Source: Parcubacteria group bacterium
Lineage (GTDB): Bacteria > Patescibacteriota > Minisyncoccia > UBA6257 > Colwellbacteraceae
DNA length: 58,319 bases
Reading direction: 5' to 3'
Assembly (NCBI GenBank): GCA_041649615.1
Contig: JBAZMT010000005.1
Span: 1 to 58,319, forward strand
Positions 1 to 58,319 of the stretch are shown here, one piece after another; within the stretch, counting starts at the first letter, position 1, and each line of letters opens with the position of its first letter. A program made the translations under genes and the position numbers. The notes under the pieces are model-generated. The model ran no database searches. It had not been told where the DNA came from and was given only the letters and a program-made list of their open reading frames with translations.

Positions 1-441
1 TATTTCAAATTCTTCTATTGACTCCCCGGTGAGTTTTCGGTGCGTAAGATATTCGCGGGCAACGGGAGCGGAAGATAATCGGTCGCGAAAATAATCGGCG
101 GCGGCGCGGGAAATGTCATAAAGAACTCCGAATTCTTTTTGTTCGGACGGACTTACGCGGCTTAAAGGAACGTTGGCTTTTTCGGCAAGAAGTTTAAGGG
201 CTTCGTAAAACTCCAAATTCTCGTACTTCATCAAAAATTTGAATATGTCTCCCCCTTCGTTACAGCCGAAGCAGTGCCATATTTGCCTGTCGGGAGACAC
301 CATGAAAGAAGGGGTCTTCTCCTTATGAAACGGACAATTGGCTTTAAAATTAACTCCCGCGGGTTTGAGTTCCAGATAACCGCGCAGAAACTCCACAAGG
401 TCCAGTCTCTCTTTTATTTGTTGAGTGGCATTATCGGGCAT
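1..441 (-). CDS. dnaG: DNA primase DnaG, N-terminal part (rest of the gene lies beyond the left window edge)
   Basis: Own translation of the minus strand from ATG 441..439 gives MPDNATQQIKERLDLVEFLRGYLELKPAGVNFKANCPFHKEKTPSFMVSPDRQIWHCFGCNEGGDIFKFLMKYENLEFYEALKLLAEKANV..., the CHC2 zinc-finger N-terminus of bacterial primase. It is absent from the ORF track because it is open at the edge. In-frame ATGs also occur at 450 and 456, so the start is uncertain by about 15 nt. Confidence 0.85.
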   Translation of the reverse strand, partial: MPDNATQQIKERLDLVEFLRGYLELKPAGVNFKANCPFHKEKTPSFMVSPDRQIWHCFGCNEGGDIFKFLMKYENLEFYEALKLLAEKANVPLSRVSPSEQKEFGVLYDISRAAADYFRDRLSSAPVAREYLTHRKLTGESIEEFEI

Positions 442-514
442 GATGACCATAACCATTATCGCAAAAATAAGAGGGCTCAAAAAGAGCCTGTAACGACCCT
501 ATTAAAAGCTTTTT

Positions 515-1459
515 TTAGCGCCTATTTCTTCTTATAGCGGCAGCGATGATTTTGTCCAAAAGAGCTTTACTTGTAAGCCCCATGTAATTTGCTTCCTGCG
601 ATAAGAGAGTTTTCGGATCAAGGCCGGGAAGCGTATTAATTTCCAGGACGTAAATCTGGTTATCGTTTCCGATAATCATGTCCGTTCGAGAATAGCCGGA
701 TGCGCCTATAATCCGATGAACGGCAAGAGCGATCTTCTGAATGTCTTCCGTCTCTTTCCTGGTTATGGGAGCCGGAGTGATTTCTTTGGAGGCTCCCTCC
801 ACGTACTTGGCCTCGTAATCAAACAATTCCGTTTTGACGGGAAAGACTTCGGTCGGAGGCAAGGGAATATTTCCGCGCTCGTCTTCCAAAACTCCGCAGG
901 TGATTTCCCTTCCCGAAATGTATTTTTGGACCATGGCAACTCGGCTTATTTCAAACACTTTGCATAAAGCCTCGCGCATATCAAATTCATTTCGCACGAT
1001 GCTCGTGCCGAGGGAGGAACCGCGATCCGCGGGCTTCACCACCACCGGATAACCGAACGGCGAATTAAAGCGTGCCCAGTCGTCGTAGCGCGTGATTTCT
1101 TTCCAGGCGGGAACTAAGAGATCGTTCGCCGCAAAAAGCTTTGAGGAAGCAAGTTTGTTCATTCCGAGCGCGCTCGCTTCCGCCGAGGAACCCGTATATA
1201 GGAGACCAATGCTGTCTAAAAATTGTTGAATGGTTCCGTCTTCACCGTATTCGCCGTGAAGGGCGAGAAAAGCGATGTCCGCTTTATCAATCAATTCCTC
1301 AAAAGGGAGAGACCATTCGCCGTCCCGACCGATATGCACCGGAATTATTTCGTATCTTTCCTTGTCCAGGCTGTCGCAAACCGCCCGGCCGCTTGCCATG
1401 GAAACGTCGTGCTCGGAGGATGGTCCTCCCATTAATACGGCAACCCTGATCTTTCGCAT
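515..1459 (-). CDS. ddl: D-alanine--D-alanine ligase
   Basis: 314 aa. The N-terminus MRKIRVAVLMGGPSSEHDVSMASG and the ATP-grasp body (GYPVVVKPADRGSSLG, EINTLPG) are typical of Ddl. Confidence 0.9.
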   Translation of the reverse strand: MRKIRVAVLMGGPSSEHDVSMASGRAVCDSLDKERYEIIPVHIGRDGEWSLPFEELIDKADIAFLALHGEYGEDGTIQQFLDSIGLLYTGSSAEASALGMNKLASSKLFAANDLLVPAWKEITRYDDWARFNSPFGYPVVVKPADRGSSLGTSIVRNEFDMREALCKVFEISRVAMVQKYISGREITCGVLEDERGNIPLPPTEVFPVKTELFDYEAKYVEGASKEITPAPITRKETEDIQKIALAVHRIIGASGYSRTDMIIGNDNQIYVLEINTLPGLDPKTLLSQEANYMGLTSKALLDKIIAAAIRRNRR

Positions 1460-1525
1460 TTCGTATCTAAAAATTATACATCAAAAAACAAAAATCCCGC
1501 GATATTGCGGGATTTTTGCGTTGGA

Positions 1526-1822
1526 TTACCAGCTCTTTCCGAAGTCTCCTCCGTTATCACGCCTAGGGCGTTCTTCCATGGGGCGAGCCTCGTTCACTTT
1601 GATGGTGCGGCCACCGAGATCGGTGCCGTCAAACATCTCTATGGCGCGCTGTGCTTCCTCATCGGAGGCGAATTCAACGAATCCGAATCCTTTAGAGCGG
1701 CCGCTCATCTTATCAATGATGACGGTAGCCGACTCAACAGTACCAGCTTTGGAGAAAGCATCTTTCAGCTCTTCATCCCTAGTGGCATAAGGAAGGCCTC
1801 CTACGTAGAGTTTTTTGGCCAT
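1526..1822 (-). CDS. RRM-type RNA-binding protein with a short R/G-rich tail
   Basis: MAKKLYVGGLPYATRDEELKDAFSKAGTVESATVIIDKMSGRSKGFGFVEF carries the RNP2 (LYVGGL) and RNP1 (KGFGFVEF) motifs. I place the start at the internal ATG 1822, not the track start 1894. Confidence 0.85.
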   Translation of the reverse strand: MAKKLYVGGLPYATRDEELKDAFSKAGTVESATVIIDKMSGRSKGFGFVEFASDEEAQRAIEMFDGTDLGGRTIKVNEARPMEERPRRDNGGDFGKSW

Positions 1823-1949
1823 TAATTTTTCTTTTATAATTAGTAAGCCCGACCTCTTTCCTCTGGGGATTTCGCACTGACTGCTAACTTCCACGCACCG
1901 GAAACCTTGAACTTACAGTTTGAGATTATCCAAGAAAAGCTCCGTTTTG

Positions 1950-3200
1950 TCAATTGGCGGCAATCTTATACACCTTTCCCGTGTTGCTCCCCAGACCAAC
2001 CGTATCCGATGTTAAGAGGTACAATTCCCCTTTCTTGTCTTCACCAAATCCCAGGACAAAGGAATTGATTTTTTTGGTCTCAATGATATTCCAATTATTG
2101 TCTTTTTCTTCCGCCATCAATATCTTTCCTCCGGCACCTTCAAAACTATTGCTCCAGTCCCCGAAAACGTATTTCCCGTTCCATTTGGGGACTTTGCTGC
2201 CTCTATAAACAAATCCGCCGATGACCGATACTCCGTCCGAATGATTGTATTCAAGAATCGGCGGCACGAGTTCTTCTCCTGCATAACCCGTATTTGCGCA
2301 ATCTACCGGAGAATCATTGGGACTTTCGTGACTGAAACAATGAGTTCCTTCTTTGATGTTCCATCCGTAATTTTTCCCTTTTTCCACGATATCAACTTCT
2401 TCCCACAGATTTTGTCCTACGTCTCCGACAAAGAGCCTTCCTGTTTCTTTATCAAACGACATTCTGAATGGGTTCCTGAATCCATAGGCATAAATTTCGT
2501 CTCTTCCCGGTTTTCCCACGAACGGATTATCCGCCGGAATCCCCCCGTCTTCGTCAATTCGCAAGACTTTTCCGAGTAAATTGTTTAAATCTTGTCCGTT
2601 CCCGTTTATTGAGTGCCCCAAACCGAAATCATCCGCGTTTCCACCGTCACCCGTTGCCACGTACAAATAACCGTCCGGTCCGAAAATTATTTCTCCGCCA
2701 TTGTGATTGAATTGCGGTTCGTCAATTTCCAAGATTATCCTTTCCGAATTCAAATCTATTTTGTCCGGATTGTCGCCAGAAACTTTAAACACCGAGACTT
2801 TGCTTGTGTGGTTCCATCCGGCCATAGCTCCGATTCGTAGAGGCGCGCTGTAATAGACGTAAAACTTTTGATCGTTTTTGAAGTCGGGGCTAAAGGCCAT
2901 TCCCAAGAGTCCTCGTTCATCATAACTTTCCTGCAGTCCGGCCATTTTGTTCCTCAAATCCAAAAAGGGTTCGTCAATCACTTTCCCGTCTTTTATGATT
3001 TTTACCACGCCGATTTGATCAGCCACGAACAATCTGCCGCTATCGTCGGGCGATTCAATTATTTTCACGGGAGAAACAAAACCGTCTGCCAATAATTCCA
3101 AATTCATTGCCGCCGATCTTTTTGCGGGATTAAACAAAATAAAAAGCAAAGCCGCTAACGCTATGACGATAATCCCGATATAAATTAAAGTCTTTTTCAT
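1950..3200 (-). CDS. PQQ-dependent sugar (glucose/sorbosone-type) dehydrogenase, membrane-anchored or secreted
   Basis: 416 aa with an N-terminal TM/signal helix. Beta-propeller signatures are HNGGEIIFGPDGYLYVATGDGG, YAYGFRNPFRMSFD and GWNIKEG. Confidence 0.8.
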   Translation of the reverse strand: MKKTLIYIGIIVIALAALLFILFNPAKRSAAMNLELLADGFVSPVKIIESPDDSGRLFVADQIGVVKIIKDGKVIDEPFLDLRNKMAGLQESYDERGLLGMAFSPDFKNDQKFYVYYSAPLRIGAMAGWNHTSKVSVFKVSGDNPDKIDLNSERIILEIDEPQFNHNGGEIIFGPDGYLYVATGDGGNADDFGLGHSINGNGQDLNNLLGKVLRIDEDGGIPADNPFVGKPGRDEIYAYGFRNPFRMSFDKETGRLFVGDVGQNLWEEVDIVEKGKNYGWNIKEGTHCFSHESPNDSPVDCANTGYAGEELVPPILEYNHSDGVSVIGGFVYRGSKVPKWNGKYVFGDWSNSFEGAGGKILMAEEKDNNWNIIETKKINSFVLGFGEDKKGELYLLTSDTVGLGSNTGKVYKIAAN

Positions 3201-3577
3201 TGTACTATAATTTTACCCTTCATAAACGGATGAGGCACACAGTGATAGGAGTATTCTCCCGTTTCGTTAAAAGTATGCGAGTAACTCTCATTTTGACCGA
3301 GCAATTCCGTATATAGTTCATCCCCGCTGTCGGAGGCGACGTTGTGTTTAATTGAATCTTTATTCGTCCAAGTTACCGTTTCTCCTTTGGAAATCGTTAG
3401 TTCCTGCGGAGAATAGGCAAAATTTTCAATAGCGACCTTTTTTTCGCCTTCCTGCACAGCGGAACTTTCCGGCTCTCCCTGAACCTTTACTTGGGGCTTC
3501 GCCAAATAAAAATAAGCGGCCGCCCCGATGACCGCAATTACAACAATCGCGGCAATAACAATAAGCGCTTTTTTCAT
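3197..3577 (-). CDS. Cupredoxin (plastocyanin/amicyanin-like blue copper protein), membrane-anchored
   Basis: 126 aa with an N-terminal TM helix. The C-terminal type-1 copper ligand pattern is YHCVPHPFMKGKIIV, with the upstream ligand in KHNV. It overlaps the dehydrogenase start by 4 nt. Confidence 0.8.
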   Translation of the reverse strand: MKKALIVIAAIVVIAVIGAAAYFYLAKPQVKVQGEPESSAVQEGEKKVAIENFAYSPQELTISKGETVTWTNKDSIKHNVASDSGDELYTELLGQNESYSHTFNETGEYSYHCVPHPFMKGKIIVQ

Positions 3578-3682
3578 AATTTAATTTTACAACATACGGT
3601 GTTTATTGCTATAAATTAGCCGTACTGTTGGTCGTTTCTATTTCCATTTTGTCTTTCCCGCGGAAGGCGGAAATCCAGTATT

Positions 3683-3770
3683 GGAGAGGTCGCATAGTGG
3701 CCTAGTGCGCTCGCTTGGAAAGCGGGTATACCGCAAGGTATCGAGGGTTCGAATCCCTCCCTCTCCGCCA
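3683..3770 (+). tRNA. tRNA-Ser (anticodon GGA), CCA encoded
   Basis: GGAGAGG acceptor pairs with CCTCTCC. The anticodon stem is CTCGC/GCGGG with loop TTGGAAA. The long variable arm is ATACC-GCAA-GGTAT and the T arm is GAGGG-TTCGAAT-CCCTC. The discriminator is G, followed by CCA. Confidence 0.9.
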
Positions 3771-3798
3771 TGTTTCAAAATTAGGATTTTGAAATAAC

Positions 3799-4194
3799 AT
3801 GAACGAAGCATACAACTGGTATCAAACTTTAATAAAACCGAATTGGGCACCGCCGAGCTGGCTTTTTGGACCGGTCTGGACGGTTCTTTACGTTATTATC
3901 GTGATTTCTTTCGGCACGGTATTTCACAAAGCATTTACTAAACAAATCTCATGGCTTGTCGCACTTCCTTTTGTGCTTAATCTCATTTTCAACTTCGCAT
4001 TCACACCGATTCAATTCGGTCTTAAAAATAACTACTTTGCCGCGCTCGATATTCTTCTCGTTTTTGGCACGCTCATCTGGGCGCTTATCACCGTCTGGCC
4101 TCATGTGCGCTGGGTGGTTTTTGCCAACATTCCATATCTCCTCTGGGTTTTTTTCGCGACAGTCTTGCAACTGACGATAACGTATTTGAATTGA
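3799..4194 (+). CDS. tspO: TspO/MBR family tryptophan-rich sensory protein
   Basis: 131 aa. WYQTLIKPNWAPPSWLFGPVWTVLY and the multi-TM layout are typical of TspO. Confidence 0.8.
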   Translation: MNEAYNWYQTLIKPNWAPPSWLFGPVWTVLYVIIVISFGTVFHKAFTKQISWLVALPFVLNLIFNFAFTPIQFGLKNNYFAALDILLVFGTLIWALITVWPHVRWVVFANIPYLLWVFFATVLQLTITYLN

Positions 4195-4314
4195 AAAATA
4201 ATATGGCAACAAAAAGAGCAAATTCAAATTTACATAGAGCGGTTAATAAAAGATTAATAAATACAGCAACAGCCCTGAAATAAAAATTCATATTTATTTT
4301 ATGTTCTCGCTAGT

Positions 4315-4677
4315 TTAGTCGTGGCAGTAACTGCCAGTGAGCGTGTCCGTGTTGTGTAAATCGTAGTCAGTGCAGTTGTATTGCGGAGCGGTTCGCGTGT
4401 AAATGGCGCAATAGCAGGCGTCAAAAGCGTTGTTACAAGCTTGTACTTCGGCGCCGTAAGTATCACCAAACGGCTCTTTGCAGGTCTTCCAGGTGGTAGA
4501 ACAATCAGCACGTTCTTCCGGTGCGGAAGCCGTCCAGGCTTCGTAATCACAAGAAGAAGACAAGGGTTGTACAGTGCGGGAAGAAAGTCGTCCAGCGTAA
4601 ATCCAATAGCCCATTACAGCCACTAACACTATTCCTATCACTATCCATATCCATTTCTTAACCAATACTTTAGGCAT
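4315..4677 (-). CDS. Hypothetical membrane-anchored, Cys-rich (8 Cys) extracytoplasmic protein
   Basis: 120 aa with an N-terminal TM helix (WIWIVIGIVLVAVMGYWIY) followed by a Cys-rich domain. I recognise no family. Confidence 0.5.
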   Translation of the reverse strand: MPKVLVKKWIWIVIGIVLVAVMGYWIYAGRLSSRTVQPLSSSCDYEAWTASAPEERADCSTTWKTCKEPFGDTYGAEVQACNNAFDACYCAIYTRTAPQYNCTDYDLHNTDTLTGSYCHD

Positions 4678-4704
4678 AGTTTTTATATTATCACACTGGG
4701 TTTT

Positions 4705-5958
4705 CTACCTAATATTTTTTGGTCCTAGAGCGACAATAAGAAGATTATTTGGAGACAGATACTTTTTCGTCACTTCCATTAATTTCTCTTTGGCAATGCT
4801 TGAAATAGTGGAAATGTAGTCCTCCGTCGTATAAAGAGAATCCCTTAGGATGAATCCTCTCCCCAGATCTCTTATGCTAAGTGGATCAATGTTCCGAACT
4901 TTATAAAAATTAATAAGTCTCATCTTTAAATCTTCAAATTTTTCCTCCGATAAATATTTTTCTAGGTTTTTCATGATTTCTTTAACCGCATCAACCATTT
5001 CTTCTGGATTTTTGGTTGACGTACTGATACTGAATAATCCTGCATCGGAAAAAATACTAAACGGACAAGAAACACTATATGTGAGTTTTCTTTTGTCTCT
5101 TATTTCTTGGCTAAGAAGAGAACTCATGCCGTACCCTAAATAAGCGGCTATTATCTCAAGAGCGGCGTTGTCTTCATCTTTATCAATTCCGTTTATTATG
5201 TAACTGAACCAAAGTTGAGTTTCTTCTGTGTTCCTTTTTTCAAAAGAGTAAGATTCTTTTTCTCTTGGTAAAAATGGAGCATTATTTGCCAACGAAACAG
5301 CGTTTTGACTTTGCCAATTCCCGAAATGTTTTTTAGCTAATTTTTCGGAATCAGCGGGAGATAATCCTCCGGTAATGATGAGAATTGAATTTTGAGGGAT
5401 AAAAACTTTTTTGTGATAGTCCTCTAATGTTTTTATATCAGCTTTTAAGACGGTTTCTTCTGAACCAAGGGGATCGTTTGCGAGTGGATGCCCTTCAAAG
5501 TTTTTATTAAATGCTAAGTGAGCGGCCCACAACATAGGATTATCTCTACTACGCTGAATTTCCCTTAGGACGATTTGTTTTTCTTTCTCTAGGTCTTCTC
5601 TTTTAAGTAATGGGTTTAGAACTAAATGAGACAAGACATCAAATGAATCTTCCGCGTATTCAGCGGCTCCCTCAATATAAAACAGAACGTTGTCTCTCCC
5701 CGTAGCACCATTTATTTTGGCTCCTTTGGCTTCAACTGCGTTTGATATCTCAAACTTGTTCTTATATTTGTCATTTCCCAAAAATAACAAGTGCTCGAAA
5801 AGATGGCTGAATCCTAATTCGTTTTCATTTTCGTAACGAGACCCCGCTTTTAACCATACGGATACATGCACTCCCTCAAATTGAGAGGTATAGCTTGTGA
5901 TAACCTTGAGCCCGTTATTTAAAGTTGTGAGATTGTATTGTTTCACTGGTTTCTTCAC
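4705..5958 (-). CDS. M16 (pitrilysin/insulinase) family zinc peptidase
   Basis: 417 aa with the inverted zinc motif HxxEH in SHLFEHLLFLG. Confidence 0.85.
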   Translation of the reverse strand: MKKPVKQYNLTTLNNGLKVITSYTSQFEGVHVSVWLKAGSRYENENELGFSHLFEHLLFLGNDKYKNKFEISNAVEAKGAKINGATGRDNVLFYIEGAAEYAEDSFDVLSHLVLNPLLKREDLEKEKQIVLREIQRSRDNPMLWAAHLAFNKNFEGHPLANDPLGSEETVLKADIKTLEDYHKKVFIPQNSILIITGGLSPADSEKLAKKHFGNWQSQNAVSLANNAPFLPREKESYSFEKRNTEETQLWFSYIINGIDKDEDNAALEIIAAYLGYGMSSLLSQEIRDKRKLTYSVSCPFSIFSDAGLFSISTSTKNPEEMVDAVKEIMKNLEKYLSEEKFEDLKMRLINFYKVRNIDPLSIRDLGRGFILRDSLYTTEDYISTISSIAKEKLMEVTKKYLSPNNLLIVALGPKNIR

Positions 5959-6848
5959 TTCTCCATGTCCCTTAATGCTTTTACCCTGTCCTCAATCGGG
6001 GGGTGGGTCATAAAGAGTTTCATAATGCCCATATTCTTGCCGTCTTTTATCGGGCTTGAGAGCCAAAGATGAGCAGTGGCGGAAGAGATGTGACGCATGG
6101 GGGTCGGATCGTCTGCAATCTTTATAAGCGCGTTTGCGAGGCCTTCCGGGTAACGAGTTAAAAGCGCTCCTGAAGCATCCGCCAAAAATTCCCTTTTTCT
6201 TGAGACGGCCAGTTGAATGAGCATCGCGGCAAAGGGGGCAATGATCGCACCGATAACCGAGAGCAAAGCGAAAACATTGTCTTCCGAGTTTTTGTTCCGG
6301 CTCTTAAAGATATTCGCCCTAAGCAAAGTGTCTGAAATCACGGAAATGAATCCGACAAGTACGACTATCACCGTTCCAAGCAACATGTCCCTGTTACCTA
6401 TATGGGAAAGTTCGTGGGCGATGACTCCTTCAAGTTCACTGCGATCAAGACGATCTAATAATCCTTCCGTTACGGCAAGAGCGGCGTGATTCGGGTCGCG
6501 ACCGGTTGCAAAAGCGTTTGGGGCCATTTCCGGCACGATATAGACTTTCGGCATCGGGAGTCCCGCGGTAATTGCGAGATTTTCAACGATTCGGATAAGT
6601 TCGGGATTGGTTTTTATCGTAACTTCTTCCGCTCGCGTGGAAGCAATAACGAACTTATCCGAGAACCAATAACTTACGATACTCATAAGCGAGGCTATGC
6701 CGGCAAAGACATAAAGAATTGTCGGATTGTTATACGCTCTGGAGATTATCCAGCCGAAAGAAATTACGAGTACTAGAAAAACGGTAATGATAATCCAAGT
6801 CTTGCGGATATTTCTATCCTTGTATTCGTATATCGTCGCCATTGGCAA
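5955..6848 (-). CDS. htpX: M48 family membrane protease HtpX
   Basis: 297 aa with HEXXH in VIAHELSHIGNRD, multiple TM helices and the THPPIEDR C-terminal motif. Confidence 0.9.
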   Translation of the reverse strand: MPMATIYEYKDRNIRKTWIIITVFLVLVISFGWIISRAYNNPTILYVFAGIASLMSIVSYWFSDKFVIASTRAEEVTIKTNPELIRIVENLAITAGLPMPKVYIVPEMAPNAFATGRDPNHAALAVTEGLLDRLDRSELEGVIAHELSHIGNRDMLLGTVIVVLVGFISVISDTLLRANIFKSRNKNSEDNVFALLSVIGAIIAPFAAMLIQLAVSRKREFLADASGALLTRYPEGLANALIKIADDPTPMRHISSATAHLWLSSPIKDGKNMGIMKLFMTHPPIEDRVKALRDMEK

Positions 6849-7424
6849 CTAAAATTCCACCTTAACGTTTTGGCGTTCCTCTTCGCTTCCCGCTTCAAAG
6901 AAAGGCTCTTCTTTAAACTTGAAAATATTCGCAACAATCACCGAAGGGAAAGTATTAACTTTAATGTTAAGCTCCCGAACGTTTCCGTTGTAGAATCGGC
7001 GCGATGCCTGGATTTTATTTTCCGTATCGGTAAGTTCGCGTTGTAAATCAAGAAAATTAGCGTTCGCTTTGAGATCGGGATAATTTTCGGCAACGGCGAA
7101 AAGAGTTTTAAGCGTGGCCGAAAGATGATTCTCCGCTTCGGCGCGATTTATGGGATTTCCGCCGGCGCTTTGAATTTCCGCTCGAGCTTTCGTGACGTTT
7201 TCCAAGACGTCTTTTTCGTGAGACATATATCCCTTGACCGTTGAAACAAGATTCGGGATAAGGTCAAAACGGCGTTTTAGTTGAACGTCTATGTCCGAGA
7301 ATGCTTCTTTGACTCTCTTTTTTAAAACTATAAGGCGGTTGTAAGTTGCCGCGAACCAAATTAAAAGAACGGCAATGACCGCCAGAATTACGAAGATTAT
7401 GGTCATGCATTGATTATACATCAA
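6849..7424 (-). CDS. lemA: LemA family protein
   Basis: 191 aa with an N-terminal TM helix, [33 protein letters not shown] and [12 protein letters not shown]. It is adjacent to htpX, as is common. Confidence 0.85.
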
Positions 7425-7483
7425 AAACTGCAGAAACCTGGACCACCGCTTTCGCGGGGGTGACAGTAGAGAAAAGGGTCTTT

Positions 7484-9127
<1,644 letters not shown>

Positions 9128-9132
9128 TTATT

Positions 9133-9426
9133 TTATTCTTCTATAACGGCCAAAACATCATCTTCGCTTCCGATGAGATATTTTTTGCCGTCCATTTCCA
9201 GCTCGTCCGGACCGTATTTGCGGAAAAGTACTGTATCGCCGGGTTTGACGGACATCGGGACGAATTCCCCATTGTCATCTCTCTTCCCCGGTCCTACGGC
9301 CAAAATTTTGCCTTTTGTAGGCCTTTCTTTGTCCGCGGTATCGGGAATGACTATTCCCGACTTGGTGATTTTTTCCTCCTCCGCGGCCTCAAGAAGTATA
9401 TGATTTGAAAGAGGTTTGATGTTCAT
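9133..9426 (-). CDS. groS: Co-chaperonin GroES
   Basis: 97 aa. MNIKPLSNHILLE...SGIVIPDTA...GKILAVGPG is the typical pattern, and the gene sits directly upstream of groEL. Confidence 0.95.
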   Translation of the reverse strand: MNIKPLSNHILLEAAEEEKITKSGIVIPDTADKERPTKGKILAVGPGKRDDNGEFVPMSVKPGDTVLFRKYGPDELEMDGKKYLIGSEDDVLAVIEE

Positions 9427-9462
9427 TTTGTGTATTAGTTTTAATGATTTTTAAGTTTTTTG

Positions 9463-10092
9463 TCAATGGATATTGTAATAAGTTTCTATGCGATTGAGAC
9501 TGGTTATGACGCGCGTTTTCTGACCATTTTTTGCGAGTTCTTCGATGCGGCGTTGAATTTTTTTTGATTGTTTTTTGCGTGCAAAAGATTCAAATGTGTC
9601 GCCCAGTCTGCCTGAAAACATTTTTTCCGCGATTCGGATAAATCGGTTTTTTCCTCCGCCGACATAAAGCGAATATTCTCTGTAATCCGGAACTTTTTTG
9701 ATAACGTGAGTATTTGCCATAAAGAATTCTTCGCAGGCAGAATAGTCGCCATAAACGGGAAAAAGAAAAGGATATGATTCGGTCTCATAAGAATTTTCGG
9801 GGTCGTTCATTTTCAAATCGGACATACACATAAAGTGGCTGAGGCAGAGCTTGTTAGTTTCAGGTTTTGGAGGTTTGTTTCTTATATGAAGCAAGTCGCA
9901 AATGAAAAGCGTGAGAGCGCGGCAGAGATAGACCCGGTTATCTTTCACGCCGATGATTATATCAATGTCCGAACCGTTTTTGACGTTACCCGTGACGCAT
10001 GAGCCGGAAATGACAGCAAGTCTAACAAAAGGAACGTATCGGAATAGTGATATTCTTTTCTTGATTATTTTTTCTTTTTCCAAAGAGAGCAT
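9463..10092 (-). CDS. Nucleotidyltransferase-domain protein (Pol-beta superfamily)
   Basis: 209 aa. The GS...DxD signature appears in AVISGSCVTGNVKNGSDIDIIIG. Confidence 0.6.
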   Translation of the reverse strand: MLSLEKEKIIKKRISLFRYVPFVRLAVISGSCVTGNVKNGSDIDIIIGVKDNRVYLCRALTLFICDLLHIRNKPPKPETNKLCLSHFMCMSDLKMNDPENSYETESYPFLFPVYGDYSACEEFFMANTHVIKKVPDYREYSLYVGGGKNRFIRIAEKMFSGRLGDTFESFARKKQSKKIQRRIEELAKNGQKTRVITSLNRIETYYNIH

Positions 10093-10694
10093 TAGGCTCT
10101 TCTCAATGATTTCGGCTTTTTGCTTTTTTCAACGTAAACTCCTTCGTCCGCCTTTTTAATAAGATCGTCCAAAAAGTCTCTCCAGATTTTATCAAGCTTT
10201 TCGCGAGAAAACCCGAAGAAAGCGGTTTTTTCGGGAAATTCCGCTTGCGCAGAACCGAAGCTCCAACTCAAAGATTTTTTGGCGAGCGCTTTTTTAAGTT
10301 TTTCCATAACAATGTCGGCTCCCTCGCGATTCGTTCCCGGAAGCAAAATGATAAATTCGTCTCCTCCATACCGGCCGATGATGTCTGAATCGCGCGTAGC
10401 ACTTTGAAAGATTTCGGCCGAACGGCGGAGCATTTTGTCTCCTTCAATGTGGCCCTTCGTGTCATTAACTTTCTTAAGTCCGTCCATATCGGCGAGAATG
10501 AGACTTACGGAGAGATTATTTCTCTTGGCCGATTCAAGAGTTTTCAAGGCCATTTCCTTAAAAATGTTTCGGGTGTAAAGCTCCGTTCCTTCGTCGCGAA
10601 GCACGACGTCCGTACCGCTCCGTAAAATGAAAAGCGCCGCCTTTATGAAACTTTTGGCGCGACCAAGAAAGCTCCTTTTTATTTTTCTGATCAT
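10092..10694 (-). CDS. Stand-alone GGDEF-domain diguanylate cyclase
   Basis: 200 aa. It has LADMDGLKKVNDTKGH, an intact GGDEF (RYGGDEFIILLPG) and an RxxD I-site (RDSD) five residues upstream. No sensor domain is present. Confidence 0.8.
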   Translation of the reverse strand: MIRKIKRSFLGRAKSFIKAALFILRSGTDVVLRDEGTELYTRNIFKEMALKTLESAKRNNLSVSLILADMDGLKKVNDTKGHIEGDKMLRRSAEIFQSATRDSDIIGRYGGDEFIILLPGTNREGADIVMEKLKKALAKKSLSWSFGSAQAEFPEKTAFFGFSREKLDKIWRDFLDDLIKKADEGVYVEKSKKPKSLRRA

Positions 10695-11725
10695 TCCGCG
10701 TCAGGTTTTTCCAAGCTTACCGGTTCCATTCCGGGCGTCGTTCCCGTAATTCGGAGCACGTCTTTATCCACTTTACCGAGCTCCTTGTAAGCCTGGTTAT
10801 ACATACTGACGGAAGTTCCCAAATGTCCGCCTAATTTTTTCATATATTCTTCGTAACTTGCCAAATGTTTTCCCAGTTCTTCCACGCGGCGGCGGATTTC
10901 TTTGGCCGATTCTTCAATTTGCAAAGCGCGGAGACCTTGAAGGACGGTTTGAAGATACGCGAGAAAGCTTGTGGGTGAAACGATAATCACTTTCTTTTCC
11001 TTAAAAGCGTACTCAATCAAGTCCCTTGTCGCCACTTTAACCGCTCCCACTTTATTTACGAGAAGATCGTAATAAATCGCCTCCGAAGGAATGAACATAA
11101 AAGCGAAATCCATCGTGTTTTCTTCGGGACGAACGTATTTGGAGGTCTCGTCAATCCGGTTTTTGAGGTCGGTCTTGAACTGGCGCTCAAGTTCTTCCCT
11201 AGAGGCGGGGTCTTTCTCATTCAAAATTCGCTCGTAATTTTCCAGGCTGAATTTGGAATCAATGGGAATGATTTTGTCTTTCACAAAAACGACAGCATCA
11301 ACGATCTCGCCGTCCGAAAATTTATACTGCATTTCGTAAGAATTCGGCGGAAGAACGTTTTTTAAGGTTTCTTCCAAAAAATATTCGCCGAGCACTCCGC
11401 GTTGTTTCGGATTTTTTAAAATATCTTCAATGCCTTTAAGTTGGTCTGCAAGCGAAACAACCTGTTTTTGACCTTCGCTTACTTTGGTAAGTTCGCCCGT
11501 GATTTCCTTGATTATTTTCGCGCTTTCGCCGAATTGTTCCCTCATCATTTTGGGAACTTCGCCAAGGCGAGCGTCAAGCGTGCGAGAAAGCTCCGCCATC
11601 TGGTTTTGAAGAAGAATAAGCGAATCACTTTTGGGAGTTTCTTTGCGATTAGTGAATTTAAAAACAGCAAAAAGAATTGCCGCGCCGGCAACAACGCCCA
11701 AAACGACCGCCAAAACGATTTCCAT
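10691..11725 (-). CDS. rmuC: DNA recombination protein RmuC
   Basis: 344 aa with an N-terminal TM helix, a coiled coil, and the RmuC core (VDAVVFVKDKIIPIDSKF, FMFIPSEAIYYDL, IVSPTSFLAYLQ). Confidence 0.85.
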   Translation of the reverse strand: MEIVLAVVLGVVAGAAILFAVFKFTNRKETPKSDSLILLQNQMAELSRTLDARLGEVPKMMREQFGESAKIIKEITGELTKVSEGQKQVVSLADQLKGIEDILKNPKQRGVLGEYFLEETLKNVLPPNSYEMQYKFSDGEIVDAVVFVKDKIIPIDSKFSLENYERILNEKDPASREELERQFKTDLKNRIDETSKYVRPEENTMDFAFMFIPSEAIYYDLLVNKVGAVKVATRDLIEYAFKEKKVIIVSPTSFLAYLQTVLQGLRALQIEESAKEIRRRVEELGKHLASYEEYMKKLGGHLGTSVSMYNQAYKELGKVDKDVLRITGTTPGMEPVSLEKPDAE

Positions 11726-11754
11726 TGCCTAATTCTAAGGGAAAAGGAAGAAAA

Positions 11755-13053
11755 TCAAAATTCCACTCTTTTTATGTCCGCGCCTAAATCCCTGATTCTT
11801 TCGTCTATGCCTTCATATCCGCGATCAATGTGTTCCACGCCCGTTATTTCGGATTCGCTTGTCGCTACGAGAGCGGCGATAATATGCGCCATTCCGGCGC
11901 GAATGTCTTTCATCTCAAGTTCCGTTCCTTTAAGCGAAGTCGGTCCCTGAAAAATCGCGCTGTGATAATGATTTTCTCCCTGAAATCGACAGGGAAGATT
12001 CCCCAAACACTTAGTAACCACTTTTATCTTCGCTCCCATCCGGCGAAGATCCTCCGTGTAGCCGAATCGGTCTTCGTATACCGTTTCGTGAATAATTGAA
12101 GTGCCTTTCGCTTGCGTCATAAGAACGGCTAAAGGTTGCTGCCAGTCGGTTGCGAATCCGGGGTGGGTATCCGTTTCAAGCTGGACGGCTTGAAGGCGGC
12201 TACCCCTGAAAAAACGGATCCCCTCATTTTCCACGATATATTCCCCTCCCATGCGGCGAACCGTGTTCAAGAAGGTAATCATGTGTTCCTGATTCGCTCC
12301 CGAAACAAGAATATTCCCGTTTGTCGCGAGCGCCATAACGGCAAAAGAGGCGGCTTCAATTCTATCGGGTAAAAGCGCGTGTTCCGCTCCGTGAAGCGAC
12401 TTGACCCCTTCAATATATATTTCTCTGTTTGCACCGAGCTCAATAATAGCTCCCATTTTCTGAAGAAGCTTTATCATGTCTATTATTTCCGGTTCTTTGG
12501 CGGCGTTTTTAACAGTCGTGCTTCCCTCGGCCAAGACCGCTGCGAGGATGGTGTTTTCGGTCGCGCCAACCGAAGGATACGGGAGAATGATCAGAGACCC
12601 TTTAAGTTTTTGCGCTTTCGCAAAAATAGTGGATTCTTTTATCTCCACTTCGGCGCCAAGTTTTTCCAAAGCGGCCGTGTGAAAATTAACCGGCCGAGGA
12701 CCGATTTTGTCCCCGCCAACCATCGGCACTTCGCCTTCTCCCGAACGGGCAAGAAGCGGCCCCAACGCCAAAATGGGAATTCTGTTCCGGCGGGAAAGTT
12801 CCGTAACGCGAGAATTTTTTATTTTCGGAGTACGGATGGTAACCACCTCTCCCTCCATCTTAACTTCCGAGCCGATGTGCCGGCAGATTTCCATGGCTAT
12901 TTCCGTTTCTTGGTTCCGAGGTACGTTTTTCAGTATTACCTTGTCTTTCGTAAGCAAACTCGCCATAAGCATTTTGCCGATGGCGTTTTTGGTCCCTTTT
13001 ACTTGCACCGATCCCGTGAGTTTTTTACCTCCTTTGATTACAAGTTTTTCCAT
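11755..13053 (-). CDS. murA: UDP-N-acetylglucosamine 1-carboxyvinyltransferase
   Basis: 432 aa. EPSP-synthase-fold signatures include KGTKNA near the N-terminus, VGGDKIGPRPVNFH and ATDWQQPLAV. Confidence 0.93.
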   Translation of the reverse strand: MEKLVIKGGKKLTGSVQVKGTKNAIGKMLMASLLTKDKVILKNVPRNQETEIAMEICRHIGSEVKMEGEVVTIRTPKIKNSRVTELSRRNRIPILALGPLLARSGEGEVPMVGGDKIGPRPVNFHTAALEKLGAEVEIKESTIFAKAQKLKGSLIILPYPSVGATENTILAAVLAEGSTTVKNAAKEPEIIDMIKLLQKMGAIIELGANREIYIEGVKSLHGAEHALLPDRIEAASFAVMALATNGNILVSGANQEHMITFLNTVRRMGGEYIVENEGIRFFRGSRLQAVQLETDTHPGFATDWQQPLAVLMTQAKGTSIIHETVYEDRFGYTEDLRRMGAKIKVVTKCLGNLPCRFQGENHYHSAIFQGPTSLKGTELEMKDIRAGMAHIIAALVATSESEITGVEHIDRGYEGIDERIRDLGADIKRVEF

Positions 13054-13056
13054 GAT

Positions 13057-13956
13057 CTATTTCGGCTGGTTGCTTAAAATCCTGTCCCAATCACTCTTGT
13101 CCACCGTTTTGTTTTCTACCATTTTTAGGACAAGAGAGAAAATCTCGGGTAATTCACCGTTCGGAAGGTTTTTAAGAAGTCGCTCCGAAAGAGCGGTAAC
13201 AGAAATCATTCCTTCGCTCTGGCGTTCGGGAGTTTTGCCGGTCGCAAAACTGAATCCCGTTTTTCGATTGCTTGAGGCAGGACTAATGCTCGTTGCCATA
13301 AGATCGCCTATACCCGCGGTATTTGTAGCTCCGACTTTTCCGCGAAGGGTTTTTGCGGCCGCGTCCATTTCCGAAACCGCTTTTGAAAACAGGTAAGACT
13401 TAACGTTTTCATCATATCCGAGTCCTTCGGCCGCTCCGAGAGCCATCGCGTATATATTCTTTAGCACCCCCAAAACGGCTATAGAGTACGCGTCTTTCGC
13501 CGTTTCAACGGAAATATTGTCGCCCCTAAATATTTGACTTACGAAATCGACAGTTTCTTTGTGCCCGCCTAAAACGGCGTGTCCTCCTTTGCCGGCTAAG
13601 ATTTCTTCGGCAAGCATCGGACCGCCCATAAAAACGATTCTTTCTTCATTCGCGAATTCAGCGGCAATTTCGGGCGCCGTAAAACCGGTTTTTTCTTCAA
13701 GTCCTTTGGAAACAAAAACCAGTGGAACGTTTGACGGAATATTAGGCGATAATTCGGAGAGTACTGAACGAACGGCGGAAGTCGGGACACAAAAAAATAT
13801 AACTTCCGCATTTTCAAGAGCTCTTCCTGGAAAAGAAACGGAAGATTTTGACGGATCTTTGTCCCAAACGGCAAAAGCGATGTTTGCGCCCGAAGCGATG
13901 AAAGAAATCGCTTTGCCTATTTCTCCCCCGCCGATAATTGAGATTTTCTTGATCAT
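13057..13956 (-). CDS. gpsA: NAD(P)H-dependent glycerol-3-phosphate dehydrogenase
   Basis: 299 aa with a Rossmann N-terminus (ISIIGGGEIGKAI), VSKGLE, and LKNIYAMALGAAEGLG. Confidence 0.8.
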   Translation of the reverse strand: MIKKISIIGGGEIGKAISFIASGANIAFAVWDKDPSKSSVSFPGRALENAEVIFFCVPTSAVRSVLSELSPNIPSNVPLVFVSKGLEEKTGFTAPEIAAEFANEERIVFMGGPMLAEEILAGKGGHAVLGGHKETVDFVSQIFRGDNISVETAKDAYSIAVLGVLKNIYAMALGAAEGLGYDENVKSYLFSKAVSEMDAAAKTLRGKVGATNTAGIGDLMATSISPASSNRKTGFSFATGKTPERQSEGMISVTALSERLLKNLPNGELPEIFSLVLKMVENKTVDKSDWDRILSNQPK

Positions 13957-13965
13957 TCAAGCTAA

Positions 13966-14604
13966 TTATAGCTTCTCTTGAACCATAGCGTTACTCTTCC
14001 TAAATTTACCGACCCTATTCCTTGTAAGAGAAGACAAATATCCGCCGGTTCCAAGCTTATCGCCCAAATCGCGGGCTATGGCGCGGATATAAACCCCGGG
14101 ACCAGTAATGACGCTAAAAGAAACAAAAGGCCACTCATACGACAAAAGTTTTATTTTTTTAATTTCGGCTGGTCGCGACTTCATTTCCATTTTTTCTCCC
14201 TTGCGAACGCGTTTGTACGCTTCCTTTCCGCTTATTTTTATGGCGCTGTAGACCGGAGGAATTTGTTCGCGTTCATTTTTAAATGAACGCAACGCTTTTA
14301 AAACTGCTCTTCGCGTTGGAATTTTTGGATAGTAAATTTCGGTTTTTTTGCCCTCTTCATCATCCGTTTCGCTTACGACGCCGAGACGGACTACCCCCAT
14401 GTACTCTTTTTCCGATCCCGAAACGTTTGTAAGCAATTTCGTTCCTTTGCCGATACCCACAACAAGAATTCCTTCAGCCAAAGGATCAAGCGTTCCGGCG
14501 TGGCCGATTTTTTTGATACCATTTTCTTTTTTAATCTTGCGCAAAAAACCGGCCGAAGAAACGCCTTTCGGTTTCCAAAAAGCGTAAATTCCCTCGCCTA
14601 TCAT
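13966..14604 (-). CDS. truB: tRNA pseudouridine(55) synthase TruB (short form without an obvious PUA domain)
   Basis: 212 aa with the catalytic motif GHAGTLDPLAEGILVVGIGKGTK and, further on, YSAIKISGK. Confidence 0.88.
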   Translation of the reverse strand: MIGEGIYAFWKPKGVSSAGFLRKIKKENGIKKIGHAGTLDPLAEGILVVGIGKGTKLLTNVSGSEKEYMGVVRLGVVSETDDEEGKKTEIYYPKIPTRRAVLKALRSFKNEREQIPPVYSAIKISGKEAYKRVRKGEKMEMKSRPAEIKKIKLLSYEWPFVSFSVITGPGVYIRAIARDLGDKLGTGGYLSSLTRNRVGKFRKSNAMVQEKL

Positions 14605-14816
14605 AGAGAAAATAATTTGTTTCTATCACGCGCTCCTTTTAACAATTTTACCTGCGAAACGGGAACGCGGAAAAATTCGGCGAGCATTTTTGCAGCCGCT
14701 TTGTTCGCTTTTCCTCTCTCGGGAGATGCGGTCAGTCTGATTTCAAAAACATCGTCCCCTTTTTTAACGAGAGAATTTTTGGGAGAATTCGGAAACACTT
14801 TAACCGATAATTTCAT
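14601..14816 (-). CDS. DUF167 (YggU-like) family protein
   Basis: 71 aa. VKVFPNSPKNSL...ERGKANKAAAKMLAEFFRVPVSQVKLLKGARDRNK matches the YggU pattern. It shares ATGA-type overlaps with both neighbours. Confidence 0.75.
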   Translation of the reverse strand: MKLSVKVFPNSPKNSLVKKGDDVFEIRLTASPERGKANKAAAKMLAEFFRVPVSQVKLLKGARDRNKLFSL

Positions 14817-15604
14817 TCAGGAGTCACCGTTATGAGACCGACTTCCGCCCGATCCATAAACCGCACGGGGATTACGCTCGTACCAAGACCAACCGAAACA
14901 TAGAACCAAGTTCCATCGTCGTTTACGAGCCCATTTACAAGATTGGCGGGAATATTTTGATCAGGAAGAAGCAAGGCGCCAACAACGGGAAGTCTTATTT
15001 GCCCGCCGTGAGTGTGTCCCGCAAGAACGAGAGGGATGTTCAATCCGCGAATGGATTCGTTAATCGCCGGTGAGTGACTAAGGAGGATGTCGCAACGTCC
15101 GTTTGCCTCCATTGCCGCGGGAACGTCGGCTAGTCCCAAATTAATGTCGTCTACGCCGCAGATGGAGATACCGTTTATAATTCGGGAATCGTTTAGAAGG
15201 ACGGTGGCGCCGGAACGGCGAACCGAATTGATAAATAATTCTCCTTTGGGATTCGCGTGTTCATGATTCCCTGGAATGAATAGAACGGGATATGCGCCGG
15301 ATAACTCGCTAATCGTGTTTAAAACCGGGGTAAAATCGGTCGTTGATTTATCAATCATGTCTCCCGTTAAAACGACTACATCGGGAGAAAAAGAACGGAT
15401 GGCGCGAATCAAACGACCATTTTCAGATATTTCGCGACCGTGAGAGTCACTTATGTGAACTATTTTCAGTTTGCCGGGGAAATCAGCAAGAGGGATGTTT
15501 ATGTTTCTTATGGCAGGAACGTTCGTTTCCGACCAAATATAAATAACAAGTCCTGCGAACAAAAGCGTCAAAGCAATCAGCCATTTAGCGATTTTCCGAA
15601 TCAT
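14813..15604 (-). CDS. Calcineurin-like metallophosphoesterase, membrane-anchored (YkuE-like)
   Basis: 263 aa with HISDSHG, LTGDMID, GNHE and GHTHGGQ. The stop is TGA, overlapping the start of the next gene. Confidence 0.85.
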   Translation of the reverse strand: MIRKIAKWLIALTLLFAGLVIYIWSETNVPAIRNINIPLADFPGKLKIVHISDSHGREISENGRLIRAIRSFSPDVVVLTGDMIDKSTTDFTPVLNTISELSGAYPVLFIPGNHEHANPKGELFINSVRRSGATVLLNDSRIINGISICGVDDINLGLADVPAAMEANGRCDILLSHSPAINESIRGLNIPLVLAGHTHGGQIRLPVVGALLLPDQNIPANLVNGLVNDDGTWFYVSVGLGTSVIPVRFMDRAEVGLITVTPE

Positions 15605-15661
15605 TTTTCTTTAGTGGATTTTAATCTAAACCCAGGGCTACATCAAAAGAAAGAAAACAAT

Positions 15662-16684
15662 TTAATTTAAAGGATTATTCTTTTCTCCTTCAATCGTGAT
15701 GACAACGTTTTCCGTGGGAAATTGGCTCAAGGTTCTTACGATTTGCGTTCTTAAAGCAGAAGGACTGCAGCGGACAACGCTTGTGATGGAAGAATAAAAG
15801 TCAATGTAGACGGCATCAGCGCTTACGTTAATGGAACGAATGCGTTCCGTCGGTTTCGCAACAGAAAAAATGCCCGTCTTGGTTTCTTTAGCGTTCGGTC
15901 CTTTTAACATTTCCTCGATCGCGGCTCTTACCGGAGAACGGGAAGCCAAAATCACGCGCTCCACGTAATACGAAGTACTGCAAGAGTCTTTAAGAAAATA
16001 AACTTTTATGCGGGAAGTAAGCCCCGAATAATATCCCCATGAGACGGGAATATTTTCTTTTTCGCCGCAAACCGAAAGTTTTCCGTCAATCATATCGCCC
16101 GACATGGCGTCCAAGGCCGAAGAAAGATCAATAGGAATAGAAAATTTTCCGTCAGAGGAGATATCCGCCGAGAGATCGGTTTCATAGACGGTTCCCGTTC
16201 TTCGGTTATTGAGCTCAAGGCAGGCTTTTCCTTGTTTCCCGTAAGCGATACCTTCCACGTTAAAGGCAAGATTCGTGACGGAATTCAAGGTCGGGGAAAT
16301 CACGGCAATAGGCGGATTTTTGGTTACGTGCAAAGACAAGGCGTAACCCTTCTCCACAACCGCTTCCACATCCATACCGACAACCAGGTCGGTTGAGTTA
16401 ATCGGATTGTTATTGACGTCCGTTACGGCCGCCGAAAAAACGGAGAATGAATGTCCGCCGTCTTCCGATAAAACGGTTATGTCCGTTCGCTCAACCGAAA
16501 TGGAAGTTATCGTTCCTTTTCTCGTATAAGTCCCTTCGCTAACGGAAGTCGTGGTTCCGTTTCCGGTCGGTTCCGGCGATGTAGCGGATTTTTCTTTACC
16601 CGAAAAGAAAAGCAATGCGGTGATAATGACGGCCGCTACAAGAAGAGCCAATCCGACAAGCAATATTTTTATCTTATCGGACAA
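15662..16684 (-). CDS. Membrane-anchored protein with a C-terminal GerMN-like domain
   Basis: 340 aa with an N-terminal TM helix. The C-terminal ~110 aa (IKVYFLKD...VRAAIEEMLKGPN...IRSINVSADAVYIDF...QIVRTLSQFP..VVITIEGE) follow the GerMN pattern. Confidence 0.6.
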   Translation of the reverse strand: MSDKIKILLVGLALLVAAVIITALLFFSGKEKSATSPEPTGNGTTTSVSEGTYTRKGTITSISVERTDITVLSEDGGHSFSVFSAAVTDVNNNPINSTDLVVGMDVEAVVEKGYALSLHVTKNPPIAVISPTLNSVTNLAFNVEGIAYGKQGKACLELNNRRTGTVYETDLSADISSDGKFSIPIDLSSALDAMSGDMIDGKLSVCGEKENIPVSWGYYSGLTSRIKVYFLKDSCSTSYYVERVILASRSPVRAAIEEMLKGPNAKETKTGIFSVAKPTERIRSINVSADAVYIDFYSSITSVVRCSPSALRTQIVRTLSQFPTENVVITIEGEKNNPLN

Positions 16685-16690
16685 GGAAAT

Positions 16691-17458
16691 TTATTTTATT
16701 TCGTAAGTAAGGGTGACCGTAACCGTCAACTCTTGCGAACCGGGTTCAAGAGCAACGGGAGTTCTGGAAGAAAGAGCGGCTTCTTTATAGTAAGAATCCA
16801 TTACCGCTCCCGCCGCATAATAAGGAGTCGCATAACCTTCGTTTATAGAGAGCAATCTTCCAACTTTGAATCCGGCCGAGTCGGCGAGTTCTTTCGCTTT
16901 TATTTTCGCTTTGGATATGGCCTTATCTCTCGCTTCTTTTCGCGTGGCGTCCTCATCGTCAATCTTAAACGTAAGGCTTGAAACGGTGTTTGCTCCTTTT
17001 GTGATAACTCCCGAAAGAATGTCTCCGGTTTTGCTGAAATCGCGCATTTTGACCGTTATGGAAGAAGAAATCGTATAGCCAACAATTTGGCGCGGAGGAC
17101 AAATCCCGTCTCCGTAGCAAGTCGTATATCTCGGAGAAATATCATACCAGCTTGTTTTAACGTCTTTATCTTCCACGCCGTTTTCCTTGACGAAGGAAAT
17201 GATGGCGTTCGTTTTGGCGGTATTTTCGTCTTGAAGAGTTCCTATGTTCGTTCCCCCTTCAGTTACGACGCCGACCGTAAATTCGGCGACATCCGGAATA
17301 CCGACCGCTTCGCCTTCGGCCGACACGGAAAAGTTCCGGAACGACGAGGGCTCAATGGATTTTGAGTAAGTATTGACGTACGATGCGGCGCTTCCGGCGA
17401 GAATAATCGCGAATACCGCGCCCACAATGCCCAAAGCGTTCTTAATAGTCTTGTTCAT
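16691..17458 (-). CDS. SIMPL/DUF541 family periplasmic protein (copy 1)
   Basis: 255 aa with a signal anchor. The pattern is FSVSAEGEAVGIPDVAEFTVGV..., ending in the typical VTVTLTYEI. It is a paralog of 41957..42700. Confidence 0.75.
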   Translation of the reverse strand: MNKTIKNALGIVGAVFAIILAGSAASYVNTYSKSIEPSSFRNFSVSAEGEAVGIPDVAEFTVGVVTEGGTNIGTLQDENTAKTNAIISFVKENGVEDKDVKTSWYDISPRYTTCYGDGICPPRQIVGYTISSSITVKMRDFSKTGDILSGVITKGANTVSSLTFKIDDEDATRKEARDKAISKAKIKAKELADSAGFKVGRLLSINEGYATPYYAAGAVMDSYYKEAALSSRTPVALEPGSQELTVTVTLTYEIK

Positions 17459-17486
17459 TGGTATATCATACCAAATCTGTCGGAAT

Positions 17487-18311
17487 TCAAGGAGTCTTTC
17501 TTTTAAGAGCGTTTAAAACGTAATAAATAATCTGGATTGCGAGGAAAGATATTGCGCCGACAAGGACGATCGCCGATCCCGCACCGATGTTTAAGGAATA
17601 CGAGCTTATGAGACCGATACTTATGAATATTTCCGAGAAAACAATGGCAAGAATACTCATTGCCATAAACGATCGGGCGATGAGTTTGGCGCAAGACGCG
17701 GGAATTATTATGGCCGCCGAGACCAAGACGATCCCCAATACTTTAATGCCCAGAACCGTGGATATGGCCGTGATGATGTAAAAAAGCAATTTTATCGTTT
17801 TGGCTCTTTTGTCTTCGGCAGTGGCGAGTTCTTCACTTAAGGCCAAAAGCCCTATCCGCCTGCGAAGAACGAAAAGCACGATCGTAAACACGACGGCGAG
17901 AACGGCCGAAATAACGGCTTCCGATCTGCTTATCGCAAGAATATTTCCAAAAAGATACGACATAAGTTCCGTTCTGTATCCGGGCGCGAGGCCGATAAGA
18001 ATTAGTCCCAAAGCCATGCCGGAGGTAAATATTATGCCCAAAGCCGCGTCCCCCGAGGCTCCGAATTTTTCTTCAAGAATAAAGATCAGAATGGCAAAAA
18101 CAGCGGCGGCGGCGATGCCGCCGATAATGGGATTATTGCCCATAAGCACGGCGGCGGCGACTCCGGCAAGAGACGCGTGAGCGATACCGTCACCGAAAAA
18201 CGACATTTTTTTCAATACGACAAAAACGCCGACGTAAGAAAGAAGTATCCCAAGCGAAAGGCCGGCAAGGGCCGCGTTCTGCATGAAAGAATATCCAAAT
18301 ATTTCGGTCAT
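17487..18311 (-). CDS. Metal (Zn/Mn-type) ABC transporter permease
   Basis: 274 aa, polytopic, ABC-3 family look (FFGDGIAHASLAGVA, YLFGNIL). Confidence 0.85.
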   Translation of the reverse strand: MTEIFGYSFMQNAALAGLSLGILLSYVGVFVVLKKMSFFGDGIAHASLAGVAAAVLMGNNPIIGGIAAAAVFAILIFILEEKFGASGDAALGIIFTSGMALGLILIGLAPGYRTELMSYLFGNILAISRSEAVISAVLAVVFTIVLFVLRRRIGLLALSEELATAEDKRAKTIKLLFYIITAISTVLGIKVLGIVLVSAAIIIPASCAKLIARSFMAMSILAIVFSEIFISIGLISSYSLNIGAGSAIVLVGAISFLAIQIIYYVLNALKRKTP

Positions 18312-19003
18312 TTTTTTGATATGAAGCTGAATTCTTTCCCGTAAAGTTCTTTGAAATGAACCGAAGAAAGAGCTTCGTCCGGTTTTCCTTCAAAAATAAT
18401 CTCGTTGTTAAGCCCGATCACTTTGTCGGCAAGACGATGCACTATGTCCATCTCGTGAGAAACGACGATAATCCCCGATTTCCATTTATCTTTCATTTTA
18501 CGGACAAGATCAAAAAAGCCGGAAGTTTTAGCGGCATCAATTCCGCTCGTAGCCTCGTCCAAAAGCCAGAGCTTCGGTTTTTTGATGGCGGAGCGGGCTA
18601 TCAAAACTTTCTGCAATTCGCCGCCGGAGAGAGATCCCACCATCCGGTTCTCGAGATAAGTAATTCCGATCTCTTCCATCATTTTCCATTTCTCTTTTTT
18701 TTTCGGCGGCGGAGTGGACATTCCTATGAGCTCCGAGACGGTTATGGGGAATTTAGGGTCAAATTGAAATCTTTGCGGAACGTAACCGATGTTTTTATTG
18801 CCGGCGCGGATTTTGGGCAAAGTTATTTTTCCAGAATACGGGATGAGGCCAAGAATGGCCCTAAGGAGAGTTGTTTTTCCCGAACCATTCGGACCTATGA
18901 CGGCTACCACTTCGCCCATTGTGACGCTTAGCGATACGTCTCTTAAAACGTAGTTGTCGCCGAACAATACGGACAAATCTTTAATGTCTAAAACTTTTTT
19001 CAT
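18308..19003 (-). CDS. Metal ABC transporter ATP-binding protein
   Basis: 231 aa with Walker A GPNGSGKTT, signature LSGGELQK and Walker B LWLLDE. Confidence 0.9.
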   Translation of the reverse strand: MKKVLDIKDLSVLFGDNYVLRDVSLSVTMGEVVAVIGPNGSGKTTLLRAILGLIPYSGKITLPKIRAGNKNIGYVPQRFQFDPKFPITVSELIGMSTPPPKKKEKWKMMEEIGITYLENRMVGSLSGGELQKVLIARSAIKKPKLWLLDEATSGIDAAKTSGFFDLVRKMKDKWKSGIIVVSHEMDIVHRLADKVIGLNNEIIFEGKPDEALSSVHFKELYGKEFSFISKK

Positions 19004-19893
19004 TTTAAAGCATCCCTTATCGTCTTAGCGTTTTCCAGAATAGTATCAAGATACGCGCCTTTTGTTTCCAAAGGATTCAACGGTACTATCTTTATTCCTT
19101 CATCTTCACCTATCGCCCGGAGCGGCGCCGAAGAATACTGGATTTCGGAGAAAAACGTTCCGATGTCGTATTCTTTCGCCTTGTCTATAAGAGACTTAAC
19201 GTCCTGCGGAAGCGGTTCTTTTCCGGGAGAAGGTTCGTAAACCGCGACTACGTTTAAATCGTAATCCCTCGCAAAATATTCCCAAGCGTCATGGAAAGTG
19301 ATGATGTTCCGGTTTTTTATTCCCGAAAGAGTTTCTTTTATCTCGGTATCGGTTTCATCGGCTTTTTTAACGAAGGCGGTTAGGTTTGCGGCGTAATAAT
19401 CCGCGTTTTCTTTATCAAGACGGGTAAATTCCTCCGCGATGTTTTGAGCGATTATTTTTCCGTTTTTAATGGAAAGCCAGTAATGAGGATCTATTCCTTC
19501 GTTCGTTATAAGATCGGTTCCTTCGCCAACGTAAAATACGGGAATATTAAAAGAAGAAGCGACATCCGATGCCCAATCATCAATAATTCCGATCTTAAAA
19601 ACGGATGCGGCGCCGGAAACGTTTTTCATCGTTTCCGGAGTAGGCTCAAAAGTGTGAGGAGATTGGCCTTCGGGCACTATGAGCGTAAGCGTTACCTTAT
19701 CGCCTCCTATCTCCCGCGCGAGACTTTCAACCGGAATTACCGTGGTGGCTATTTTCAGTTTTTCCGCAGGCGCATTAACTTTCGTTCTTTCAGAAAAAGG
19801 ATTCAGAAACACGAAAATCGCGATAACGGCGAAAAAAACAATTGTCCCGATAAAAATTATCTTGTCGGACGAATTTTTGAAAATAGAGGGCAT
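19000..19893 (-). CDS. Metal ABC transporter substrate-binding protein (ZnuA/TroA-like)
   Basis: 297 aa with a signal anchor and the cluster-9 SBP pattern (SPHTFEPTP, DPHYWLS, HDAWEYFA). It overlaps the ATPase gene by 4 nt. Confidence 0.85.
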   Translation of the reverse strand: MPSIFKNSSDKIIFIGTIVFFAVIAIFVFLNPFSERTKVNAPAEKLKIATTVIPVESLAREIGGDKVTLTLIVPEGQSPHTFEPTPETMKNVSGAASVFKIGIIDDWASDVASSFNIPVFYVGEGTDLITNEGIDPHYWLSIKNGKIIAQNIAEEFTRLDKENADYYAANLTAFVKKADETDTEIKETLSGIKNRNIITFHDAWEYFARDYDLNVVAVYEPSPGKEPLPQDVKSLIDKAKEYDIGTFFSEIQYSSAPLRAIGEDEGIKIVPLNPLETKGAYLDTILENAKTIRDALK

Positions 19894-19913
19894 TTAACGC
19901 CCAAATTATAACA

Positions 19914-20591
19914 TCATCGGTGGTCGATTAGCAGCTTTGGAAAACGATTTCCGAGTTCTTCCGCCACGTTTTCGGCGAACAAATCAGTCTCCGCAAAAAT
20001 TTCTTCCAGGGTTTTTTCGCGTTTTATGTTCTGAACAAAATATTTGCTTCCGTCCTTTAAATATCCGGCAATGGAGAGAAAATCGTCCATCGTATGCACG
20101 CCCGGAAAAATGGTCGTCCGGAATTCATGATCGGTGCGAGAATTTTGGAGCACGGCAAGGGATTTCTTAACTTTGTCAGCGGAAGAATCCGGACGAGCGA
20201 TGCGCGAATAATTTTCCCAAGAGGATTTGATATCCATAGCCACGTAATCGGCGAGGCCTTTGTCTAGGATAAACCCAAGCATGTCGGGCTCCGAACCGTT
20301 CGTATCAAGTTTGACCTTAAACCCCATGTCTTTCAGTTTAGACAGGAATTCCGGAAGTTCGAGTTGAAGACAAGGTTCTCCTCCGGTAACGCAGACTCCA
20401 TCAAGCATTCGGCGATTTGCGAAAAGCATTGAGAAAAATTCTTCTTCCAAAACGATTCCTCCTTCCGCGGAAAGAAGCTCCGGATTATGACAATAAGGGC
20501 ACATAAAATTGCAGCCACGCAAAAAAACAACGGATGCGACAACGCCCGGGTAGTCTATGAGGCTAACCTTTTGATAACCGCCGAGAAACAT
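19914..20591 (-). CDS. nrdG: Anaerobic ribonucleoside-triphosphate reductase activating protein (radical SAM)
   Basis: The CxxxCxxC motif sits in GCNFMCPYCHNPE, preceded by SLIDYPG. I place the start at ATG 20591 (MFLGGYQK...), immediately after the nrdD stop. The track start 20663 would overlap nrdD by 70 nt. Confidence 0.85.
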   Translation of the reverse strand: MFLGGYQKVSLIDYPGVVASVVFLRGCNFMCPYCHNPELLSAEGGIVLEEEFFSMLFANRRMLDGVCVTGGEPCLQLELPEFLSKLKDMGFKVKLDTNGSEPDMLGFILDKGLADYVAMDIKSSWENYSRIARPDSSADKVKKSLAVLQNSRTDHEFRTTIFPGVHTMDDFLSIAGYLKDGSKYFVQNIKREKTLEEIFAETDLFAENVAEELGNRFPKLLIDHR

Positions 20592-20593
20592 AA

Positions 20594-22660
20594 TTATTGG
20601 TTTATAACGGGAACGACGTATTCTTTCCGGTCCTTGAATTCGGATTGCTTGCCTTTGTTCCAATGTTTAACCGGTCGATAATAACCGACTACTCTTGACC
20701 AGATTTCGCATTCCGAACCGCATTTGGGACAGTTCTCCACTTCGCCGTTCAAGTATCCGTCCTTACTGCAGATGCTAAAGGTGGGAGTAATCGTGAAATA
20801 AGGAAGCTTGTAATTATTCGCTACTTTTCTCGCGAAATCGCGGCAAGCGCGCCAATCGGGAACGCTTTCGCCGAAGAAAAGATGAGCGACCGTCCCGCCG
20901 GTATATTTCGTTTGAAGTTCGTCCTGATGGGTCAAAACGGCAAGTGGATCGTCCGTGTAGTTAACGGGCAGGTGGGTTGAGTTCGTGTAATAAGGAGCTT
21001 CGTTCGGCCCTTGATGAATGATACCGGGGAACCGGCTTACGTCTTCTTTGGCAAAACGATAGGTGGCTCCTTCCGCCGGAGTTGCTTCAAGATTGTAAAT
21101 ATTTCCCGTTTCTTCCTGATAATCGGAGAGTTTGTTGCGGATGTGATCAAGCACTTCCAAGGCGAATTTCTTGGCTTCGGGATCCGAAATGTCCTTGTCC
21201 ATGAAATTCATAAGCGCTTCGTTCATTCCGTTTATGCCGATCGTAGAGAAATGATTGTGGAGACTCCCCAAATACCTTTTGGTGTAGGGCAAAAGTCCGC
21301 GTTCCATGTTCTCGTCAACCACTTTTCTCTTCATTTCAAGAGATTGCTTTGCGATATCCATCAGTCGTCCGACACTGTCCAAAAATTCTTTTTTGGTCTT
21401 TGAAAGATATCCTATGCGGGCAAGATTCAAGGTTACTACGCCCAAAGAGCCGGTGAGTTCCGCCGAACCGAAAAGCCCTCCTTGGCGGGCGCGAAGTTCC
21501 CGAAGATCAAGCTGGAGCCTGCAGCACATGCTGCGGACATCGGAAGGATTTAAACTGGAATTCACGAAGTTCTGGAAATACGGAATGCCGTATTTTGCGG
21601 TCATTTCAAACAAGGGTTTTACGTTTTCGTTCTCCCAGTCAAAGTCACGCGTGATGTTATAGGTCGGAATGGGAAAAGTGAAAATCCGGCCGTGCATGTC
21701 TCCTTCGGTCAAAACCTCAATGAAGGCTTTGTTTATCATATCCATCTCTTTTTGGCAGTCGCTATAGGTAAAATTAAGCTCTTCTCCGCCGATCGTCGGA
21801 TGCTTCTCCTTCATGTCCGGCGGACAGACCCAATCAAAAGTAACGTTTACGAAAGGAGTTTGCGTTCCCCAGCGAGACGGAGTGTTAATGCTGAACACGA
21901 ATTGTTGAATGCACTGTTTGACCCGTTTTTGATCCAGATTATCAATTTTCACGAGAGGGGCCAGATAAGTATCAAAAGAAGAAAACGCTTGCGCTCCTGC
22001 CCATTCGTTTTGCAACGTACCCAGAAAATTAACCATTTGAGCAACGGCCACTTCCAAGTGTTTTGCCGGTTTTGATTCCACTTTCCCCGGGACGCCATTG
22101 AATCCTTCTTCCAAAAGCTGGCGCAAACTCCAACCGGCGCAATATCCGGCAAAGAAATCCAGATCATGAATGTGAATGTCGCCCGATTTGTGCGCTTCCC
22201 TGATCTCTTCCGTGTAAACGTAGTTTAACCAATAATTCGCGACTATTTTTCCTGCGATCCGAATAATGAGTCCGCCTAAGGAATAGTCCAAATTGGCGTT
22301 TTCTTTTACTCTCCAATCGGCTTGTTCCAAATATTCCTTCATCGCGTTCTCCACCTCAATGACGACTCCTTTGGTCGCCCGCGCTTGAGAACGTTTCTCG
22401 CGATAAACGATGTAAGCCTTAGCCGTTTTCCAATAGCCGGAGCTCATTAAGGCGAACTCCACCACGTCTTGGATTTCCTCAACGTGAACGTCCGCCTTGA
22501 ATTTCTCCGCTTTTCCGAGATAGTGGGTAACGATTTCCGTTATTTTCCTCGCTTCAGCTTCTTTTAGTTCGCCGGTCGTTTCGGCCGCCTTCATTATGGC
22601 GTTATAGATGCGACCCTTATCAAACTCGGCTTTGGTGCCGTCTCTTTTTATTACCGTCAT
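20594..22660 (-). CDS. nrdD: Anaerobic ribonucleoside-triphosphate reductase (class III), with N-terminal ATP-cone
   Basis: 688 aa. The ATP-cone is VIKRDGTKAEFDKGRI. The C-terminal Zn ribbon is CPKCGS, with the glycyl-radical motif RVVGYYRPV. Confidence 0.93.
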   Translation of the reverse strand: MTVIKRDGTKAEFDKGRIYNAIMKAAETTGELKEAEARKITEIVTHYLGKAEKFKADVHVEEIQDVVEFALMSSGYWKTAKAYIVYREKRSQARATKGVVIEVENAMKEYLEQADWRVKENANLDYSLGGLIIRIAGKIVANYWLNYVYTEEIREAHKSGDIHIHDLDFFAGYCAGWSLRQLLEEGFNGVPGKVESKPAKHLEVAVAQMVNFLGTLQNEWAGAQAFSSFDTYLAPLVKIDNLDQKRVKQCIQQFVFSINTPSRWGTQTPFVNVTFDWVCPPDMKEKHPTIGGEELNFTYSDCQKEMDMINKAFIEVLTEGDMHGRIFTFPIPTYNITRDFDWENENVKPLFEMTAKYGIPYFQNFVNSSLNPSDVRSMCCRLQLDLRELRARQGGLFGSAELTGSLGVVTLNLARIGYLSKTKKEFLDSVGRLMDIAKQSLEMKRKVVDENMERGLLPYTKRYLGSLHNHFSTIGINGMNEALMNFMDKDISDPEAKKFALEVLDHIRNKLSDYQEETGNIYNLEATPAEGATYRFAKEDVSRFPGIIHQGPNEAPYYTNSTHLPVNYTDDPLAVLTHQDELQTKYTGGTVAHLFFGESVPDWRACRDFARKVANNYKLPYFTITPTFSICSKDGYLNGEVENCPKCGSECEIWSRVVGYYRPVKHWNKGKQSEFKDRKEYVVPVINQ

Positions 22661-22775
22661 GTTAGGAGTTACTAGTTAACTTAATTTTAGTCCCCGAAGA
22701 AGAAAGGACAAGGACGCAAAAAGCGAGCATTGAAAGGGGTGCCTTCAGTTGTCCACAGACGGGAATAATTTTCGC

Positions 22776-23240
22776 TTAACCCGCGAGCGGATTTAACGCT
22801 TCGGAGAGAAGACGAAACAGTTCTTCCGGAGTCGCGTGAAGGTAATTTCCTTCCTTGATTACCCTTACTTTACCCTCTTTTTCGGTTTTTGGGATGTCAA
22901 AACAGCCGATAATTTCGTGTAAAACGTTTGAAGGAGCAAGTAGGGCAATATAATCAAATTTTTCATTCCTCAGCTCGTCGTATTTACGGGCTAGAAGCTC
23001 CATAAACTGTTTTTTCTCGCGTTCCGAGACGTCATCCAAAACGCTGCCGCCGCGAAATAGGCCGCCGGGGGCGTTGTAAGTCCCTTCTTTGTCGGAATAT
23101 TTTATTTTTTCCAGAGAAACTAAACCGATGTCTTCCATTTCTCCGTTTTGAGTTTTAAATAATTTGGCACGTTCAGTTCCCGAAACGACGACCAATACTT
23201 TTTCGTTTTTAAATTGGTAAAAAATGCTCGGTATCTTCAT
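22776..23240 (-). CDS. Hypothetical protein (possibly a small eRF1-like/host-attachment-like fold; unverified)
   Basis: 154 aa with no diagnostic motif. The family resemblance is only an impression from KVLVVVSGTERAKLF... Confidence 0.4.
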   Translation of the reverse strand: MKIPSIFYQFKNEKVLVVVSGTERAKLFKTQNGEMEDIGLVSLEKIKYSDKEGTYNAPGGLFRGGSVLDDVSEREKKQFMELLARKYDELRNEKFDYIALLAPSNVLHEIIGCFDIPKTEKEGKVRVIKEGNYLHATPEELFRLLSEALNPLAG

Positions 23241-23334
23241 ATACTTTTATTTTAGCTCATTTTGACAAAAAGGGCGCGGAGTAGTTTAATCACCGTACGT
23301 ATTCTTAAAAAATTTTAATAGGAGGTTTTTATTG

Positions 23335-23928
23335 ATGGCCAACGCACGTAAGATCAGCAGGAGAGGTCAAATGGTCCTCACGCAGACCGAAGAGCAGCTT
23401 TCCCGGTTGAAGAGAATGGGATGTGACGACAGACGCCATTTCATGAAAAGGGTAAGAACGCTTCTCCGAGACACGCTCTTTCGTTATCTCTCTGGAGCCG
23501 AAGGTAGGGATGTAGGAGGGCGAGTTTGCCTAGTACCCTGCGAGCCGGACCGGCTTATGGGACCGAGCTATCAGACTTCAGAGGTGGACTTGGAGCGAGT
23601 GAAAAATTTGATCGCTCCGCCGCCAACACCTTATATCGTGTATCACGTAAGACCCCATGCAAAAGACGAACTGGCAATCGCTCCGGAGCGGGAGAAGAGC
23701 AGAAGATACCTTACTCTCGCGGAACTTTTGTGGTGGTACGAATACATGATGAATGCCCAAGAGTCGGATATTGAACTTTTCGGTTCAACGGTCTTTGCTC
23801 TGGGTTCAAGGGTTGACGATAAATACGTTGGCGTAGACTTCTCTTCGGGTGGCAAACCCCGATTGATTCTTTCCACAAGAGCCGATGGCGAAACGTGGAC
23901 GTGCATGAGAAAAGTTGTTTCCTTCTAA
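23335..23928 (+). CDS. Hypothetical protein
   Basis: 197 aa from an ATG preceded by AGGAGG at 9 nt (the track starts one codon earlier, at TTG 23332). It is followed by a strong terminator and looks GC-richer than its flanks by eye. I recognise no family. Confidence 0.6.
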   Translation: MANARKISRRGQMVLTQTEEQLSRLKRMGCDDRRHFMKRVRTLLRDTLFRYLSGAEGRDVGGRVCLVPCEPDRLMGPSYQTSEVDLERVKNLIAPPPTPYIVYHVRPHAKDELAIAPEREKSRRYLTLAELLWWYEYMMNAQESDIELFGSTVFALGSRVDDKYVGVDFSSGGKPRLILSTRADGETWTCMRKVVSF

Positions 23929-23940
23929 ATAAAAACCAAA

Positions 23941-23969
23941 AACGGCTATCTCTAAGATAGCCGTTTTTA
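23941..23969. terminator. Bidirectional rho-independent terminator between convergent genes
   Basis: A perfect 10-bp stem AACGGCTATC/GATAGCCGTT with loop TCTAA, an A-run upstream and a T-run downstream. Confidence 0.85.
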
Positions 23970-23970
23970 T

Positions 23971-24996
23971 TTATTTACAAACCGATTTAAGAAAGGATAT
24001 ATCTTCCGCAGAGAGTTTCGCCTCCTGGCTTATCATCTTGGGATACATTACAGAATCTTCCGTAGTTGCGTGCGGGAGACCCAGAGCGTGACCCATTTCG
24101 TGAGCGAGAATAACCACCAGGTCTTTGTCGTCGTAAAACTGATAAACGTCAATTGATTTTTCGCCGTTTTGCACTTTGTAATTGCCCGTGACAAATTCCT
24201 CGCGATCCGCCTGCAAACGATTATAATCTTCTATGCCTACGTTTAACGAGTTGGCAAGCCGGTTTGTCATTCCCGCAACGGTATTTACCTGTGAAACCAA
24301 TTCGTTATACGCGGCAATTTTTTCATTCAAATTGGTTTCTCTTATCTTTAGCGTTTCTTCTTTGACTCTAATTTGTTCGTAAAGATTATCTAGTTCTTTT
24401 TTCTCCGACATAATCCGGGAATATTCCGGTTCAGAGGCACCGCCGCGAGCGTTCCAATAAGCAACTTCGCTCTCATAATTTTCAACTTTAGCGTTATAGA
24501 GAGTATTTGCGGAAACAAGCTCGTTCTTAAGCGAAGAATACGCGTTTTCCAAGAAATCTATTTCTAGTTTTCGTGAGGTAAGTCCCCCAGACAAACTAAG
24601 ATATTCGTTCCGGGCCGCTTCGTATTTTCCTTCCGCGGAATTTATTCCCTCAATCTTATTTTTAAGCGCGATTGTTCCGGCTTGCCTGTCATCAAAAACA
24701 AGGTTGATATCCATGCGATCGGGAGAAGTGCTTTCCACAAAAACATCTTTTCCCAGGGCTGATTCCCAGAGCGTTTCCGCTTTTTTCACCGCTTCGGTAA
24801 ATTCACTTTTCGAAATGCTGAATTCGGGGTCTATCGTACCGATGCCGTACGGTATTTCCCCCGTAACGCAAAACGAAGTCTTATCTTGCAGAAAAAAGAA
24901 ATTTCTCGCTTCCGGATAAAAAATAATCGTTCCGATCAAGGAAAGAAGAGTAACGCAAAAAACGAGTCCCAGAATGATTTTTCGACGTTCCGACAT
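23971..24996 (-). CDS. Membrane-anchored matrixin-like (M10-type) zinc metalloprotease with a central coiled coil
   Basis: 341 aa with an N-terminal TM helix and the extended zinc motif HEMGHALGLPH followed by SVMYP (Met-turn). Confidence 0.75.
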   Translation of the reverse strand: MSERRKIILGLVFCVTLLSLIGTIIFYPEARNFFFLQDKTSFCVTGEIPYGIGTIDPEFSISKSEFTEAVKKAETLWESALGKDVFVESTSPDRMDINLVFDDRQAGTIALKNKIEGINSAEGKYEAARNEYLSLSGGLTSRKLEIDFLENAYSSLKNELVSANTLYNAKVENYESEVAYWNARGGASEPEYSRIMSEKKELDNLYEQIRVKEETLKIRETNLNEKIAAYNELVSQVNTVAGMTNRLANSLNVGIEDYNRLQADREEFVTGNYKVQNGEKSIDVYQFYDDKDLVVILAHEMGHALGLPHATTEDSVMYPKMISQEAKLSAEDISFLKSVCK

Positions 24997-25017
24997 GGTC
25001 CATCTAAATGATAACCT

Positions 25018-26031
25018 TTGACCCCTACCCTTACTAGGATGTATACATGTGGGTGTATGAGACTCGTTCTCTATCAGGAAATAATTTCGGAAAAGCTCAA
25101 GCGCCAGCAGTCAATCAAGGGACTTGAGTTTCACGCTTCCGGACACGCGGTGCATATCGGCAAAATATCGCCCGGATGCCGGGGATGTTTTACGCCGGAA
25201 CTTTCAACCGGAATGCAAATCGGCGCTCAGTGCATGTGCCGCTGTCCTTATTGTTATTACGATCCCGCAAGAAGAGACCAAACTCAGGGGGAAATAGATC
25301 GGATGTTAACGGATGTTTTTGCGAAGTCCTTGAATCCCACTTGGCGACCGATAATAGTGGCTCTTCAAAGTTCGGGAGAGACTTTGCTTTACATGGATCA
25401 GCTTGAAAGATTCGTAAAAGTGATCCGGGAAGCCGAAGTCAAAAAGAGACTCAATACCTATTTATACGTTTACACGAATGGCATTTTGGCGAATGAAGAA
25501 AATCTCTTGCGAATGAAAGACTGGGGAGTGCAAGAGCTTCGGTTTCATATCGCCGCGAGCGGTTTTTCGGAAGAAGTTTATCAAAACTTGGAACGTGCAA
25601 TTAAAAAAGGATTTACGGGCACGGTGGAATTGCCTTCTTTGCCCCATTATCGCGATAAATTGTTTGCGGCACTTCCGCGCTTAAACGACATGGGCGTAAA
25701 ACATTTGGATTTGGTGGAATGCCAAGTTACCAATTTCAACAAAAATACCCTCCATACGATGTTCCCCAAGGGGAGAATATATCAAGATTTCTTCATTCAT
25801 TTCTACGATGAGGGAATGAGTTACGACGTGATTGAAGAGACATTAAACAAGGGTTACAAGTTTTCGGTGCTTGATTGCAATTCCGGCGTTGAACGTTGCC
25901 GTCACGGTCCCGGAAAAGAAGTGGCGTTTGATATGAATTCCATTGACGGAATGTGCGCTCCATGGGATTACTACAAAACGAGCGGAATAAATAATGCTTC
26001 GCCCAAGTATTCAAGCGGCGAGATAAAATAA
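25018..26031 (+). CDS. Radical SAM domain protein (function unknown)
   Basis: The CxxxCxxC motif is in GAQCMCRCPYCYY, with an upstream CRGC pair and the TIM-barrel-like SSGETLLY. The start is uncertain (TTG 25018, ATG 25039 or ATG 25057). Confidence 0.7.
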   Translation: MTPTLTRMYTCGCMRLVLYQEIISEKLKRQQSIKGLEFHASGHAVHIGKISPGCRGCFTPELSTGMQIGAQCMCRCPYCYYDPARRDQTQGEIDRMLTDVFAKSLNPTWRPIIVALQSSGETLLYMDQLERFVKVIREAEVKKRLNTYLYVYTNGILANEENLLRMKDWGVQELRFHIAASGFSEEVYQNLERAIKKGFTGTVELPSLPHYRDKLFAALPRLNDMGVKHLDLVECQVTNFNKNTLHTMFPKGRIYQDFFIHFYDEGMSYDVIEETLNKGYKFSVLDCNSGVERCRHGPGKEVAFDMNSIDGMCAPWDYYKTSGINNASPKYSSGEIK

Positions 26032-26057
26032 AAACCGCGTAAAGCGCGGTTTTTTTG
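26031..26057. terminator. Rho-independent terminator
   Basis: AAAAACCGCG-TAAAG-CGCGGTTTTTTT lies between convergent genes. Confidence 0.8.
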
Positions 26058-26078
26058 TTAATCCACGCTTAACGCGGG

Positions 26079-26642
26079 TTAATCGTTCCAGTTTCCCGGA
26101 TGCGGACAGTTGGGATTCGGGCATCTATCTCTCCCAAAAAAGATTTCCGCCGGAGCGACGTAACCGCACTCCCAGCAATATTCATCTCCGGGTGTGCATA
26201 CATCCCCTCTCGGTACGTTCTTAATTCTAACTTTGCGTTCTTTAAAAACGTGATCCGGGGCGGCAAGCAGGCCAATAAAGAATTTGGTCACATAAAAAGT
26301 CCCAGCCGCGTCTTTTAAGACATAACAGGGCGGAAAGGACCGAAAAGTAAAACGGGGGCCAATTGCGTCCACTTGATCTATGAGATTAGAAAAGTTGTCG
26401 TCGGGTTCGAGAAGACCATTTTTTAAGAGCATTGCCCTTTCGGTAATTGTGAGCGCGCCCCAAAATCCTTTCTTCTTGAAAACGGCAAGAAGGCCTTCGA
26501 CCGCTTTTGTTGAATTGCCGAATCGAACGCAGTGTTCTTTTGGAATATTTTCCGGACGAATGTGATAAAAACGATAATCGGGTTTTTCCGTAAGAATATC
26601 ATCGAGTAAGATAAGTCCGCTCGGTTCCGAAAGACGAAACAT
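26079..26642 (-). CDS. Hypothetical protein with a C-terminal Cys-rich (zinc-ribbon-like) tail
   Basis: 187 aa with a strong SD (AAGGAGGG, 6 nt before the ATG). The C-terminus reads CTPGDEYCWECG...CPNPNCPH. Confidence 0.6.
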   Translation of the reverse strand: MFRLSEPSGLILLDDILTEKPDYRFYHIRPENIPKEHCVRFGNSTKAVEGLLAVFKKKGFWGALTITERAMLLKNGLLEPDDNFSNLIDQVDAIGPRFTFRSFPPCYVLKDAAGTFYVTKFFIGLLAAPDHVFKERKVRIKNVPRGDVCTPGDEYCWECGYVAPAEIFFGRDRCPNPNCPHPGNWND

Positions 26643-26699
26643 AAAAATCCCTCCTTTTTAAAAAAGCTCCGCTAAAGTTAAACTATCGGGCAATAAACT

Positions 26700-27710
26700 T
26701 CAAGCTATCGTTTCTCCCGTAATTATTGTCGCGTTAATGTAGGGTAAAGTTTTCTCGAGTCCTTTCTCATCGTGAGCAATCGCGTTGTCGTCAAAGATAA
26801 CGTTTATTTTTCCATTATTACCAGTTCCGAAAATCGTCCGCAGTTCATCAAGCGTTTTGTCAATAGACCACATTTGATTTGAAAAATCAAAAACTTTTTT
26901 TCGGTTCAATCCCTCGGGGTCGGTGTCGCTTTCGGCGAGAGTGGCGATTACGTTATTAAATTCCTCGGGAGAATAGGCGGTGATGCAGTTAATAAACTGT
27001 TTGTGTTCTTCCTGTTCCGTTTCAAGCACTATCGGAATGCATCCGTTAACGAGCGCTTCGCCAGCAACAAGGGTGATACACTCGGTTGTTGAGGGCACGA
27101 GCAGATATTCTGTTTTTCTCAAATATCCGGCGATATCTCCGACATTTGCGTCTTTAAAGCCGGTTTTCGCGATCGTGTCGGGCGAATAGCCGTCATCTAT
27201 AATATTTACGAAAACAAAATCCATTTTGATTTTATTTTCTTCCATGAATTTTTTGACGGAGGGATGGAACTTGGCTTCGCACCAGCGTCCGGCATAAACG
27301 AATTTGTACGGCCGGTCGCGTTCATATTCCCGCTTGTCGTAGGCGTAAGGATAAGTAAGCGGAAAAATCACTTTGCGGGCGTTTTGCTCCGGAAGAAATT
27401 GGTACTGATGAAGATAGTTTAGGCTAAGCTGCTTACAGAATACTGGTAATTCGGTGCCATCGTGAGAAATGTTAAAAATGTTATCCGCCGGAGATTTTAT
27501 AATCCGGTCAAAAGACAGTTTGTGGGCGGCGTTTAAGAAAACCATGTCGTAGTTACCGACCGTTTTGGATATGAAATTTTCCTGTTGATTGGCGCATTGG
27601 GTGTTCCATAAATCAATCTCATGACCGAGCTTTTTTAAAAGCAAAAGAAAAATGTAACCGATCTGTTCAATCCCCGATCCGCAAGTGGGGTTATGGTAGA
27701 GAATTCTCAT
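26700..27710 (-). CDS. GT-B fold glycosyltransferase-like protein (GT4-like C-terminal half)
   Basis: 336 aa. YLLVPSTTECITLVAGEALVNGCIPIV resembles the E-x7-E region of GT4 enzymes. The assignment is tentative. Confidence 0.5.
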   Translation of the reverse strand: MRILYHNPTCGSGIEQIGYIFLLLLKKLGHEIDLWNTQCANQQENFISKTVGNYDMVFLNAAHKLSFDRIIKSPADNIFNISHDGTELPVFCKQLSLNYLHQYQFLPEQNARKVIFPLTYPYAYDKREYERDRPYKFVYAGRWCEAKFHPSVKKFMEENKIKMDFVFVNIIDDGYSPDTIAKTGFKDANVGDIAGYLRKTEYLLVPSTTECITLVAGEALVNGCIPIVLETEQEEHKQFINCITAYSPEEFNNVIATLAESDTDPEGLNRKKVFDFSNQMWSIDKTLDELRTIFGTGNNGKINVIFDDNAIAHDEKGLEKTLPYINATIITGETIA

Positions 27711-27763
27711 ACGCTGATTTTACCTCACTCCGGAATGACTTGGGTAGTCCTCGAAAGAAAGGC

Positions 27764-28642
27764 TTAAAACGCACGTAAAGGATTTCCCGCAATGATTTGC
27801 TCCACTTCCTCAAATCCTACGGGAAAGGCAAAGTTATATCTCGCGGGAAGAGCAAACACGTAATTCGTGTTTTGACCAAGTTCGCTCGGAGGAATAGGCG
27901 CTGCTCCGACACTAAGACGTTCGGCTACGACAGCTTCCCATTCGGAATGGGTGAAAATCATAATGGGGATATCTTGCCTTGGCACATCTTCTGACCAGTC
28001 GGGATGTCTTATTGAAAGAAGCGGTCCCGATGTCGTTCCGGAAGAGCTATCTATGAAGTTTCCTTCCCAACCGCCTTTAACGATGGAGTACCCTTCCCAG
28101 CTATCAGGCAGGGTAAAATAAAAACCGTAGGTGTCGTTTCTATATTCCAAAGAAGGATTTTCATCAAACATAACCGCATTGATGAGCCATTTTTTTTCTT
28201 GCTTAACGATAGCGAGCGAAATGGGAATTCTCGCGGCTTTTCCTCCTTCCGTAGTTTCTACGCTCGTGAGCTCAATAATAAAGCCCTCAACCTTATAAGT
28301 GTCGTTTGACCTACTCATGCTCGTTATTTCAATGCGATCGGGCCAAGGACTAGAAGTGAGTCTCCCCGGTGTAATACTCGGGTCCGCTTCCCAAGCAGAT
28401 AAAAGAGCGGGTACGACTAATTCTTTGTAATTTTTCTCCATACTTTGCTTTAGTACATCCGCGGGAGCAAGCAAAGAAACGTTTTTAAGACGCGAACCAA
28501 ATTCCTCTATTACTTTTCTTGCGGCCTCTTCATCGTTTGTCGCTGGCACGCTCAAACGATTCATTCCGTAATAGACGAGACCCGCAAGAACGCTAAGTCC
28601 CAATAAAACCGTGATGATTTTAACTGCTAGTTTCATAGGCAT
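27764..28642 (-). CDS. Hypothetical membrane-anchored extracytoplasmic protein
   Basis: 292 aa with an N-terminal TM helix. I recognise no family. Confidence 0.55.
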   Translation of the reverse strand: MPMKLAVKIITVLLGLSVLAGLVYYGMNRLSVPATNDEEAARKVIEEFGSRLKNVSLLAPADVLKQSMEKNYKELVVPALLSAWEADPSITPGRLTSSPWPDRIEITSMSRSNDTYKVEGFIIELTSVETTEGGKAARIPISLAIVKQEKKWLINAVMFDENPSLEYRNDTYGFYFTLPDSWEGYSIVKGGWEGNFIDSSSGTTSGPLLSIRHPDWSEDVPRQDIPIMIFTHSEWEAVVAERLSVGAAPIPPSELGQNTNYVFALPARYNFAFPVGFEEVEQIIAGNPLRAF

Positions 28643-28705
28643 AATTATAACACCAAAAACCCGAACGTTTCGTTCGGGTTTTTGAATACAATCAGACTTC
28701 GGTAA

Positions 28706-29188
28706 CTATTCTCCAGGGCAAGCTGGAAATTCACAGTTTGGCCCTTCTCTTCCAACAGCCGTTCCGTCAGAGCAAAGTTTCGCGTCTTGAGTGCAAGCCG
28801 TAACTTGCGTAGCGACTTTACAATTCCTGAAATCCGCTTCTTCGCCGTTTTCAAGAATCAGGGCGTCATCTCCCTTATTCCAAAAAACAAACGATTCGTC
28901 GCTGTTCGCATATCTCGCGCCGGAAGCGGCAATAACTTGAGTCAAGTCAAATTTGCGGCCATCGCTTAAGACGAGTTTAACGCTGTCCGTAGAAACCGGC
29001 ATTTCTTCGGGTTCCACCGGAACAGATTCGCCTTTAAAGAACGAAGCTTCAATCGTCTTGTCATTTTCGCAAACGAAAGTGGCCGTCAGGGACGGAGTGG
29101 GAGAAGCTTTTTTCTCACCAAAGAAATACCAAGCGCCCGCTCCGAGCAAGAGCAAGACCACGATCAATATTATTATCTTTTTGATCAT
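28706..29188 (-). CDS. MliC-like (membrane-bound lysozyme inhibitor of C-type lysozyme) domain protein with a Cys-rich C-terminal tail
   Basis: 160 aa with a signal anchor. TFVCENDKTIEASF...VKLVLSDGRKFDLTQVIAASGARYANSDESFVFWNKGDDALILENGEE..NC follows the MliC pattern. Confidence 0.7.
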   Translation of the reverse strand: MIKKIIILIVVLLLLGAGAWYFFGEKKASPTPSLTATFVCENDKTIEASFFKGESVPVEPEEMPVSTDSVKLVLSDGRKFDLTQVIAASGARYANSDESFVFWNKGDDALILENGEEADFRNCKVATQVTACTQDAKLCSDGTAVGREGPNCEFPACPGE

Positions 29189-29982
29189 TGGATTTCCGTT
29201 AAAACTAATGTTTTGCCGCTTCCCGAAAGGGTTAACGTATCACCCGAGAGCGAAGCGGAGGCACCCGAGGTCAAAAGAGATTTCAACGCGTCTTCAATGT
29301 TCATCATTTCGGCCGGTTCAATGCAATACATGAGGGTTGAGGCCAACATTCCTCTTAGAGTGCTGTTTGTAAGAGCGAATCCGCCAAACATCGCATTGCA
29401 AACGTGCGCGTTAATGGAATTCTCGCTAAAGGCAACGGTATATTCGTAATCGAGATCGGTCGCAACGCCGTTATAGGAAGCTATGCGGAACGTTTTTCCT
29501 TCCAAGTCTTCCGTCTTGAGCGCTCCTTCGGAAGAGGTACTGGTGGCAGAAAGCATCAAATCAACGTTTTGTATCGGTTCTTCTTCTTCAAGAAGGAAGG
29601 TGGGAGTGTCGGTAACCCATCTCAATTCGTCATCCATAAAGATGCGCGCAAAGACGGTATAAACGTGACCGGAAATAATATCTTCGGGATTGTATTTTAT
29701 CGCGAAAGGAATCGGGACGTTTTCGCCGCTGGTGACGATATTTTCTTCGGCCACGATTTTTGCGGTCGCGTTGTCATCTTCTTCCGAAACGTCCCTTATC
29801 TGAACGTCAATAATGCTGCCTGAAGGCAACGCGATGCGTTCGCGATAGGACACGGTTCCCGTGAGTTCCGCGCTCGGGGCTTCGGGAACGGAAGGAGAAG
29901 GCTTCCAAACAAATATCGCGTAGATGGCAATCGCGACTATAATTACGCCGACAATAATTCCTAAGATTACTTTTTTATTCAT
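29185..29982 (-). CDS. YbaY-like plus META (HslJ-like) two-domain lipoprotein-type protein
   Basis: 265 aa. GTVSYRERIALPSGSIIDVQIRDVS is the YbaY-like part. LEGKTFRIASYNG...NSINAHVCNAMFGGF...TLMYC is the META-like part. Confidence 0.65.
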   Translation of the reverse strand: MNKKVILGIIVGVIIVAIAIYAIFVWKPSPSVPEAPSAELTGTVSYRERIALPSGSIIDVQIRDVSEEDDNATAKIVAEENIVTSGENVPIPFAIKYNPEDIISGHVYTVFARIFMDDELRWVTDTPTFLLEEEEPIQNVDLMLSATSTSSEGALKTEDLEGKTFRIASYNGVATDLDYEYTVAFSENSINAHVCNAMFGGFALTNSTLRGMLASTLMYCIEPAEMMNIEDALKSLLTSGASASLSGDTLTLSGSGKTLVLTEIQ

Positions 29983-30114
29983 TCGCTTATTTTTTATTTA
30001 AAACCTTTATTTAATTATACAATAAGCGCAATTTGGGTTGTGGATAAACATTTGCAACAGGAGTGCGCGAGTCAGCCGATAAAAAGACAGGGGCTATGAT
30101 AAAATGAAGTCGTT

Positions 30115-31968
30115 ATGAAACTTTCCGTCCGGTATCGTCTGGACGCCGTTTTGTCTTTCTTTTTAATCGTTACCCTTACCCTTCATTTCAGTCGGATGCT
30201 TTCGGGTATAGGCGTTTACGTGCTTCCCATTATGGCCGTTATCGGTTTGGTACCCGTACTCTTGGGAGTAATTCGTTCGTTCCGCGAGAAAGAGTGGGCT
30301 TCAATGGATTCACTCGCTTCGGTGGCTCTTATATTTTCACTTTTAAGCCGTGAATGGATGTCCGCCGTTTTTATTGAGTTGATGCTTGCCGCCGCGCGAA
30401 TACTTGATGACGTTACGCGCGACAGGACGGAAAAGAGCGTTCGCGGTCTTTTGAAATTGCGGCCGGAAATCGCGCGGGTCGAAAAAGACGGAATGTTGGT
30501 TGATGTCCATATCCGGAGCGTTAAAATCGGCGATATTGTTGCCGTGGGAATAGGAGAACGCATGCCGGTAGACGGCATAGTGCTTTCGGGAAATGCGGCC
30601 GTCGATGAGTCGTCACTGACCGGCGAGTCGATTCCCGTGGATAAATCGGAGAAAAGTCGCGTAATGAGCGGAACGCTTATGCAATCGGGCAGTTTGCGCG
30701 TCAAAACGACTCACGTGGGTAAAGACACGACAATAGAGAGAGTGATAGCGCTCGTTGAATCGGCGCAGAATGAAAAACCTTCGGCGCAGACTTTGGGCGA
30801 ACGATTTGGGAAAATATATCTTATTTCCGTGTTTTTGGGAGTAATCGTTCTTTTTGCGATAACTCGTAATTTACCTCTTGTTTTAGCCGTAGTACTCGTG
30901 GTCTGCGCGGACGATCTCGCCATCGCCATACCCATTACCTATTTGCGAGCCATTCACGCGGCGGCCAATCTAGGAATTATCGTAAAAGGCAGCCGGCATT
31001 TGGAAATGTTCGGCAAGCTCCGGACGATCGTTTTTGACAAGACGGGAACGCTTACGACCGGCGTTCTTTCCGTAGCCTCGATTATCAGGACGAAAGGACA
31101 CTCTGAAGACGACGTGCTTGAATGGAGCCTCTTCGCCGATTCTTTTTCCAATCACCCAATATCGCGCGCTATCGTGAATTACGCCCTGGAGCGCGGATTT
31201 AAGACCACCGCTCCCGATTCCGCCGAAGAGAAGGGAGGTAAAGGGGTCGTAGCGAAGACAGGGAAAAACAAAATCGTTACCGGGAAAAGAATTTTTTTGG
31301 AGGAACAGGGCATCACTTTTCCTCCGGAAATCATTGAAGCCGCGGACAGGGAAGCTTCTCTTGGACGCAGCGTTTCTTACGTTTCCAAAAATGGGCGCGT
31401 TATCGGATGTATTACAGCGGCCGACACGATAAGAGAAAACGCCAAAAAATCGATAAAGGAGCTCCGAGAGCTTGGCATCCAAAAAATAGTCATGCTTACG
31501 GGCGACAATAAACGCGCCGCGGAAGCAATCGCTGAACAATTAGGCGTAGACGAGTGGCACGCCGAGCTCATGCCCGAAGAAAAAGTAGAAATTATAAGAC
31601 AACTTCAAAAAAATGATTTAGTCGCCATGGTCGGCGACGGAGTGAACGACGCAGCGGCGCTTTCAATTGCCGGCGTCGGTGTTGCCATGGGAGGTCTCGG
31701 CGCCGAGGGGACGATCGATTCGGCGCAAATTGTTCTAATGCGGGACAATCTCTTGACTCTTCCCGCAGCCATGCGCATCGCTCGGGCGGCGCGCCGAGTT
31801 TCAATTGAGGACTTCGGAATATGGGGAGCCACGAACGCTTGCGGACTCGCGCTTGTTTTTCTCGGATTTATCGGACCCGCGGGCGCGGCGGCTTATAATT
31901 TTCTTTCAGATTTTTTGCCCCTTTTTAATTCTATGAGAATAAAAATAAAACGACGTCAATTGTCGTAA
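30115..31968 (+). CDS. P1B-like P-type ATPase lacking an N-terminal metal-binding domain, with a non-canonical TM6 motif
   Basis: 617 aa with TGES, DKTGTLT, MLTGDN and GDGVNDA. Where CPC/SPC is expected, the sequence reads VVCADDLAIAIP. Confidence 0.85.
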   Translation: MKLSVRYRLDAVLSFFLIVTLTLHFSRMLSGIGVYVLPIMAVIGLVPVLLGVIRSFREKEWASMDSLASVALIFSLLSREWMSAVFIELMLAAARILDDVTRDRTEKSVRGLLKLRPEIARVEKDGMLVDVHIRSVKIGDIVAVGIGERMPVDGIVLSGNAAVDESSLTGESIPVDKSEKSRVMSGTLMQSGSLRVKTTHVGKDTTIERVIALVESAQNEKPSAQTLGERFGKIYLISVFLGVIVLFAITRNLPLVLAVVLVVCADDLAIAIPITYLRAIHAAANLGIIVKGSRHLEMFGKLRTIVFDKTGTLTTGVLSVASIIRTKGHSEDDVLEWSLFADSFSNHPISRAIVNYALERGFKTTAPDSAEEKGGKGVVAKTGKNKIVTGKRIFLEEQGITFPPEIIEAADREASLGRSVSYVSKNGRVIGCITAADTIRENAKKSIKELRELGIQKIVMLTGDNKRAAEAIAEQLGVDEWHAELMPEEKVEIIRQLQKNDLVAMVGDGVNDAAALSIAGVGVAMGGLGAEGTIDSAQIVLMRDNLLTLPAAMRIARAARRVSIEDFGIWGATNACGLALVFLGFIGPAGAAAYNFLSDFLPLFNSMRIKIKRRQLS

Positions 31969-32036
31969 GGACAATTTTGTGCTTTACTTTCGTCCAGTCC
32001 GTTACAAACTAAAAAAGCGCGAAAGGAGGAAACTCA

Positions 32037-32438
32037 ATGTTTTCCATAAAAGATGCAGGGTCGGTAATTTCTGGCATCGCTTTTTGCAACAATGCACGGC
32101 ATAGACGCCGCTCCAGAAAGACACTTAACCGGCTGGCAGAAGAAATAGAGGCATTCAAGAACTATCTCGCGGTTCGGGAAGAAGCGATTAAGGATACGGT
32201 GATCCTCATCTTGAATACTTCGGATGCAAACGGCCAGGAGCTTCAAAAACTTTCGGGAAGATTTTGGAGCAAATACAATTTGGGAAAAAGCAATTTTGTA
32301 ATCAAGTCCGTTTCGCGCGAAGATGTGAGAAGGGCGCTCGCCTCTTTTGACGGAGAAGCGGCAATGAATTTGAATCTTTCAAATGAGTTCGTTGCCATTG
32401 TCGTTGATCGCGGTGTGGCCGGAGTTTTCGCCATATGA
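32037..32438 (+). CDS. Hypothetical protein
   Basis: 133 aa with a strong SD (AAGGAGGA, 7 nt before the ATG). A hairpin ATCCCCTT-CTTC-AAGGGGAT plus T-run lies downstream. Confidence 0.6.
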   Translation: MFSIKDAGSVISGIAFCNNARHRRRSRKTLNRLAEEIEAFKNYLAVREEAIKDTVILILNTSDANGQELQKLSGRFWSKYNLGKSNFVIKSVSREDVRRALASFDGEAAMNLNLSNEFVAIVVDRGVAGVFAI

Positions 32439-32532
32439 CGCTTATGTTTCGCATTTTAGAATCCCCTTCTTCAAGGGGATTTTTATTAATAAAAAAGCCC
32501 CGATGTTAAAATCGAGGCTTTGCCGCAAGGAA

Positions 32533-34098
32533 TTATTTCCTTTTGGCATCGAACAAGTAAAGAACTTTCAGGCCATAGACCCAATAACAAATACGATTTT
32601 CGTCAAAGGAATCCATATAGAAATGAACCGCGGCTCCTTCGTCAGATGCCACTCCTTCAAGGGCTTCCATTGAATGCTCATACTGCCGAGGGCCCGTCCA
32701 TTGCGCGGAAATGTCTTCGAGCGACCGCCGATAGCTTTTTTTCGTAAGCTCGCGTTCTTTCTGCTTCAACAGACACTCTTTCGACGTTTCGTTTGATGCG
32801 GGCTTCTTTTTTAGGAATACGCCCACTAGCAGCAGAATAACGCTTGCGGGAAGCGAAATATACATGAGCACGATAAAAGCTTCGTATAAACCCGTGAGCC
32901 AACCGGCGCGCGTTTTTTCCGTTTCCTTCACCGCTCCCTGCTTTTCCACTTCGGGGCCGGTGTTCCAGACGATTTTGCCTCCTTCCAGTTTTCCCGTGAG
33001 GGATTCGGAAAGAAATTCATCGCTCACATTGGCTTCCGCGACAGAAGCCTCCAAATGAAGTTTCGCTTTGACCTTCAGGTCAACCGACATCGACGGGCGA
33101 TGGTCAGCAGAGTCAAGGAGATTTACTGCCGTTTTAATGTCTTCCGAATTGAGCGGAATGACCATTTTCCCTTCCGCCGAATCGAACTGCAGGTTTTTCG
33201 AGAGAATGACCTTTTGCCACCTATCAAGGCTCGTTCCTTCCACTTCAACCGTTCCGGAAATTTTTACATTTCCGATTTCCTTATCGGAAGTCAGATCGTA
33301 GAGGAAGATTAGGTCAGCCGCGTTTTCTCCTTGGGTAACGGAGAAGGCTCCCTTCTCCACGGGCTCCGGTTTTTCCGTCTCCGCTTTTTTGCTTATTTTG
33401 GAGACGGAGATGAGCGCGTTTTCGCGGATTTGGGCATCATAGCCGAAGCCGTAAAGGGCCCAACATCCTTCGCCGCGGTGAGCGCCGCTCAATTGATCTT
33501 CTATTTCAAAAACCGAAGAATTGAGCTTTCCGCCTACCGAGGCGACGAGCGTTTCTTTCCCGTCAGTCACCGTCGCTATGATGTCCAGACGGTAGGTGTT
33601 GTCCATGAAGTACTCTATCTGGGAGTTGTATCGCGGGTTTAAGTCCCTTTCGATTTGGGCTCCCGTAGCGAGAATGTTTCCGAAGTCCAGCGGGAAAGAG
33701 ATTTCCATTTTGTCGGAGCGCTTTTTTACTTCGTCCGTTTGGAGAACTTCCTTTTGCCATTTCCCGTTGACTTCCGAAAGTACCGCTCTTACGGAGACAG
33801 TCTTTTCCGACGGTTCGGCTTTTGTGGCTTCATCGCGCGCCAAGACATAGGCGAAATTCATCGTCATATTTTCCGTTATAGGCGGGAAAATGGTCTCGGC
33901 GGCGTTTTGATGATTGCCGTAGGGTTGCAAGGTGAAGCTTCCCGTTTGCTTATAGGAAGCGATTGTCTTTTCTTTTCCGTCTCCCGCGGCGGGGCCGATG
34001 ATGAGCGAACCCACCAGGGACACGACAAAGATAAAAAGAAGAACGAACGGCGCGAGGGTGATGAACGGACGCTTTGTCCGCCACTTTGGAATTCTCAT
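32533..34098 (-). CDS. Bitopic membrane protein with a large ectodomain, partner of the SipW-like peptidase (possibly DUF5305-like; unverified)
   Basis: 521 aa with an N-terminal TM helix (FITLAPFVLLFIFVVSLVGSLII) and a second TM helix near residue 410 (FIVLMYISLPASVILLLVGVF), then a cytoplasmic tail of ~85 aa. Its ATG overlaps the peptidase TGA (ATGA at 34095-34098). Confidence 0.7.
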   Translation of the reverse strand: MRIPKWRTKRPFITLAPFVLLFIFVVSLVGSLIIGPAAGDGKEKTIASYKQTGSFTLQPYGNHQNAAETIFPPITENMTMNFAYVLARDEATKAEPSEKTVSVRAVLSEVNGKWQKEVLQTDEVKKRSDKMEISFPLDFGNILATGAQIERDLNPRYNSQIEYFMDNTYRLDIIATVTDGKETLVASVGGKLNSSVFEIEDQLSGAHRGEGCWALYGFGYDAQIRENALISVSKISKKAETEKPEPVEKGAFSVTQGENAADLIFLYDLTSDKEIGNVKISGTVEVEGTSLDRWQKVILSKNLQFDSAEGKMVIPLNSEDIKTAVNLLDSADHRPSMSVDLKVKAKLHLEASVAEANVSDEFLSESLTGKLEGGKIVWNTGPEVEKQGAVKETEKTRAGWLTGLYEAFIVLMYISLPASVILLLVGVFLKKKPASNETSKECLLKQKERELTKKSYRRSLEDISAQWTGPRQYEHSMEALEGVASDEGAAVHFYMDSFDENRICYWVYGLKVLYLFDAKRK

Positions 34099-35045
34099 TC
34101 AGTTATCCTCCTTTTGATTCTTTCTTTCCGTCGAGGTTTTTTAACCGCCACGAGGACGATTACTACGCCGACCGGAATGAGTATTTCGAGAGTCATCGCG
34201 GCCACCACTGCATAGGGCGACCATTTGAAAAGATTGTGAACAAGAGAGAGCGGCAAGGGCAGCAACGGGAGAAACGAACCGCTTTTGAGCGTGATATTTT
34301 TTTTATCCGACTCAATCGCGATTATTTTTTCTTCTCCCGGAATCAAAAGAAAGTTATCTTCCGATAGCGTGCCGTCGGAGACAAGAAAGATCTCCATGGG
34401 CAACAGGGTTGTCACTTTTTTTTCCATCACATATCCGCCATCGGGATGTTCAATGAGAACCGTTCTCTGTTCGGTCACACCGTGGCCAATCATTGACCAC
34501 GCGCATATTCCGATGACCGCGAGAATAACCAAAGCGTTTTTCATCGAGAACGCTTCGGCACGCGTCGGTCTCCTCTTTTCCTTTTCAAGAAGAATGACGA
34601 GAATCAGCGCACTTCCCAGAACAAAGAGAAGGCTCATTAGGGCGATCTTGTTTCCAAGAACGAATCCGAGAAGAGGAATTCTTCCGCGAGCTTTCCCGAG
34701 AAAATTGTCTTTAGTGACAACTTTCTGGTCAGGCGTTTTGTTGGCGTCTCCTTTCGTCGTTATGAAGATGTCCTCCCCGCGTTTTTCGATGCTTACGGCT
34801 CTATGCACCGTCAAATCGGTGCTGTCGTTAGGGCTACTGAAGACGATTATGTCTCCGATTTCCACTTTGGATATGTCGGTTTTGATACAAAGATGTTCGT
34901 CTCCAAGACATAGGGTCGGAACCATGCTTTCGCTCGTGACATGATGAAAGCTCCAGCCGACAAGAGGCATTACAACGGCGATAAAAAAGAAGATGAAAAG
35001 AGCTATTACGGTGAGTGCATCGGGAACGATTTTTTTGAGAGTCAC
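34095..35045 (-). CDS. SipW/archaeal-type signal peptidase I (S26B) with extra C-terminal TM segments
   Basis: The boxes are HHVTSESMVPTL (Ser), VHRAV (His) and TTKGDANKTPD. I place the start at GTG 35045 (MTLKKIVPDAL...), 10 nt after AAGGAGG. The track start TTG 35156 is itself the -35 hexamer TTGACA. Confidence 0.8.
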   Translation of the reverse strand: MTLKKIVPDALTVIALFIFFFIAVVMPLVGWSFHHVTSESMVPTLCLGDEHLCIKTDISKVEIGDIIVFSSPNDSTDLTVHRAVSIEKRGEDIFITTKGDANKTPDQKVVTKDNFLGKARGRIPLLGFVLGNKIALMSLLFVLGSALILVILLEKEKRRPTRAEAFSMKNALVILAVIGICAWSMIGHGVTEQRTVLIEHPDGGYVMEKKVTTLLPMEIFLVSDGTLSEDNFLLIPGEEKIIAIESDKKNITLKSGSFLPLLPLPLSLVHNLFKWSPYAVVAAMTLEILIPVGVVIVLVAVKKPRRKERIKRRITE

Positions 35046-35126
35046 TACGCACGAACCTCCTTTACGCGAATTATTTATCTTATTTGGTTGAAAAAGGCCT
35101 GGCTCCGGTGTTCCAGAGTTCGGGTT

Positions 35127-35156
35127 AGAATAATCAGAAAAAGTAGTTTTTGTCAA
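35127..35156 (-). promoter_or_regulatory. Putative sigma70-type promoter of the sipW-like operon
   Basis: On the minus strand, TTGACA (35156..35151), an 18-nt spacer, then TATTCT (35132..35127). Confidence 0.45.
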
Positions 35157-35171
35157 GTAACAAATTTAAAA

Positions 35172-35190
35172 CCCCTCTTTAAGAGAGGGG
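35172..35190 (-). terminator. Rho-independent terminator after TasA-like gene A
   Basis: CCCCTCT-TTAAG-AGAGGGG followed by a T-run on the minus strand. The same 19-nt hairpin recurs at 35992..36010. Confidence 0.8.
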
Positions 35191-35243
35191 CTTATGGGAA
35201 GCGGAGAGAAGAAGAAATTGCTGGCTACTTAGGCCGGTAGTTT

Positions 35244-35855
35244 TTACTGCGCAGTCGTCTGGCCTATCTGGAATTCGAAGCTCACGGTGACCTTATCGGT
35301 CTGAGCAAGATCGTCGTTCGGGCTGGACCACCAGTCTATCAGAGGCCTGATGCTTATTTCCTGGCCGGGAGCCAAAGGCTCATTCAGTTCAAACGACGCG
35401 GGTAAATTGTCCAGCTTGCCGTCATAGATGACCTTGTCGCCCGCGGATATCCATCCGTTCAAGTCATAGTCAATGAAGAGCCTCAAATTGACCAGCGAGC
35501 CGAGTTCGCCGACATCGCTCGTAGTGTCGCCGGCGAGGATTTCGGGGTTCGTGAGACCTTTCTCTTCGTTCACCACGCTGAAGTTTTCGAGGTCAAGGTA
35601 ACCCGGCTTGGTGCCGATGTTTTTGACCTTATACGACAGGTGGCTGATCTGGCTCGGGCCCATATTCTCCACGGCGAAAACAGCGACATTGTCCTGCTTG
35701 CCGTTCACCGTGATATCCAAGCTGCCTGCCTGGAAGTAGTTGCCGATGGAGGTCCCGATGTCGCTGAAGCTAGCGCCCGTGCCGAGGCTTAAGCCGCCTA
35801 CGACCATTATGGCCGCTAACGCAATGACAAGCAGGATTTTGCTGCGGTTTTTCAA
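35244..35855 (-). CDS. TasA/camelysin-like secreted fibre-subunit candidate A (SipW-type signal peptide)
   Basis: 203 aa. The TTG start lies 7 nt after AGGAGGA. The N-terminus is MKNRSKILLVIALAAIMVVGGLSLGTGASFSDIGTSIGNYFQAGSLDITVNGK, matching the TasA/CalY-type signal plus the N-terminal strand motif. Confidence 0.75.
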   Translation of the reverse strand: MKNRSKILLVIALAAIMVVGGLSLGTGASFSDIGTSIGNYFQAGSLDITVNGKQDNVAVFAVENMGPSQISHLSYKVKNIGTKPGYLDLENFSVVNEEKGLTNPEILAGDTTSDVGELGSLVNLRLFIDYDLNGWISAGDKVIYDGKLDNLPASFELNEPLAPGQEISIRPLIDWWSSPNDDLAQTDKVTVSFEFQIGQTTAQ

Positions 35856-35880
35856 GATTGATTCCTCCTAAAGATATTTT

Positions 35881-35910
35881 GAAATGGATTTCTTCTTCCC
35901 CTTCCGCAAA
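35881..35910 (-). repeat. Conserved 5'-leader element, copy A
   Basis: GAAATGGATTTCTTCTTCCCCTTCCGCAAA (plus strand) matches 36788..36817 at 26 of 30 positions. On the mRNA it is purine-rich (UUUGCGGAAGGGGAAGAAGAAAUCCAUUUC). Confidence 0.7.
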
Positions 35911-35944
35911 TTTGGATTTGTTAAATAGCCAGCAAACGAGGTTG

Positions 35945-35973
35945 AAAATAATATATATTATAATATTTGTCAA
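35945..35973 (-). promoter_or_regulatory. Putative sigma70-type promoter of TasA-like gene A
   Basis: On the minus strand, TTGACA (35973..35968), a 17-nt spacer, then TATTTT (35950..35945). Confidence 0.5.
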
Positions 35974-35990
35974 TAGAGCGGATATGAAAA

Positions 35991-36011
35991 GCCCCTCTTT
36001 AAGAGAGGGGC
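35991..36011 (-). terminator. Rho-independent terminator after TasA-like gene B
   Basis: GCCCCTCT-TTAAG-AGAGGGGC followed by TTTT on the minus strand. Confidence 0.8.
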
Positions 36012-36064
36012 TTTGAGGAAAGGCGAAAGAAAGAAGAGATTTCATCAGCTGCCGGCGCCGCGCG

Positions 36065-36760
36065 TCAGGGCTGTTCGAGGACGAACTCCACGTCGAAACC
36101 GAGCGAATCGGTCATCGACATATTTTGGTGATAATTGTTGTCCGTGGTCTCCGTCGGGAACTGCCAGGGAATGACTATGTCAACCGAGGCGCCCGGGGCG
36201 AGGATCATAATGCTATTCCAGCGCGCTGCATAGGAATTCAGGCCGCTCCAGTAAGGAACGCCGCTCCGGAAGCCCGGATAGGGGGTGGACTGGCCGTTGT
36301 AGGCAAGCTGGATATCGCCGGCATCAAATACCCTGTCGCTGTTCAGATCGGCATAAGGCGCGAACTGCATAAAGATGTCCAGCTCGCCGCCATTGCCCGG
36401 GTAGTCTCCCGTTGTGAGCCCGGGGCCGCCGAGAGGTCTTGGGTAGGCTTTGGCTTCGGGGTCAAGGATGCCGTTTTCCTCATCGATGGTTTTGGTCCAG
36501 TCCATGGCCAATCTGGCATCGATGCTGCCATCGTTCGTGATGGTCACGAAGCCCATGCCGTTGTCGCCCGGTTTGATGTTCTCGAGGGCGAAGGGCAGGG
36601 TCGCGGATTCTCCGACGCGCAGTACGAGCGAACCGGCTACGAACGTGTTGTTCTCGATCTTCTTCGAGTCCACCCACGAGGCGGACACGCCGAGGCTGCC
36701 GATGGCGACGACCATGATGAGCGCGATCAGAATGGCGATGAGGGTTTTCTTGTTCTTCAA
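36065..36760 (-). CDS. TasA/camelysin-like secreted fibre-subunit candidate B
   Basis: The TTG start at 36760 lies 7 nt after GAGGAGGA. The track start 36862 would read through the conserved leader. The N-terminus is (M)KNKKTLIAILIALIMVVAIGSLGVSASWVDSKKIENNTFVAGSLVLRV, followed by ENIKPGDNGMGFVTITNDGSIDARL. The gene is visibly GC-rich. Confidence 0.75.
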   Translation of the reverse strand: MKNKKTLIAILIALIMVVAIGSLGVSASWVDSKKIENNTFVAGSLVLRVGESATLPFALENIKPGDNGMGFVTITNDGSIDARLAMDWTKTIDEENGILDPEAKAYPRPLGGPGLTTGDYPGNGGELDIFMQFAPYADLNSDRVFDAGDIQLAYNGQSTPYPGFRSGVPYWSGLNSYAARWNSIMILAPGASVDIVIPWQFPTETTDNNYHQNMSMTDSLGFDVEFVLEQP

Positions 36761-36787
36761 AGTATCTTCCTCCTCTGAAATATTGTT

Positions 36788-36817
36788 GGAATAGATTTCT
36801 TCTTCTCCTTCCGCAAA
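36788..36817 (-). repeat. Conserved 5'-leader element, copy B
   Basis: GGAATAGATTTCTTCTTCTCCTTCCGCAAA, a paralog of 35881..35910, occupies the same position relative to the promoter and SD. Confidence 0.7.
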
Positions 36818-36846
36818 CTTGTTAAGGCAACTGATAAACGGAGGGT

Positions 36847-36875
36847 AGAATAATATATGCACAAACCATTGTCAA
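36847..36875 (-). promoter_or_regulatory. Putative sigma70-type promoter of TasA-like gene B
   Basis: On the minus strand, TTGACA (36875..36870), a 17-nt spacer, then TATTCT (36852..36847). Confidence 0.5.
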
Positions 36876-36898
36876 GAGGGCTAATAAAGATATAAAAA

Positions 36899-36922
36899 GC
36901 CCCTTACCAGACGGTATGGGGC
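36899..36922 (-). terminator. Rho-independent terminator after TasA-like gene C
   Basis: On the minus strand, GCCCCATACC-GTCT-GGTAAGGGGC (one mismatch) followed by TTTTT. Confidence 0.6.
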
Positions 36923-36936
36923 GAGGTTAGGGGTTT

Positions 36937-37515
36937 TTATCCCCAGTAGCTGAAGGTGTTCATCGGCATAACAGTGAACGTATAGGTAAACGTAGCTTCA
37001 ACGTTTTGAGAGGTATTGTCTGCGGCATCATCGAGCTTGAATTCCCAGATAAAACAGTGGATGGCACCGGAATTTAGGTTTCCCAATGTTTCAGCCGAGT
37101 CAATATGAAGGTTATTTAATTTCCCCTCATAAATTATCGGCCAATCGCTAGCGTCGGTTGTCCCGCCGTTCGTTTTGCGAATGCAAACCATAATCGCGTC
37201 CGCGAAGCCGGGAAACGATTCAGAACTGGCCTCTGCGCTGATTTTATATCTGACGGGCAGAAGGCCGAGGTTCTTTATAGTCATCGGTTTGGGTTCACTC
37301 CAAACGCCAGGAGCCAGTTTTCCGTCTGGAGACGGCGAGCCGGTAATTGTTATTCCCGTGGCGTTTATCTTCGCGTTTGCACCAGCGGATGCGACGTCTA
37401 TCGAGACTTTGTTGCAAAGAAGGCAAATGATGTTCCCGATAGCGGTGACAAGAAGCAGGAAAACTAAGACGATAAAGATAATAGTCGAGACGGGCGTCTT
37501 TTTCTTCTCATCCAC
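36937..37515 (-). CDS. Divergent TasA-like secreted protein C (minor subunit candidate)
   Basis: 192 aa. The GTG start lies 7 nt after AGGAGGA. It has a K-rich n-region and a long hydrophobic helix. The body (PGVWSEPKPMTIKNLGLLPVRYKISAEAS) resembles the PGD...N.G strand of copies A and B. This assignment is weaker than for A and B. Confidence 0.55.
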   Translation of the reverse strand: MDEKKKTPVSTIIFIVLVFLLLVTAIGNIICLLCNKVSIDVASAGANAKINATGITITGSPSPDGKLAPGVWSEPKPMTIKNLGLLPVRYKISAEASSESFPGFADAIMVCIRKTNGGTTDASDWPIIYEGKLNNLHIDSAETLGNLNSGAIHCFIWEFKLDDAADNTSQNVEATFTYTFTVMPMNTFSYWG

Positions 37516-37591
37516 GGATGATTCCTCCTAGTCTTTCAATTTTAAAAGATGCGGCTACCGTATCACGAAAATATTATCTTGTCAAAATGAG

Positions 37592-37714
37592 CTAGGTTCT
37601 CATCTTACTGATCAAACACAGGATCACGCCTATGGCCGTAAGCACTATGATGGCGATTAAAAATATTTCTCGCCATTTTTCTTGATTGGAAACAGCTTTT
37701 TTCTTTTTCTTCAT
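37592..37714 (-). CDS. Possible 40-aa single-TM micro-protein
   Basis: Own translation gives MKKKKKAVSNQEKWREIFLIAIIVLTAIGVILCLISKMRT. It is below the track length cut-off and has no clear SD. Confidence 0.3.
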   Translation of the reverse strand: MKKKKKAVSNQEKWREIFLIAIIVLTAIGVILCLISKMRT

Positions 37715-37732
37715 CGCTTTAATAATTATACC

Positions 37733-37766
37733 AACAAAGACACCGCGATCGCGGTGTCTTTGTTGT
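37733..37766. terminator. Perfect 34-nt palindrome (17-bp arms), likely the terminator of 37778..39268
   Basis: CAACAAAGACACCGCGA|TCGCGGTGTCTTTGTTG sits directly after the stop codon of the upstream gene. Confidence 0.6.
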
Positions 37767-37777
37767 TTAATGTCTGC

Positions 37778-39268
37778 TTATGGCTTTTGTATGCAATAGG
37801 TGTTATAGGCGGCGTTAAAGTAATGAGTTATCTGGGACGAGACAGTATTTTGTTTTGATGGATCCTTAAAATAAACAATATTAGTGTCTGGATTAATCTT
37901 GCCTGTCGCGTCAAGAGTAAGGGACATTCCGTCCAAGACAAGGTAATGATTCCCGAAACGAGGTTGCCAGGTAAGGTCGCTTAGAGAAAATTTGATGCTG
38001 TTGGTTTTTGTGTGTCCGATCGCTACTCCTCCCGATTCAAAACAAGTTTTCAGGTCTTCCGGCGTTTCCGGTATAACGTAAGAAGTAAGCCCATATTGAG
38101 CGGGAATATTTTGAGAAACAAAAGCTCTTTCCACCGTGCCCTTGCCGCATATTCGATACCCTTTAGTGGTCATCAGGCTTCCAACTGTTGTAACGGCGTT
38201 TTCGGAAGTGGCGTATTGATTGCCCGTGAAGTAAAGAAGAACCATGGCAAAAGAAGTGGGAGCGCATCCGGACCAGGAGAAATTTTTGCATCCTGCTTTG
38301 CCGTATCTTATTTTCCCCCAGCGGGGATCTCCCTGCGCCAAGCGAATAACTCCCATTTGGATAGTAGGAATCTCATCGTTAGGTTTCTTTATGGGAATAG
38401 GTTCTACTGCCAAACAGTATTTTTGACTCGTGGGCTTGTTAAAAACGGGGCCGGTAGTGAAATTAATGCTGCTCGGGTTATTTGTGACTGGCGTGAATAA
38501 TTTATTCACGATGGCTTGCAGGCTTTGACCCGTTTGATTAAAAGCGATAATTATGCGTACGGTTTTTCCTTTGGATTCGTTTCGCAGTTCTTTTATGGGT
38601 ATGCATCTGTTGCTTATTCGAGTGTTTAAATCAGCGAGTATTTTTGCAACCGTTACGTTAGTAGGAATATTTATGATGGCAATGGTGCGGCTTCTTTCAT
38701 CCAATTTCATTTTTTTAGAGTCAACTTTCAAGTCCCCCGTCTTCGGATCACGCCCTAAAATATAAAATCTTTCCGGTTCGTAAGAATTGTCATCTCCGAC
38801 AAGAGGACTGTCAGCGGGTGGATCCATGTCTATGTCTTCATCCACCGAACCGATTTTTGGATCAATCTTCGGGGTACCTATAACCGCACCAAGATTCGTA
38901 ATGGATGGAAGAGAGATTCCTCCTATAGACGCTCCCAATTTTTCAAAAATATTAAGCGTTTGGGATATTGCTCCCATCTTCAGGCTCGTACCGGTTTTAG
39001 CAAGACTCGGATTTGTCCGATCATTTATCGTTGAAAGTCCGATGTCTACAGCTGAAATGATTAAATAACTTCCTGTGATTATCACGAGTCCTTGGATGGC
39101 CGCCCATGTCCAGGTCTCTTTTTCTTTGAGGCTTTTTTTCTTAGCGGTAGCTCTTTTTATCGCTCCATACGCAACAAGTCCGAGCGCAAATATCGCACTG
39201 ATCCCTAAAGCATAGAGAAAGATATTTTGAACAGGATTATTCGGGGAAAGCCATTCGGTAATGTTCAT
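37778..39268 (-). CDS. Pilin-hairpin / GyrA-tower-like / C39-like cysteine peptidase fusion protein, paralog 1
   Basis: 496 aa. The N-terminus (NPVQNIFLYALGISAIFALGLVAYGAIKR...AAIQGLVIITGSYLIISAV) has the two-TM VirB2/TrbC-like pilin layout. The C-terminus carries SGCAPTSFAMVLLYF (Cys), GNHYLVLDG (His) and KDP. Confidence 0.7.
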   Translation of the reverse strand: MNITEWLSPNNPVQNIFLYALGISAIFALGLVAYGAIKRATAKKKSLKEKETWTWAAIQGLVIITGSYLIISAVDIGLSTINDRTNPSLAKTGTSLKMGAISQTLNIFEKLGASIGGISLPSITNLGAVIGTPKIDPKIGSVDEDIDMDPPADSPLVGDDNSYEPERFYILGRDPKTGDLKVDSKKMKLDERSRTIAIINIPTNVTVAKILADLNTRISNRCIPIKELRNESKGKTVRIIIAFNQTGQSLQAIVNKLFTPVTNNPSSINFTTGPVFNKPTSQKYCLAVEPIPIKKPNDEIPTIQMGVIRLAQGDPRWGKIRYGKAGCKNFSWSGCAPTSFAMVLLYFTGNQYATSENAVTTVGSLMTTKGYRICGKGTVERAFVSQNIPAQYGLTSYVIPETPEDLKTCFESGGVAIGHTKTNSIKFSLSDLTWQPRFGNHYLVLDGMSLTLDATGKINPDTNIVYFKDPSKQNTVSSQITHYFNAAYNTYCIQKP

Positions 39269-39305
39269 CGGTGTGTTTTATTTTGTTTTTCTGCCGCTAT
39301 TTGTA

Positions 39306-40721
39306 TTAATACCTAAGAGTTGAATTACAGGTATTTGCGGGTCCAAAAGCGCCGCAGACCTCATAATATCCGCATGAACCGCATGAACTGACTGTTCGTT
39401 GCTTTCCACAGTTGTCAGGACCGGTGAAAGACCCGCATTCTAAACCGCGTCTGGAACAAAACGCGGTATCTGTTTCCGAAGTGCATCCGTTTTCGCAAAC
39501 CGCGTTAATATTCACGTCCGCTTTTTTGCCGCCCGCTCCTGTGCCGCTGATGCACCAGGTTGCCCTGTCGCGTTTAAAATAGTGCGCTATTTCCGATGAT
39601 TTAGTGCGACCCCCGGGGTCGGCTATGATAAATAAATTTTTAGTTTCGTCTATGCCTTTAACCACAATGTAGTGAGCATAATCCGTGAATTGAGGATGCC
39701 ACGTGTGGTCTTTTGGATCATCGTTTGAAGCCGCCATCGAACCGATCATCACTCCTCCTTTAAGGAAACAATTTTTCGCTTCTTTTTGATTATTAACTTC
39801 GGTGGATGTTAGGCCGTAGCTTTTGGGAATTCTCGTGAATGCCGATGAGTACACTCCGCTTGGCTCGTTACCGTTGCATTTTTTCATTCCGCCTTTAACT
39901 ATCTGCGCTCCTATGGTTTGAACAGCGGTGCTTTTAGTCAAATATTGGTTTTTTGTAAGATAAAGGATAGTCATGGCGAGAGACGTCGGTCCACATCCTC
40001 TGTTTCTAAACGTGTGTTGAGTCGGACAACCCGGCACGCATATTGGTTTGTCTCCCCAGGGGCTTTGGCCTTGATATAATTGCGGCACTGCGGCGGTGTA
40101 AACTAATTTATCGGACGGCGCTAATTCACCCGTTTCTCGAGGTGTAAGAAGTTGTCCGGCAATAGTATTTGCGTCAAAACCATCTTTGATGGTGATAACA
40201 ATTGAAATATTGTTTCCAACGGACTCATCTTTTATTGAATCCACTCCTTGAATGTTCGCTTCCGTTATGCGCGCGTTCAGATCGTTGATTAATTCTTCCT
40301 TCGTTACCCCTTCCGGCAACCATTTCAACGTGATTTTGCCCGGCTCTATCAGGACTTTACTTGTGTCATATATGGGAAGGCCGGTCCCAAAATCAATTCC
40401 TTCAAAAAAAGAGCCTTCAAGCGGTGGAGGAATTTCTAACGGGTCAACTAAAAGATCAAGAGGAGCGGAGCTAATTGTTAATATCCCGGGATTTACAACG
40501 GAGAGAATAATGAATCCACCGGCAAGAATCATAAGTCCTTTGGCGGCAGACCATATCCAGGACATCGCTTCTTTTTTTTGACTCGCATTATCTCGCGAGA
40601 GGATATATCTTATGCCTCCGTACATTACGACTCCGAAAGAGACAACGGCTCCCAGTCCAAGACCGAACAGGAATATATTCTGGACTCCTCCGATTGCTCC
40701 AAACCAGTCGTTGATGTTCAT
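39306..40721 (-). CDS. Pilin-hairpin / GyrA-tower-like / C39-like cysteine peptidase fusion protein, paralog 2, with a Cys-rich C-terminal tail
   Basis: 471 aa with GGVQNIFLFGLGLGAVVSFGVVMYGGIRY...AAKGLMILAGGFIILSVV, then RGCGPTSLAMTILYL, AHYIVVKG and ADPGG. The last ~70 aa contain 10 Cys. Confidence 0.7.
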   Translation of the reverse strand: MNINDWFGAIGGVQNIFLFGLGLGAVVSFGVVMYGGIRYILSRDNASQKKEAMSWIWSAAKGLMILAGGFIILSVVNPGILTISSAPLDLLVDPLEIPPPLEGSFFEGIDFGTGLPIYDTSKVLIEPGKITLKWLPEGVTKEELINDLNARITEANIQGVDSIKDESVGNNISIVITIKDGFDANTIAGQLLTPRETGELAPSDKLVYTAAVPQLYQGQSPWGDKPICVPGCPTQHTFRNRGCGPTSLAMTILYLTKNQYLTKSTAVQTIGAQIVKGGMKKCNGNEPSGVYSSAFTRIPKSYGLTSTEVNNQKEAKNCFLKGGVMIGSMAASNDDPKDHTWHPQFTDYAHYIVVKGIDETKNLFIIADPGGRTKSSEIAHYFKRDRATWCISGTGAGGKKADVNINAVCENGCTSETDTAFCSRRGLECGSFTGPDNCGKQRTVSSCGSCGYYEVCGAFGPANTCNSTLRY

Positions 40722-40774
40722 AAAGTTAATTGTAACATAGAAAAACGCCCCATTTTTACGTGGGGCGTTATGAT

Positions 40775-41212
40775 TTATGTGGAATACTCCGTTCCGATTT
40801 CGTGGCCGCCGTCGCAGATGTCACCGTCTCCGAATGATCTGCCGCAGATGTTGCATTTGTTCCCGTTCGCCTTACAAAGCACCCTTTGAAGCTTCTCGCT
40901 GTTCCAGTATTCCTCTGCCTCGGAAAAAATAACAGAGACTTTGGATTCCGAATAAAGTCTCTTTACGGCTTTTCCGATCATTCGGGCGAGTTGATGGCAA
41001 ATTTCTGCTTTTCCCTGCAAGGTTATTTCTACAAGAATTGTTTCGCCTAATCCGAACTCCATGAGATTGGCCGAAAAAAGGCATAGCATCTCATCCTCGT
41101 TCGCTACCCCGAGTGCGGAAAGGCTGGTGCACACACTCGTGATCGCTCCAAAAAGGTATTTGAGTTGCACTTTCGAACTTTTCAGCGAGCACCAGACTCT
41201 GACGGTCAACAT
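40775..41212 (-). CDS. Hypothetical protein with a C-terminal CCCH zinc-ribbon-like motif (paralogous tail to 53380..53715)
   Basis: 145 aa with SD AAGGAGA. The tail is RVLCKANGNKCNICGRSFGDGDICDGGHEIGTEY. Confidence 0.6.
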   Translation of the reverse strand: MLTVRVWCSLKSSKVQLKYLFGAITSVCTSLSALGVANEDEMLCLFSANLMEFGLGETILVEITLQGKAEICHQLARMIGKAVKRLYSESKVSVIFSEAEEYWNSEKLQRVLCKANGNKCNICGRSFGDGDICDGGHEIGTEYST

Positions 41213-41234
41213 TTTCGCGTTCTCCTTTCTCCAG

Positions 41235-41471
41235 TCACCCTATTCGTCCATCAAACCAAGCTGCATAGAGGCCGTCTTTTTCGAGCCTCATGCCAACAAT
41301 CGTCTCGATTACCCACGGTTCAACGTAACCGTAGAGCAATAAGTGCTGCGTCGCGAGTCTTTTTGCGGTCTCGATTCTCCGATTTAGCACGATTATTTCC
41401 ATCGGGCGAGGCTGGTAAAACAGATAAGCGGCACGTTGGGCTATTTCTGGAGTGAATTTAATCGCGGGCAT
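41235..41471 (-). CDS. Hypothetical small protein
   Basis: 78 aa with SD AAGGAGG 7 nt before the ATG. I recognise no family. Confidence 0.55.
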   Translation of the reverse strand: MPAIKFTPEIAQRAAYLFYQPRPMEIIVLNRRIETAKRLATQHLLLYGYVEPWVIETIVGMRLEKDGLYAAWFDGRIG

Positions 41472-41509
41472 ATCAAAACCTCCTTATTACGAATTTAAAA
41501 ATCTGTGGA

Positions 41510-41803
41510 CTAAACGAGTTCACAACAGTCTTTGTTGAAGCGCAGATAGCGCCCGATAGGTAAGCTTTCCCAAAAATCGGCTGCTTCGTTTTTTCCGGCA
41601 TGTCGTAGGGCTTTGATGGCTTGCGATCTGAGAACAAAATAGCCTCCCCTATTTTCCGCACCGATGCTTATATTGCTCGGCGGGTCTTCTTTCAACTCTT
41701 CGGGCGTAGCCAGTGGAATTTGGAGTCCACACCATTGCTTGCGAATTCTTTCTTCGGCAAAGCCGGGTGGCATTTTCACGATAACAATCTTCTCACTCAT
41801 CAC
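41510..41803 (-). CDS. Hypothetical small protein
   Basis: 97 aa with SD AAGGAGG 6 nt before GTG 41803 (9 nt before ATG 41800). I recognise no family. Confidence 0.55.
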   Translation of the reverse strand: MMSEKIVIVKMPPGFAEERIRKQWCGLQIPLATPEELKEDPPSNISIGAENRGGYFVLRSQAIKALRHAGKNEAADFWESLPIGRYLRFNKDCCELV

Positions 41804-41956
41804 AATTATCCTCCTTTTTACGTTGTTAATGTTCCTTGGTTTTACAGCTTAAGAGTTGTTTTGTCAAAAAAAACGCGCTAAGCGTGATTGTTGGAGTTAC
41901 GCTTAACGCGGTTACAGAAGCCGCGTTGATTACATGTGGCGCATTAAGAAAAGAAA

Positions 41957-42700
41957 TTATCTTAACGAGAATGAAGCGCGGACAATCGCGTTAATCTGTT
42001 TTTCTATGGAAGTCGTGTCGTAATATCCGTAATCGGATATCTCGGTCGAGTTTGGCGGAGTGATTTGCATTACGCCCATGCTCGCGGCTCTAATATCGCC
42101 AAGACGAGAACCGGCGCTTTCAGCGATTTTTTCGGCTCTGGCACGAGCATCTTTAGTCGCTTCGGCGAGCATTTCCACTTTAAGATCGGCTATTTTGCTG
42201 TAGTAATATTCAAGCGGCTGGCTTGAAAAAAGTATTCCCTGGTCAACAATCGGTCCGGTGTTGTTAGCCAAGTCAGTTATTTCCTGGACCTTATTTGATT
42301 CCACTTTAATGTTTTGACTCAAATTATATCCGCTGATTACTCCGCCGCCGCCATAGTAATATTTGCCTTCCATCTGTTCGTATACCGGATTGATGGATAC
42401 GGGAAAAACAGTGATGTCTTTATCTTCCACTCCGTTGTCTTTTAAAAATTTTAGAACGGCGTCTAAATCGCTCTTGATTTGGGTGTTGCCTTGCCTCAAT
42501 CCATCAGCTCCGGTGTTTCTAGAAAAGCTTGCCTGCCACTTAACCACGTCGGAGGTGATGTTCTTTTGTGCCGAACCGGTAACGGAAATAAGATCGCTTA
42601 AAGATTTTACTTTATAAAAAGTCCCGCCGATTATGAGCGTTCCGACAATAATGGCGGCGCTAAAAATTGCAACTGGAATAATGAAATTATTCTTGGGCAT
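41957..42700 (-). CDS. SIMPL/DUF541 family protein (copy 2)
   Basis: 247 aa with a signal anchor and the same architecture as 16691..17458 (ISVTGSAQKNITSDVVKWQASF...VRASFSL). Confidence 0.75.
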   Translation of the reverse strand: MPKNNFIIPVAIFSAAIIVGTLIIGGTFYKVKSLSDLISVTGSAQKNITSDVVKWQASFSRNTGADGLRQGNTQIKSDLDAVLKFLKDNGVEDKDITVFPVSINPVYEQMEGKYYYGGGGVISGYNLSQNIKVESNKVQEITDLANNTGPIVDQGILFSSQPLEYYYSKIADLKVEMLAEATKDARARAEKIAESAGSRLGDIRAASMGVMQITPPNSTEISDYGYYDTTSIEKQINAIVRASFSLR

Positions 42701-42820
42701 AACTATATTGTAGTCTTCCGGGAAAAAATTTCATATGCGTCGCGCGCGGGTCGAACAGATTAGCTGAATCTTCATATCACGAAATTAGATATCACCGCAG
42801 AGATATTCCGGTTTTTGAAT

Positions 42821-43120
42821 CTATTTCTTGGCGCCGATTTCCAGTTTAAGGAGTTTTTTGGCAATTATGAATATGATAAAGGCGAGAATGACGAAATTAA
42901 AAAGTTCGGCTGCAAATGATCCGATCGCAAGGCGGATCGGGCCGATGTTCCACACGACGTCTGTCCATGATTCGACTCCCATAAAAGGAGCAATAAACGG
43001 CATAAGCACGTCGTTTACCATCGATTTCACGAGAGAAGTCGAAGCGGTCCCCATCACAAAGCCGACAGCTAAGGAGATGATGTTGAAATCCTTTAAAAAT
43101 TTAGCGAATTCCTTGAACAT
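42821..43120 (-). CDS. mscL: Large-conductance mechanosensitive channel MscL (short form)
   Basis: 99 aa. FKEFAKFLKDFNIISLAVGFVMGTASTSLVKSMVNDVLMPFI aligns with the MscL N-terminus and TM1, and a second TM helix is present. Confidence 0.8.
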   Translation of the reverse strand: MFKEFAKFLKDFNIISLAVGFVMGTASTSLVKSMVNDVLMPFIAPFMGVESWTDVVWNIGPIRLAIGSFAAELFNFVILAFIIFIIAKKLLKLEIGAKK

Positions 43121-43184
43121 TTATCGTCCATGAATTATAGCACTTTCGTTTGACCAGAGAACGGTTTACATACAGGGTCTTTCT

Positions 43185-43610
43185 TCATTTTAACGCTATA
43201 AGTATCGCGCCGGAAACCATGAGAAGGGCACCGACAACGGATTTCCAACCGAGACTTTCACCTAGGAGAATGACGGCGAGAACCACGACAAACACAATGC
43301 TCAGTCGGTCTACGGCAACGACTTTAGTTGCCTGTCCGCCTTTCAATGCGAGGAAATAAAAGAGCCAGGAAAGTGCGCCGGCAACGCCCGCGAGAGCGAT
43401 AAAGATCCAATCTGCGGAGTCCATGCTTTTAAACGAAAATCCCTGGAATTTCTTCAGAAAGAAACTGACTATGACGAGAAACCCCGCCATGATTATGGAA
43501 CGGATGGTAGTAGCAAGCGTCGGATCAATACCTTTGAGTCCCATCTTCCCAAAGATTGCCACCAAAGCGGCGGTAATGGCGGAGAGAAAAGCAAAAATCA
43601 TCCAGGTCAT
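43185..43610 (-). CDS. Half-size EamA/DMT family transporter
   Basis: 141 aa with 4-5 TM helices and an EamA-like pattern (FLSAITAALVAIFGKMGLKGIDP). Confidence 0.7.
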   Translation of the reverse strand: MTWMIFAFLSAITAALVAIFGKMGLKGIDPTLATTIRSIIMAGFLVIVSFFLKKFQGFSFKSMDSADWIFIALAGVAGALSWLFYFLALKGGQATKVVAVDRLSIVFVVVLAVILLGESLGWKSVVGALLMVSGAILIALK

Positions 43611-43642
43611 ATGTTAATAAGTATAAACTTTTTTGAATTTCT

Positions 43643-43804
43643 TTAGATTTTAATTCCCTTTTTCTTTATTTCTTCCGAGATTTTTCCGCCCAAGGGGCGG
43701 CATTTACAATTTTTGGCATGTTCTATATGCCATTTAACTTTTTCGTCTAAAGTTGGATTTTTAGGCATTTTGTGAGTTAAATGCCATTTGGCGTTTAGTT
43801 TCAT
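43643..43804 (-). CDS. Small conserved-looking protein (53 aa) with a WH...H...C.C motif
   Basis: Own translation gives MKLNAKWHLTHKMPKNPTLDEKVKWHIEHAKNCKCRPLGGKISEEIKKKGIKI. It is below the track cut-off. Confidence 0.45.
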   Translation of the reverse strand: MKLNAKWHLTHKMPKNPTLDEKVKWHIEHAKNCKCRPLGGKISEEIKKKGIKI

Positions 43805-43813
43805 TTTAAGAGG

Positions 43814-44452
43814 TCATATGGCGGATTTGGTGTTAAGAACGGTTTCTGGTTCTTTCCCAAAGAAGGTTGTATTATCGTCCTCAATCAGTATGCCTTGTCC
43901 GTCTTTTAGCAACCGAATTGGGTATTTGGAATTCTTCATGTTTTCTTTTACTTCCGTTTCTTTTTCATCCGTGTAATGAGCCTTTAGTACGAAAGAAACA
44001 TAATTTAGAGCAGTAAAGTCTGTTACTCCGAATCTGTCTTTTCCTGTTCTATCCCAATCGGATACTTCGATAGTCGGACACATAATGTATGATCCCGCGC
44101 TTGTACCTATGTATATCTTTCCTTCCTCAAGAAATTCTTTAAGAACTTCCGCAAATCCGCTTTTTCTGATCGCTCTCAATAGATAAAATGTGCTGCCACC
44201 TTCAATGTGAATTATATTTTTGTCTTTAAACAGATTTATTAGTTCCTCTTTTGTTTTGCCTTCAATGTCTATTTCTTCAAAAGAATATCCATTGTCCTTA
44301 ATAATCTGCTTTAGCTTTTTATTAAAATCCGTCCTATCTCCTTTGGAAGCGGTCGTGATGTAGCCGATTTTCATCTGCTCTTTTGGAATACCTGTTAGAT
44401 TATAACCGTATTCTAGAAGGAAACTGATATCTGAACCAAGAATTAATTTCAT
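43814..44452 (-). CDS. Peptidase E-like S51 family peptidase
   Basis: 212 aa with IHIEGGSTFYLL and the nucleophile motif YIGTSAGS. Confidence 0.75.
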   Translation of the reverse strand: MKLILGSDISFLLEYGYNLTGIPKEQMKIGYITTASKGDRTDFNKKLKQIIKDNGYSFEEIDIEGKTKEELINLFKDKNIIHIEGGSTFYLLRAIRKSGFAEVLKEFLEEGKIYIGTSAGSYIMCPTIEVSDWDRTGKDRFGVTDFTALNYVSFVLKAHYTDEKETEVKENMKNSKYPIRLLKDGQGILIEDDNTTFFGKEPETVLNTKSAI

Positions 44453-44572
44453 TTCTCCGTTTTAAACATTTTTTCAAGTCCGGGAATTATATAATATAGT
44501 CTGCTATTTCAATAATTTCTTCTCTGCTTTTCTTAAGTTGTTTTTCGTTTTTAACATAAGGGTCTTCAATTT

Positions 44573-44998
44573 CTAACTAATACCGGCTAAGAATTCCAAA
44601 ACTTTCGGATGGAGAGATGTGGTAAAATATTGCGTTACATCTGTCGGCTTCACCCACTTGATTTCCGTAAATTTTTCACCTGCTTGTTCTGTGCCACCGG
44701 ATATCTCACAGAAATAATAGATGGAAAGAAATTCTCTTTTTTCCGGATATGTCTTTGCAAAGAAAACATTCTTTACGTTGACCTCCAGTCCTGTCTTAAT
44801 GCGGATTTGTTCTTTGAGATATTTTTCCAAGTCCTCTTCGTATGCGGGTCTCCCGCCGGGGAAAGTTCATGAGAGCTCTTTAATGAAGGGGTCGTTTTCG
44901 CGATGACCAATAAGAATCAGTTTTGTCTTGGGATCATAAACGACGCCAAGGACATTGACTATAAAAACTCCCTTATCAAATTGATTAAAATCAATCAT
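44573..44998 (-). pseudogene. NUDIX-fold protein gene interrupted by one in-frame TGA at the conserved Trp position
   Basis: Own translation from ATG 44998 gives MIDFNQFDKGVFIVNVLGVVYDPKTKLILIGHRENDPFIKELS-TGA(44869..44867)-TFPGGRPAYEEDLEKYLKEQIRIKTGLEV..., continuing in the same frame into track ORF 44573..44830. The Nudix box itself is degenerate. Confidence 0.7.
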
Positions 44999-45092
44999 TT
45001 TTGCTCCGGGAACATAATAACATTATGACTGTCCTTTCCGACTCGTGTCTTTGGATGTTTAGTTAGTTTATTTCATAATTCCAACCCGGTTG

Positions 45093-45604
45093 TCAAGATT
45101 TGGTTTTCCGCCAGTCTTCGGCGAATACTTGCTCCCACGTTTTACCTTTAAGTAGCACATCTAAGGCTAATTGAGGCGCTTTATGAGCAACGATAGCCAC
45201 ATGCTTTCCTCCGTAGTTTTGTTTTAGAAATTCTAAAAAATGGCAATACGGACTTTAACATCTTCATAACTTTCGCCATTTGGAAATTTTTCCGTGATCA
45301 TCTTTTCTTGAAGAGGTTCAACCGTTTCCGAGGGTTTGCCATTGTAGTCACCATAATTGCATTCACGAAGACGGGCGTCCTGGATTATTGGATAGATACC
45401 ATTCCAGGTAATAGTCGCTGACTGGACTGCTCTTTTCAGATCGGAGCAAAAGACGACATTAAACTTTTTGTCTTTTGTTTGGCCCCTTAATGCCTCCGAC
45501 TGCTCTATCCCTTTTTCGGATAGTTTTACATCCGACCAACCGGAAGAAACATCTCTTTGATTATCTGTCGTCATGCCATGGACAAAATATGTAATCTTTA
45601 TCAT
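45093..45604 (-). pseudogene. Histidine phosphatase (phosphoglycerate mutase family) gene with a frameshift in a homopolymer
   Basis: The first frame reads MIKITYFVHGMTTDN...RIAIF, then stops. Adding one T to the T6 run (plus-strand A6 at 45235..45240) continues as LEFLKQNYGGKHVAIVAHKAPQLALDVLLKGKTWEQVFAEDWRKTKS, ending at 45093. SD GAGGGAG precedes ATG 45604. Confidence 0.7.
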
Positions 45605-45897
45605 TGCTCCCTCGGTAGGAATTTCACTGCTCAATAAATTGCATCCGCAATTTATCTGCGTTTTAAAACCTTACGATTTTAATATTTACACCATGGAAAA
45701 TCTCTCGGTTTTCCGACCCATCTCGCCGAAGGCTAGCCGAGGCGGACCCTTTCCCTGTTCGATCCCTTCCGATACAAGTGTACAGAAAAAGTAGAAAACA
45801 AAAAAGCGCACATGCTCCTTTTTGTTTTCGGCTATGAACATGTCTGAAGCTTAAAATCGTTATTTTAAGCGTAGCGGTTTATATCGTTATGTGGAAC

Positions 45898-46254
45898 TTA
45901 TTTGTTCGAGTCTTTTTTGTCCTTTTCGTCTTTATCACTATTCCCTTCTCTTCTTTCCTTGGTCATAAAGTCATAATATCCTTCAAAGAATCCTTCCTCG
46001 TGGCTTCCTCTCCTTACAAAAAGATAAAACGGATAAATAAGAATGATGAGACCAATGATGTCGAAGAAATTATTTTTGAAATAGAGAATTATAAAGACGC
46101 CTATCAAGGCCAGAACAAGAAGCAGTGGAGAATTTATTGTCTCTACGTTGCCCATAAGCTTATGGTATTCTTCTCGGAACCGGCTGATTTCTTCCTCACT
46201 CGCGTTTTTAATGTTCCTTGCGTGTTTTTTAATGTTTTTGGAGTTTATCTTCAT
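45898..46254 (-). CDS. Hypothetical two-TM membrane protein
   Basis: 118 aa with a central hydrophobic hairpin and K/D/E-rich termini. The gene is AT-rich. Confidence 0.5.
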   Translation of the reverse strand: MKINSKNIKKHARNIKNASEEEISRFREEYHKLMGNVETINSPLLLVLALIGVFIILYFKNNFFDIIGLIILIYPFYLFVRRGSHEEGFFEGYYDFMTKERREGNSDKDEKDKKDSNK

Positions 46255-46264
46255 ATCTTATTTT

Positions 46265-46405
46265 TCACTTCTTCCTAATTATTCTTATGATGACCGAAGC
46301 GACCGCTGCGATCAGGAGCAGGTGAATAAGCCACCCTGCCGTTTTTAAAACGAAAACCCCAAGAGCCCAAGAAATGGCAAGAACAATTGCTACCGCCCAA
46401 AGCAT
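46265..46405 (-). CDS. lmo0937-like small two-TM membrane protein
   Basis: Own translation gives MLWAVAIVLAISWALGVFVLKTAGWLIHLLLIAAVASVIIRIIRKK. An alternative start at 46423 would add MLKIKN. It is below the track cut-off. Confidence 0.55.
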   Translation of the reverse strand: MLWAVAIVLAISWALGVFVLKTAGWLIHLLLIAAVASVIIRIIRKK

Positions 46406-46691
46406 ATTCTTTATTTTAAGCATTGATTGATGAAAGACACACGACCAGATGTCTTAATGCTGATTATACCAGAAAGTGCCATGCTGATCTCGCTTATCCA
46501 GTAAAATTTTCCGTGTCGGTGGGAATTATATGGCAGATTTGTGGAATCGGGTATTTTGTAATAACAAACTATAATAACTTTTTAATTAAACTAACGCGAG
46601 AATGGCCAGATGGAAAAAACTCTTCTTGTCGGACAAATACTTTGTAACCGTTTTTTTACTGTCGTTGAGACGAATGCGTTGGTGAAAAATA

Positions 46692-46835
46692 ATGCTCCAA
46701 ACTCTGGACGCCGTTAGAACTATCATCCTGCAGGGTCGGAGGCCCTACGAGATGGAAGCGGCCGTTAAAATGTTAAGAGGAGAGGAACCTTTCGCTGGAG
46801 AAACGATCAAGTGGATGGAGGCCGCAAAGCATTAG
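46692..46835 (+). CDS. Possible 47-aa ORF (or gene remnant)
   Basis: MLQTLDAVRTIILQGRRPYEMEAAVKMLRGEEPFAGETIKWMEAAKH, with GGTGA 6 nt upstream. It is GC-richer than its flanks and convergent with the 1178-aa gene. Confidence 0.25.
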   Translation: MLQTLDAVRTIILQGRRPYEMEAAVKMLRGEEPFAGETIKWMEAAKH

Positions 46836-46849
46836 GCCGACTTATTTTC

Positions 46850-49800
46850 TTAATCACCGTTTATTACTTCTTTAAGATTCCAAAACATACTGTTGCCTTT
46901 TTCAATCAAAAGGTTAATAAGATCGATAACTTTCTGCTTCATCGCTGTATCGCCAGCCTTATAAATTATGTCGAGGGATTGTTTAATTTCATTGTCGAGA
47001 TTAAATAATGGCGCACGTCGATTCTGGTTCAAATTACCAGTTGAATCCAATAGGAAATGCTGGATTATTTCTAAAGTCTTTTCTCCATTTTTTTGAGCAA
47101 AGACGGGGAGCCTTCTCATAAGACCGTAATCCCAGTCGATATCTCCATTTGATTTCTCAAGCGTCTCTGCTACTCGTCCAATCACCTCTTCATCACTCAA
47201 GACTTCTTTATTTGGATTTATCCAAAATCCAAAACCCGCAAGGGGCTCCGGCTCCCTAACGTTCTCCAATGCCCAATCCCAAAACTTCAATAGTTTATCC
47301 TTACTAACTTTATTTTCATTTAGCCATTCATCTCCAGCTTGATCTCGAATTAAGCAGCTGCGACCAATGAAGGATATGAACTCTTGATATCTCTTAGAAT
47401 TAGACGTGCTCCAAAATTGCTGAAATAGCGAGTCCTCGATTTCAAGACCTAAATGAGCGAAAGCAAGCGCGATGTGGACCGCTAGGGATTCATCAAGCCC
47501 CTTGGAGTACTTTCGCCCTGTGTAGATCTTCGGATCAAGAGTAATCGCGTGGCTATAATAAGCACTAAGGTCGATAAAAAGTTTATCGTAGAGAGTATTG
47601 GAAAGATATCCTTCCCAGCTTGCTAGATAAAGGTCTTTTTTAGCAGGATCATCTTTAGGGAATATTTCCGGCAAAAGCCCAGTAACAAATTCCTTATCTC
47701 GAAAATAAAAGGTCGCCAAGTATCGACCAATGACAAACCGAACCGCAAGCGAATCATCAGCAAGAGCCTGCTTAAATAAAGCCTTTGTATCGTCGGCCAA
47801 AGTCTTGCCATCATTCTCAGTGAACACGACAAACGCCTCGTATGCCCGGCCACGCACAGAATTAATCGCCACATGATAAGGCTCACCGTACTCTGGTTTC
47901 TCATGCTCCTTGGAAGGACTATCTTTTATAGACAGAAGGTATGAAATTAAATCCTTTATTTTTATTCGGTTTTGTTTGTGATTATCATCTCGTGTTTCTT
48001 TATTCTCGAGAATGTATAACAGAGCGTCGGTTATTACCTTATGAACTTCAATCCAGTCTGCAAGCCATGATTTATCGTCTTTACGCCTAAAAGGAGTTGC
48101 CTCGCCGCTTTTTTTGATCGCGTCGCAGAGACCTAATAATTGTTCTATCTGAATTAGCGTCAATATTTGTTTATTACGAAGCATCTCTTCAATGCCGCGC
48201 AGAAGTGAATATACATAAGCAGGATGAATATTATCTCGATCGAAGAAAGAAGTGATTTTGCTTAGGTATTCATCGGTGCGCTTTTTAACGTCCTCTTTAA
48301 TAGAATCACCCAAACCTTCCACACCTCGAGGGCTAAGAAAATCGTCATCTTTAAACTGCTCCTTTAATTTCTCTGGAGACCAGTCTGATTTTAGATTTGC
48401 AATAATTTGGTCAACAGCGTAATCCGCTACATTCACCGGGGACCTGTGAGCAACAAAACCAGATTGAATTTTTCCTACAGAAGGCTGAGGAGTATATTCT
48501 GCGTCACACTTGCTTCCAAATATTTCTTCACATTTTTCCGCCTCTTCTACTGTAAGGTGAGTACAAATGCTAGATATAATCTCCCAGCCTGTACGTTTAT
48601 GCCAGGCCTGATCTGGATGCTCCTCCGCTTTCTTCGAAAAATAACTGAATACCTGAGCGACATAAGTACGCTGATCAGCGTCGTCAAGGTAATAAAATCC
48701 AATTTTTAGAGTTTTTTTGTATTCAGTCCCACCTTCAATATCGTAGTAATTTTCTACCTCAAATAATTTGAAAAAGGCGGCCTTAAGTTCTGTCTTAAAT
48801 ACAGTCGGGCATTGAGAAAGAGCAAACATTCTTAAACGCCATGTTGCCCGACAAGTTGGAAGAGTATCAATATATTCAAACAGCCTCTTGGCATTAGCAG
48901 GAGTATCACATTTCTTGCCGATCGTTCCTTCGATCAATTTCTTTATAATCGCAGCAAGATTTTTTATATCCTCTCGGTATGAATAACTGTGTTTATCTTC
49001 AATCTCTAAGGTGAAAATATCGACATCATACAAAGAAAATAGATCTGAATATTGAAATGCTCCAGAATCGTCTGGCGTAGCTAACTTAACAATCTCACTC
49101 ATGACGGCCGTAGTTATTTGCAAGGCTTTTTCCTTATGCAAATCATCAATACCTTCTAATGCCTCAAAAATACCGGAAGCATCAAGATCACTAGCATAGA
49201 ACGGATCGTCCATACCAAAACCAGCAGCTTTTTCAGCCATCTCCGCTTTGCTTTTAGCTAACAGCATCGCCTGTGCTAATTCCAAAATAGCGTCATTCTC
49301 TCTTTTCTCTACTAACTTTTCTACGATTCGAGTAAATTCATAACCGCTTTTACGGAAACTGCGCATAAGATAAACCCACTTCTCATCACGAATCTTTGCT
49401 GTGAGCGTCTTTATTTGTTCTGCCGGAAGCGAACCGATAATCCACATAAAGCGGTCTACCACTTCAGGATTGAAATTTGCTTCAGAGATCGAAGCAGATG
49501 TAATAATCTCAGCAACCTTGATTGGGTTCTTATTGACCATTCGAAGCAGATATTCCAATTCTGAAAGTCGATAAGAATAACTAGTTGTATTTTCTGCTTT
49601 CTTTTTTATCTCATCGAGAAAGCCGTTCTTCCAAAGCCACTCAATCCGAGTTTCATTGGCCTGCGAAAAGAAGTAACGCTTAGCGTCATAGCTCAAAGAG
49701 AACAGTAACCACAAGTATGACGCATCCTGATTATTCTCTTTAAGGAAAGCGTCGATCTTCTCGTGAATCTTGAGAGGATCAAGCGATGATTCCTTCAGTG

Positions 49801-50386
49801 TATTTTCAAATACTTGAACAAGATTATTAAAATCTTTTTCTGTGGGAAAATCCTTCTCATCTACAGTTATCCCAAGCTGTTTAAATATTCTTATAGCACC
49901 TTCCTTACTTTTCTTTTCTGCAAAGTGATGCGAGATTTTTGTAAAAGCTAAATGGGTTTTATATAGGGTGTTGGCAATGATTTTTGCACGTTTCTGTTCG
50001 TGAAGGACTTCAAGGACGCCTCCAATTTTCTCTCTTTTTGTCTGAAGGTTAAGAAGCTTATTGAGAGAATTATTTTTAAACCCAAACTTACTTAACAATG
50101 AATAAAGCTTAACCTTAATTTTGAAATAAACATTCTGATCCTTTTGGCCCCCTAGTCTATAAAGCAGTTCCCGGTAAGAATGAGCAGACTGAGCCATCCA
50201 ATCAGGGTTAGAAGTGGCACTATGTACAACAGCTAGCGCACCTTTAATCAGGTCAGATGGCAAAACTCCATCCGGACAAATTTTTTCTTTCTCGTTAAGA
50301 CGATCCAAATAATTACAAATCCACTCTTGATGTGACTCAAGTTTAAGTGGTCGATCTATCTTGATGTCTAAGTCCTTATCTTCCAT
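46850..50386 (-). CDS. 1178-aa orphan protein, apparently all alpha-helical repeat, with no catalytic or NTP-binding motif recognised
   Basis: It is one uninterrupted ORF in an AT-rich island. I found no Walker A, HEXXH, PD-(D/E)XK, HNH or TM segment. It is divergently transcribed from the LexA-methyltransferase gene. Confidence 0.75.
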   Translation of the reverse strand: MEDKDLDIKIDRPLKLESHQEWICNYLDRLNEKEKICPDGVLPSDLIKGALAVVHSATSNPDWMAQSAHSYRELLYRLGGQKDQNVYFKIKVKLYSLLSKFGFKNNSLNKLLNLQTKREKIGGVLEVLHEQKRAKIIANTLYKTHLAFTKISHHFAEKKSKEGAIRIFKQLGITVDEKDFPTEKDFNNLVQVFENTLKESSLDPLKIHEKIDAFLKENNQDASYLWLLFSLSYDAKRYFFSQANETRIEWLWKNGFLDEIKKKAENTTSYSYRLSELEYLLRMVNKNPIKVAEIITSASISEANFNPEVVDRFMWIIGSLPAEQIKTLTAKIRDEKWVYLMRSFRKSGYEFTRIVEKLVEKRENDAILELAQAMLLAKSKAEMAEKAAGFGMDDPFYASDLDASGIFEALEGIDDLHKEKALQITTAVMSEIVKLATPDDSGAFQYSDLFSLYDVDIFTLEIEDKHSYSYREDIKNLAAIIKKLIEGTIGKKCDTPANAKRLFEYIDTLPTCRATWRLRMFALSQCPTVFKTELKAAFFKLFEVENYYDIEGGTEYKKTLKIGFYYLDDADQRTYVAQVFSYFSKKAEEHPDQAWHKRTGWEIISSICTHLTVEEAEKCEEIFGSKCDAEYTPQPSVGKIQSGFVAHRSPVNVADYAVDQIIANLKSDWSPEKLKEQFKDDDFLSPRGVEGLGDSIKEDVKKRTDEYLSKITSFFDRDNIHPAYVYSLLRGIEEMLRNKQILTLIQIEQLLGLCDAIKKSGEATPFRRKDDKSWLADWIEVHKVITDALLYILENKETRDDNHKQNRIKIKDLISYLLSIKDSPSKEHEKPEYGEPYHVAINSVRGRAYEAFVVFTENDGKTLADDTKALFKQALADDSLAVRFVIGRYLATFYFRDKEFVTGLLPEIFPKDDPAKKDLYLASWEGYLSNTLYDKLFIDLSAYYSHAITLDPKIYTGRKYSKGLDESLAVHIALAFAHLGLEIEDSLFQQFWSTSNSKRYQEFISFIGRSCLIRDQAGDEWLNENKVSKDKLLKFWDWALENVREPEPLAGFGFWINPNKEVLSDEEVIGRVAETLEKSNGDIDWDYGLMRRLPVFAQKNGEKTLEIIQHFLLDSTGNLNQNRRAPLFNLDNEIKQSLDIIYKAGDTAMKQKVIDLINLLIEKGNSMFWNLKEVINGD

Positions 50387-50407
50387 AATTTCAGTTTCTA
50401 ATTATCC

Positions 50408-50448
50408 ACACTTACATTTTCGTAAGATTTTCGGTATACTATAAGTGT
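50408..50448. promoter_or_regulatory. Divergent control region: putative promoter embedded in nested inverted repeats (candidate operator)
   Basis: On the plus strand, TTACAT (50412-50417), a 17-nt spacer, then TATACT (50435-50440). The inner inverted repeat is CTTAC(50411-15)-N6-GTAAG(50422-26). The outer one is ACACTTA(50408-14)...TAAGTGT(50442-48). Confidence 0.4.
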
Positions 50449-50479
50449 ATCACCTAAATTTAAAAACATCGATCAATCT

Positions 50480-52009
50480 ATGCCTATACCAATTACTAAA
50501 AGACAAAAAGAGGCTCTGGACTTTATAAAGAAGTTTATCCGTAAGAAAAAATACCCTCCAACATTGGAGGAAATATGTTTGGGGCTTAAGCTTTCGGCGG
50601 TCTCAACTGTCCATCAGCATATAAAGGCCTTGGCCGAAAAGGGTTATTTAAAAAAGGTTGGAAATAATGCTCGAGCTATTCATATCTACGAATCTGAGCC
50701 TATGATCCAAATTCCCTTCTTGGGAACAATCGCGGCAGGAGAGCCAATCGAAGCAATCAGACAAAACGAGTTTATATCAGTACCAAAGGCAAAACTACCG
50801 AAAAGCGGGCAAGTTTATGCTTTGCGTGTGAGCGGCAATAGTATGATTGATGAAAATATTAAAGACGGAGATGTTGTTTTGGTAAAACAGCAAGAGGTGG
50901 CAGAAAACGGCCAGCGAGTAGTTGCTTTGATAGATAACTATGAAGCAACCCTAAAGAAATTTTATAAAGAGCGTGCGCAAATTAGATTACAACCCGCAAA
51001 TTCAGCCTACGAGCCGATAATCATTAGAAAAGATCGGGATATAAAAATTCAGGGAATTGTTGTTGACGTTATTCAAAATGAAAAAGAACTACTAGCGGAG
51101 AAGATAGAAACAGCGACTGTAAAAAGAACAAAAACTTTGCCACTCAATAAAATTATTTTAGGAGACGCGGTGGCAGAACTAAAAAAGCTCCCAAGTGAAA
51201 GTTGTGATGTTATCATAATCGACCCCCCTTACAATATCGGCAAAGATTTTGGGAATAATATTGATAAAAGAGAATTGAGCGAATACGTTGCTTGGTGTAA
51301 AGAATGGATAAACGAGTGTATTCGTGTGATGAAGCCGACAGCAACTATGTTTATTTACGGTTTTAGCGAAATCCTTGCTCATTTGTCGGTAGGGATACCA
51401 ATAAACAAACGTTGGCTTATTTGGCACTACACAAACAAAAATATTGCCTCTCTTAATTTTTGGCAAAGAAGCCACGAGGCAATTATTTGTGCGTGGAAAG
51501 ATAAACCGACTTTTAATCGCGATGAAGTTAGAGAGCCATACACCGAAGGGTTTTTGAATGGAGCCGCGGGGAAAGTGAGGAGAGGAACACTCGGCAGATT
51601 TAGTAAAAATGGAATAGAAACTGTTTACAAAGCACATGAAGGCGGAGCATTACCTCGCGATGTCATTAAAATTGCCGCTTTAGCCGGTGGAGCGGGAATG
51701 GTTGAAAGGTGGTTTTTGTGCAAAACTTGCAATGATGTTTTTGAACCGCAAGAACTACAAAAACACAGCGGACACAAAATTATGAAGCACCCAACACAAA
51801 AACCGCTTGAACTTTCGCGAAAACTTATAAAATCGGCAATGCCTAAAAAAGACGGGGTTGTCTTAGTGCCGTTCGTTGGTACTGGCTCGGAGTGTGCGGC
51901 CTCAAAAGAATTAGGACAATCTTACATCGGATTTGAAATAAACCCGGACTATGTGCGAATAGCGGAAAAAATGGTTGATAGTGTAAGAATTGCTCCTAAA
52001 TTATTTTAG
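50480..52009 (+). CDS. Fusion protein: full-length LexA (wHTH + S24 autopeptidase) joined to a beta-class N6A/N4C DNA methyltransferase
   Basis: Residues 1-200 carry the LexA wHTH, the FLGTIAAGEPIEA cleavage site (A-G), the Ser box RVSGNSM, the Lys in EATLKKF and the ending IQGIVVDVI. Residues ~215-509 carry motif IV IIIDPPYNIG, HPTQKPLEL and motif I VLVPFVGTGSE. Confidence 0.85.
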   Translation: MPIPITKRQKEALDFIKKFIRKKKYPPTLEEICLGLKLSAVSTVHQHIKALAEKGYLKKVGNNARAIHIYESEPMIQIPFLGTIAAGEPIEAIRQNEFISVPKAKLPKSGQVYALRVSGNSMIDENIKDGDVVLVKQQEVAENGQRVVALIDNYEATLKKFYKERAQIRLQPANSAYEPIIIRKDRDIKIQGIVVDVIQNEKELLAEKIETATVKRTKTLPLNKIILGDAVAELKKLPSESCDVIIIDPPYNIGKDFGNNIDKRELSEYVAWCKEWINECIRVMKPTATMFIYGFSEILAHLSVGIPINKRWLIWHYTNKNIASLNFWQRSHEAIICAWKDKPTFNRDEVREPYTEGFLNGAAGKVRRGTLGRFSKNGIETVYKAHEGGALPRDVIKIAALAGGAGMVERWFLCKTCNDVFEPQELQKHSGHKIMKHPTQKPLELSRKLIKSAMPKKDGVVLVPFVGTGSECAASKELGQSYIGFEINPDYVRIAEKMVDSVRIAPKLF

Positions 52010-52693
52010 AGATTGATCTATTTCTGCCCTCTCTCTTTCAAAAGCAAAAGGAGTAAAAACAACAAATCCATTGGGAAGTCTCTTTAATTCTTTATTCGTC
52101 ATAAATCTTGAATAGGGCAACTTATATGCACCGTCTTTTTTCTTTGGATTAACAAAATAATCATCGCTCGGTACTTCGTATTTTATATCAATAAATTTTC
52201 CGTCTATAATTTTCTTTGATTTTTTCTCCGCTCTAACCTCTCTGCTAAAAGTCGCTTTCTTAACTTGATAATTCAATATCACTCCATGGTATTTGACTTG
52301 AAAGTCGGCCCCTTGATGATCTAACTCCGCTGACATTGCAACCGTTCCGTCGCCGTAGACTGATTCCGCAACATAACCGGCATGAATTTGCGTAATGATG
52401 CTTGCCCATGTGCGATAAATTCTCGCCGGAAGTCCGCGATAAAAACAATCCTTGCACATTGTTATCTTTTGTCGGAATGATTCAATTTCTGATTTTTTAG
52501 AACCGAGATACTCTTCATAAAAATCCTCAAAGTCTAAAAATTTCTTTTGGTCCCAATAGACTTTGTACAGCATTTCTATCACCTGTATTTCTTTGGGCAA
52601 GTCCATTTCAACGAGTTTAATTGGCCTATATTTTTCGCGATAGACCTTAAGATCAACCGACTCTAAAAATTTTGTAAATTTATTTAGCAACAT
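52001..52693 (-). CDS. Putative type II restriction endonuclease (cognate of the fused methyltransferase)
   Basis: 230 aa, directly downstream of a C-protein gene and convergent with the methyltransferase (9-nt overlap). A possible PD-(D/E)XK-like core is ELDHQGADFQVKY...NYQVKK. The call rests mainly on context. Confidence 0.5.
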   Translation of the reverse strand: MLLNKFTKFLESVDLKVYREKYRPIKLVEMDLPKEIQVIEMLYKVYWDQKKFLDFEDFYEEYLGSKKSEIESFRQKITMCKDCFYRGLPARIYRTWASIITQIHAGYVAESVYGDGTVAMSAELDHQGADFQVKYHGVILNYQVKKATFSREVRAEKKSKKIIDGKFIDIKYEVPSDDYFVNPKKKDGAYKLPYSRFMTNKELKRLPNGFVVFTPFAFERERAEIDQSLK

Positions 52694-52696
52694 AAG

Positions 52697-52915
52697 TTAT
52701 ACGAAATACGAAACAGGCTTTTTGTAAATTTCCGCAATATTTTTTAACTCGGCAACATCAAGACGCCTTTCGCCGGACTCTATTTTTGAGATATAGGATT
52801 GCGGTTTGCCTAATTTATCGGCTACCGCCTGTTGGGATAAGCCAGCTTCAATACGCGCCGTTTTTAAACGCTCTATAATGTCTTTGTAATCTTTTGAGTA
52901 AGCTGACTTGCTCAT
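52697..52915 (-). CDS. XRE-family HTH controller (C) protein of the R-M system
   Basis: 72 aa. ARIEAGLSQQAVADKLGKPQSYISKIESGERRLDVAELKNIAEIY has the size and position (4 nt upstream of the R gene) typical of C proteins. Confidence 0.75.
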   Translation of the reverse strand: MSKSAYSKDYKDIIERLKTARIEAGLSQQAVADKLGKPQSYISKIESGERRLDVAELKNIAEIYKKPVSYFV

Positions 52916-52949
52916 AGTTATTTCTATGATATATCCTATTGTGGTATAA

Positions 52950-52962
52950 TCCCAAAATGGGA
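52950..52962. promoter_or_regulatory. Candidate C-box palindrome upstream of the C gene
   Basis: TCCCA-AAA-TGGGA is a perfect inverted repeat, flanked by TATAAT-like hexamers (52945-50 and 52963-68), about 35-50 nt upstream of the C start. Confidence 0.35.
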
Positions 52963-53178
52963 TATAATATGTTTATAGATCTAGTTGCCGAAAATTTTTT
53001 GCAAAGCCTAAGCGATCTGTCCGCTGAAGCATTAGGGCAGGCGGGAGTGAGGTGGTTAAATAAGGTTCCGCTTTTTGGATTTGTGTATTAGATTTGGCAA
53101 AGTGATTTCAAAAGCATGCCCCGTAAGGAGCTTGCTTTCCTGTGGGGTTTGCGAAGGTTTTAATTCGGGAGCAAACGC

Positions 53179-53208
53179 AAAAAAGATGCCACAAAAGCAT
53201 CTTTTTTT
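53179..53208. terminator. Bidirectional hairpin terminator downstream of tRNA-Asn
   Basis: AAAAAAGATGC-CACAAAA-GCATCTTTTTTT is enclosed by an outer inverted repeat GGGAGCAAA (53167-75)/TTTGCTCCC (53212-20) that reaches into the tRNA 3' end. Confidence 0.7.
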
Positions 53209-53215
53209 ACATTTG

Positions 53216-53287
53216 CTCCCCCGGTAGGATTCGAACCTACAACCCACTCCTTAACAGGGAGTCGCTCTACCATTGAGCTACAGGGGA
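53216..53287 (-). tRNA. tRNA-Asn (anticodon GUU), no encoded CCA
   Basis: On the minus strand: acceptor TCCCCTG, TA, D arm GCTC-AATGGTA-GAGC, G, anticodon arm ACTCC-CTGTTAA-GGAGT, variable GGGTT, T arm GTAGG-TTCGAAT-CCTAC, acceptor CGGGGGA, discriminator G. Confidence 0.9.
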
Positions 53288-53379
53288 ATATTTTGTTCTA
53301 AAGAACAGGGTTATATTACAGAATACATACGCGATTTTCAAATAAAAAGACCCTGGGTTATAGACCAGGGTCTTTGGTA

Positions 53380-53715
53380 TTACTCCATTTCCAGGAACAG
53401 GTTTGCCCAATGATCGCCGAATAGTTTGCGGCACGGATAATCCTTGCCGATCTTGTGGTTGTTGCGACACACGGTGTCTCCATAAGGAAGGTCACCTCCA
53501 CATACGGAGCATTTTTCACCATCTCGTTCACAAAACACCCTGATGTTCCTTTCCCTTAGACGGCCAGTTAGATTCCCGACACTGATGCCCACAAGCTCGT
53601 GTTTCTCGTTTGTGATTAACAGCTTTTCGCCGTCATCTGAAAGATTGGCCAATACTTTCTTCCCTAGAGAGTACTGTTTCCGCAAATAGGATGGCAGTCC
53701 AATCAGTTTAAGCAT
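53380..53715 (-). CDS. Hypothetical protein with the same CCCH zinc-ribbon-like tail as 40775..41212
   Basis: 111 aa with SD AAAGGAG. The tail is RVFCERDGEKCSVCGGDLPYGDTVCRNNHKIGKDY. Confidence 0.6.
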   Translation of the reverse strand: MLKLIGLPSYLRKQYSLGKKVLANLSDDGEKLLITNEKHELVGISVGNLTGRLRERNIRVFCERDGEKCSVCGGDLPYGDTVCRNNHKIGKDYPCRKLFGDHWANLFLEME

Positions 53716-53798
53716 CCGACACGCTCCTTTATTAGATTATTTTTGAACTAACCGTTTTATAACGGTTTTTCACAAAACAAGTCAAATGTTTTTGCTCT

Positions 53799-55169
53799 TT
53801 ATTTTTTCTTTCTCCTTCTCAAAAAGGCGGGAATGTCCCAGATGTCGTGTTTGTCTTCTTCCTCTTCCTTTTTAACTTCTCTCGTCGCTTCTCCGCTCGT
53901 GAAAAGGTTTTCAATTCTTTTATCCTCTTCGGAAGAAACAGGTTTTATCTCTTCTTCTTTCGGTTTTACGATCGGCTTAATCGGCGTTGGTTCGTCCGCA
54001 AATCTTGCGGGAGAGAAAAGAGCGATGTCTTTTTCCCTTTCTTTGGCGACACCGAGCCCGTTGAATCCGGTGGCTATCAAATTTATTTTCAGATGTCCTT
54101 TGGGAACTTTTCGGTCAAAATAAGCGCCGAAGATTATCCGCGCGCCCGGATCGGTATTCTCGGTAATGATTTTCGCCGCTTCGTTAACTTCGGACATTTT
54201 AAGGTCCGCGCCACCGGAAATGCCAAAAAGCACTCCCTTTGCTCCTTCTATGGAGCGTTCGAGAAGCGGAGAGTTAATGGCTTGCGTGGCGGATTTGATG
54301 GCGCGATCCGCGCCGGAAGATTGGCCGACTCCGACAATGGCGACCCCCGTTCCCTGCATGATCGCCCTGATGTCGGCAAAATCAACGTTTACGAGTCCGG
54401 GACTTGAAATTATTTCCGAAACTCCCTGAACGGTGCTTTTAAGCACGTCGTCAATTTTCAAAAAAGCTTTGTTAATGGAAGTATCGTTTCCGATAATGGA
54501 AAATACGCGATCGTTCGGAATAACGATAAGCGAATCAACTTTGTCGCGGAGACGAAGAACTCCGTCCTCGGCGATTCTCGTTCTTTGCGAACCTTCAAAA
54601 GCGAACGGTTTCGTTACCACCGCAACCGTGAGCGCTCCCACTTCGCGCGCCGCTTCAGCAACTATGGGCGACGCTCCCGTACCCGTTCCGCCTCCCATGC
54701 CGGCCGTAAGAAAAATAAGATCGGCTCCCTGAAGCGCTTCAATGATTTCGGCGCGGGATTCTTCGGCCGATTGTCTTCCGATTTCCGGATTCATTCCGGC
54801 TCCCAGTCCTCTCGTCAGATTACGACCGATATTTATCCGGTGTCTTACGCTCGCTTTTTCCAAATCCTGAATATCGGTGTTAAGGGCAATAAAATCTATT
54901 CCGCGGGGAAAATCATCGTACATTCGGGAAACCGCGTTGTTTCCGCAGCCGCCAACGCCGACAACTTTAATTTTTACAACCGGCATATCGCCCAGTTCTT
55001 TATTTAAAACATAAAGCTTGGGCGTAGAGATAACGGAAGAAGTTTTTCGTGAACGTTTTTTTCTGGAATATGATTTTCTTGCAGGAGATTTCTTTGAACG
55101 ACGTGTCGTTCTTTTATTTGTTCTTTTTGTTTTTTTCGGAGTGCGCTTGGAAGTTCTTTTTTTGGCCAT
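53799..55169 (-). CDS. ftsZ: Cell division protein FtsZ with a ~45-60 aa K/R/S/T-rich N-terminal extension
   Basis: 456 aa with the core IKVVGVGGCGNNAV, GGTGTG and NVDFADI, and the C-terminal peptide DIPAFLRRRKK. The ATG overlaps the ftsA stop (TAATG). Confidence 0.93.
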   Translation of the reverse strand: MAKKRTSKRTPKKTKRTNKRTTRRSKKSPARKSYSRKKRSRKTSSVISTPKLYVLNKELGDMPVVKIKVVGVGGCGNNAVSRMYDDFPRGIDFIALNTDIQDLEKASVRHRINIGRNLTRGLGAGMNPEIGRQSAEESRAEIIEALQGADLIFLTAGMGGGTGTGASPIVAEAAREVGALTVAVVTKPFAFEGSQRTRIAEDGVLRLRDKVDSLIVIPNDRVFSIIGNDTSINKAFLKIDDVLKSTVQGVSEIISSPGLVNVDFADIRAIMQGTGVAIVGVGQSSGADRAIKSATQAINSPLLERSIEGAKGVLFGISGGADLKMSEVNEAAKIITENTDPGARIIFGAYFDRKVPKGHLKINLIATGFNGLGVAKEREKDIALFSPARFADEPTPIKPIVKPKEEEIKPVSSEEDKRIENLFTSGEATREVKKEEEEDKHDIWDIPAFLRRRKKK

Positions 55170-56392
55170 TATGGCAATATGTTCTTTAATATTCTCGTTA
55201 AACGGGCCTTTCCGCTAGATTTTACCCTTAAATTTCCGTCATCGCTTGAGAGAAGAATAAGTCCCAGAACGGCGGCATAATCCGGCGATTCCACGTATTC
55301 TAGCAGACTCTGGTCTTGAACTTCAAAACTGCTCGCCTGGGGTAATCCGACCATGGCGGTGATTTTCAAGCGATCCTTAGCAAGGTCCACAATTCCTGGC
55401 AATTTGGCTCCTCCGCCCGCTAAAACGGCCCCGGCCGGGAGCTTGCCCGAAAAACCAACGGCCTTAAGATCGTTATCCACGAATTCAAAAATCTCCTCAA
55501 GACGGGATTCAATGACTTCGGCCACAAATCTCCTTGACGGGGCGCCGATCATGTTCAAATCCACTTTGCGGAGGTCTATCGTTTCCCTGCTCGGCACGTC
55601 TTTTGCCACGGCGTAGCCGTAGGCTATTTTTATTTTTTCGGCGATTGTTACCGGAATTTTAAGAGCCACTGCGATGTCGTTTGTAATGTGTCCCGCGCCT
55701 ACCGGATAAATAGCCGCGTGAATAAGTTTATCTTCCTCATATACCGCCACTCCGGTCGTGCCAAAGCCGATGTCTATCATCACCACGCCGAGTTCTTTTT
55801 GATTTTTAGTGAGAACCGCACGTGCCGAAGCGAGAGGACTATAAATCAATCCGCCTATACTGCCGCTCGTAATCTCCACGCATTTTCTCAAATTTTTGAC
55901 GGAAGGCGTAAAAGCGTCAACGAGAAAACTCGTAACTTCCAGTCTGGATCCGATCATACCCAAAGGGTCTTTAATGTCTGAAATGCCATCAACCGTAAAT
56001 TCTTTGGTAATGGTGTGGAGAATCATCCTGTTCGGCCCCAAATTAATCGCTTCGGAAGCTTGAGTGGCGCGAGCGATGTCATCCGTTCCGATTTCGGAGT
56101 TCGCGCGCGCAACGGCAACGATGCCTTTAGAAAGCTGCGTCCTTACATCCGTTCCGCCGATGTTTAAGAATATATTCTTGATCGCCGGCCGGTAAAAATT
56201 TCTTATTTCCTGCAAAACGTTCCCGACCGCTTTGGCCGCATCGTCAATGCTTACGACAATCCCCTTCCTTATGCCGGCGGAAGGTTTTGTCAATCCGTAA
56301 ACAAGTTTAATTTTGTCTTTTACCGGTTCGGCAACAACAGCTTTAATGCTGTCTCCGCCGATGTCTAGACCTAAAACCGTGTTGTGCGCCAT
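55169..56392 (-). CDS. ftsA: Cell division protein FtsA
   Basis: 407 aa with the actin-fold phosphate-1 motif VLGLDIGGDSIKAVV, then IDIGFGTT and the C-terminal part. Confidence 0.9.
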   Translation of the reverse strand: MAHNTVLGLDIGGDSIKAVVAEPVKDKIKLVYGLTKPSAGIRKGIVVSIDDAAKAVGNVLQEIRNFYRPAIKNIFLNIGGTDVRTQLSKGIVAVARANSEIGTDDIARATQASEAINLGPNRMILHTITKEFTVDGISDIKDPLGMIGSRLEVTSFLVDAFTPSVKNLRKCVEITSGSIGGLIYSPLASARAVLTKNQKELGVVMIDIGFGTTGVAVYEEDKLIHAAIYPVGAGHITNDIAVALKIPVTIAEKIKIAYGYAVAKDVPSRETIDLRKVDLNMIGAPSRRFVAEVIESRLEEIFEFVDNDLKAVGFSGKLPAGAVLAGGGAKLPGIVDLAKDRLKITAMVGLPQASSFEVQDQSLLEYVESPDYAAVLGLILLSSDDGNLRVKSSGKARLTRILKNILP

Positions 56393-56774
56393 TTAAAATT
56401 CTTTTTTCCGATAATTTTTTCATTACCTCCTCTTCCTTTTCCTCCATCTCTTTCGCGGCTTTTTTCCCCCACTCGTGATCATAACCCAAAAGATGAAGCA
56501 CTCCGTGAATAAGGAGGCGCGATATATCTTCATTATGAGCGGAGATGTAATTAGGCGCAAGATATATTTCTCCCAAATGGCGCAGTTTTTCCCCGGGACG
56601 AGGAACGTCGGCCGCCTCAAAAGACAAAATGTTGGTTTCTTTATCCCTACCTCGGTATCCCTTGTTAATATCGCGCATAATTTTGTTGGAAACCAAAAAA
56701 ATTTCCAAGTGACACCCGGAAATTTTAAGAATTTTAAGAATCTTTTTCGCCGCTTCCGCCAGTTTTTTTTCCAT
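56343..56774 (-). CDS. ybeY: rRNA maturation endoribonuclease YbeY
   Basis: 143 aa with the zinc motif HGVLHLLGYDH. The 3' end overlaps ftsA by 50 nt. Confidence 0.88.
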   Translation of the reverse strand: MEKKLAEAAKKILKILKISGCHLEIFLVSNKIMRDINKGYRGRDKETNILSFEAADVPRPGEKLRHLGEIYLAPNYISAHNEDISRLLIHGVLHLLGYDHEWGKKAAKEMEEKEEEVMKKLSEKRILNGAQHGFRSRHRRRQH

Positions 56775-56779
56775 AACTA

Positions 56780-57223
56780 TTAAAGAAGCGATTTAACCAC
56801 TTCGGAGACAACTTTTCCGTCCGCCGTTCCCTTAAATTCCGCCATGACGATTTTCATAACCGAAGGAAAATCTTTGGCGCCCGAATCAATCGCTTTTTTT
56901 GCTGCTTCTTCTATTTCTTCTCTTTTCGGTTCGGCGGGTAAATATTCTCCGATCAGTTTAAGTTCTCTTTCCTCTTGCTCGGCCAAGTCCGAACGATTTC
57001 CCTCCGAGTAGGCCAAAATGGATTCTTTTCTTTTTTTAGCTTCGCGTTTTAAAACGGCGATTACCTCTTCTTCCGTAAGATCTCCTTCTTCACTTTTCGT
57101 TCGTTTCGCGATGGCTTCATTCTGAAGCGAGGAAGTGATTAAACGCAAAACGCCGAGTCGGAAACTATCGGCGTTTTTGAGGGCTGTTTTTAAATCAGAG
57201 GCTATTCTTTCTTTAAGAAGCAT
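56780..57223 (-). CDS. GatB/YqeY domain protein
   Basis: 147 aa with a YqeY-like pattern (LKERIASDLKTALKN...EEREL..IGEYLP). Confidence 0.8.
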   Translation of the reverse strand: MLLKERIASDLKTALKNADSFRLGVLRLITSSLQNEAIAKRTKSEEGDLTEEEVIAVLKREAKKRKESILAYSEGNRSDLAEQEERELKLIGEYLPAEPKREEIEEAAKKAIDSGAKDFPSVMKIVMAEFKGTADGKVVSEVVKSLL

Positions 57224-57233
57224 CAGTCCGAAA

Positions 57234-57449
57234 TTATAACAAACCTTCTTTTCTCATTCTCTCGTATTCGGCTTTTTTATTTAACCGATGAAGAGCGGAG
57301 AGATGACGAGCTCGGTCGTTTTGGCTTCTTTTTTCAAACCTTCTTTTCTTGGCTTCCAAAAGAACGCCCGATTGCTGTACTTTCTTGGTAAAGCGAAAAA
57401 TGAGCGATCCGGCCGATTCTGATTCCTTCTTTTTGACTGTGATTGGCAT
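57234..57449 (-). CDS. rpsU: 30S ribosomal protein bS21
   Basis: 71 aa, strongly basic, with ...ESAGSLIFRFTKKVQQSGVLLEAKKRRFEKRSQ... typical of S21. Confidence 0.85.
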   Translation of the reverse strand: MPITVKKKESESAGSLIFRFTKKVQQSGVLLEAKKRRFEKRSQNDRARHLSALHRLNKKAEYERMRKEGLL

Positions 57450-57493
57450 AAACGCTAAGTATTCATATCATTTAAGCCCAAATTCGGCAAGAG

Positions 57494-57901
57494 CTAGAGC
57501 GTAAGCTTCTCTCTTACAACGGAAAGAGGCTCTCCCGATGAAAAATGAGCGATAGACTGAATGGGCCTGCCGCCGTCACCATTGTAACGAGGGATGACGT
57601 GAACGTGAATATGTTTAACCCCCTCAACTTCTCCGTGATTGATGCCAATGGTAAATCCTTTTGGTTTTAGTTTTTCTTTGACAAGAGCCGTAATTTTTTT
57701 GACGGTACCGAAAAGCGGAGCAATTTCTTCATCGGGCAGAGCGATGATGTTTTCCGCGTGAAATTTCGGAATGATGACAACGTGTCCCGGAGTAACGGGC
57801 TTAATGTCTAAAAACGCGAATGTTTTTTTGTCTTCGTAAACAACTTCGGAAGGAATTTCTTTTGCCGCAATTTTGCAGAATAAGCAGTTTTTATTTTCCA
57901 T
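57494..57901 (-). CDS. HIT family (histidine triad) protein
   Basis: 135 aa with CLFCKI near the N-terminus and the triad HIHVHVIPR. Confidence 0.9.
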   Translation of the reverse strand: MENKNCLFCKIAAKEIPSEVVYEDKKTFAFLDIKPVTPGHVVIIPKFHAENIIALPDEEIAPLFGTVKKITALVKEKLKPKGFTIGINHGEVEGVKHIHVHVIPRYNGDGGRPIQSIAHFSSGEPLSVVREKLTL

Positions 57902-58319
57902 GCAACCTTTTTTTGACTTCTTCCACGATTTTTCCCGTCGGAACGTTTTCTTGAACGCCGGTCTTCATGTCGCGAACGATGATCGTTTCTTCATAAACTT
58001 CTTTTTGCCCGATTATAAGGGCGATGGGACAGCCTTCTTTATCGGCTACCTTAAGCTGCGTTTGAAGGGAATCTTTGCCCAGCGCTTCAATCACTTTGAC
58101 GCCGTTTTTGTAAAACTCGTCAATCAAAGCGAAAGCTTTGCGGCGCGCGGTGTCTCCCACGTGAGCGATAAAGGCTCTTTCCTTTTTTTTCGGTTCGGCG
58201 CCAATTTCTCTTTCCTTTAAAATGCCGATTATCCTATCAAGACCCAAGGCGACTCCGATCGCCGGAGTGCTTCGGCCGCCGATCATTTCAGCAAGATAAT
58301 CGTACCGGCCTCCTCCACC
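57891..58319 (-). CDS. hisS: Histidine--tRNA ligase, C-terminal part (5' end beyond the right window edge)
   Basis: The minus-strand frame is open to the edge: ...GGGRYDYLAEMIGGRSTPAIGVALGLDRI (motif 3 region), followed by the anticodon-binding domain (AFIAHVGDTARRKAFALIDEF...GCPIALIIGQKE). Confidence 0.85.
   Translation of the reverse strand, partial: GGGGRYDYLAEMIGGRSTPAIGVALGLDRIIGILKEREIGAEPKKKERAFIAHVGDTARRKAFALIDEFYKNGVKVIEALGKDSLQTQLKVADKEGCPIALIIGQKEVYEETIIVRDMKTGVQENVPTGKIVEEVKKRLHGK

What the first reader, a model, noticed from the sequence alone, without database searches (positions are those of the whole stretch)
50480..52009. In-frame fusion of a complete LexA to a beta-class DNA methyltransferase
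Residues 1-200 align along the full length of canonical LexA. They include the wHTH, the hinge with the AAG cleavage motif (GTIAAGEP), the nucleophile in SGNSM, the general base Lys in ATLKKF, and the C-terminal beta strands ending in GIVVDVI. After a ~15-aa linker come methyltransferase motif IV (DPPY), HPTQKP and motif I (FVGTGSE) in beta-class order. A CxxC...H..H insertion (CKTCNDVFEPQELQKHSGHKIMKH) is also present. No stop codon or frameshift separates the modules.
Basis: seen in the sequence. Interest (0 to 1): 0.8.

Follow-up and report, generated by a model that had tools for sequence, protein, structure and literature searches.

The report
Self-cleaving LexA repressor fused to restriction-system methylase
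A candidate-phyla (Parcubacteria) bacterium carries a restriction-modification system whose protective DNA methylase is fused to a complete DNA-damage sensor (LexA), a widespread but apparently undescribed design that probably lets the cell raise self-protection when its own DNA is damaged.

Summary
ORF 50480-52009 encodes 509 aa: a full LexA (wHTH, Ala86-Gly87 cleavage site, Ser121/Lys159 dyad), a flexible linker, and a beta-class N6_N4 DNA methyltransferase with an invariant C2H2-like zinc finger. It is no artefact: over 120 protein clusters and about 60 species-level genomes, nearly all Patescibacteria, share the architecture.

It is the M gene of a mobile type II R-M module. A TaqI-like endonuclease lies convergent with a 9-nt 3' overlap, preceded by a C protein with C-boxes. 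TCGA is the most depleted 4-bp palindrome (O/E 0.39).

The same LexA module is fused to every major MTase class. The promoter spacer holds an 11-bp-period direct repeat whose sequence co-varies with the LexA recognition helix, and a perfect DnaA-box consensus lies just upstream. A LexA-D12-MTase fusion elsewhere carries the window's exact operator and DBD type, so promoter plus DBD moves as a cassette.

Best model: an autorepressed methylase that self-cleaves on DNA damage, derepressing modification, a type II analogue of restriction alleviation. Operator binding, cleavage and induction are inferred, not shown. I found no description in the searchable literature; one relevant 2017 paper could not be read.

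The parts
50402..50410 (+). TTATCCACA, a perfect match to the DnaA-box consensus, directly abutting the -35 hexamer
   Evidence: A perfect 9-mer (either orientation) lies at -100..-30 in 45 of 64 non-redundant LexA-MTase promoters: 10 per kb against 0.03 per kb elsewhere in 538 kb. There are only 2 copies in the window, against 0.24 expected. It is absent from the LexA-less relatives L057 and L059. The binder (DnaA) is inferred, not tested.
50411..50440 (+). Promoter of the LexA-MTase gene: -35 CTTACA (50411-50416), 18-nt spacer, -10 TATACT (50435-50440)
   Evidence: Found independently by the consensus scan. The layout is homologous to TTGATT-17-TATAAT/TATACT in related loci.
50416..50434 (+). 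Candidate LexA operator: direct repeat ATTTTCG-N4-ATTTTCGG, 11-bp period (half-sites 50417-50422 and 50428-50433), filling the -35/-10 spacer
   Evidence: The exact TTTCG-N6-TTTCG occurs only here in the window. An exact repeat of 6 nt or more at 11-bp period lies at -75..-20 in 37/64 promoters, against 0.8% of background windows. The half-site sequence co-varies with the recognition helix: 43:0 / 0:7, Fisher p = 1e-8, not corrected for phylogeny. An identical operator plus -10 sits upstream of a LexA-D12 MTase fusion with the same DBD type (L084).
50480..52009 (+). LexA-methyltransferase fusion gene (509 aa)
50489..50677 (+). LexA winged-helix DNA-binding domain (res 4-66). Recognition helix SAVSTVHQHIKALA is res 39-52 (50594-50635)
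   Evidence: Pfam PF01726, E 3e-16. The variable position Q46 aligns with E. coli LexA E45. This is the fastest-evolving folded domain: 0.58 mean identity against 0.84 for the MTase. The window's DBD is at most 55% identical to that of any sampled same-MTase relative, although its S24 domain is 95% identical to L006.
50714..51064 (+). S24 autoprotease and dimerisation domain (res 79-195), with cleavage bond A86-G87 (50735-50740), nucleophile S121 (50840-50842) and general base K159 (50954-50956)
   Evidence: Pfam PF00717, E 4e-32. Aligned to LexA crystal structures. A86, G87, S121 and K159 are invariant in 43 diverse fusions to different MTases and in 50/50 genome-derived fusions.
51074..51154 (+). 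Variable, probably flexible linker (res 199-225)
   Evidence: Lowest conservation in the protein, 0.54 mean identity. pLDDT is below 50 for res 202-226.
51155..52006 (+). Beta-class N6/N4 DNA methyltransferase (DPPY at 51221-51232; FVGTGSE at 51872-51892), probably m6A at TCGA
   Evidence: Pfam PF01555, E 5e-39. PADLOC MTase_II, E 7e-49. Nearest solved relatives include M.MboIIA, M.RsrI and CcrM. Target inferred from the TaqI-like partner and from TCGA depletion.
51713..51775 (+). C2H2-like beta-beta-alpha zinc-finger insertion (FLCKTCNDVFEPQELQKHSGH) just before the HPTQKP motif, in the region where beta-class MTases carry their target-recognition domain (placement from general knowledge)
   Evidence: C414, C417, H429 and H432 are invariant in 59 sequences. 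This is the only well-modelled part of the AF2 model (pLDDT 81-91, hairpin plus helix).
52001..52693 (-). TaqI-family type II restriction endonuclease (230 aa), convergent with M; the 3' ends overlap by 9 nt
   Evidence: Pfam RE_TaqI, E 3e-38. PADLOC REase_II, E 4e-34. Adjacent and convergent in 35 of 42 evaluable loci, with the 9-nt overlap in 29 of 32 intact ones. No terminator-like site lies between the genes.
52697..52915 (-). Controller (C) protein, HTH_3, 72 aa, upstream of R in the same direction
   Evidence: Pfam HTH_3, E 1e-16. PADLOC control-protein models. Present in 16 of 33 R-positive loci.
52926..52963 (-). C/R promoter with C-box-like palindrome ATCCCATTTTGGGAT (52949-52963) and a further AGGATAT (52931-52937)
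   Evidence: Conserved in about 20 loci upstream of C. A promoter-like site TTGGGA-18-TATCAT lies at 52955-52926. Coordinates.

Best explanation
The ORF is the modification methyltransferase of a horizontally mobile type II restriction-modification module in a Parcubacteria-group chromosome. The module comprises promoter/operator, LexA-M, a convergent TaqI-like R and a C protein, and its target is most likely TCGA.

The N-terminal 200 residues are a complete LexA that serves as a built-in, self-cleaving autorepressor. Proposed mechanism:
1. Dimers held together by the S24 domain place two winged helices on the 11-bp-period direct repeat. That repeat fills the -35/-10 spacer of the gene's own promoter, so methylase level is set by negative feedback, as in M.SsoII, M.Ecl18kI and M.EcoRII.
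2. DNA damage generates RecA-ssDNA filaments. Sources include double-strand breaks made by the system's own endonuclease at unmodified TCGA sites.
3. The S24 domain then cuts the A86-G87 bond. The DNA-binding domain is released, the promoter opens and more methylase is made.
4. Transcription from the derepressed M promoter also runs antisense into the overlapping convergent R gene and should dampen it.

The net effect would be a damage-triggered shift from restriction towards modification. That would be a type II counterpart of the restriction alleviation known for type I systems, and a brake on autoimmunity.

What is shown and what is inferred:
- Shown computationally: the domain architecture, the R-M context, TCGA avoidance, conservation of the cleavage machinery, and operator/recognition-helix co-variation.
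- Inferred: operator binding, RecA-dependent cleavage, induction, the effect on R, and the physiological role.
For: Architecture and catalytic residues.

Cleavage machinery under selection: the cleavage site and Ser/Lys dyad are invariant in 43 fusions to unrelated MTases and in 50/50 genome copies. Over the same set the DBD and linker diverge to 0.58 and 0.54 mean identity.

R-M context: TaqI-like R and C protein. R is convergent in 35/42 loci, with a 9-nt overlap in 29/32. C-boxes are conserved. TCGA O/E is 0.39 in the window and 0.49 across 202 kb of flanks from 34 loci, against 0.93 in unrelated loci.

Operator:
- An 11-bp-period direct repeat sits exactly in the promoter spacer.
- It is enriched 37/64 against 0.8% of background windows.
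- Half-site type co-varies with the recognition helix, 43:0 / 0:7.
- The switches are scattered among HFH-type nearest neighbours, so they are independent events.
- The variable helix position aligns with E45 of E. coli LexA.
- A LexA-D12 MTase fusion carries the window's exact operator and DBD type.
- L040 holds two LexA-M systems side by side with different helices and operators.
- LexA-less versions of the same M+R lack the repeat.

Generality: the LexA module is fused to N6_N4, D12, gamma-class (Eco57I, MmeI) and C5 MTases.

Precedents: direct-repeat LexA boxes such as GTTC-N7-GTTC are known (PMC8565304). Dual-function MTase repressors and antisense control of convergent R-M genes are known (PMC12707154 sections 11 and 12, PMC2760811, PMC3978073). 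Damage-induced restriction alleviation is known for type I systems (PMC4231737, PMC11109961).
Against: - No biochemical or expression data exist. RecA-stimulated cleavage, operator binding and induction are all inferred.
- recA was not seen in the window or in the held loci. Its presence in these genomes rests on general knowledge of CPR genomes.
- L056 carries MTases with only the LexA wHTH and no S24 domain, yet the same promoter layout. The protease domain is therefore dispensable for autoregulation in some variants.
- After cleavage the S24-MTase fragment might be degraded rather than active. E. coli LexA fragments are protease substrates (general knowledge). That would reverse the predicted outcome.
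- Raising methylase during phage attack would help the phage escape, which is a cost of this design.
- The co-variation statistic is not corrected for phylogeny.
- The structure model was too poor to test domain arrangement or dimer compatibility.
Confidence: 0.55

Rival explanations
1. Plain SsoII-type autoregulation. The LexA module is used only as a dimerising operator-binding domain that sets methylase level. Self-cleavage and damage sensing play no role in vivo.
For: Operator evidence as in the best explanation. wHTH-only MTase fusions with the same promoter layout exist (L056). Known MTase repressors need no protease (PMC12707154, PMC2760811).
Against: A86-G87, S121 and K159 are invariant in 43 diverse and 50/50 genome-derived fusions, while the neighbouring DBD and linker diverge strongly. 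A domain kept only for dimerisation would not need its catalytic dyad or its scissile bond.
Confidence: 0.2
2. Suicide switch. DNA damage or phage-induced RecA activation cleaves the fusion, and the MTase-bearing fragment is destabilised. Methylation then falls, the endonuclease attacks the chromosome and the damaged or infected cell dies (abortive infection or post-segregational-killing logic).
For: The cleavage machinery is conserved. The would-be N-fragment ends in ...IAA, which resembles the C-terminal degron exposed on cleaved E. coli LexA (sequence; degron from general knowledge). R-M systems behave as toxin-antitoxin-like addiction modules (PMC3874152).
Against: Cleavage also removes the repressor, so synthesis of new methylase rises at the same time. 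Nothing in the sequence shows that the large C-terminal fragment is unstable. Convergent read-through from the derepressed M promoter should lower R, not raise it (no terminator between the genes).
Confidence: 0.12
3. The fusion is the host's principal SOS repressor. It controls a chromosomal damage regulon, and the methylase is a secondary passenger or an epigenetic arm of the SOS response.
For: It passes the lexA equivalog model, and NCBI names homologues 'transcriptional repressor LexA'. Among the 150 best 50%-identity representatives, the standalone LexAs whose clusters carry a name belong to other phyla, not Patescibacteria. No second lexA lies in the window.
Against: - The gene sits in a mobile R-M module with unrelated flanks in every locus.
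- Operator specificity differs between loci, and two differently specific copies can sit side by side. That is hard to reconcile with control of a conserved regulon.
- The exact operator occurs once in 58 kb, and near-matches are not enriched.
- LexA-less versions of the same M+R exist.
- Only 58 kb of this genome could be examined, so a dual role is not excluded.
Confidence: 0.1
4. Assembly or annotation artefact: two adjacent genes (lexA and an MTase) joined by a sequencing or assembly error.
For: None, beyond the fact that reads for this contig could not be inspected.
Against: The identical architecture and length occur in more than 120 independent protein clusters and about 60 species genomes. 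No example has lexA and the MTase as separate genes split at the linker.
Confidence: 0.01

Closest known systems
Dual-function methyltransferase repressors of type II R-M systems (M.SsoII, M.Ecl18kI, M.EcoRII, M.MspI)
   Same: An N-terminal DNA-binding domain is joined by a flexible linker to the MTase. It binds an operator at the MTase promoter and autoregulates modification (PMC12707154 section 11, PMC2760811, PMC3978073). The window shows the same layout: DBD, linker, MTase, and an operator in its own promoter.
   Different: Those enzymes carry a simple HTH region of about 70 aa on C5 MTases, with no protease. Here the regulator is a complete LexA with an S24 autoprotease and an intact cleavage site. 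It is found on all MTase classes. The operator is a direct repeat, not a palindrome. An external signal (DNA damage) can in principle switch repression off.
Canonical LexA / SOS repressor (E. coli 1jhh, 7b5g; Thermotoga 3k2z), including direct-repeat SOS boxes (GTTC-N7-GTTC, Alphaproteobacteria)
   Same: Full-length alignment and an above-threshold equivalog score. Same cleavage bond and Ser-Lys dyad. The gene is preceded by its own candidate operator. The half-site form (G/T)TTC-N7-(G/T)TTC has the same geometry as a known LexA box class (PMC8565304).
   Different: It is covalently fused to an enzyme and resides in a mobile R-M module. Operator specificity varies between copies. There is no evidence of a wider regulon in the available 58 kb.
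C-protein-controlled R-M systems (PvuII, Esp1396I, AhdI types)
   Same: A small HTH gene lies upstream of R, with conserved palindromic C-boxes (PMC2175313).
   Different: C is optional here (16/33 loci). The M gene has its own, separate and more elaborate control.
Damage-induced restriction alleviation of type I systems (ClpXP degradation of HsdR in EcoKI)
   Same: Functional analogy: after DNA damage or the appearance of unmodified sites, the balance is shifted away from restriction to avoid autoimmunity (PMC4231737, PMC11109961, PMC12707154).
   Different: The mechanism is entirely different: proteolysis of the restriction subunit by a host protease, against the inferred self-cleavage of a repressor fused to the methylase. 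The held reviews do not describe any such mechanism for type II systems.
TaqI R-M system (R.TaqI / M.TaqI, TCGA)
   Same: The endonuclease belongs to Pfam RE_TaqI (E 3e-38). TCGA is strongly avoided.
   Different: M.TaqI is a gamma-class enzyme with a TaqI_C specificity domain. The methylase here is beta-class with a zinc-finger insertion. An M.TaqI-like module appears only as an extra C-terminal fusion in L033.
Self-cleaving S24 repressors of mobile elements (lambda CI, ICE SetR)
   Same: A mobile element uses a RecA-responsive S24 repressor to sense host DNA damage (general knowledge).
   Different: Those are standalone repressors that control lysogeny or transfer. They are not fused to the enzyme they regulate, and their DNA-binding domain is not a LexA-type wHTH.

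Membership tests
LexA (TIGR00498 equivalog) | Full-length match to the curated equivalog model above its trusted cutoff | tested here: met
   190.8 bits against a cutoff of 110.95, res 4-200.
LexA (TIGR00498 equivalog) | N-terminal LexA-type winged HTH plus C-terminal S24 domain with an Ala-Gly scissile bond and a Ser-Lys dyad | tested here: met
   Pfam PF01726 and PF00717. A86-G87, S121 and K159 align to A84-G85, S119 and K156 of E. coli LexA. They are invariant across fusions.
LexA (TIGR00498 equivalog) | Candidate operator in its own promoter (autoregulation) | tested here: met
   A direct repeat lies in the -35/-10 spacer and co-varies with the recognition helix. Physical binding was not tested.
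LexA (TIGR00498 equivalog) | RecA-nucleofilament-stimulated self-cleavage | not testable with these tools
   Needs biochemistry. Only conservation of the catalytic apparatus was shown.
LexA (TIGR00498 equivalog) | Controls a regulon of DNA-repair genes (SOS regulon) | tested here: inconclusive
   The exact operator occurs once in the 58-kb window, and 1-mismatch hits number 11 against 22 expected. No SOS genes lie in the window. The rest of the genome is unavailable.
Beta-class N6A/N4C DNA methyltransferase (Pfam N6_N4_Mtase) | Pfam match above gathering score, with motif IV (DPPY) N-terminal to motif I (FxGxG) | tested here: met
   135 bits against a cutoff of 26.7. DPPY is at 248-251 and FVGTGSE at 465-471.
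Beta-class N6A/N4C DNA methyltransferase (Pfam N6_N4_Mtase) | Methylates a defined target (expected TCG-m6A) | not testable with these tools
   Indirect support only: the TaqI-like partner and TCGA depletion.
Type II R-M system with controller protein | Adjacent REase gene, conserved as a pair with the MTase | tested here: met
   RE_TaqI, E 3e-38. Convergent R in 35/42 loci.
Type II R-M system with controller protein | C gene upstream of R, with palindromic C-boxes | tested here: met
   HTH_3 protein and conserved ATCCCATTTTGGGAT...AGGATAT.
Type II R-M system with controller protein | Genomic avoidance of the recognition site | tested here: met
   TCGA O/E is 0.39 in the window, the lowest of 16 palindromes. 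It is 0.49 in the flanks of 34 loci.
SsoII-type dual-function MTase repressors | DNA-binding domain fused N-terminally to the MTase, with an operator at the MTase promoter | tested here: met
SsoII-type dual-function MTase repressors | Regulatory region is a short HTH extension homologous to that of M.SsoII/M.Ecl18kI, on a C5 MTase | tested here: not met
   The regulator here is a complete LexA (wHTH plus S24), and the MTase is N6_N4 class. It works like this group but is not a member.
TaqI R-M (orthologue of M.TaqI) | Gamma-class MTase with a TaqI_C specificity domain | tested here: not met
   Pfam shows N6_N4_Mtase only in the window protein. TaqI_C appears only in the extra domain of L033.

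The most novel reading that the evidence does not exclude
In Patescibacteria the LexA sensor may have been captured by restriction-modification systems as a swappable cassette. The cassette would comprise the promoter, a DnaA-box-like element, a direct-repeat operator, the wHTH and the S24 domain. It can be attached to any class of DNA methyltransferase and diversifies into mutually orthogonal specificities.

On this reading LexA in these reduced genomes works mainly, perhaps exclusively, as a per-system guardian against R-M autoimmunity. It would couple methylase supply to DNA damage (through RecA) and to replication status (through DnaA), and would not act as a global SOS regulator.
Probability: 0.2. 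Interest if true: 0.9.

Novelty: new variant of a known kind. Interest (0 to 1): 0.72.

Why it matters
Type II R-M systems are potentially lethal to their hosts. The known safeguards are C proteins, MTase repressor domains and antisense RNAs, and these control timing and dosage. None of those described in the reviews read here senses actual DNA damage (PMC12707154, PMC3874152).

A methylase fused to a cleavage-competent LexA would wire the universal damage signal directly into the modification arm. That would give type II systems an equivalent of restriction alleviation. It would be directly testable with one recombinant protein.

The design is widespread in candidate-phyla bacteria, which have small genomes. 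It recurs on every MTase class and shows cassette-like exchange and diversification of operator specificity. It therefore also offers a natural set of orthogonal, damage-releasable repressor-operator pairs.

It bears on what 'LexA' annotations in CPR genomes mean: many are these fusions.

Tried and rejected
- **Structure prediction.** The full-length AF2 model from 59 close homologues reached only mean pLDDT 55 and pTM 0.34. It was too poor for fold search or for judging domain packing or S24 dimer compatibility. Only the zinc-finger segment was usable. No fold search was run.
- **Literature.** No paper describing LexA-MTase fusions was found. The 2025 R-M review has 0 mentions of LexA or S24. 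Sanchez-Osuna et al. 2017 (Environ Microbiol 19:3465, the SOS network of Patescibacteria) is not held. It may already treat these proteins or their motif, so the novelty claim carries that caveat.
- **Plasmid, phage and IMG/VR searches.** Only half-length matches were found, and no fusion.
- **DBD-only genes of about 74 aa.** I considered them as unfused regulators. Their contexts look like remnants or partial genes, so I did not pursue them.
- **The 1178-aa divergent neighbour and the 118-aa upstream gene of L001-type loci.** Neither is conserved with the module, so both were rejected as parts of it.
- **A TTTTCGGCA element upstream of the C promoter.** I considered it as a LexA half-site. 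By eye, similar sequence is present in loci whose LexA helix is of the other type, and it sits in what looks like a terminator T-run. It was rejected.
- **The imperfect palindrome GGTATAC...GTATCACC (50433-50454).** It overlaps -10 and +1 and has a partial counterpart, TATAC-N5-GTATA, in other loci. It remains unexplained.
- **Host naming by exact cluster look-up.** This failed. FtsZ homology was used in its place.
- **recA and dnaA in the held loci.** None was found.
Full report
**1. Observation**

The window has an uninterrupted 509-aa ORF at 50480-52009 on the + strand.
- Pfam finds LexA_DNA_bind (res 4-66), Peptidase_S24 (79-195) and N6_N4_Mtase (243-497), all far above their gathering scores.
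- The NCBIfam lexA equivalog model scores 190.8 bits against a cutoff of 110.95 over res 4-200.
- Alignment to solved LexA structures places A86-G87 on the E. coli scissile bond A84-G85, S121 on S119 and K159 on K156.
- DPPY precedes FVGTGSE, which is the beta-class order.
- The CxxC...HxxH insertion is invariant in 59 homologues.
- That insertion is the one confidently modelled part of an otherwise poor AlphaFold model. It forms a hairpin plus helix at pLDDT 81-91, a C2H2-like zinc finger.

The only adjustment is that the linker is longer than stated, roughly res 199-225 and possibly up to 242.

**2. Not an artefact, and where it lives**

More than 120 protein clusters at 90% identity share the three-domain architecture. 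They are 504-513 aa long and 74-83% identical to the query. All those that carry a name are Patescibacteria. A scan of species-representative genomes returned 72 loci, about 60 of which carry the fusion. Most are named as Patescibacteria lineages: Jorgensen-, Falkow-, Taylor-, Nomura-, Campbell-, Giovannoni-, Lipton-, Dojka-, Kuenenbacteria and others.

The window itself is chromosomal. ftsZ and ftsA lie just beyond a tRNA-Asn. FtsZ places the host in the Parcubacteria group, near Colwellbacteria: 84% to the best named hit, then 72-73%. The region from about 44 to 54 kb has lower G+C than the rest of the window. No full-length fusion exists in the plasmid, phage or IMG/VR collections.

**3. 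It is the M gene of a mobile type II R-M module**

- Directly downstream and convergent is a 230-aa TaqI-family endonuclease (Pfam E 3e-38; PADLOC REase_II). Its 3' end overlaps that of M by 9 nt.
- Upstream of R, in the same direction, is a 72-aa HTH_3 controller-like protein.
- Across 42 evaluable loci, 35 have this convergent R. The 9-nt overlap is present in 29 of the 32 intact ones. C precedes R in 16 of 33.
- C is preceded by a conserved C-box-like palindrome.
- Flanking genes differ from locus to locus. The unit that moves is therefore promoter, LexA-M and R, with or without C.
- Five of the seven loci without a TaqI-like R have a different, unannotated convergent ORF in the same place.

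TCGA is the most depleted 4-bp palindrome in the window: 105 observed against 267.5 expected, O/E 0.39, while the others range from 0.76 to 0.95. It is also the most depleted in 202 kb of flanks from 34 loci with the TaqI-like R (0.49). It is not depleted in unrelated loci (0.93). The target is therefore most likely TCGA. The DPPY motif favours m6A, which is an inference.

**4. The LexA module is a general, exchangeable attachment to DNA methyltransferases**

In a library of 50%-identity representatives, dozens of distinct clusters carry this LexA module at the N-terminus of proteins 430-840 aa long. I scanned 43 of them.
- All 43 have LexA_DNA_bind and Peptidase_S24.
- 31 match N6_N4_Mtase, 5 match D12, about 5 match gamma-class models (Eco57I, N6_Mtase, MmeI), and 1 matches the C5 DNA_methylase model.

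Individual loci add detail:
- L040 has two complete LexA-M/R/C systems in tandem. One has an MvaI/BcnI-family endonuclease.
- L033 is LexA, then the beta MTase, then an M.TaqI-like gamma MTase.
- L057 and L059 are the same M and R with no LexA.
- L056 has MTases that carry only a LexA-like wHTH.

The cleavage bond and the Ser/Lys dyad are invariant in the 43 diverse fusions and in 50/50 genome-derived copies.

**5. The promoter and its operator**

Upstream of the gene the order is:
- TTATCCACA (50402-50410);
- -35 CTTACA (50411-50416);
- an 18-nt spacer containing ATTTTCG-N4-ATTTTCGG (50416-50434);
- -10 TATACT (50435-50440).

The consensus scan finds the same promoter independently.

Related loci share this layout, although the sequences further upstream are unrelated. 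An exact repeat of 6 nt or more at 11-bp period lies at -75..-20 in 37 of 64 promoters, against 0.8% of background windows.

The repeat unit differs between loci, and both copies change together. It also tracks the recognition helix:
- TTCTA half-sites go with S-T-x-H-F-H/Y (43 loci).
- TTCG(G/T) half-sites go with H-(E/Q)-H (7 loci, including the window).
- There are no exceptions between these two classes. Fisher p = 1e-8, not corrected for phylogeny.
- GCTCGGG, TTTAGG and TTCAC half-sites go with yet other helices.

The variable helix residue, Q46 here, aligns with E45 of E. coli LexA. From general knowledge of the LexA-DNA structure, that residue contacts bases.

The H(E/Q)H proteins have HFH-type nearest neighbours in their S24 and MTase domains, so the switches happened several times independently. 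The window is an extreme case. Its S24 domain is 95% identical to that of L006, but its DBD is at most 55% identical to any same-MTase relative. By contrast, a LexA-D12 MTase fusion (L084) has a DBD 66% identical to the window's. It also has an operator plus -10 (TTTTCGTAAGATTTTCGGTATACT) identical to the window's.

Promoter plus DBD therefore behaves as a cassette that moves between MTases of different classes. Direct-repeat LexA boxes of the same geometry, GTTC-N7-GTTC, are known (PMC8565304). Within the window the exact repeat occurs only at this promoter, and near-matches are not enriched.

**6. Mechanism proposed**

Shown:
- the architecture;
- the R-M context;
- target avoidance;
- purifying selection on the cleavage apparatus;
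- operator and helix co-variation.

Inferred:
1. S24-mediated dimers bind the direct repeat and occlude the promoter, giving negative autoregulation of M as in M.SsoII, M.Ecl18kI and M.EcoRII (PMC12707154, PMC2760811, PMC3978073).
2. RecA filaments formed after DNA damage, including self-restriction, trigger cleavage at A86-G87 and release the DBD.
3. M is derepressed. With no terminator between the overlapping convergent genes, transcription then runs antisense into R. Such antisense transcription is known to lower REase expression in other systems (PMC12707154 section 12).

The outcome would be a damage-triggered shift towards modification. That is a type II analogue of restriction alleviation, which in type I systems works through ClpXP degradation of HsdR (PMC4231737, PMC11109961).

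I put about 0.9 on the R-M assignment, about 0.8 on autorepression through the repeat, about 0.6 on damage-induced cleavage, and about 0.4 on the restriction-alleviation role. Overall confidence is 0.55.

**7. Rivals**

- **Dimerising DBD only (0.2).** It fits the wHTH-only variants. It does not explain the invariant catalytic residues and scissile bond.
- **Suicide switch, in which the MTase fragment is destabilised by cleavage (0.12).** This cannot be excluded without biochemistry.
- **The host's global SOS repressor (0.1).** It is disfavoured by the module's mobility, by operator specificity that varies between loci, and by two differently specific copies lying side by side. Only 58 kb of this genome was visible, however, and no named Patescibacteria standalone LexA appeared among the closest representatives.
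- **Artefact (0.01).**

**8. Novelty**

Three components are known: MTases with a built-in repressor domain, LexA, and S24 repressors on mobile elements. A complete cleavage-competent LexA fused to R-M methylases of all classes, with a co-evolving direct-repeat operator, does not appear in the searchable literature. That includes a 2025 review of R-M biology with no mention of LexA or S24. One directly relevant paper on the Patescibacteria SOS network could not be read. I rate the finding a new variant of a known kind.

**9. Unexplained**

- The perfect DnaA-box consensus next to the promoter is present in 45 of 64 loci, about 330-fold enriched. It travels with the LexA DBD and not with the MTase.
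- The imperfect palindrome over -10 and +1 (50433-50454) has no assigned role.
- The role of the zinc finger is unknown.

Noticed in passing
window 50402-50410; also 30039-30047 (-): TTATCCACA, the DnaA-box consensus, directly abuts the -35 of the LexA-MTase promoter. A perfect copy lies at -100..-30 in 45 of 64 related promoters, about 330-fold enriched. It is invariant while the LexA operator varies, and it is absent from LexA-less relatives. The only other copy in the window is 68 nt upstream of a P-type ATPase gene (30115-31968). It suggests a second, host-factor (DnaA?) input, but the binder is unknown.
   Followed up: partly
window 51713-51775 (res 412-432): A C2H2-like beta-beta-alpha zinc finger (FLCKTCNDVFEPQELQKHSGH) is inserted in the MTase just before the HPTQKP motif, where beta-class MTases carry their target-recognition region. 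C414, C417, H429 and H432 are invariant in 59 homologues. It is the only high-confidence segment of the AF2 model.
   Followed up: partly
window 46850-50386 (-): A 1178-aa ORF with no Pfam, NCBIfam or PADLOC match is transcribed divergently from the LexA-MTase gene. They share a 93-bp intergenic region, so its promoter must overlap the operator region. It lies in the low-GC stretch (about 44-54 kb) and does not recur next to the module in other loci.
   Followed up: partly
window 50433-50454: An imperfect palindrome GGTATAC...GTATCACC overlaps the -10 hexamer and the probable transcription start. Related loci have TATAC-N5-GTATA in the same place. No binder or role could be assigned.
   Followed up: no
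window 50469-50472; L026, L066, L006, L011, L047 promoters: A TCGA site lies between -10 and the start codon in the window. In some relatives the operator half-sites themselves contain TCGA (TTTCGAT). Repression could therefore be sensitive to the system's own methylation, as reported for M.EcoRII.
   Followed up: no
L040:1913-7426: Two complete LexA-MTase + R + C systems lie in tandem. One pairs a 630-aa fusion with an MvaI/BcnI-family REase, and the other is the TaqI-like system. They have different recognition helices (HHH and HEH) and different operators, which is consistent with selection for non-cross-reacting regulators.
   Followed up: partly
L056:3889-5064 and 6150-7247: Two MTases (391 and 365 aa) carry only a LexA-like winged helix, with no S24 domain. 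They keep the DnaA-box-like element, the direct repeat (TTTAGG type) and the -10 layout.
   Followed up: partly
L033:5004-8393: A 1129-aa triple fusion: LexA, then the beta-class MTase, then a gamma-class M.TaqI-like MTase with a TaqI_C specificity domain. A further gamma-class MTase gene follows it.
   Followed up: partly
L026:6523-7149, L027:6528-7142, L038:6519-7136; L021:6550-7203, L046:6558-7241: In loci lacking the TaqI-like R, two other unannotated families occupy the same convergent position. One is about 205 aa and has a D...EVK motif, and the other is about 220 aa. They are probably alternative endonucleases for the same methylase; TCGA O/E in those flanks is 0.63.
   Followed up: partly
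L080-L085 (e.g. L084:5001-5222): Genes of about 74 aa encode only the LexA DNA-binding domain, 67-75% identical to the window's unusual DBD. One lies directly after a LexA-D12 MTase fusion. Others are followed by small unannotated ORFs. It is unclear whether they are remnants or free-standing regulators.
   Followed up: partly
L071:4998-5600, L072, protein P0191: 200-aa truncated LexA variants diverge after about residue 171 into a Cys-rich tail (CPxCxxKEDPDGRCxCVNxDAW). They occur in loci with only remnants of R and look like decaying copies of the module.
   Followed up: no
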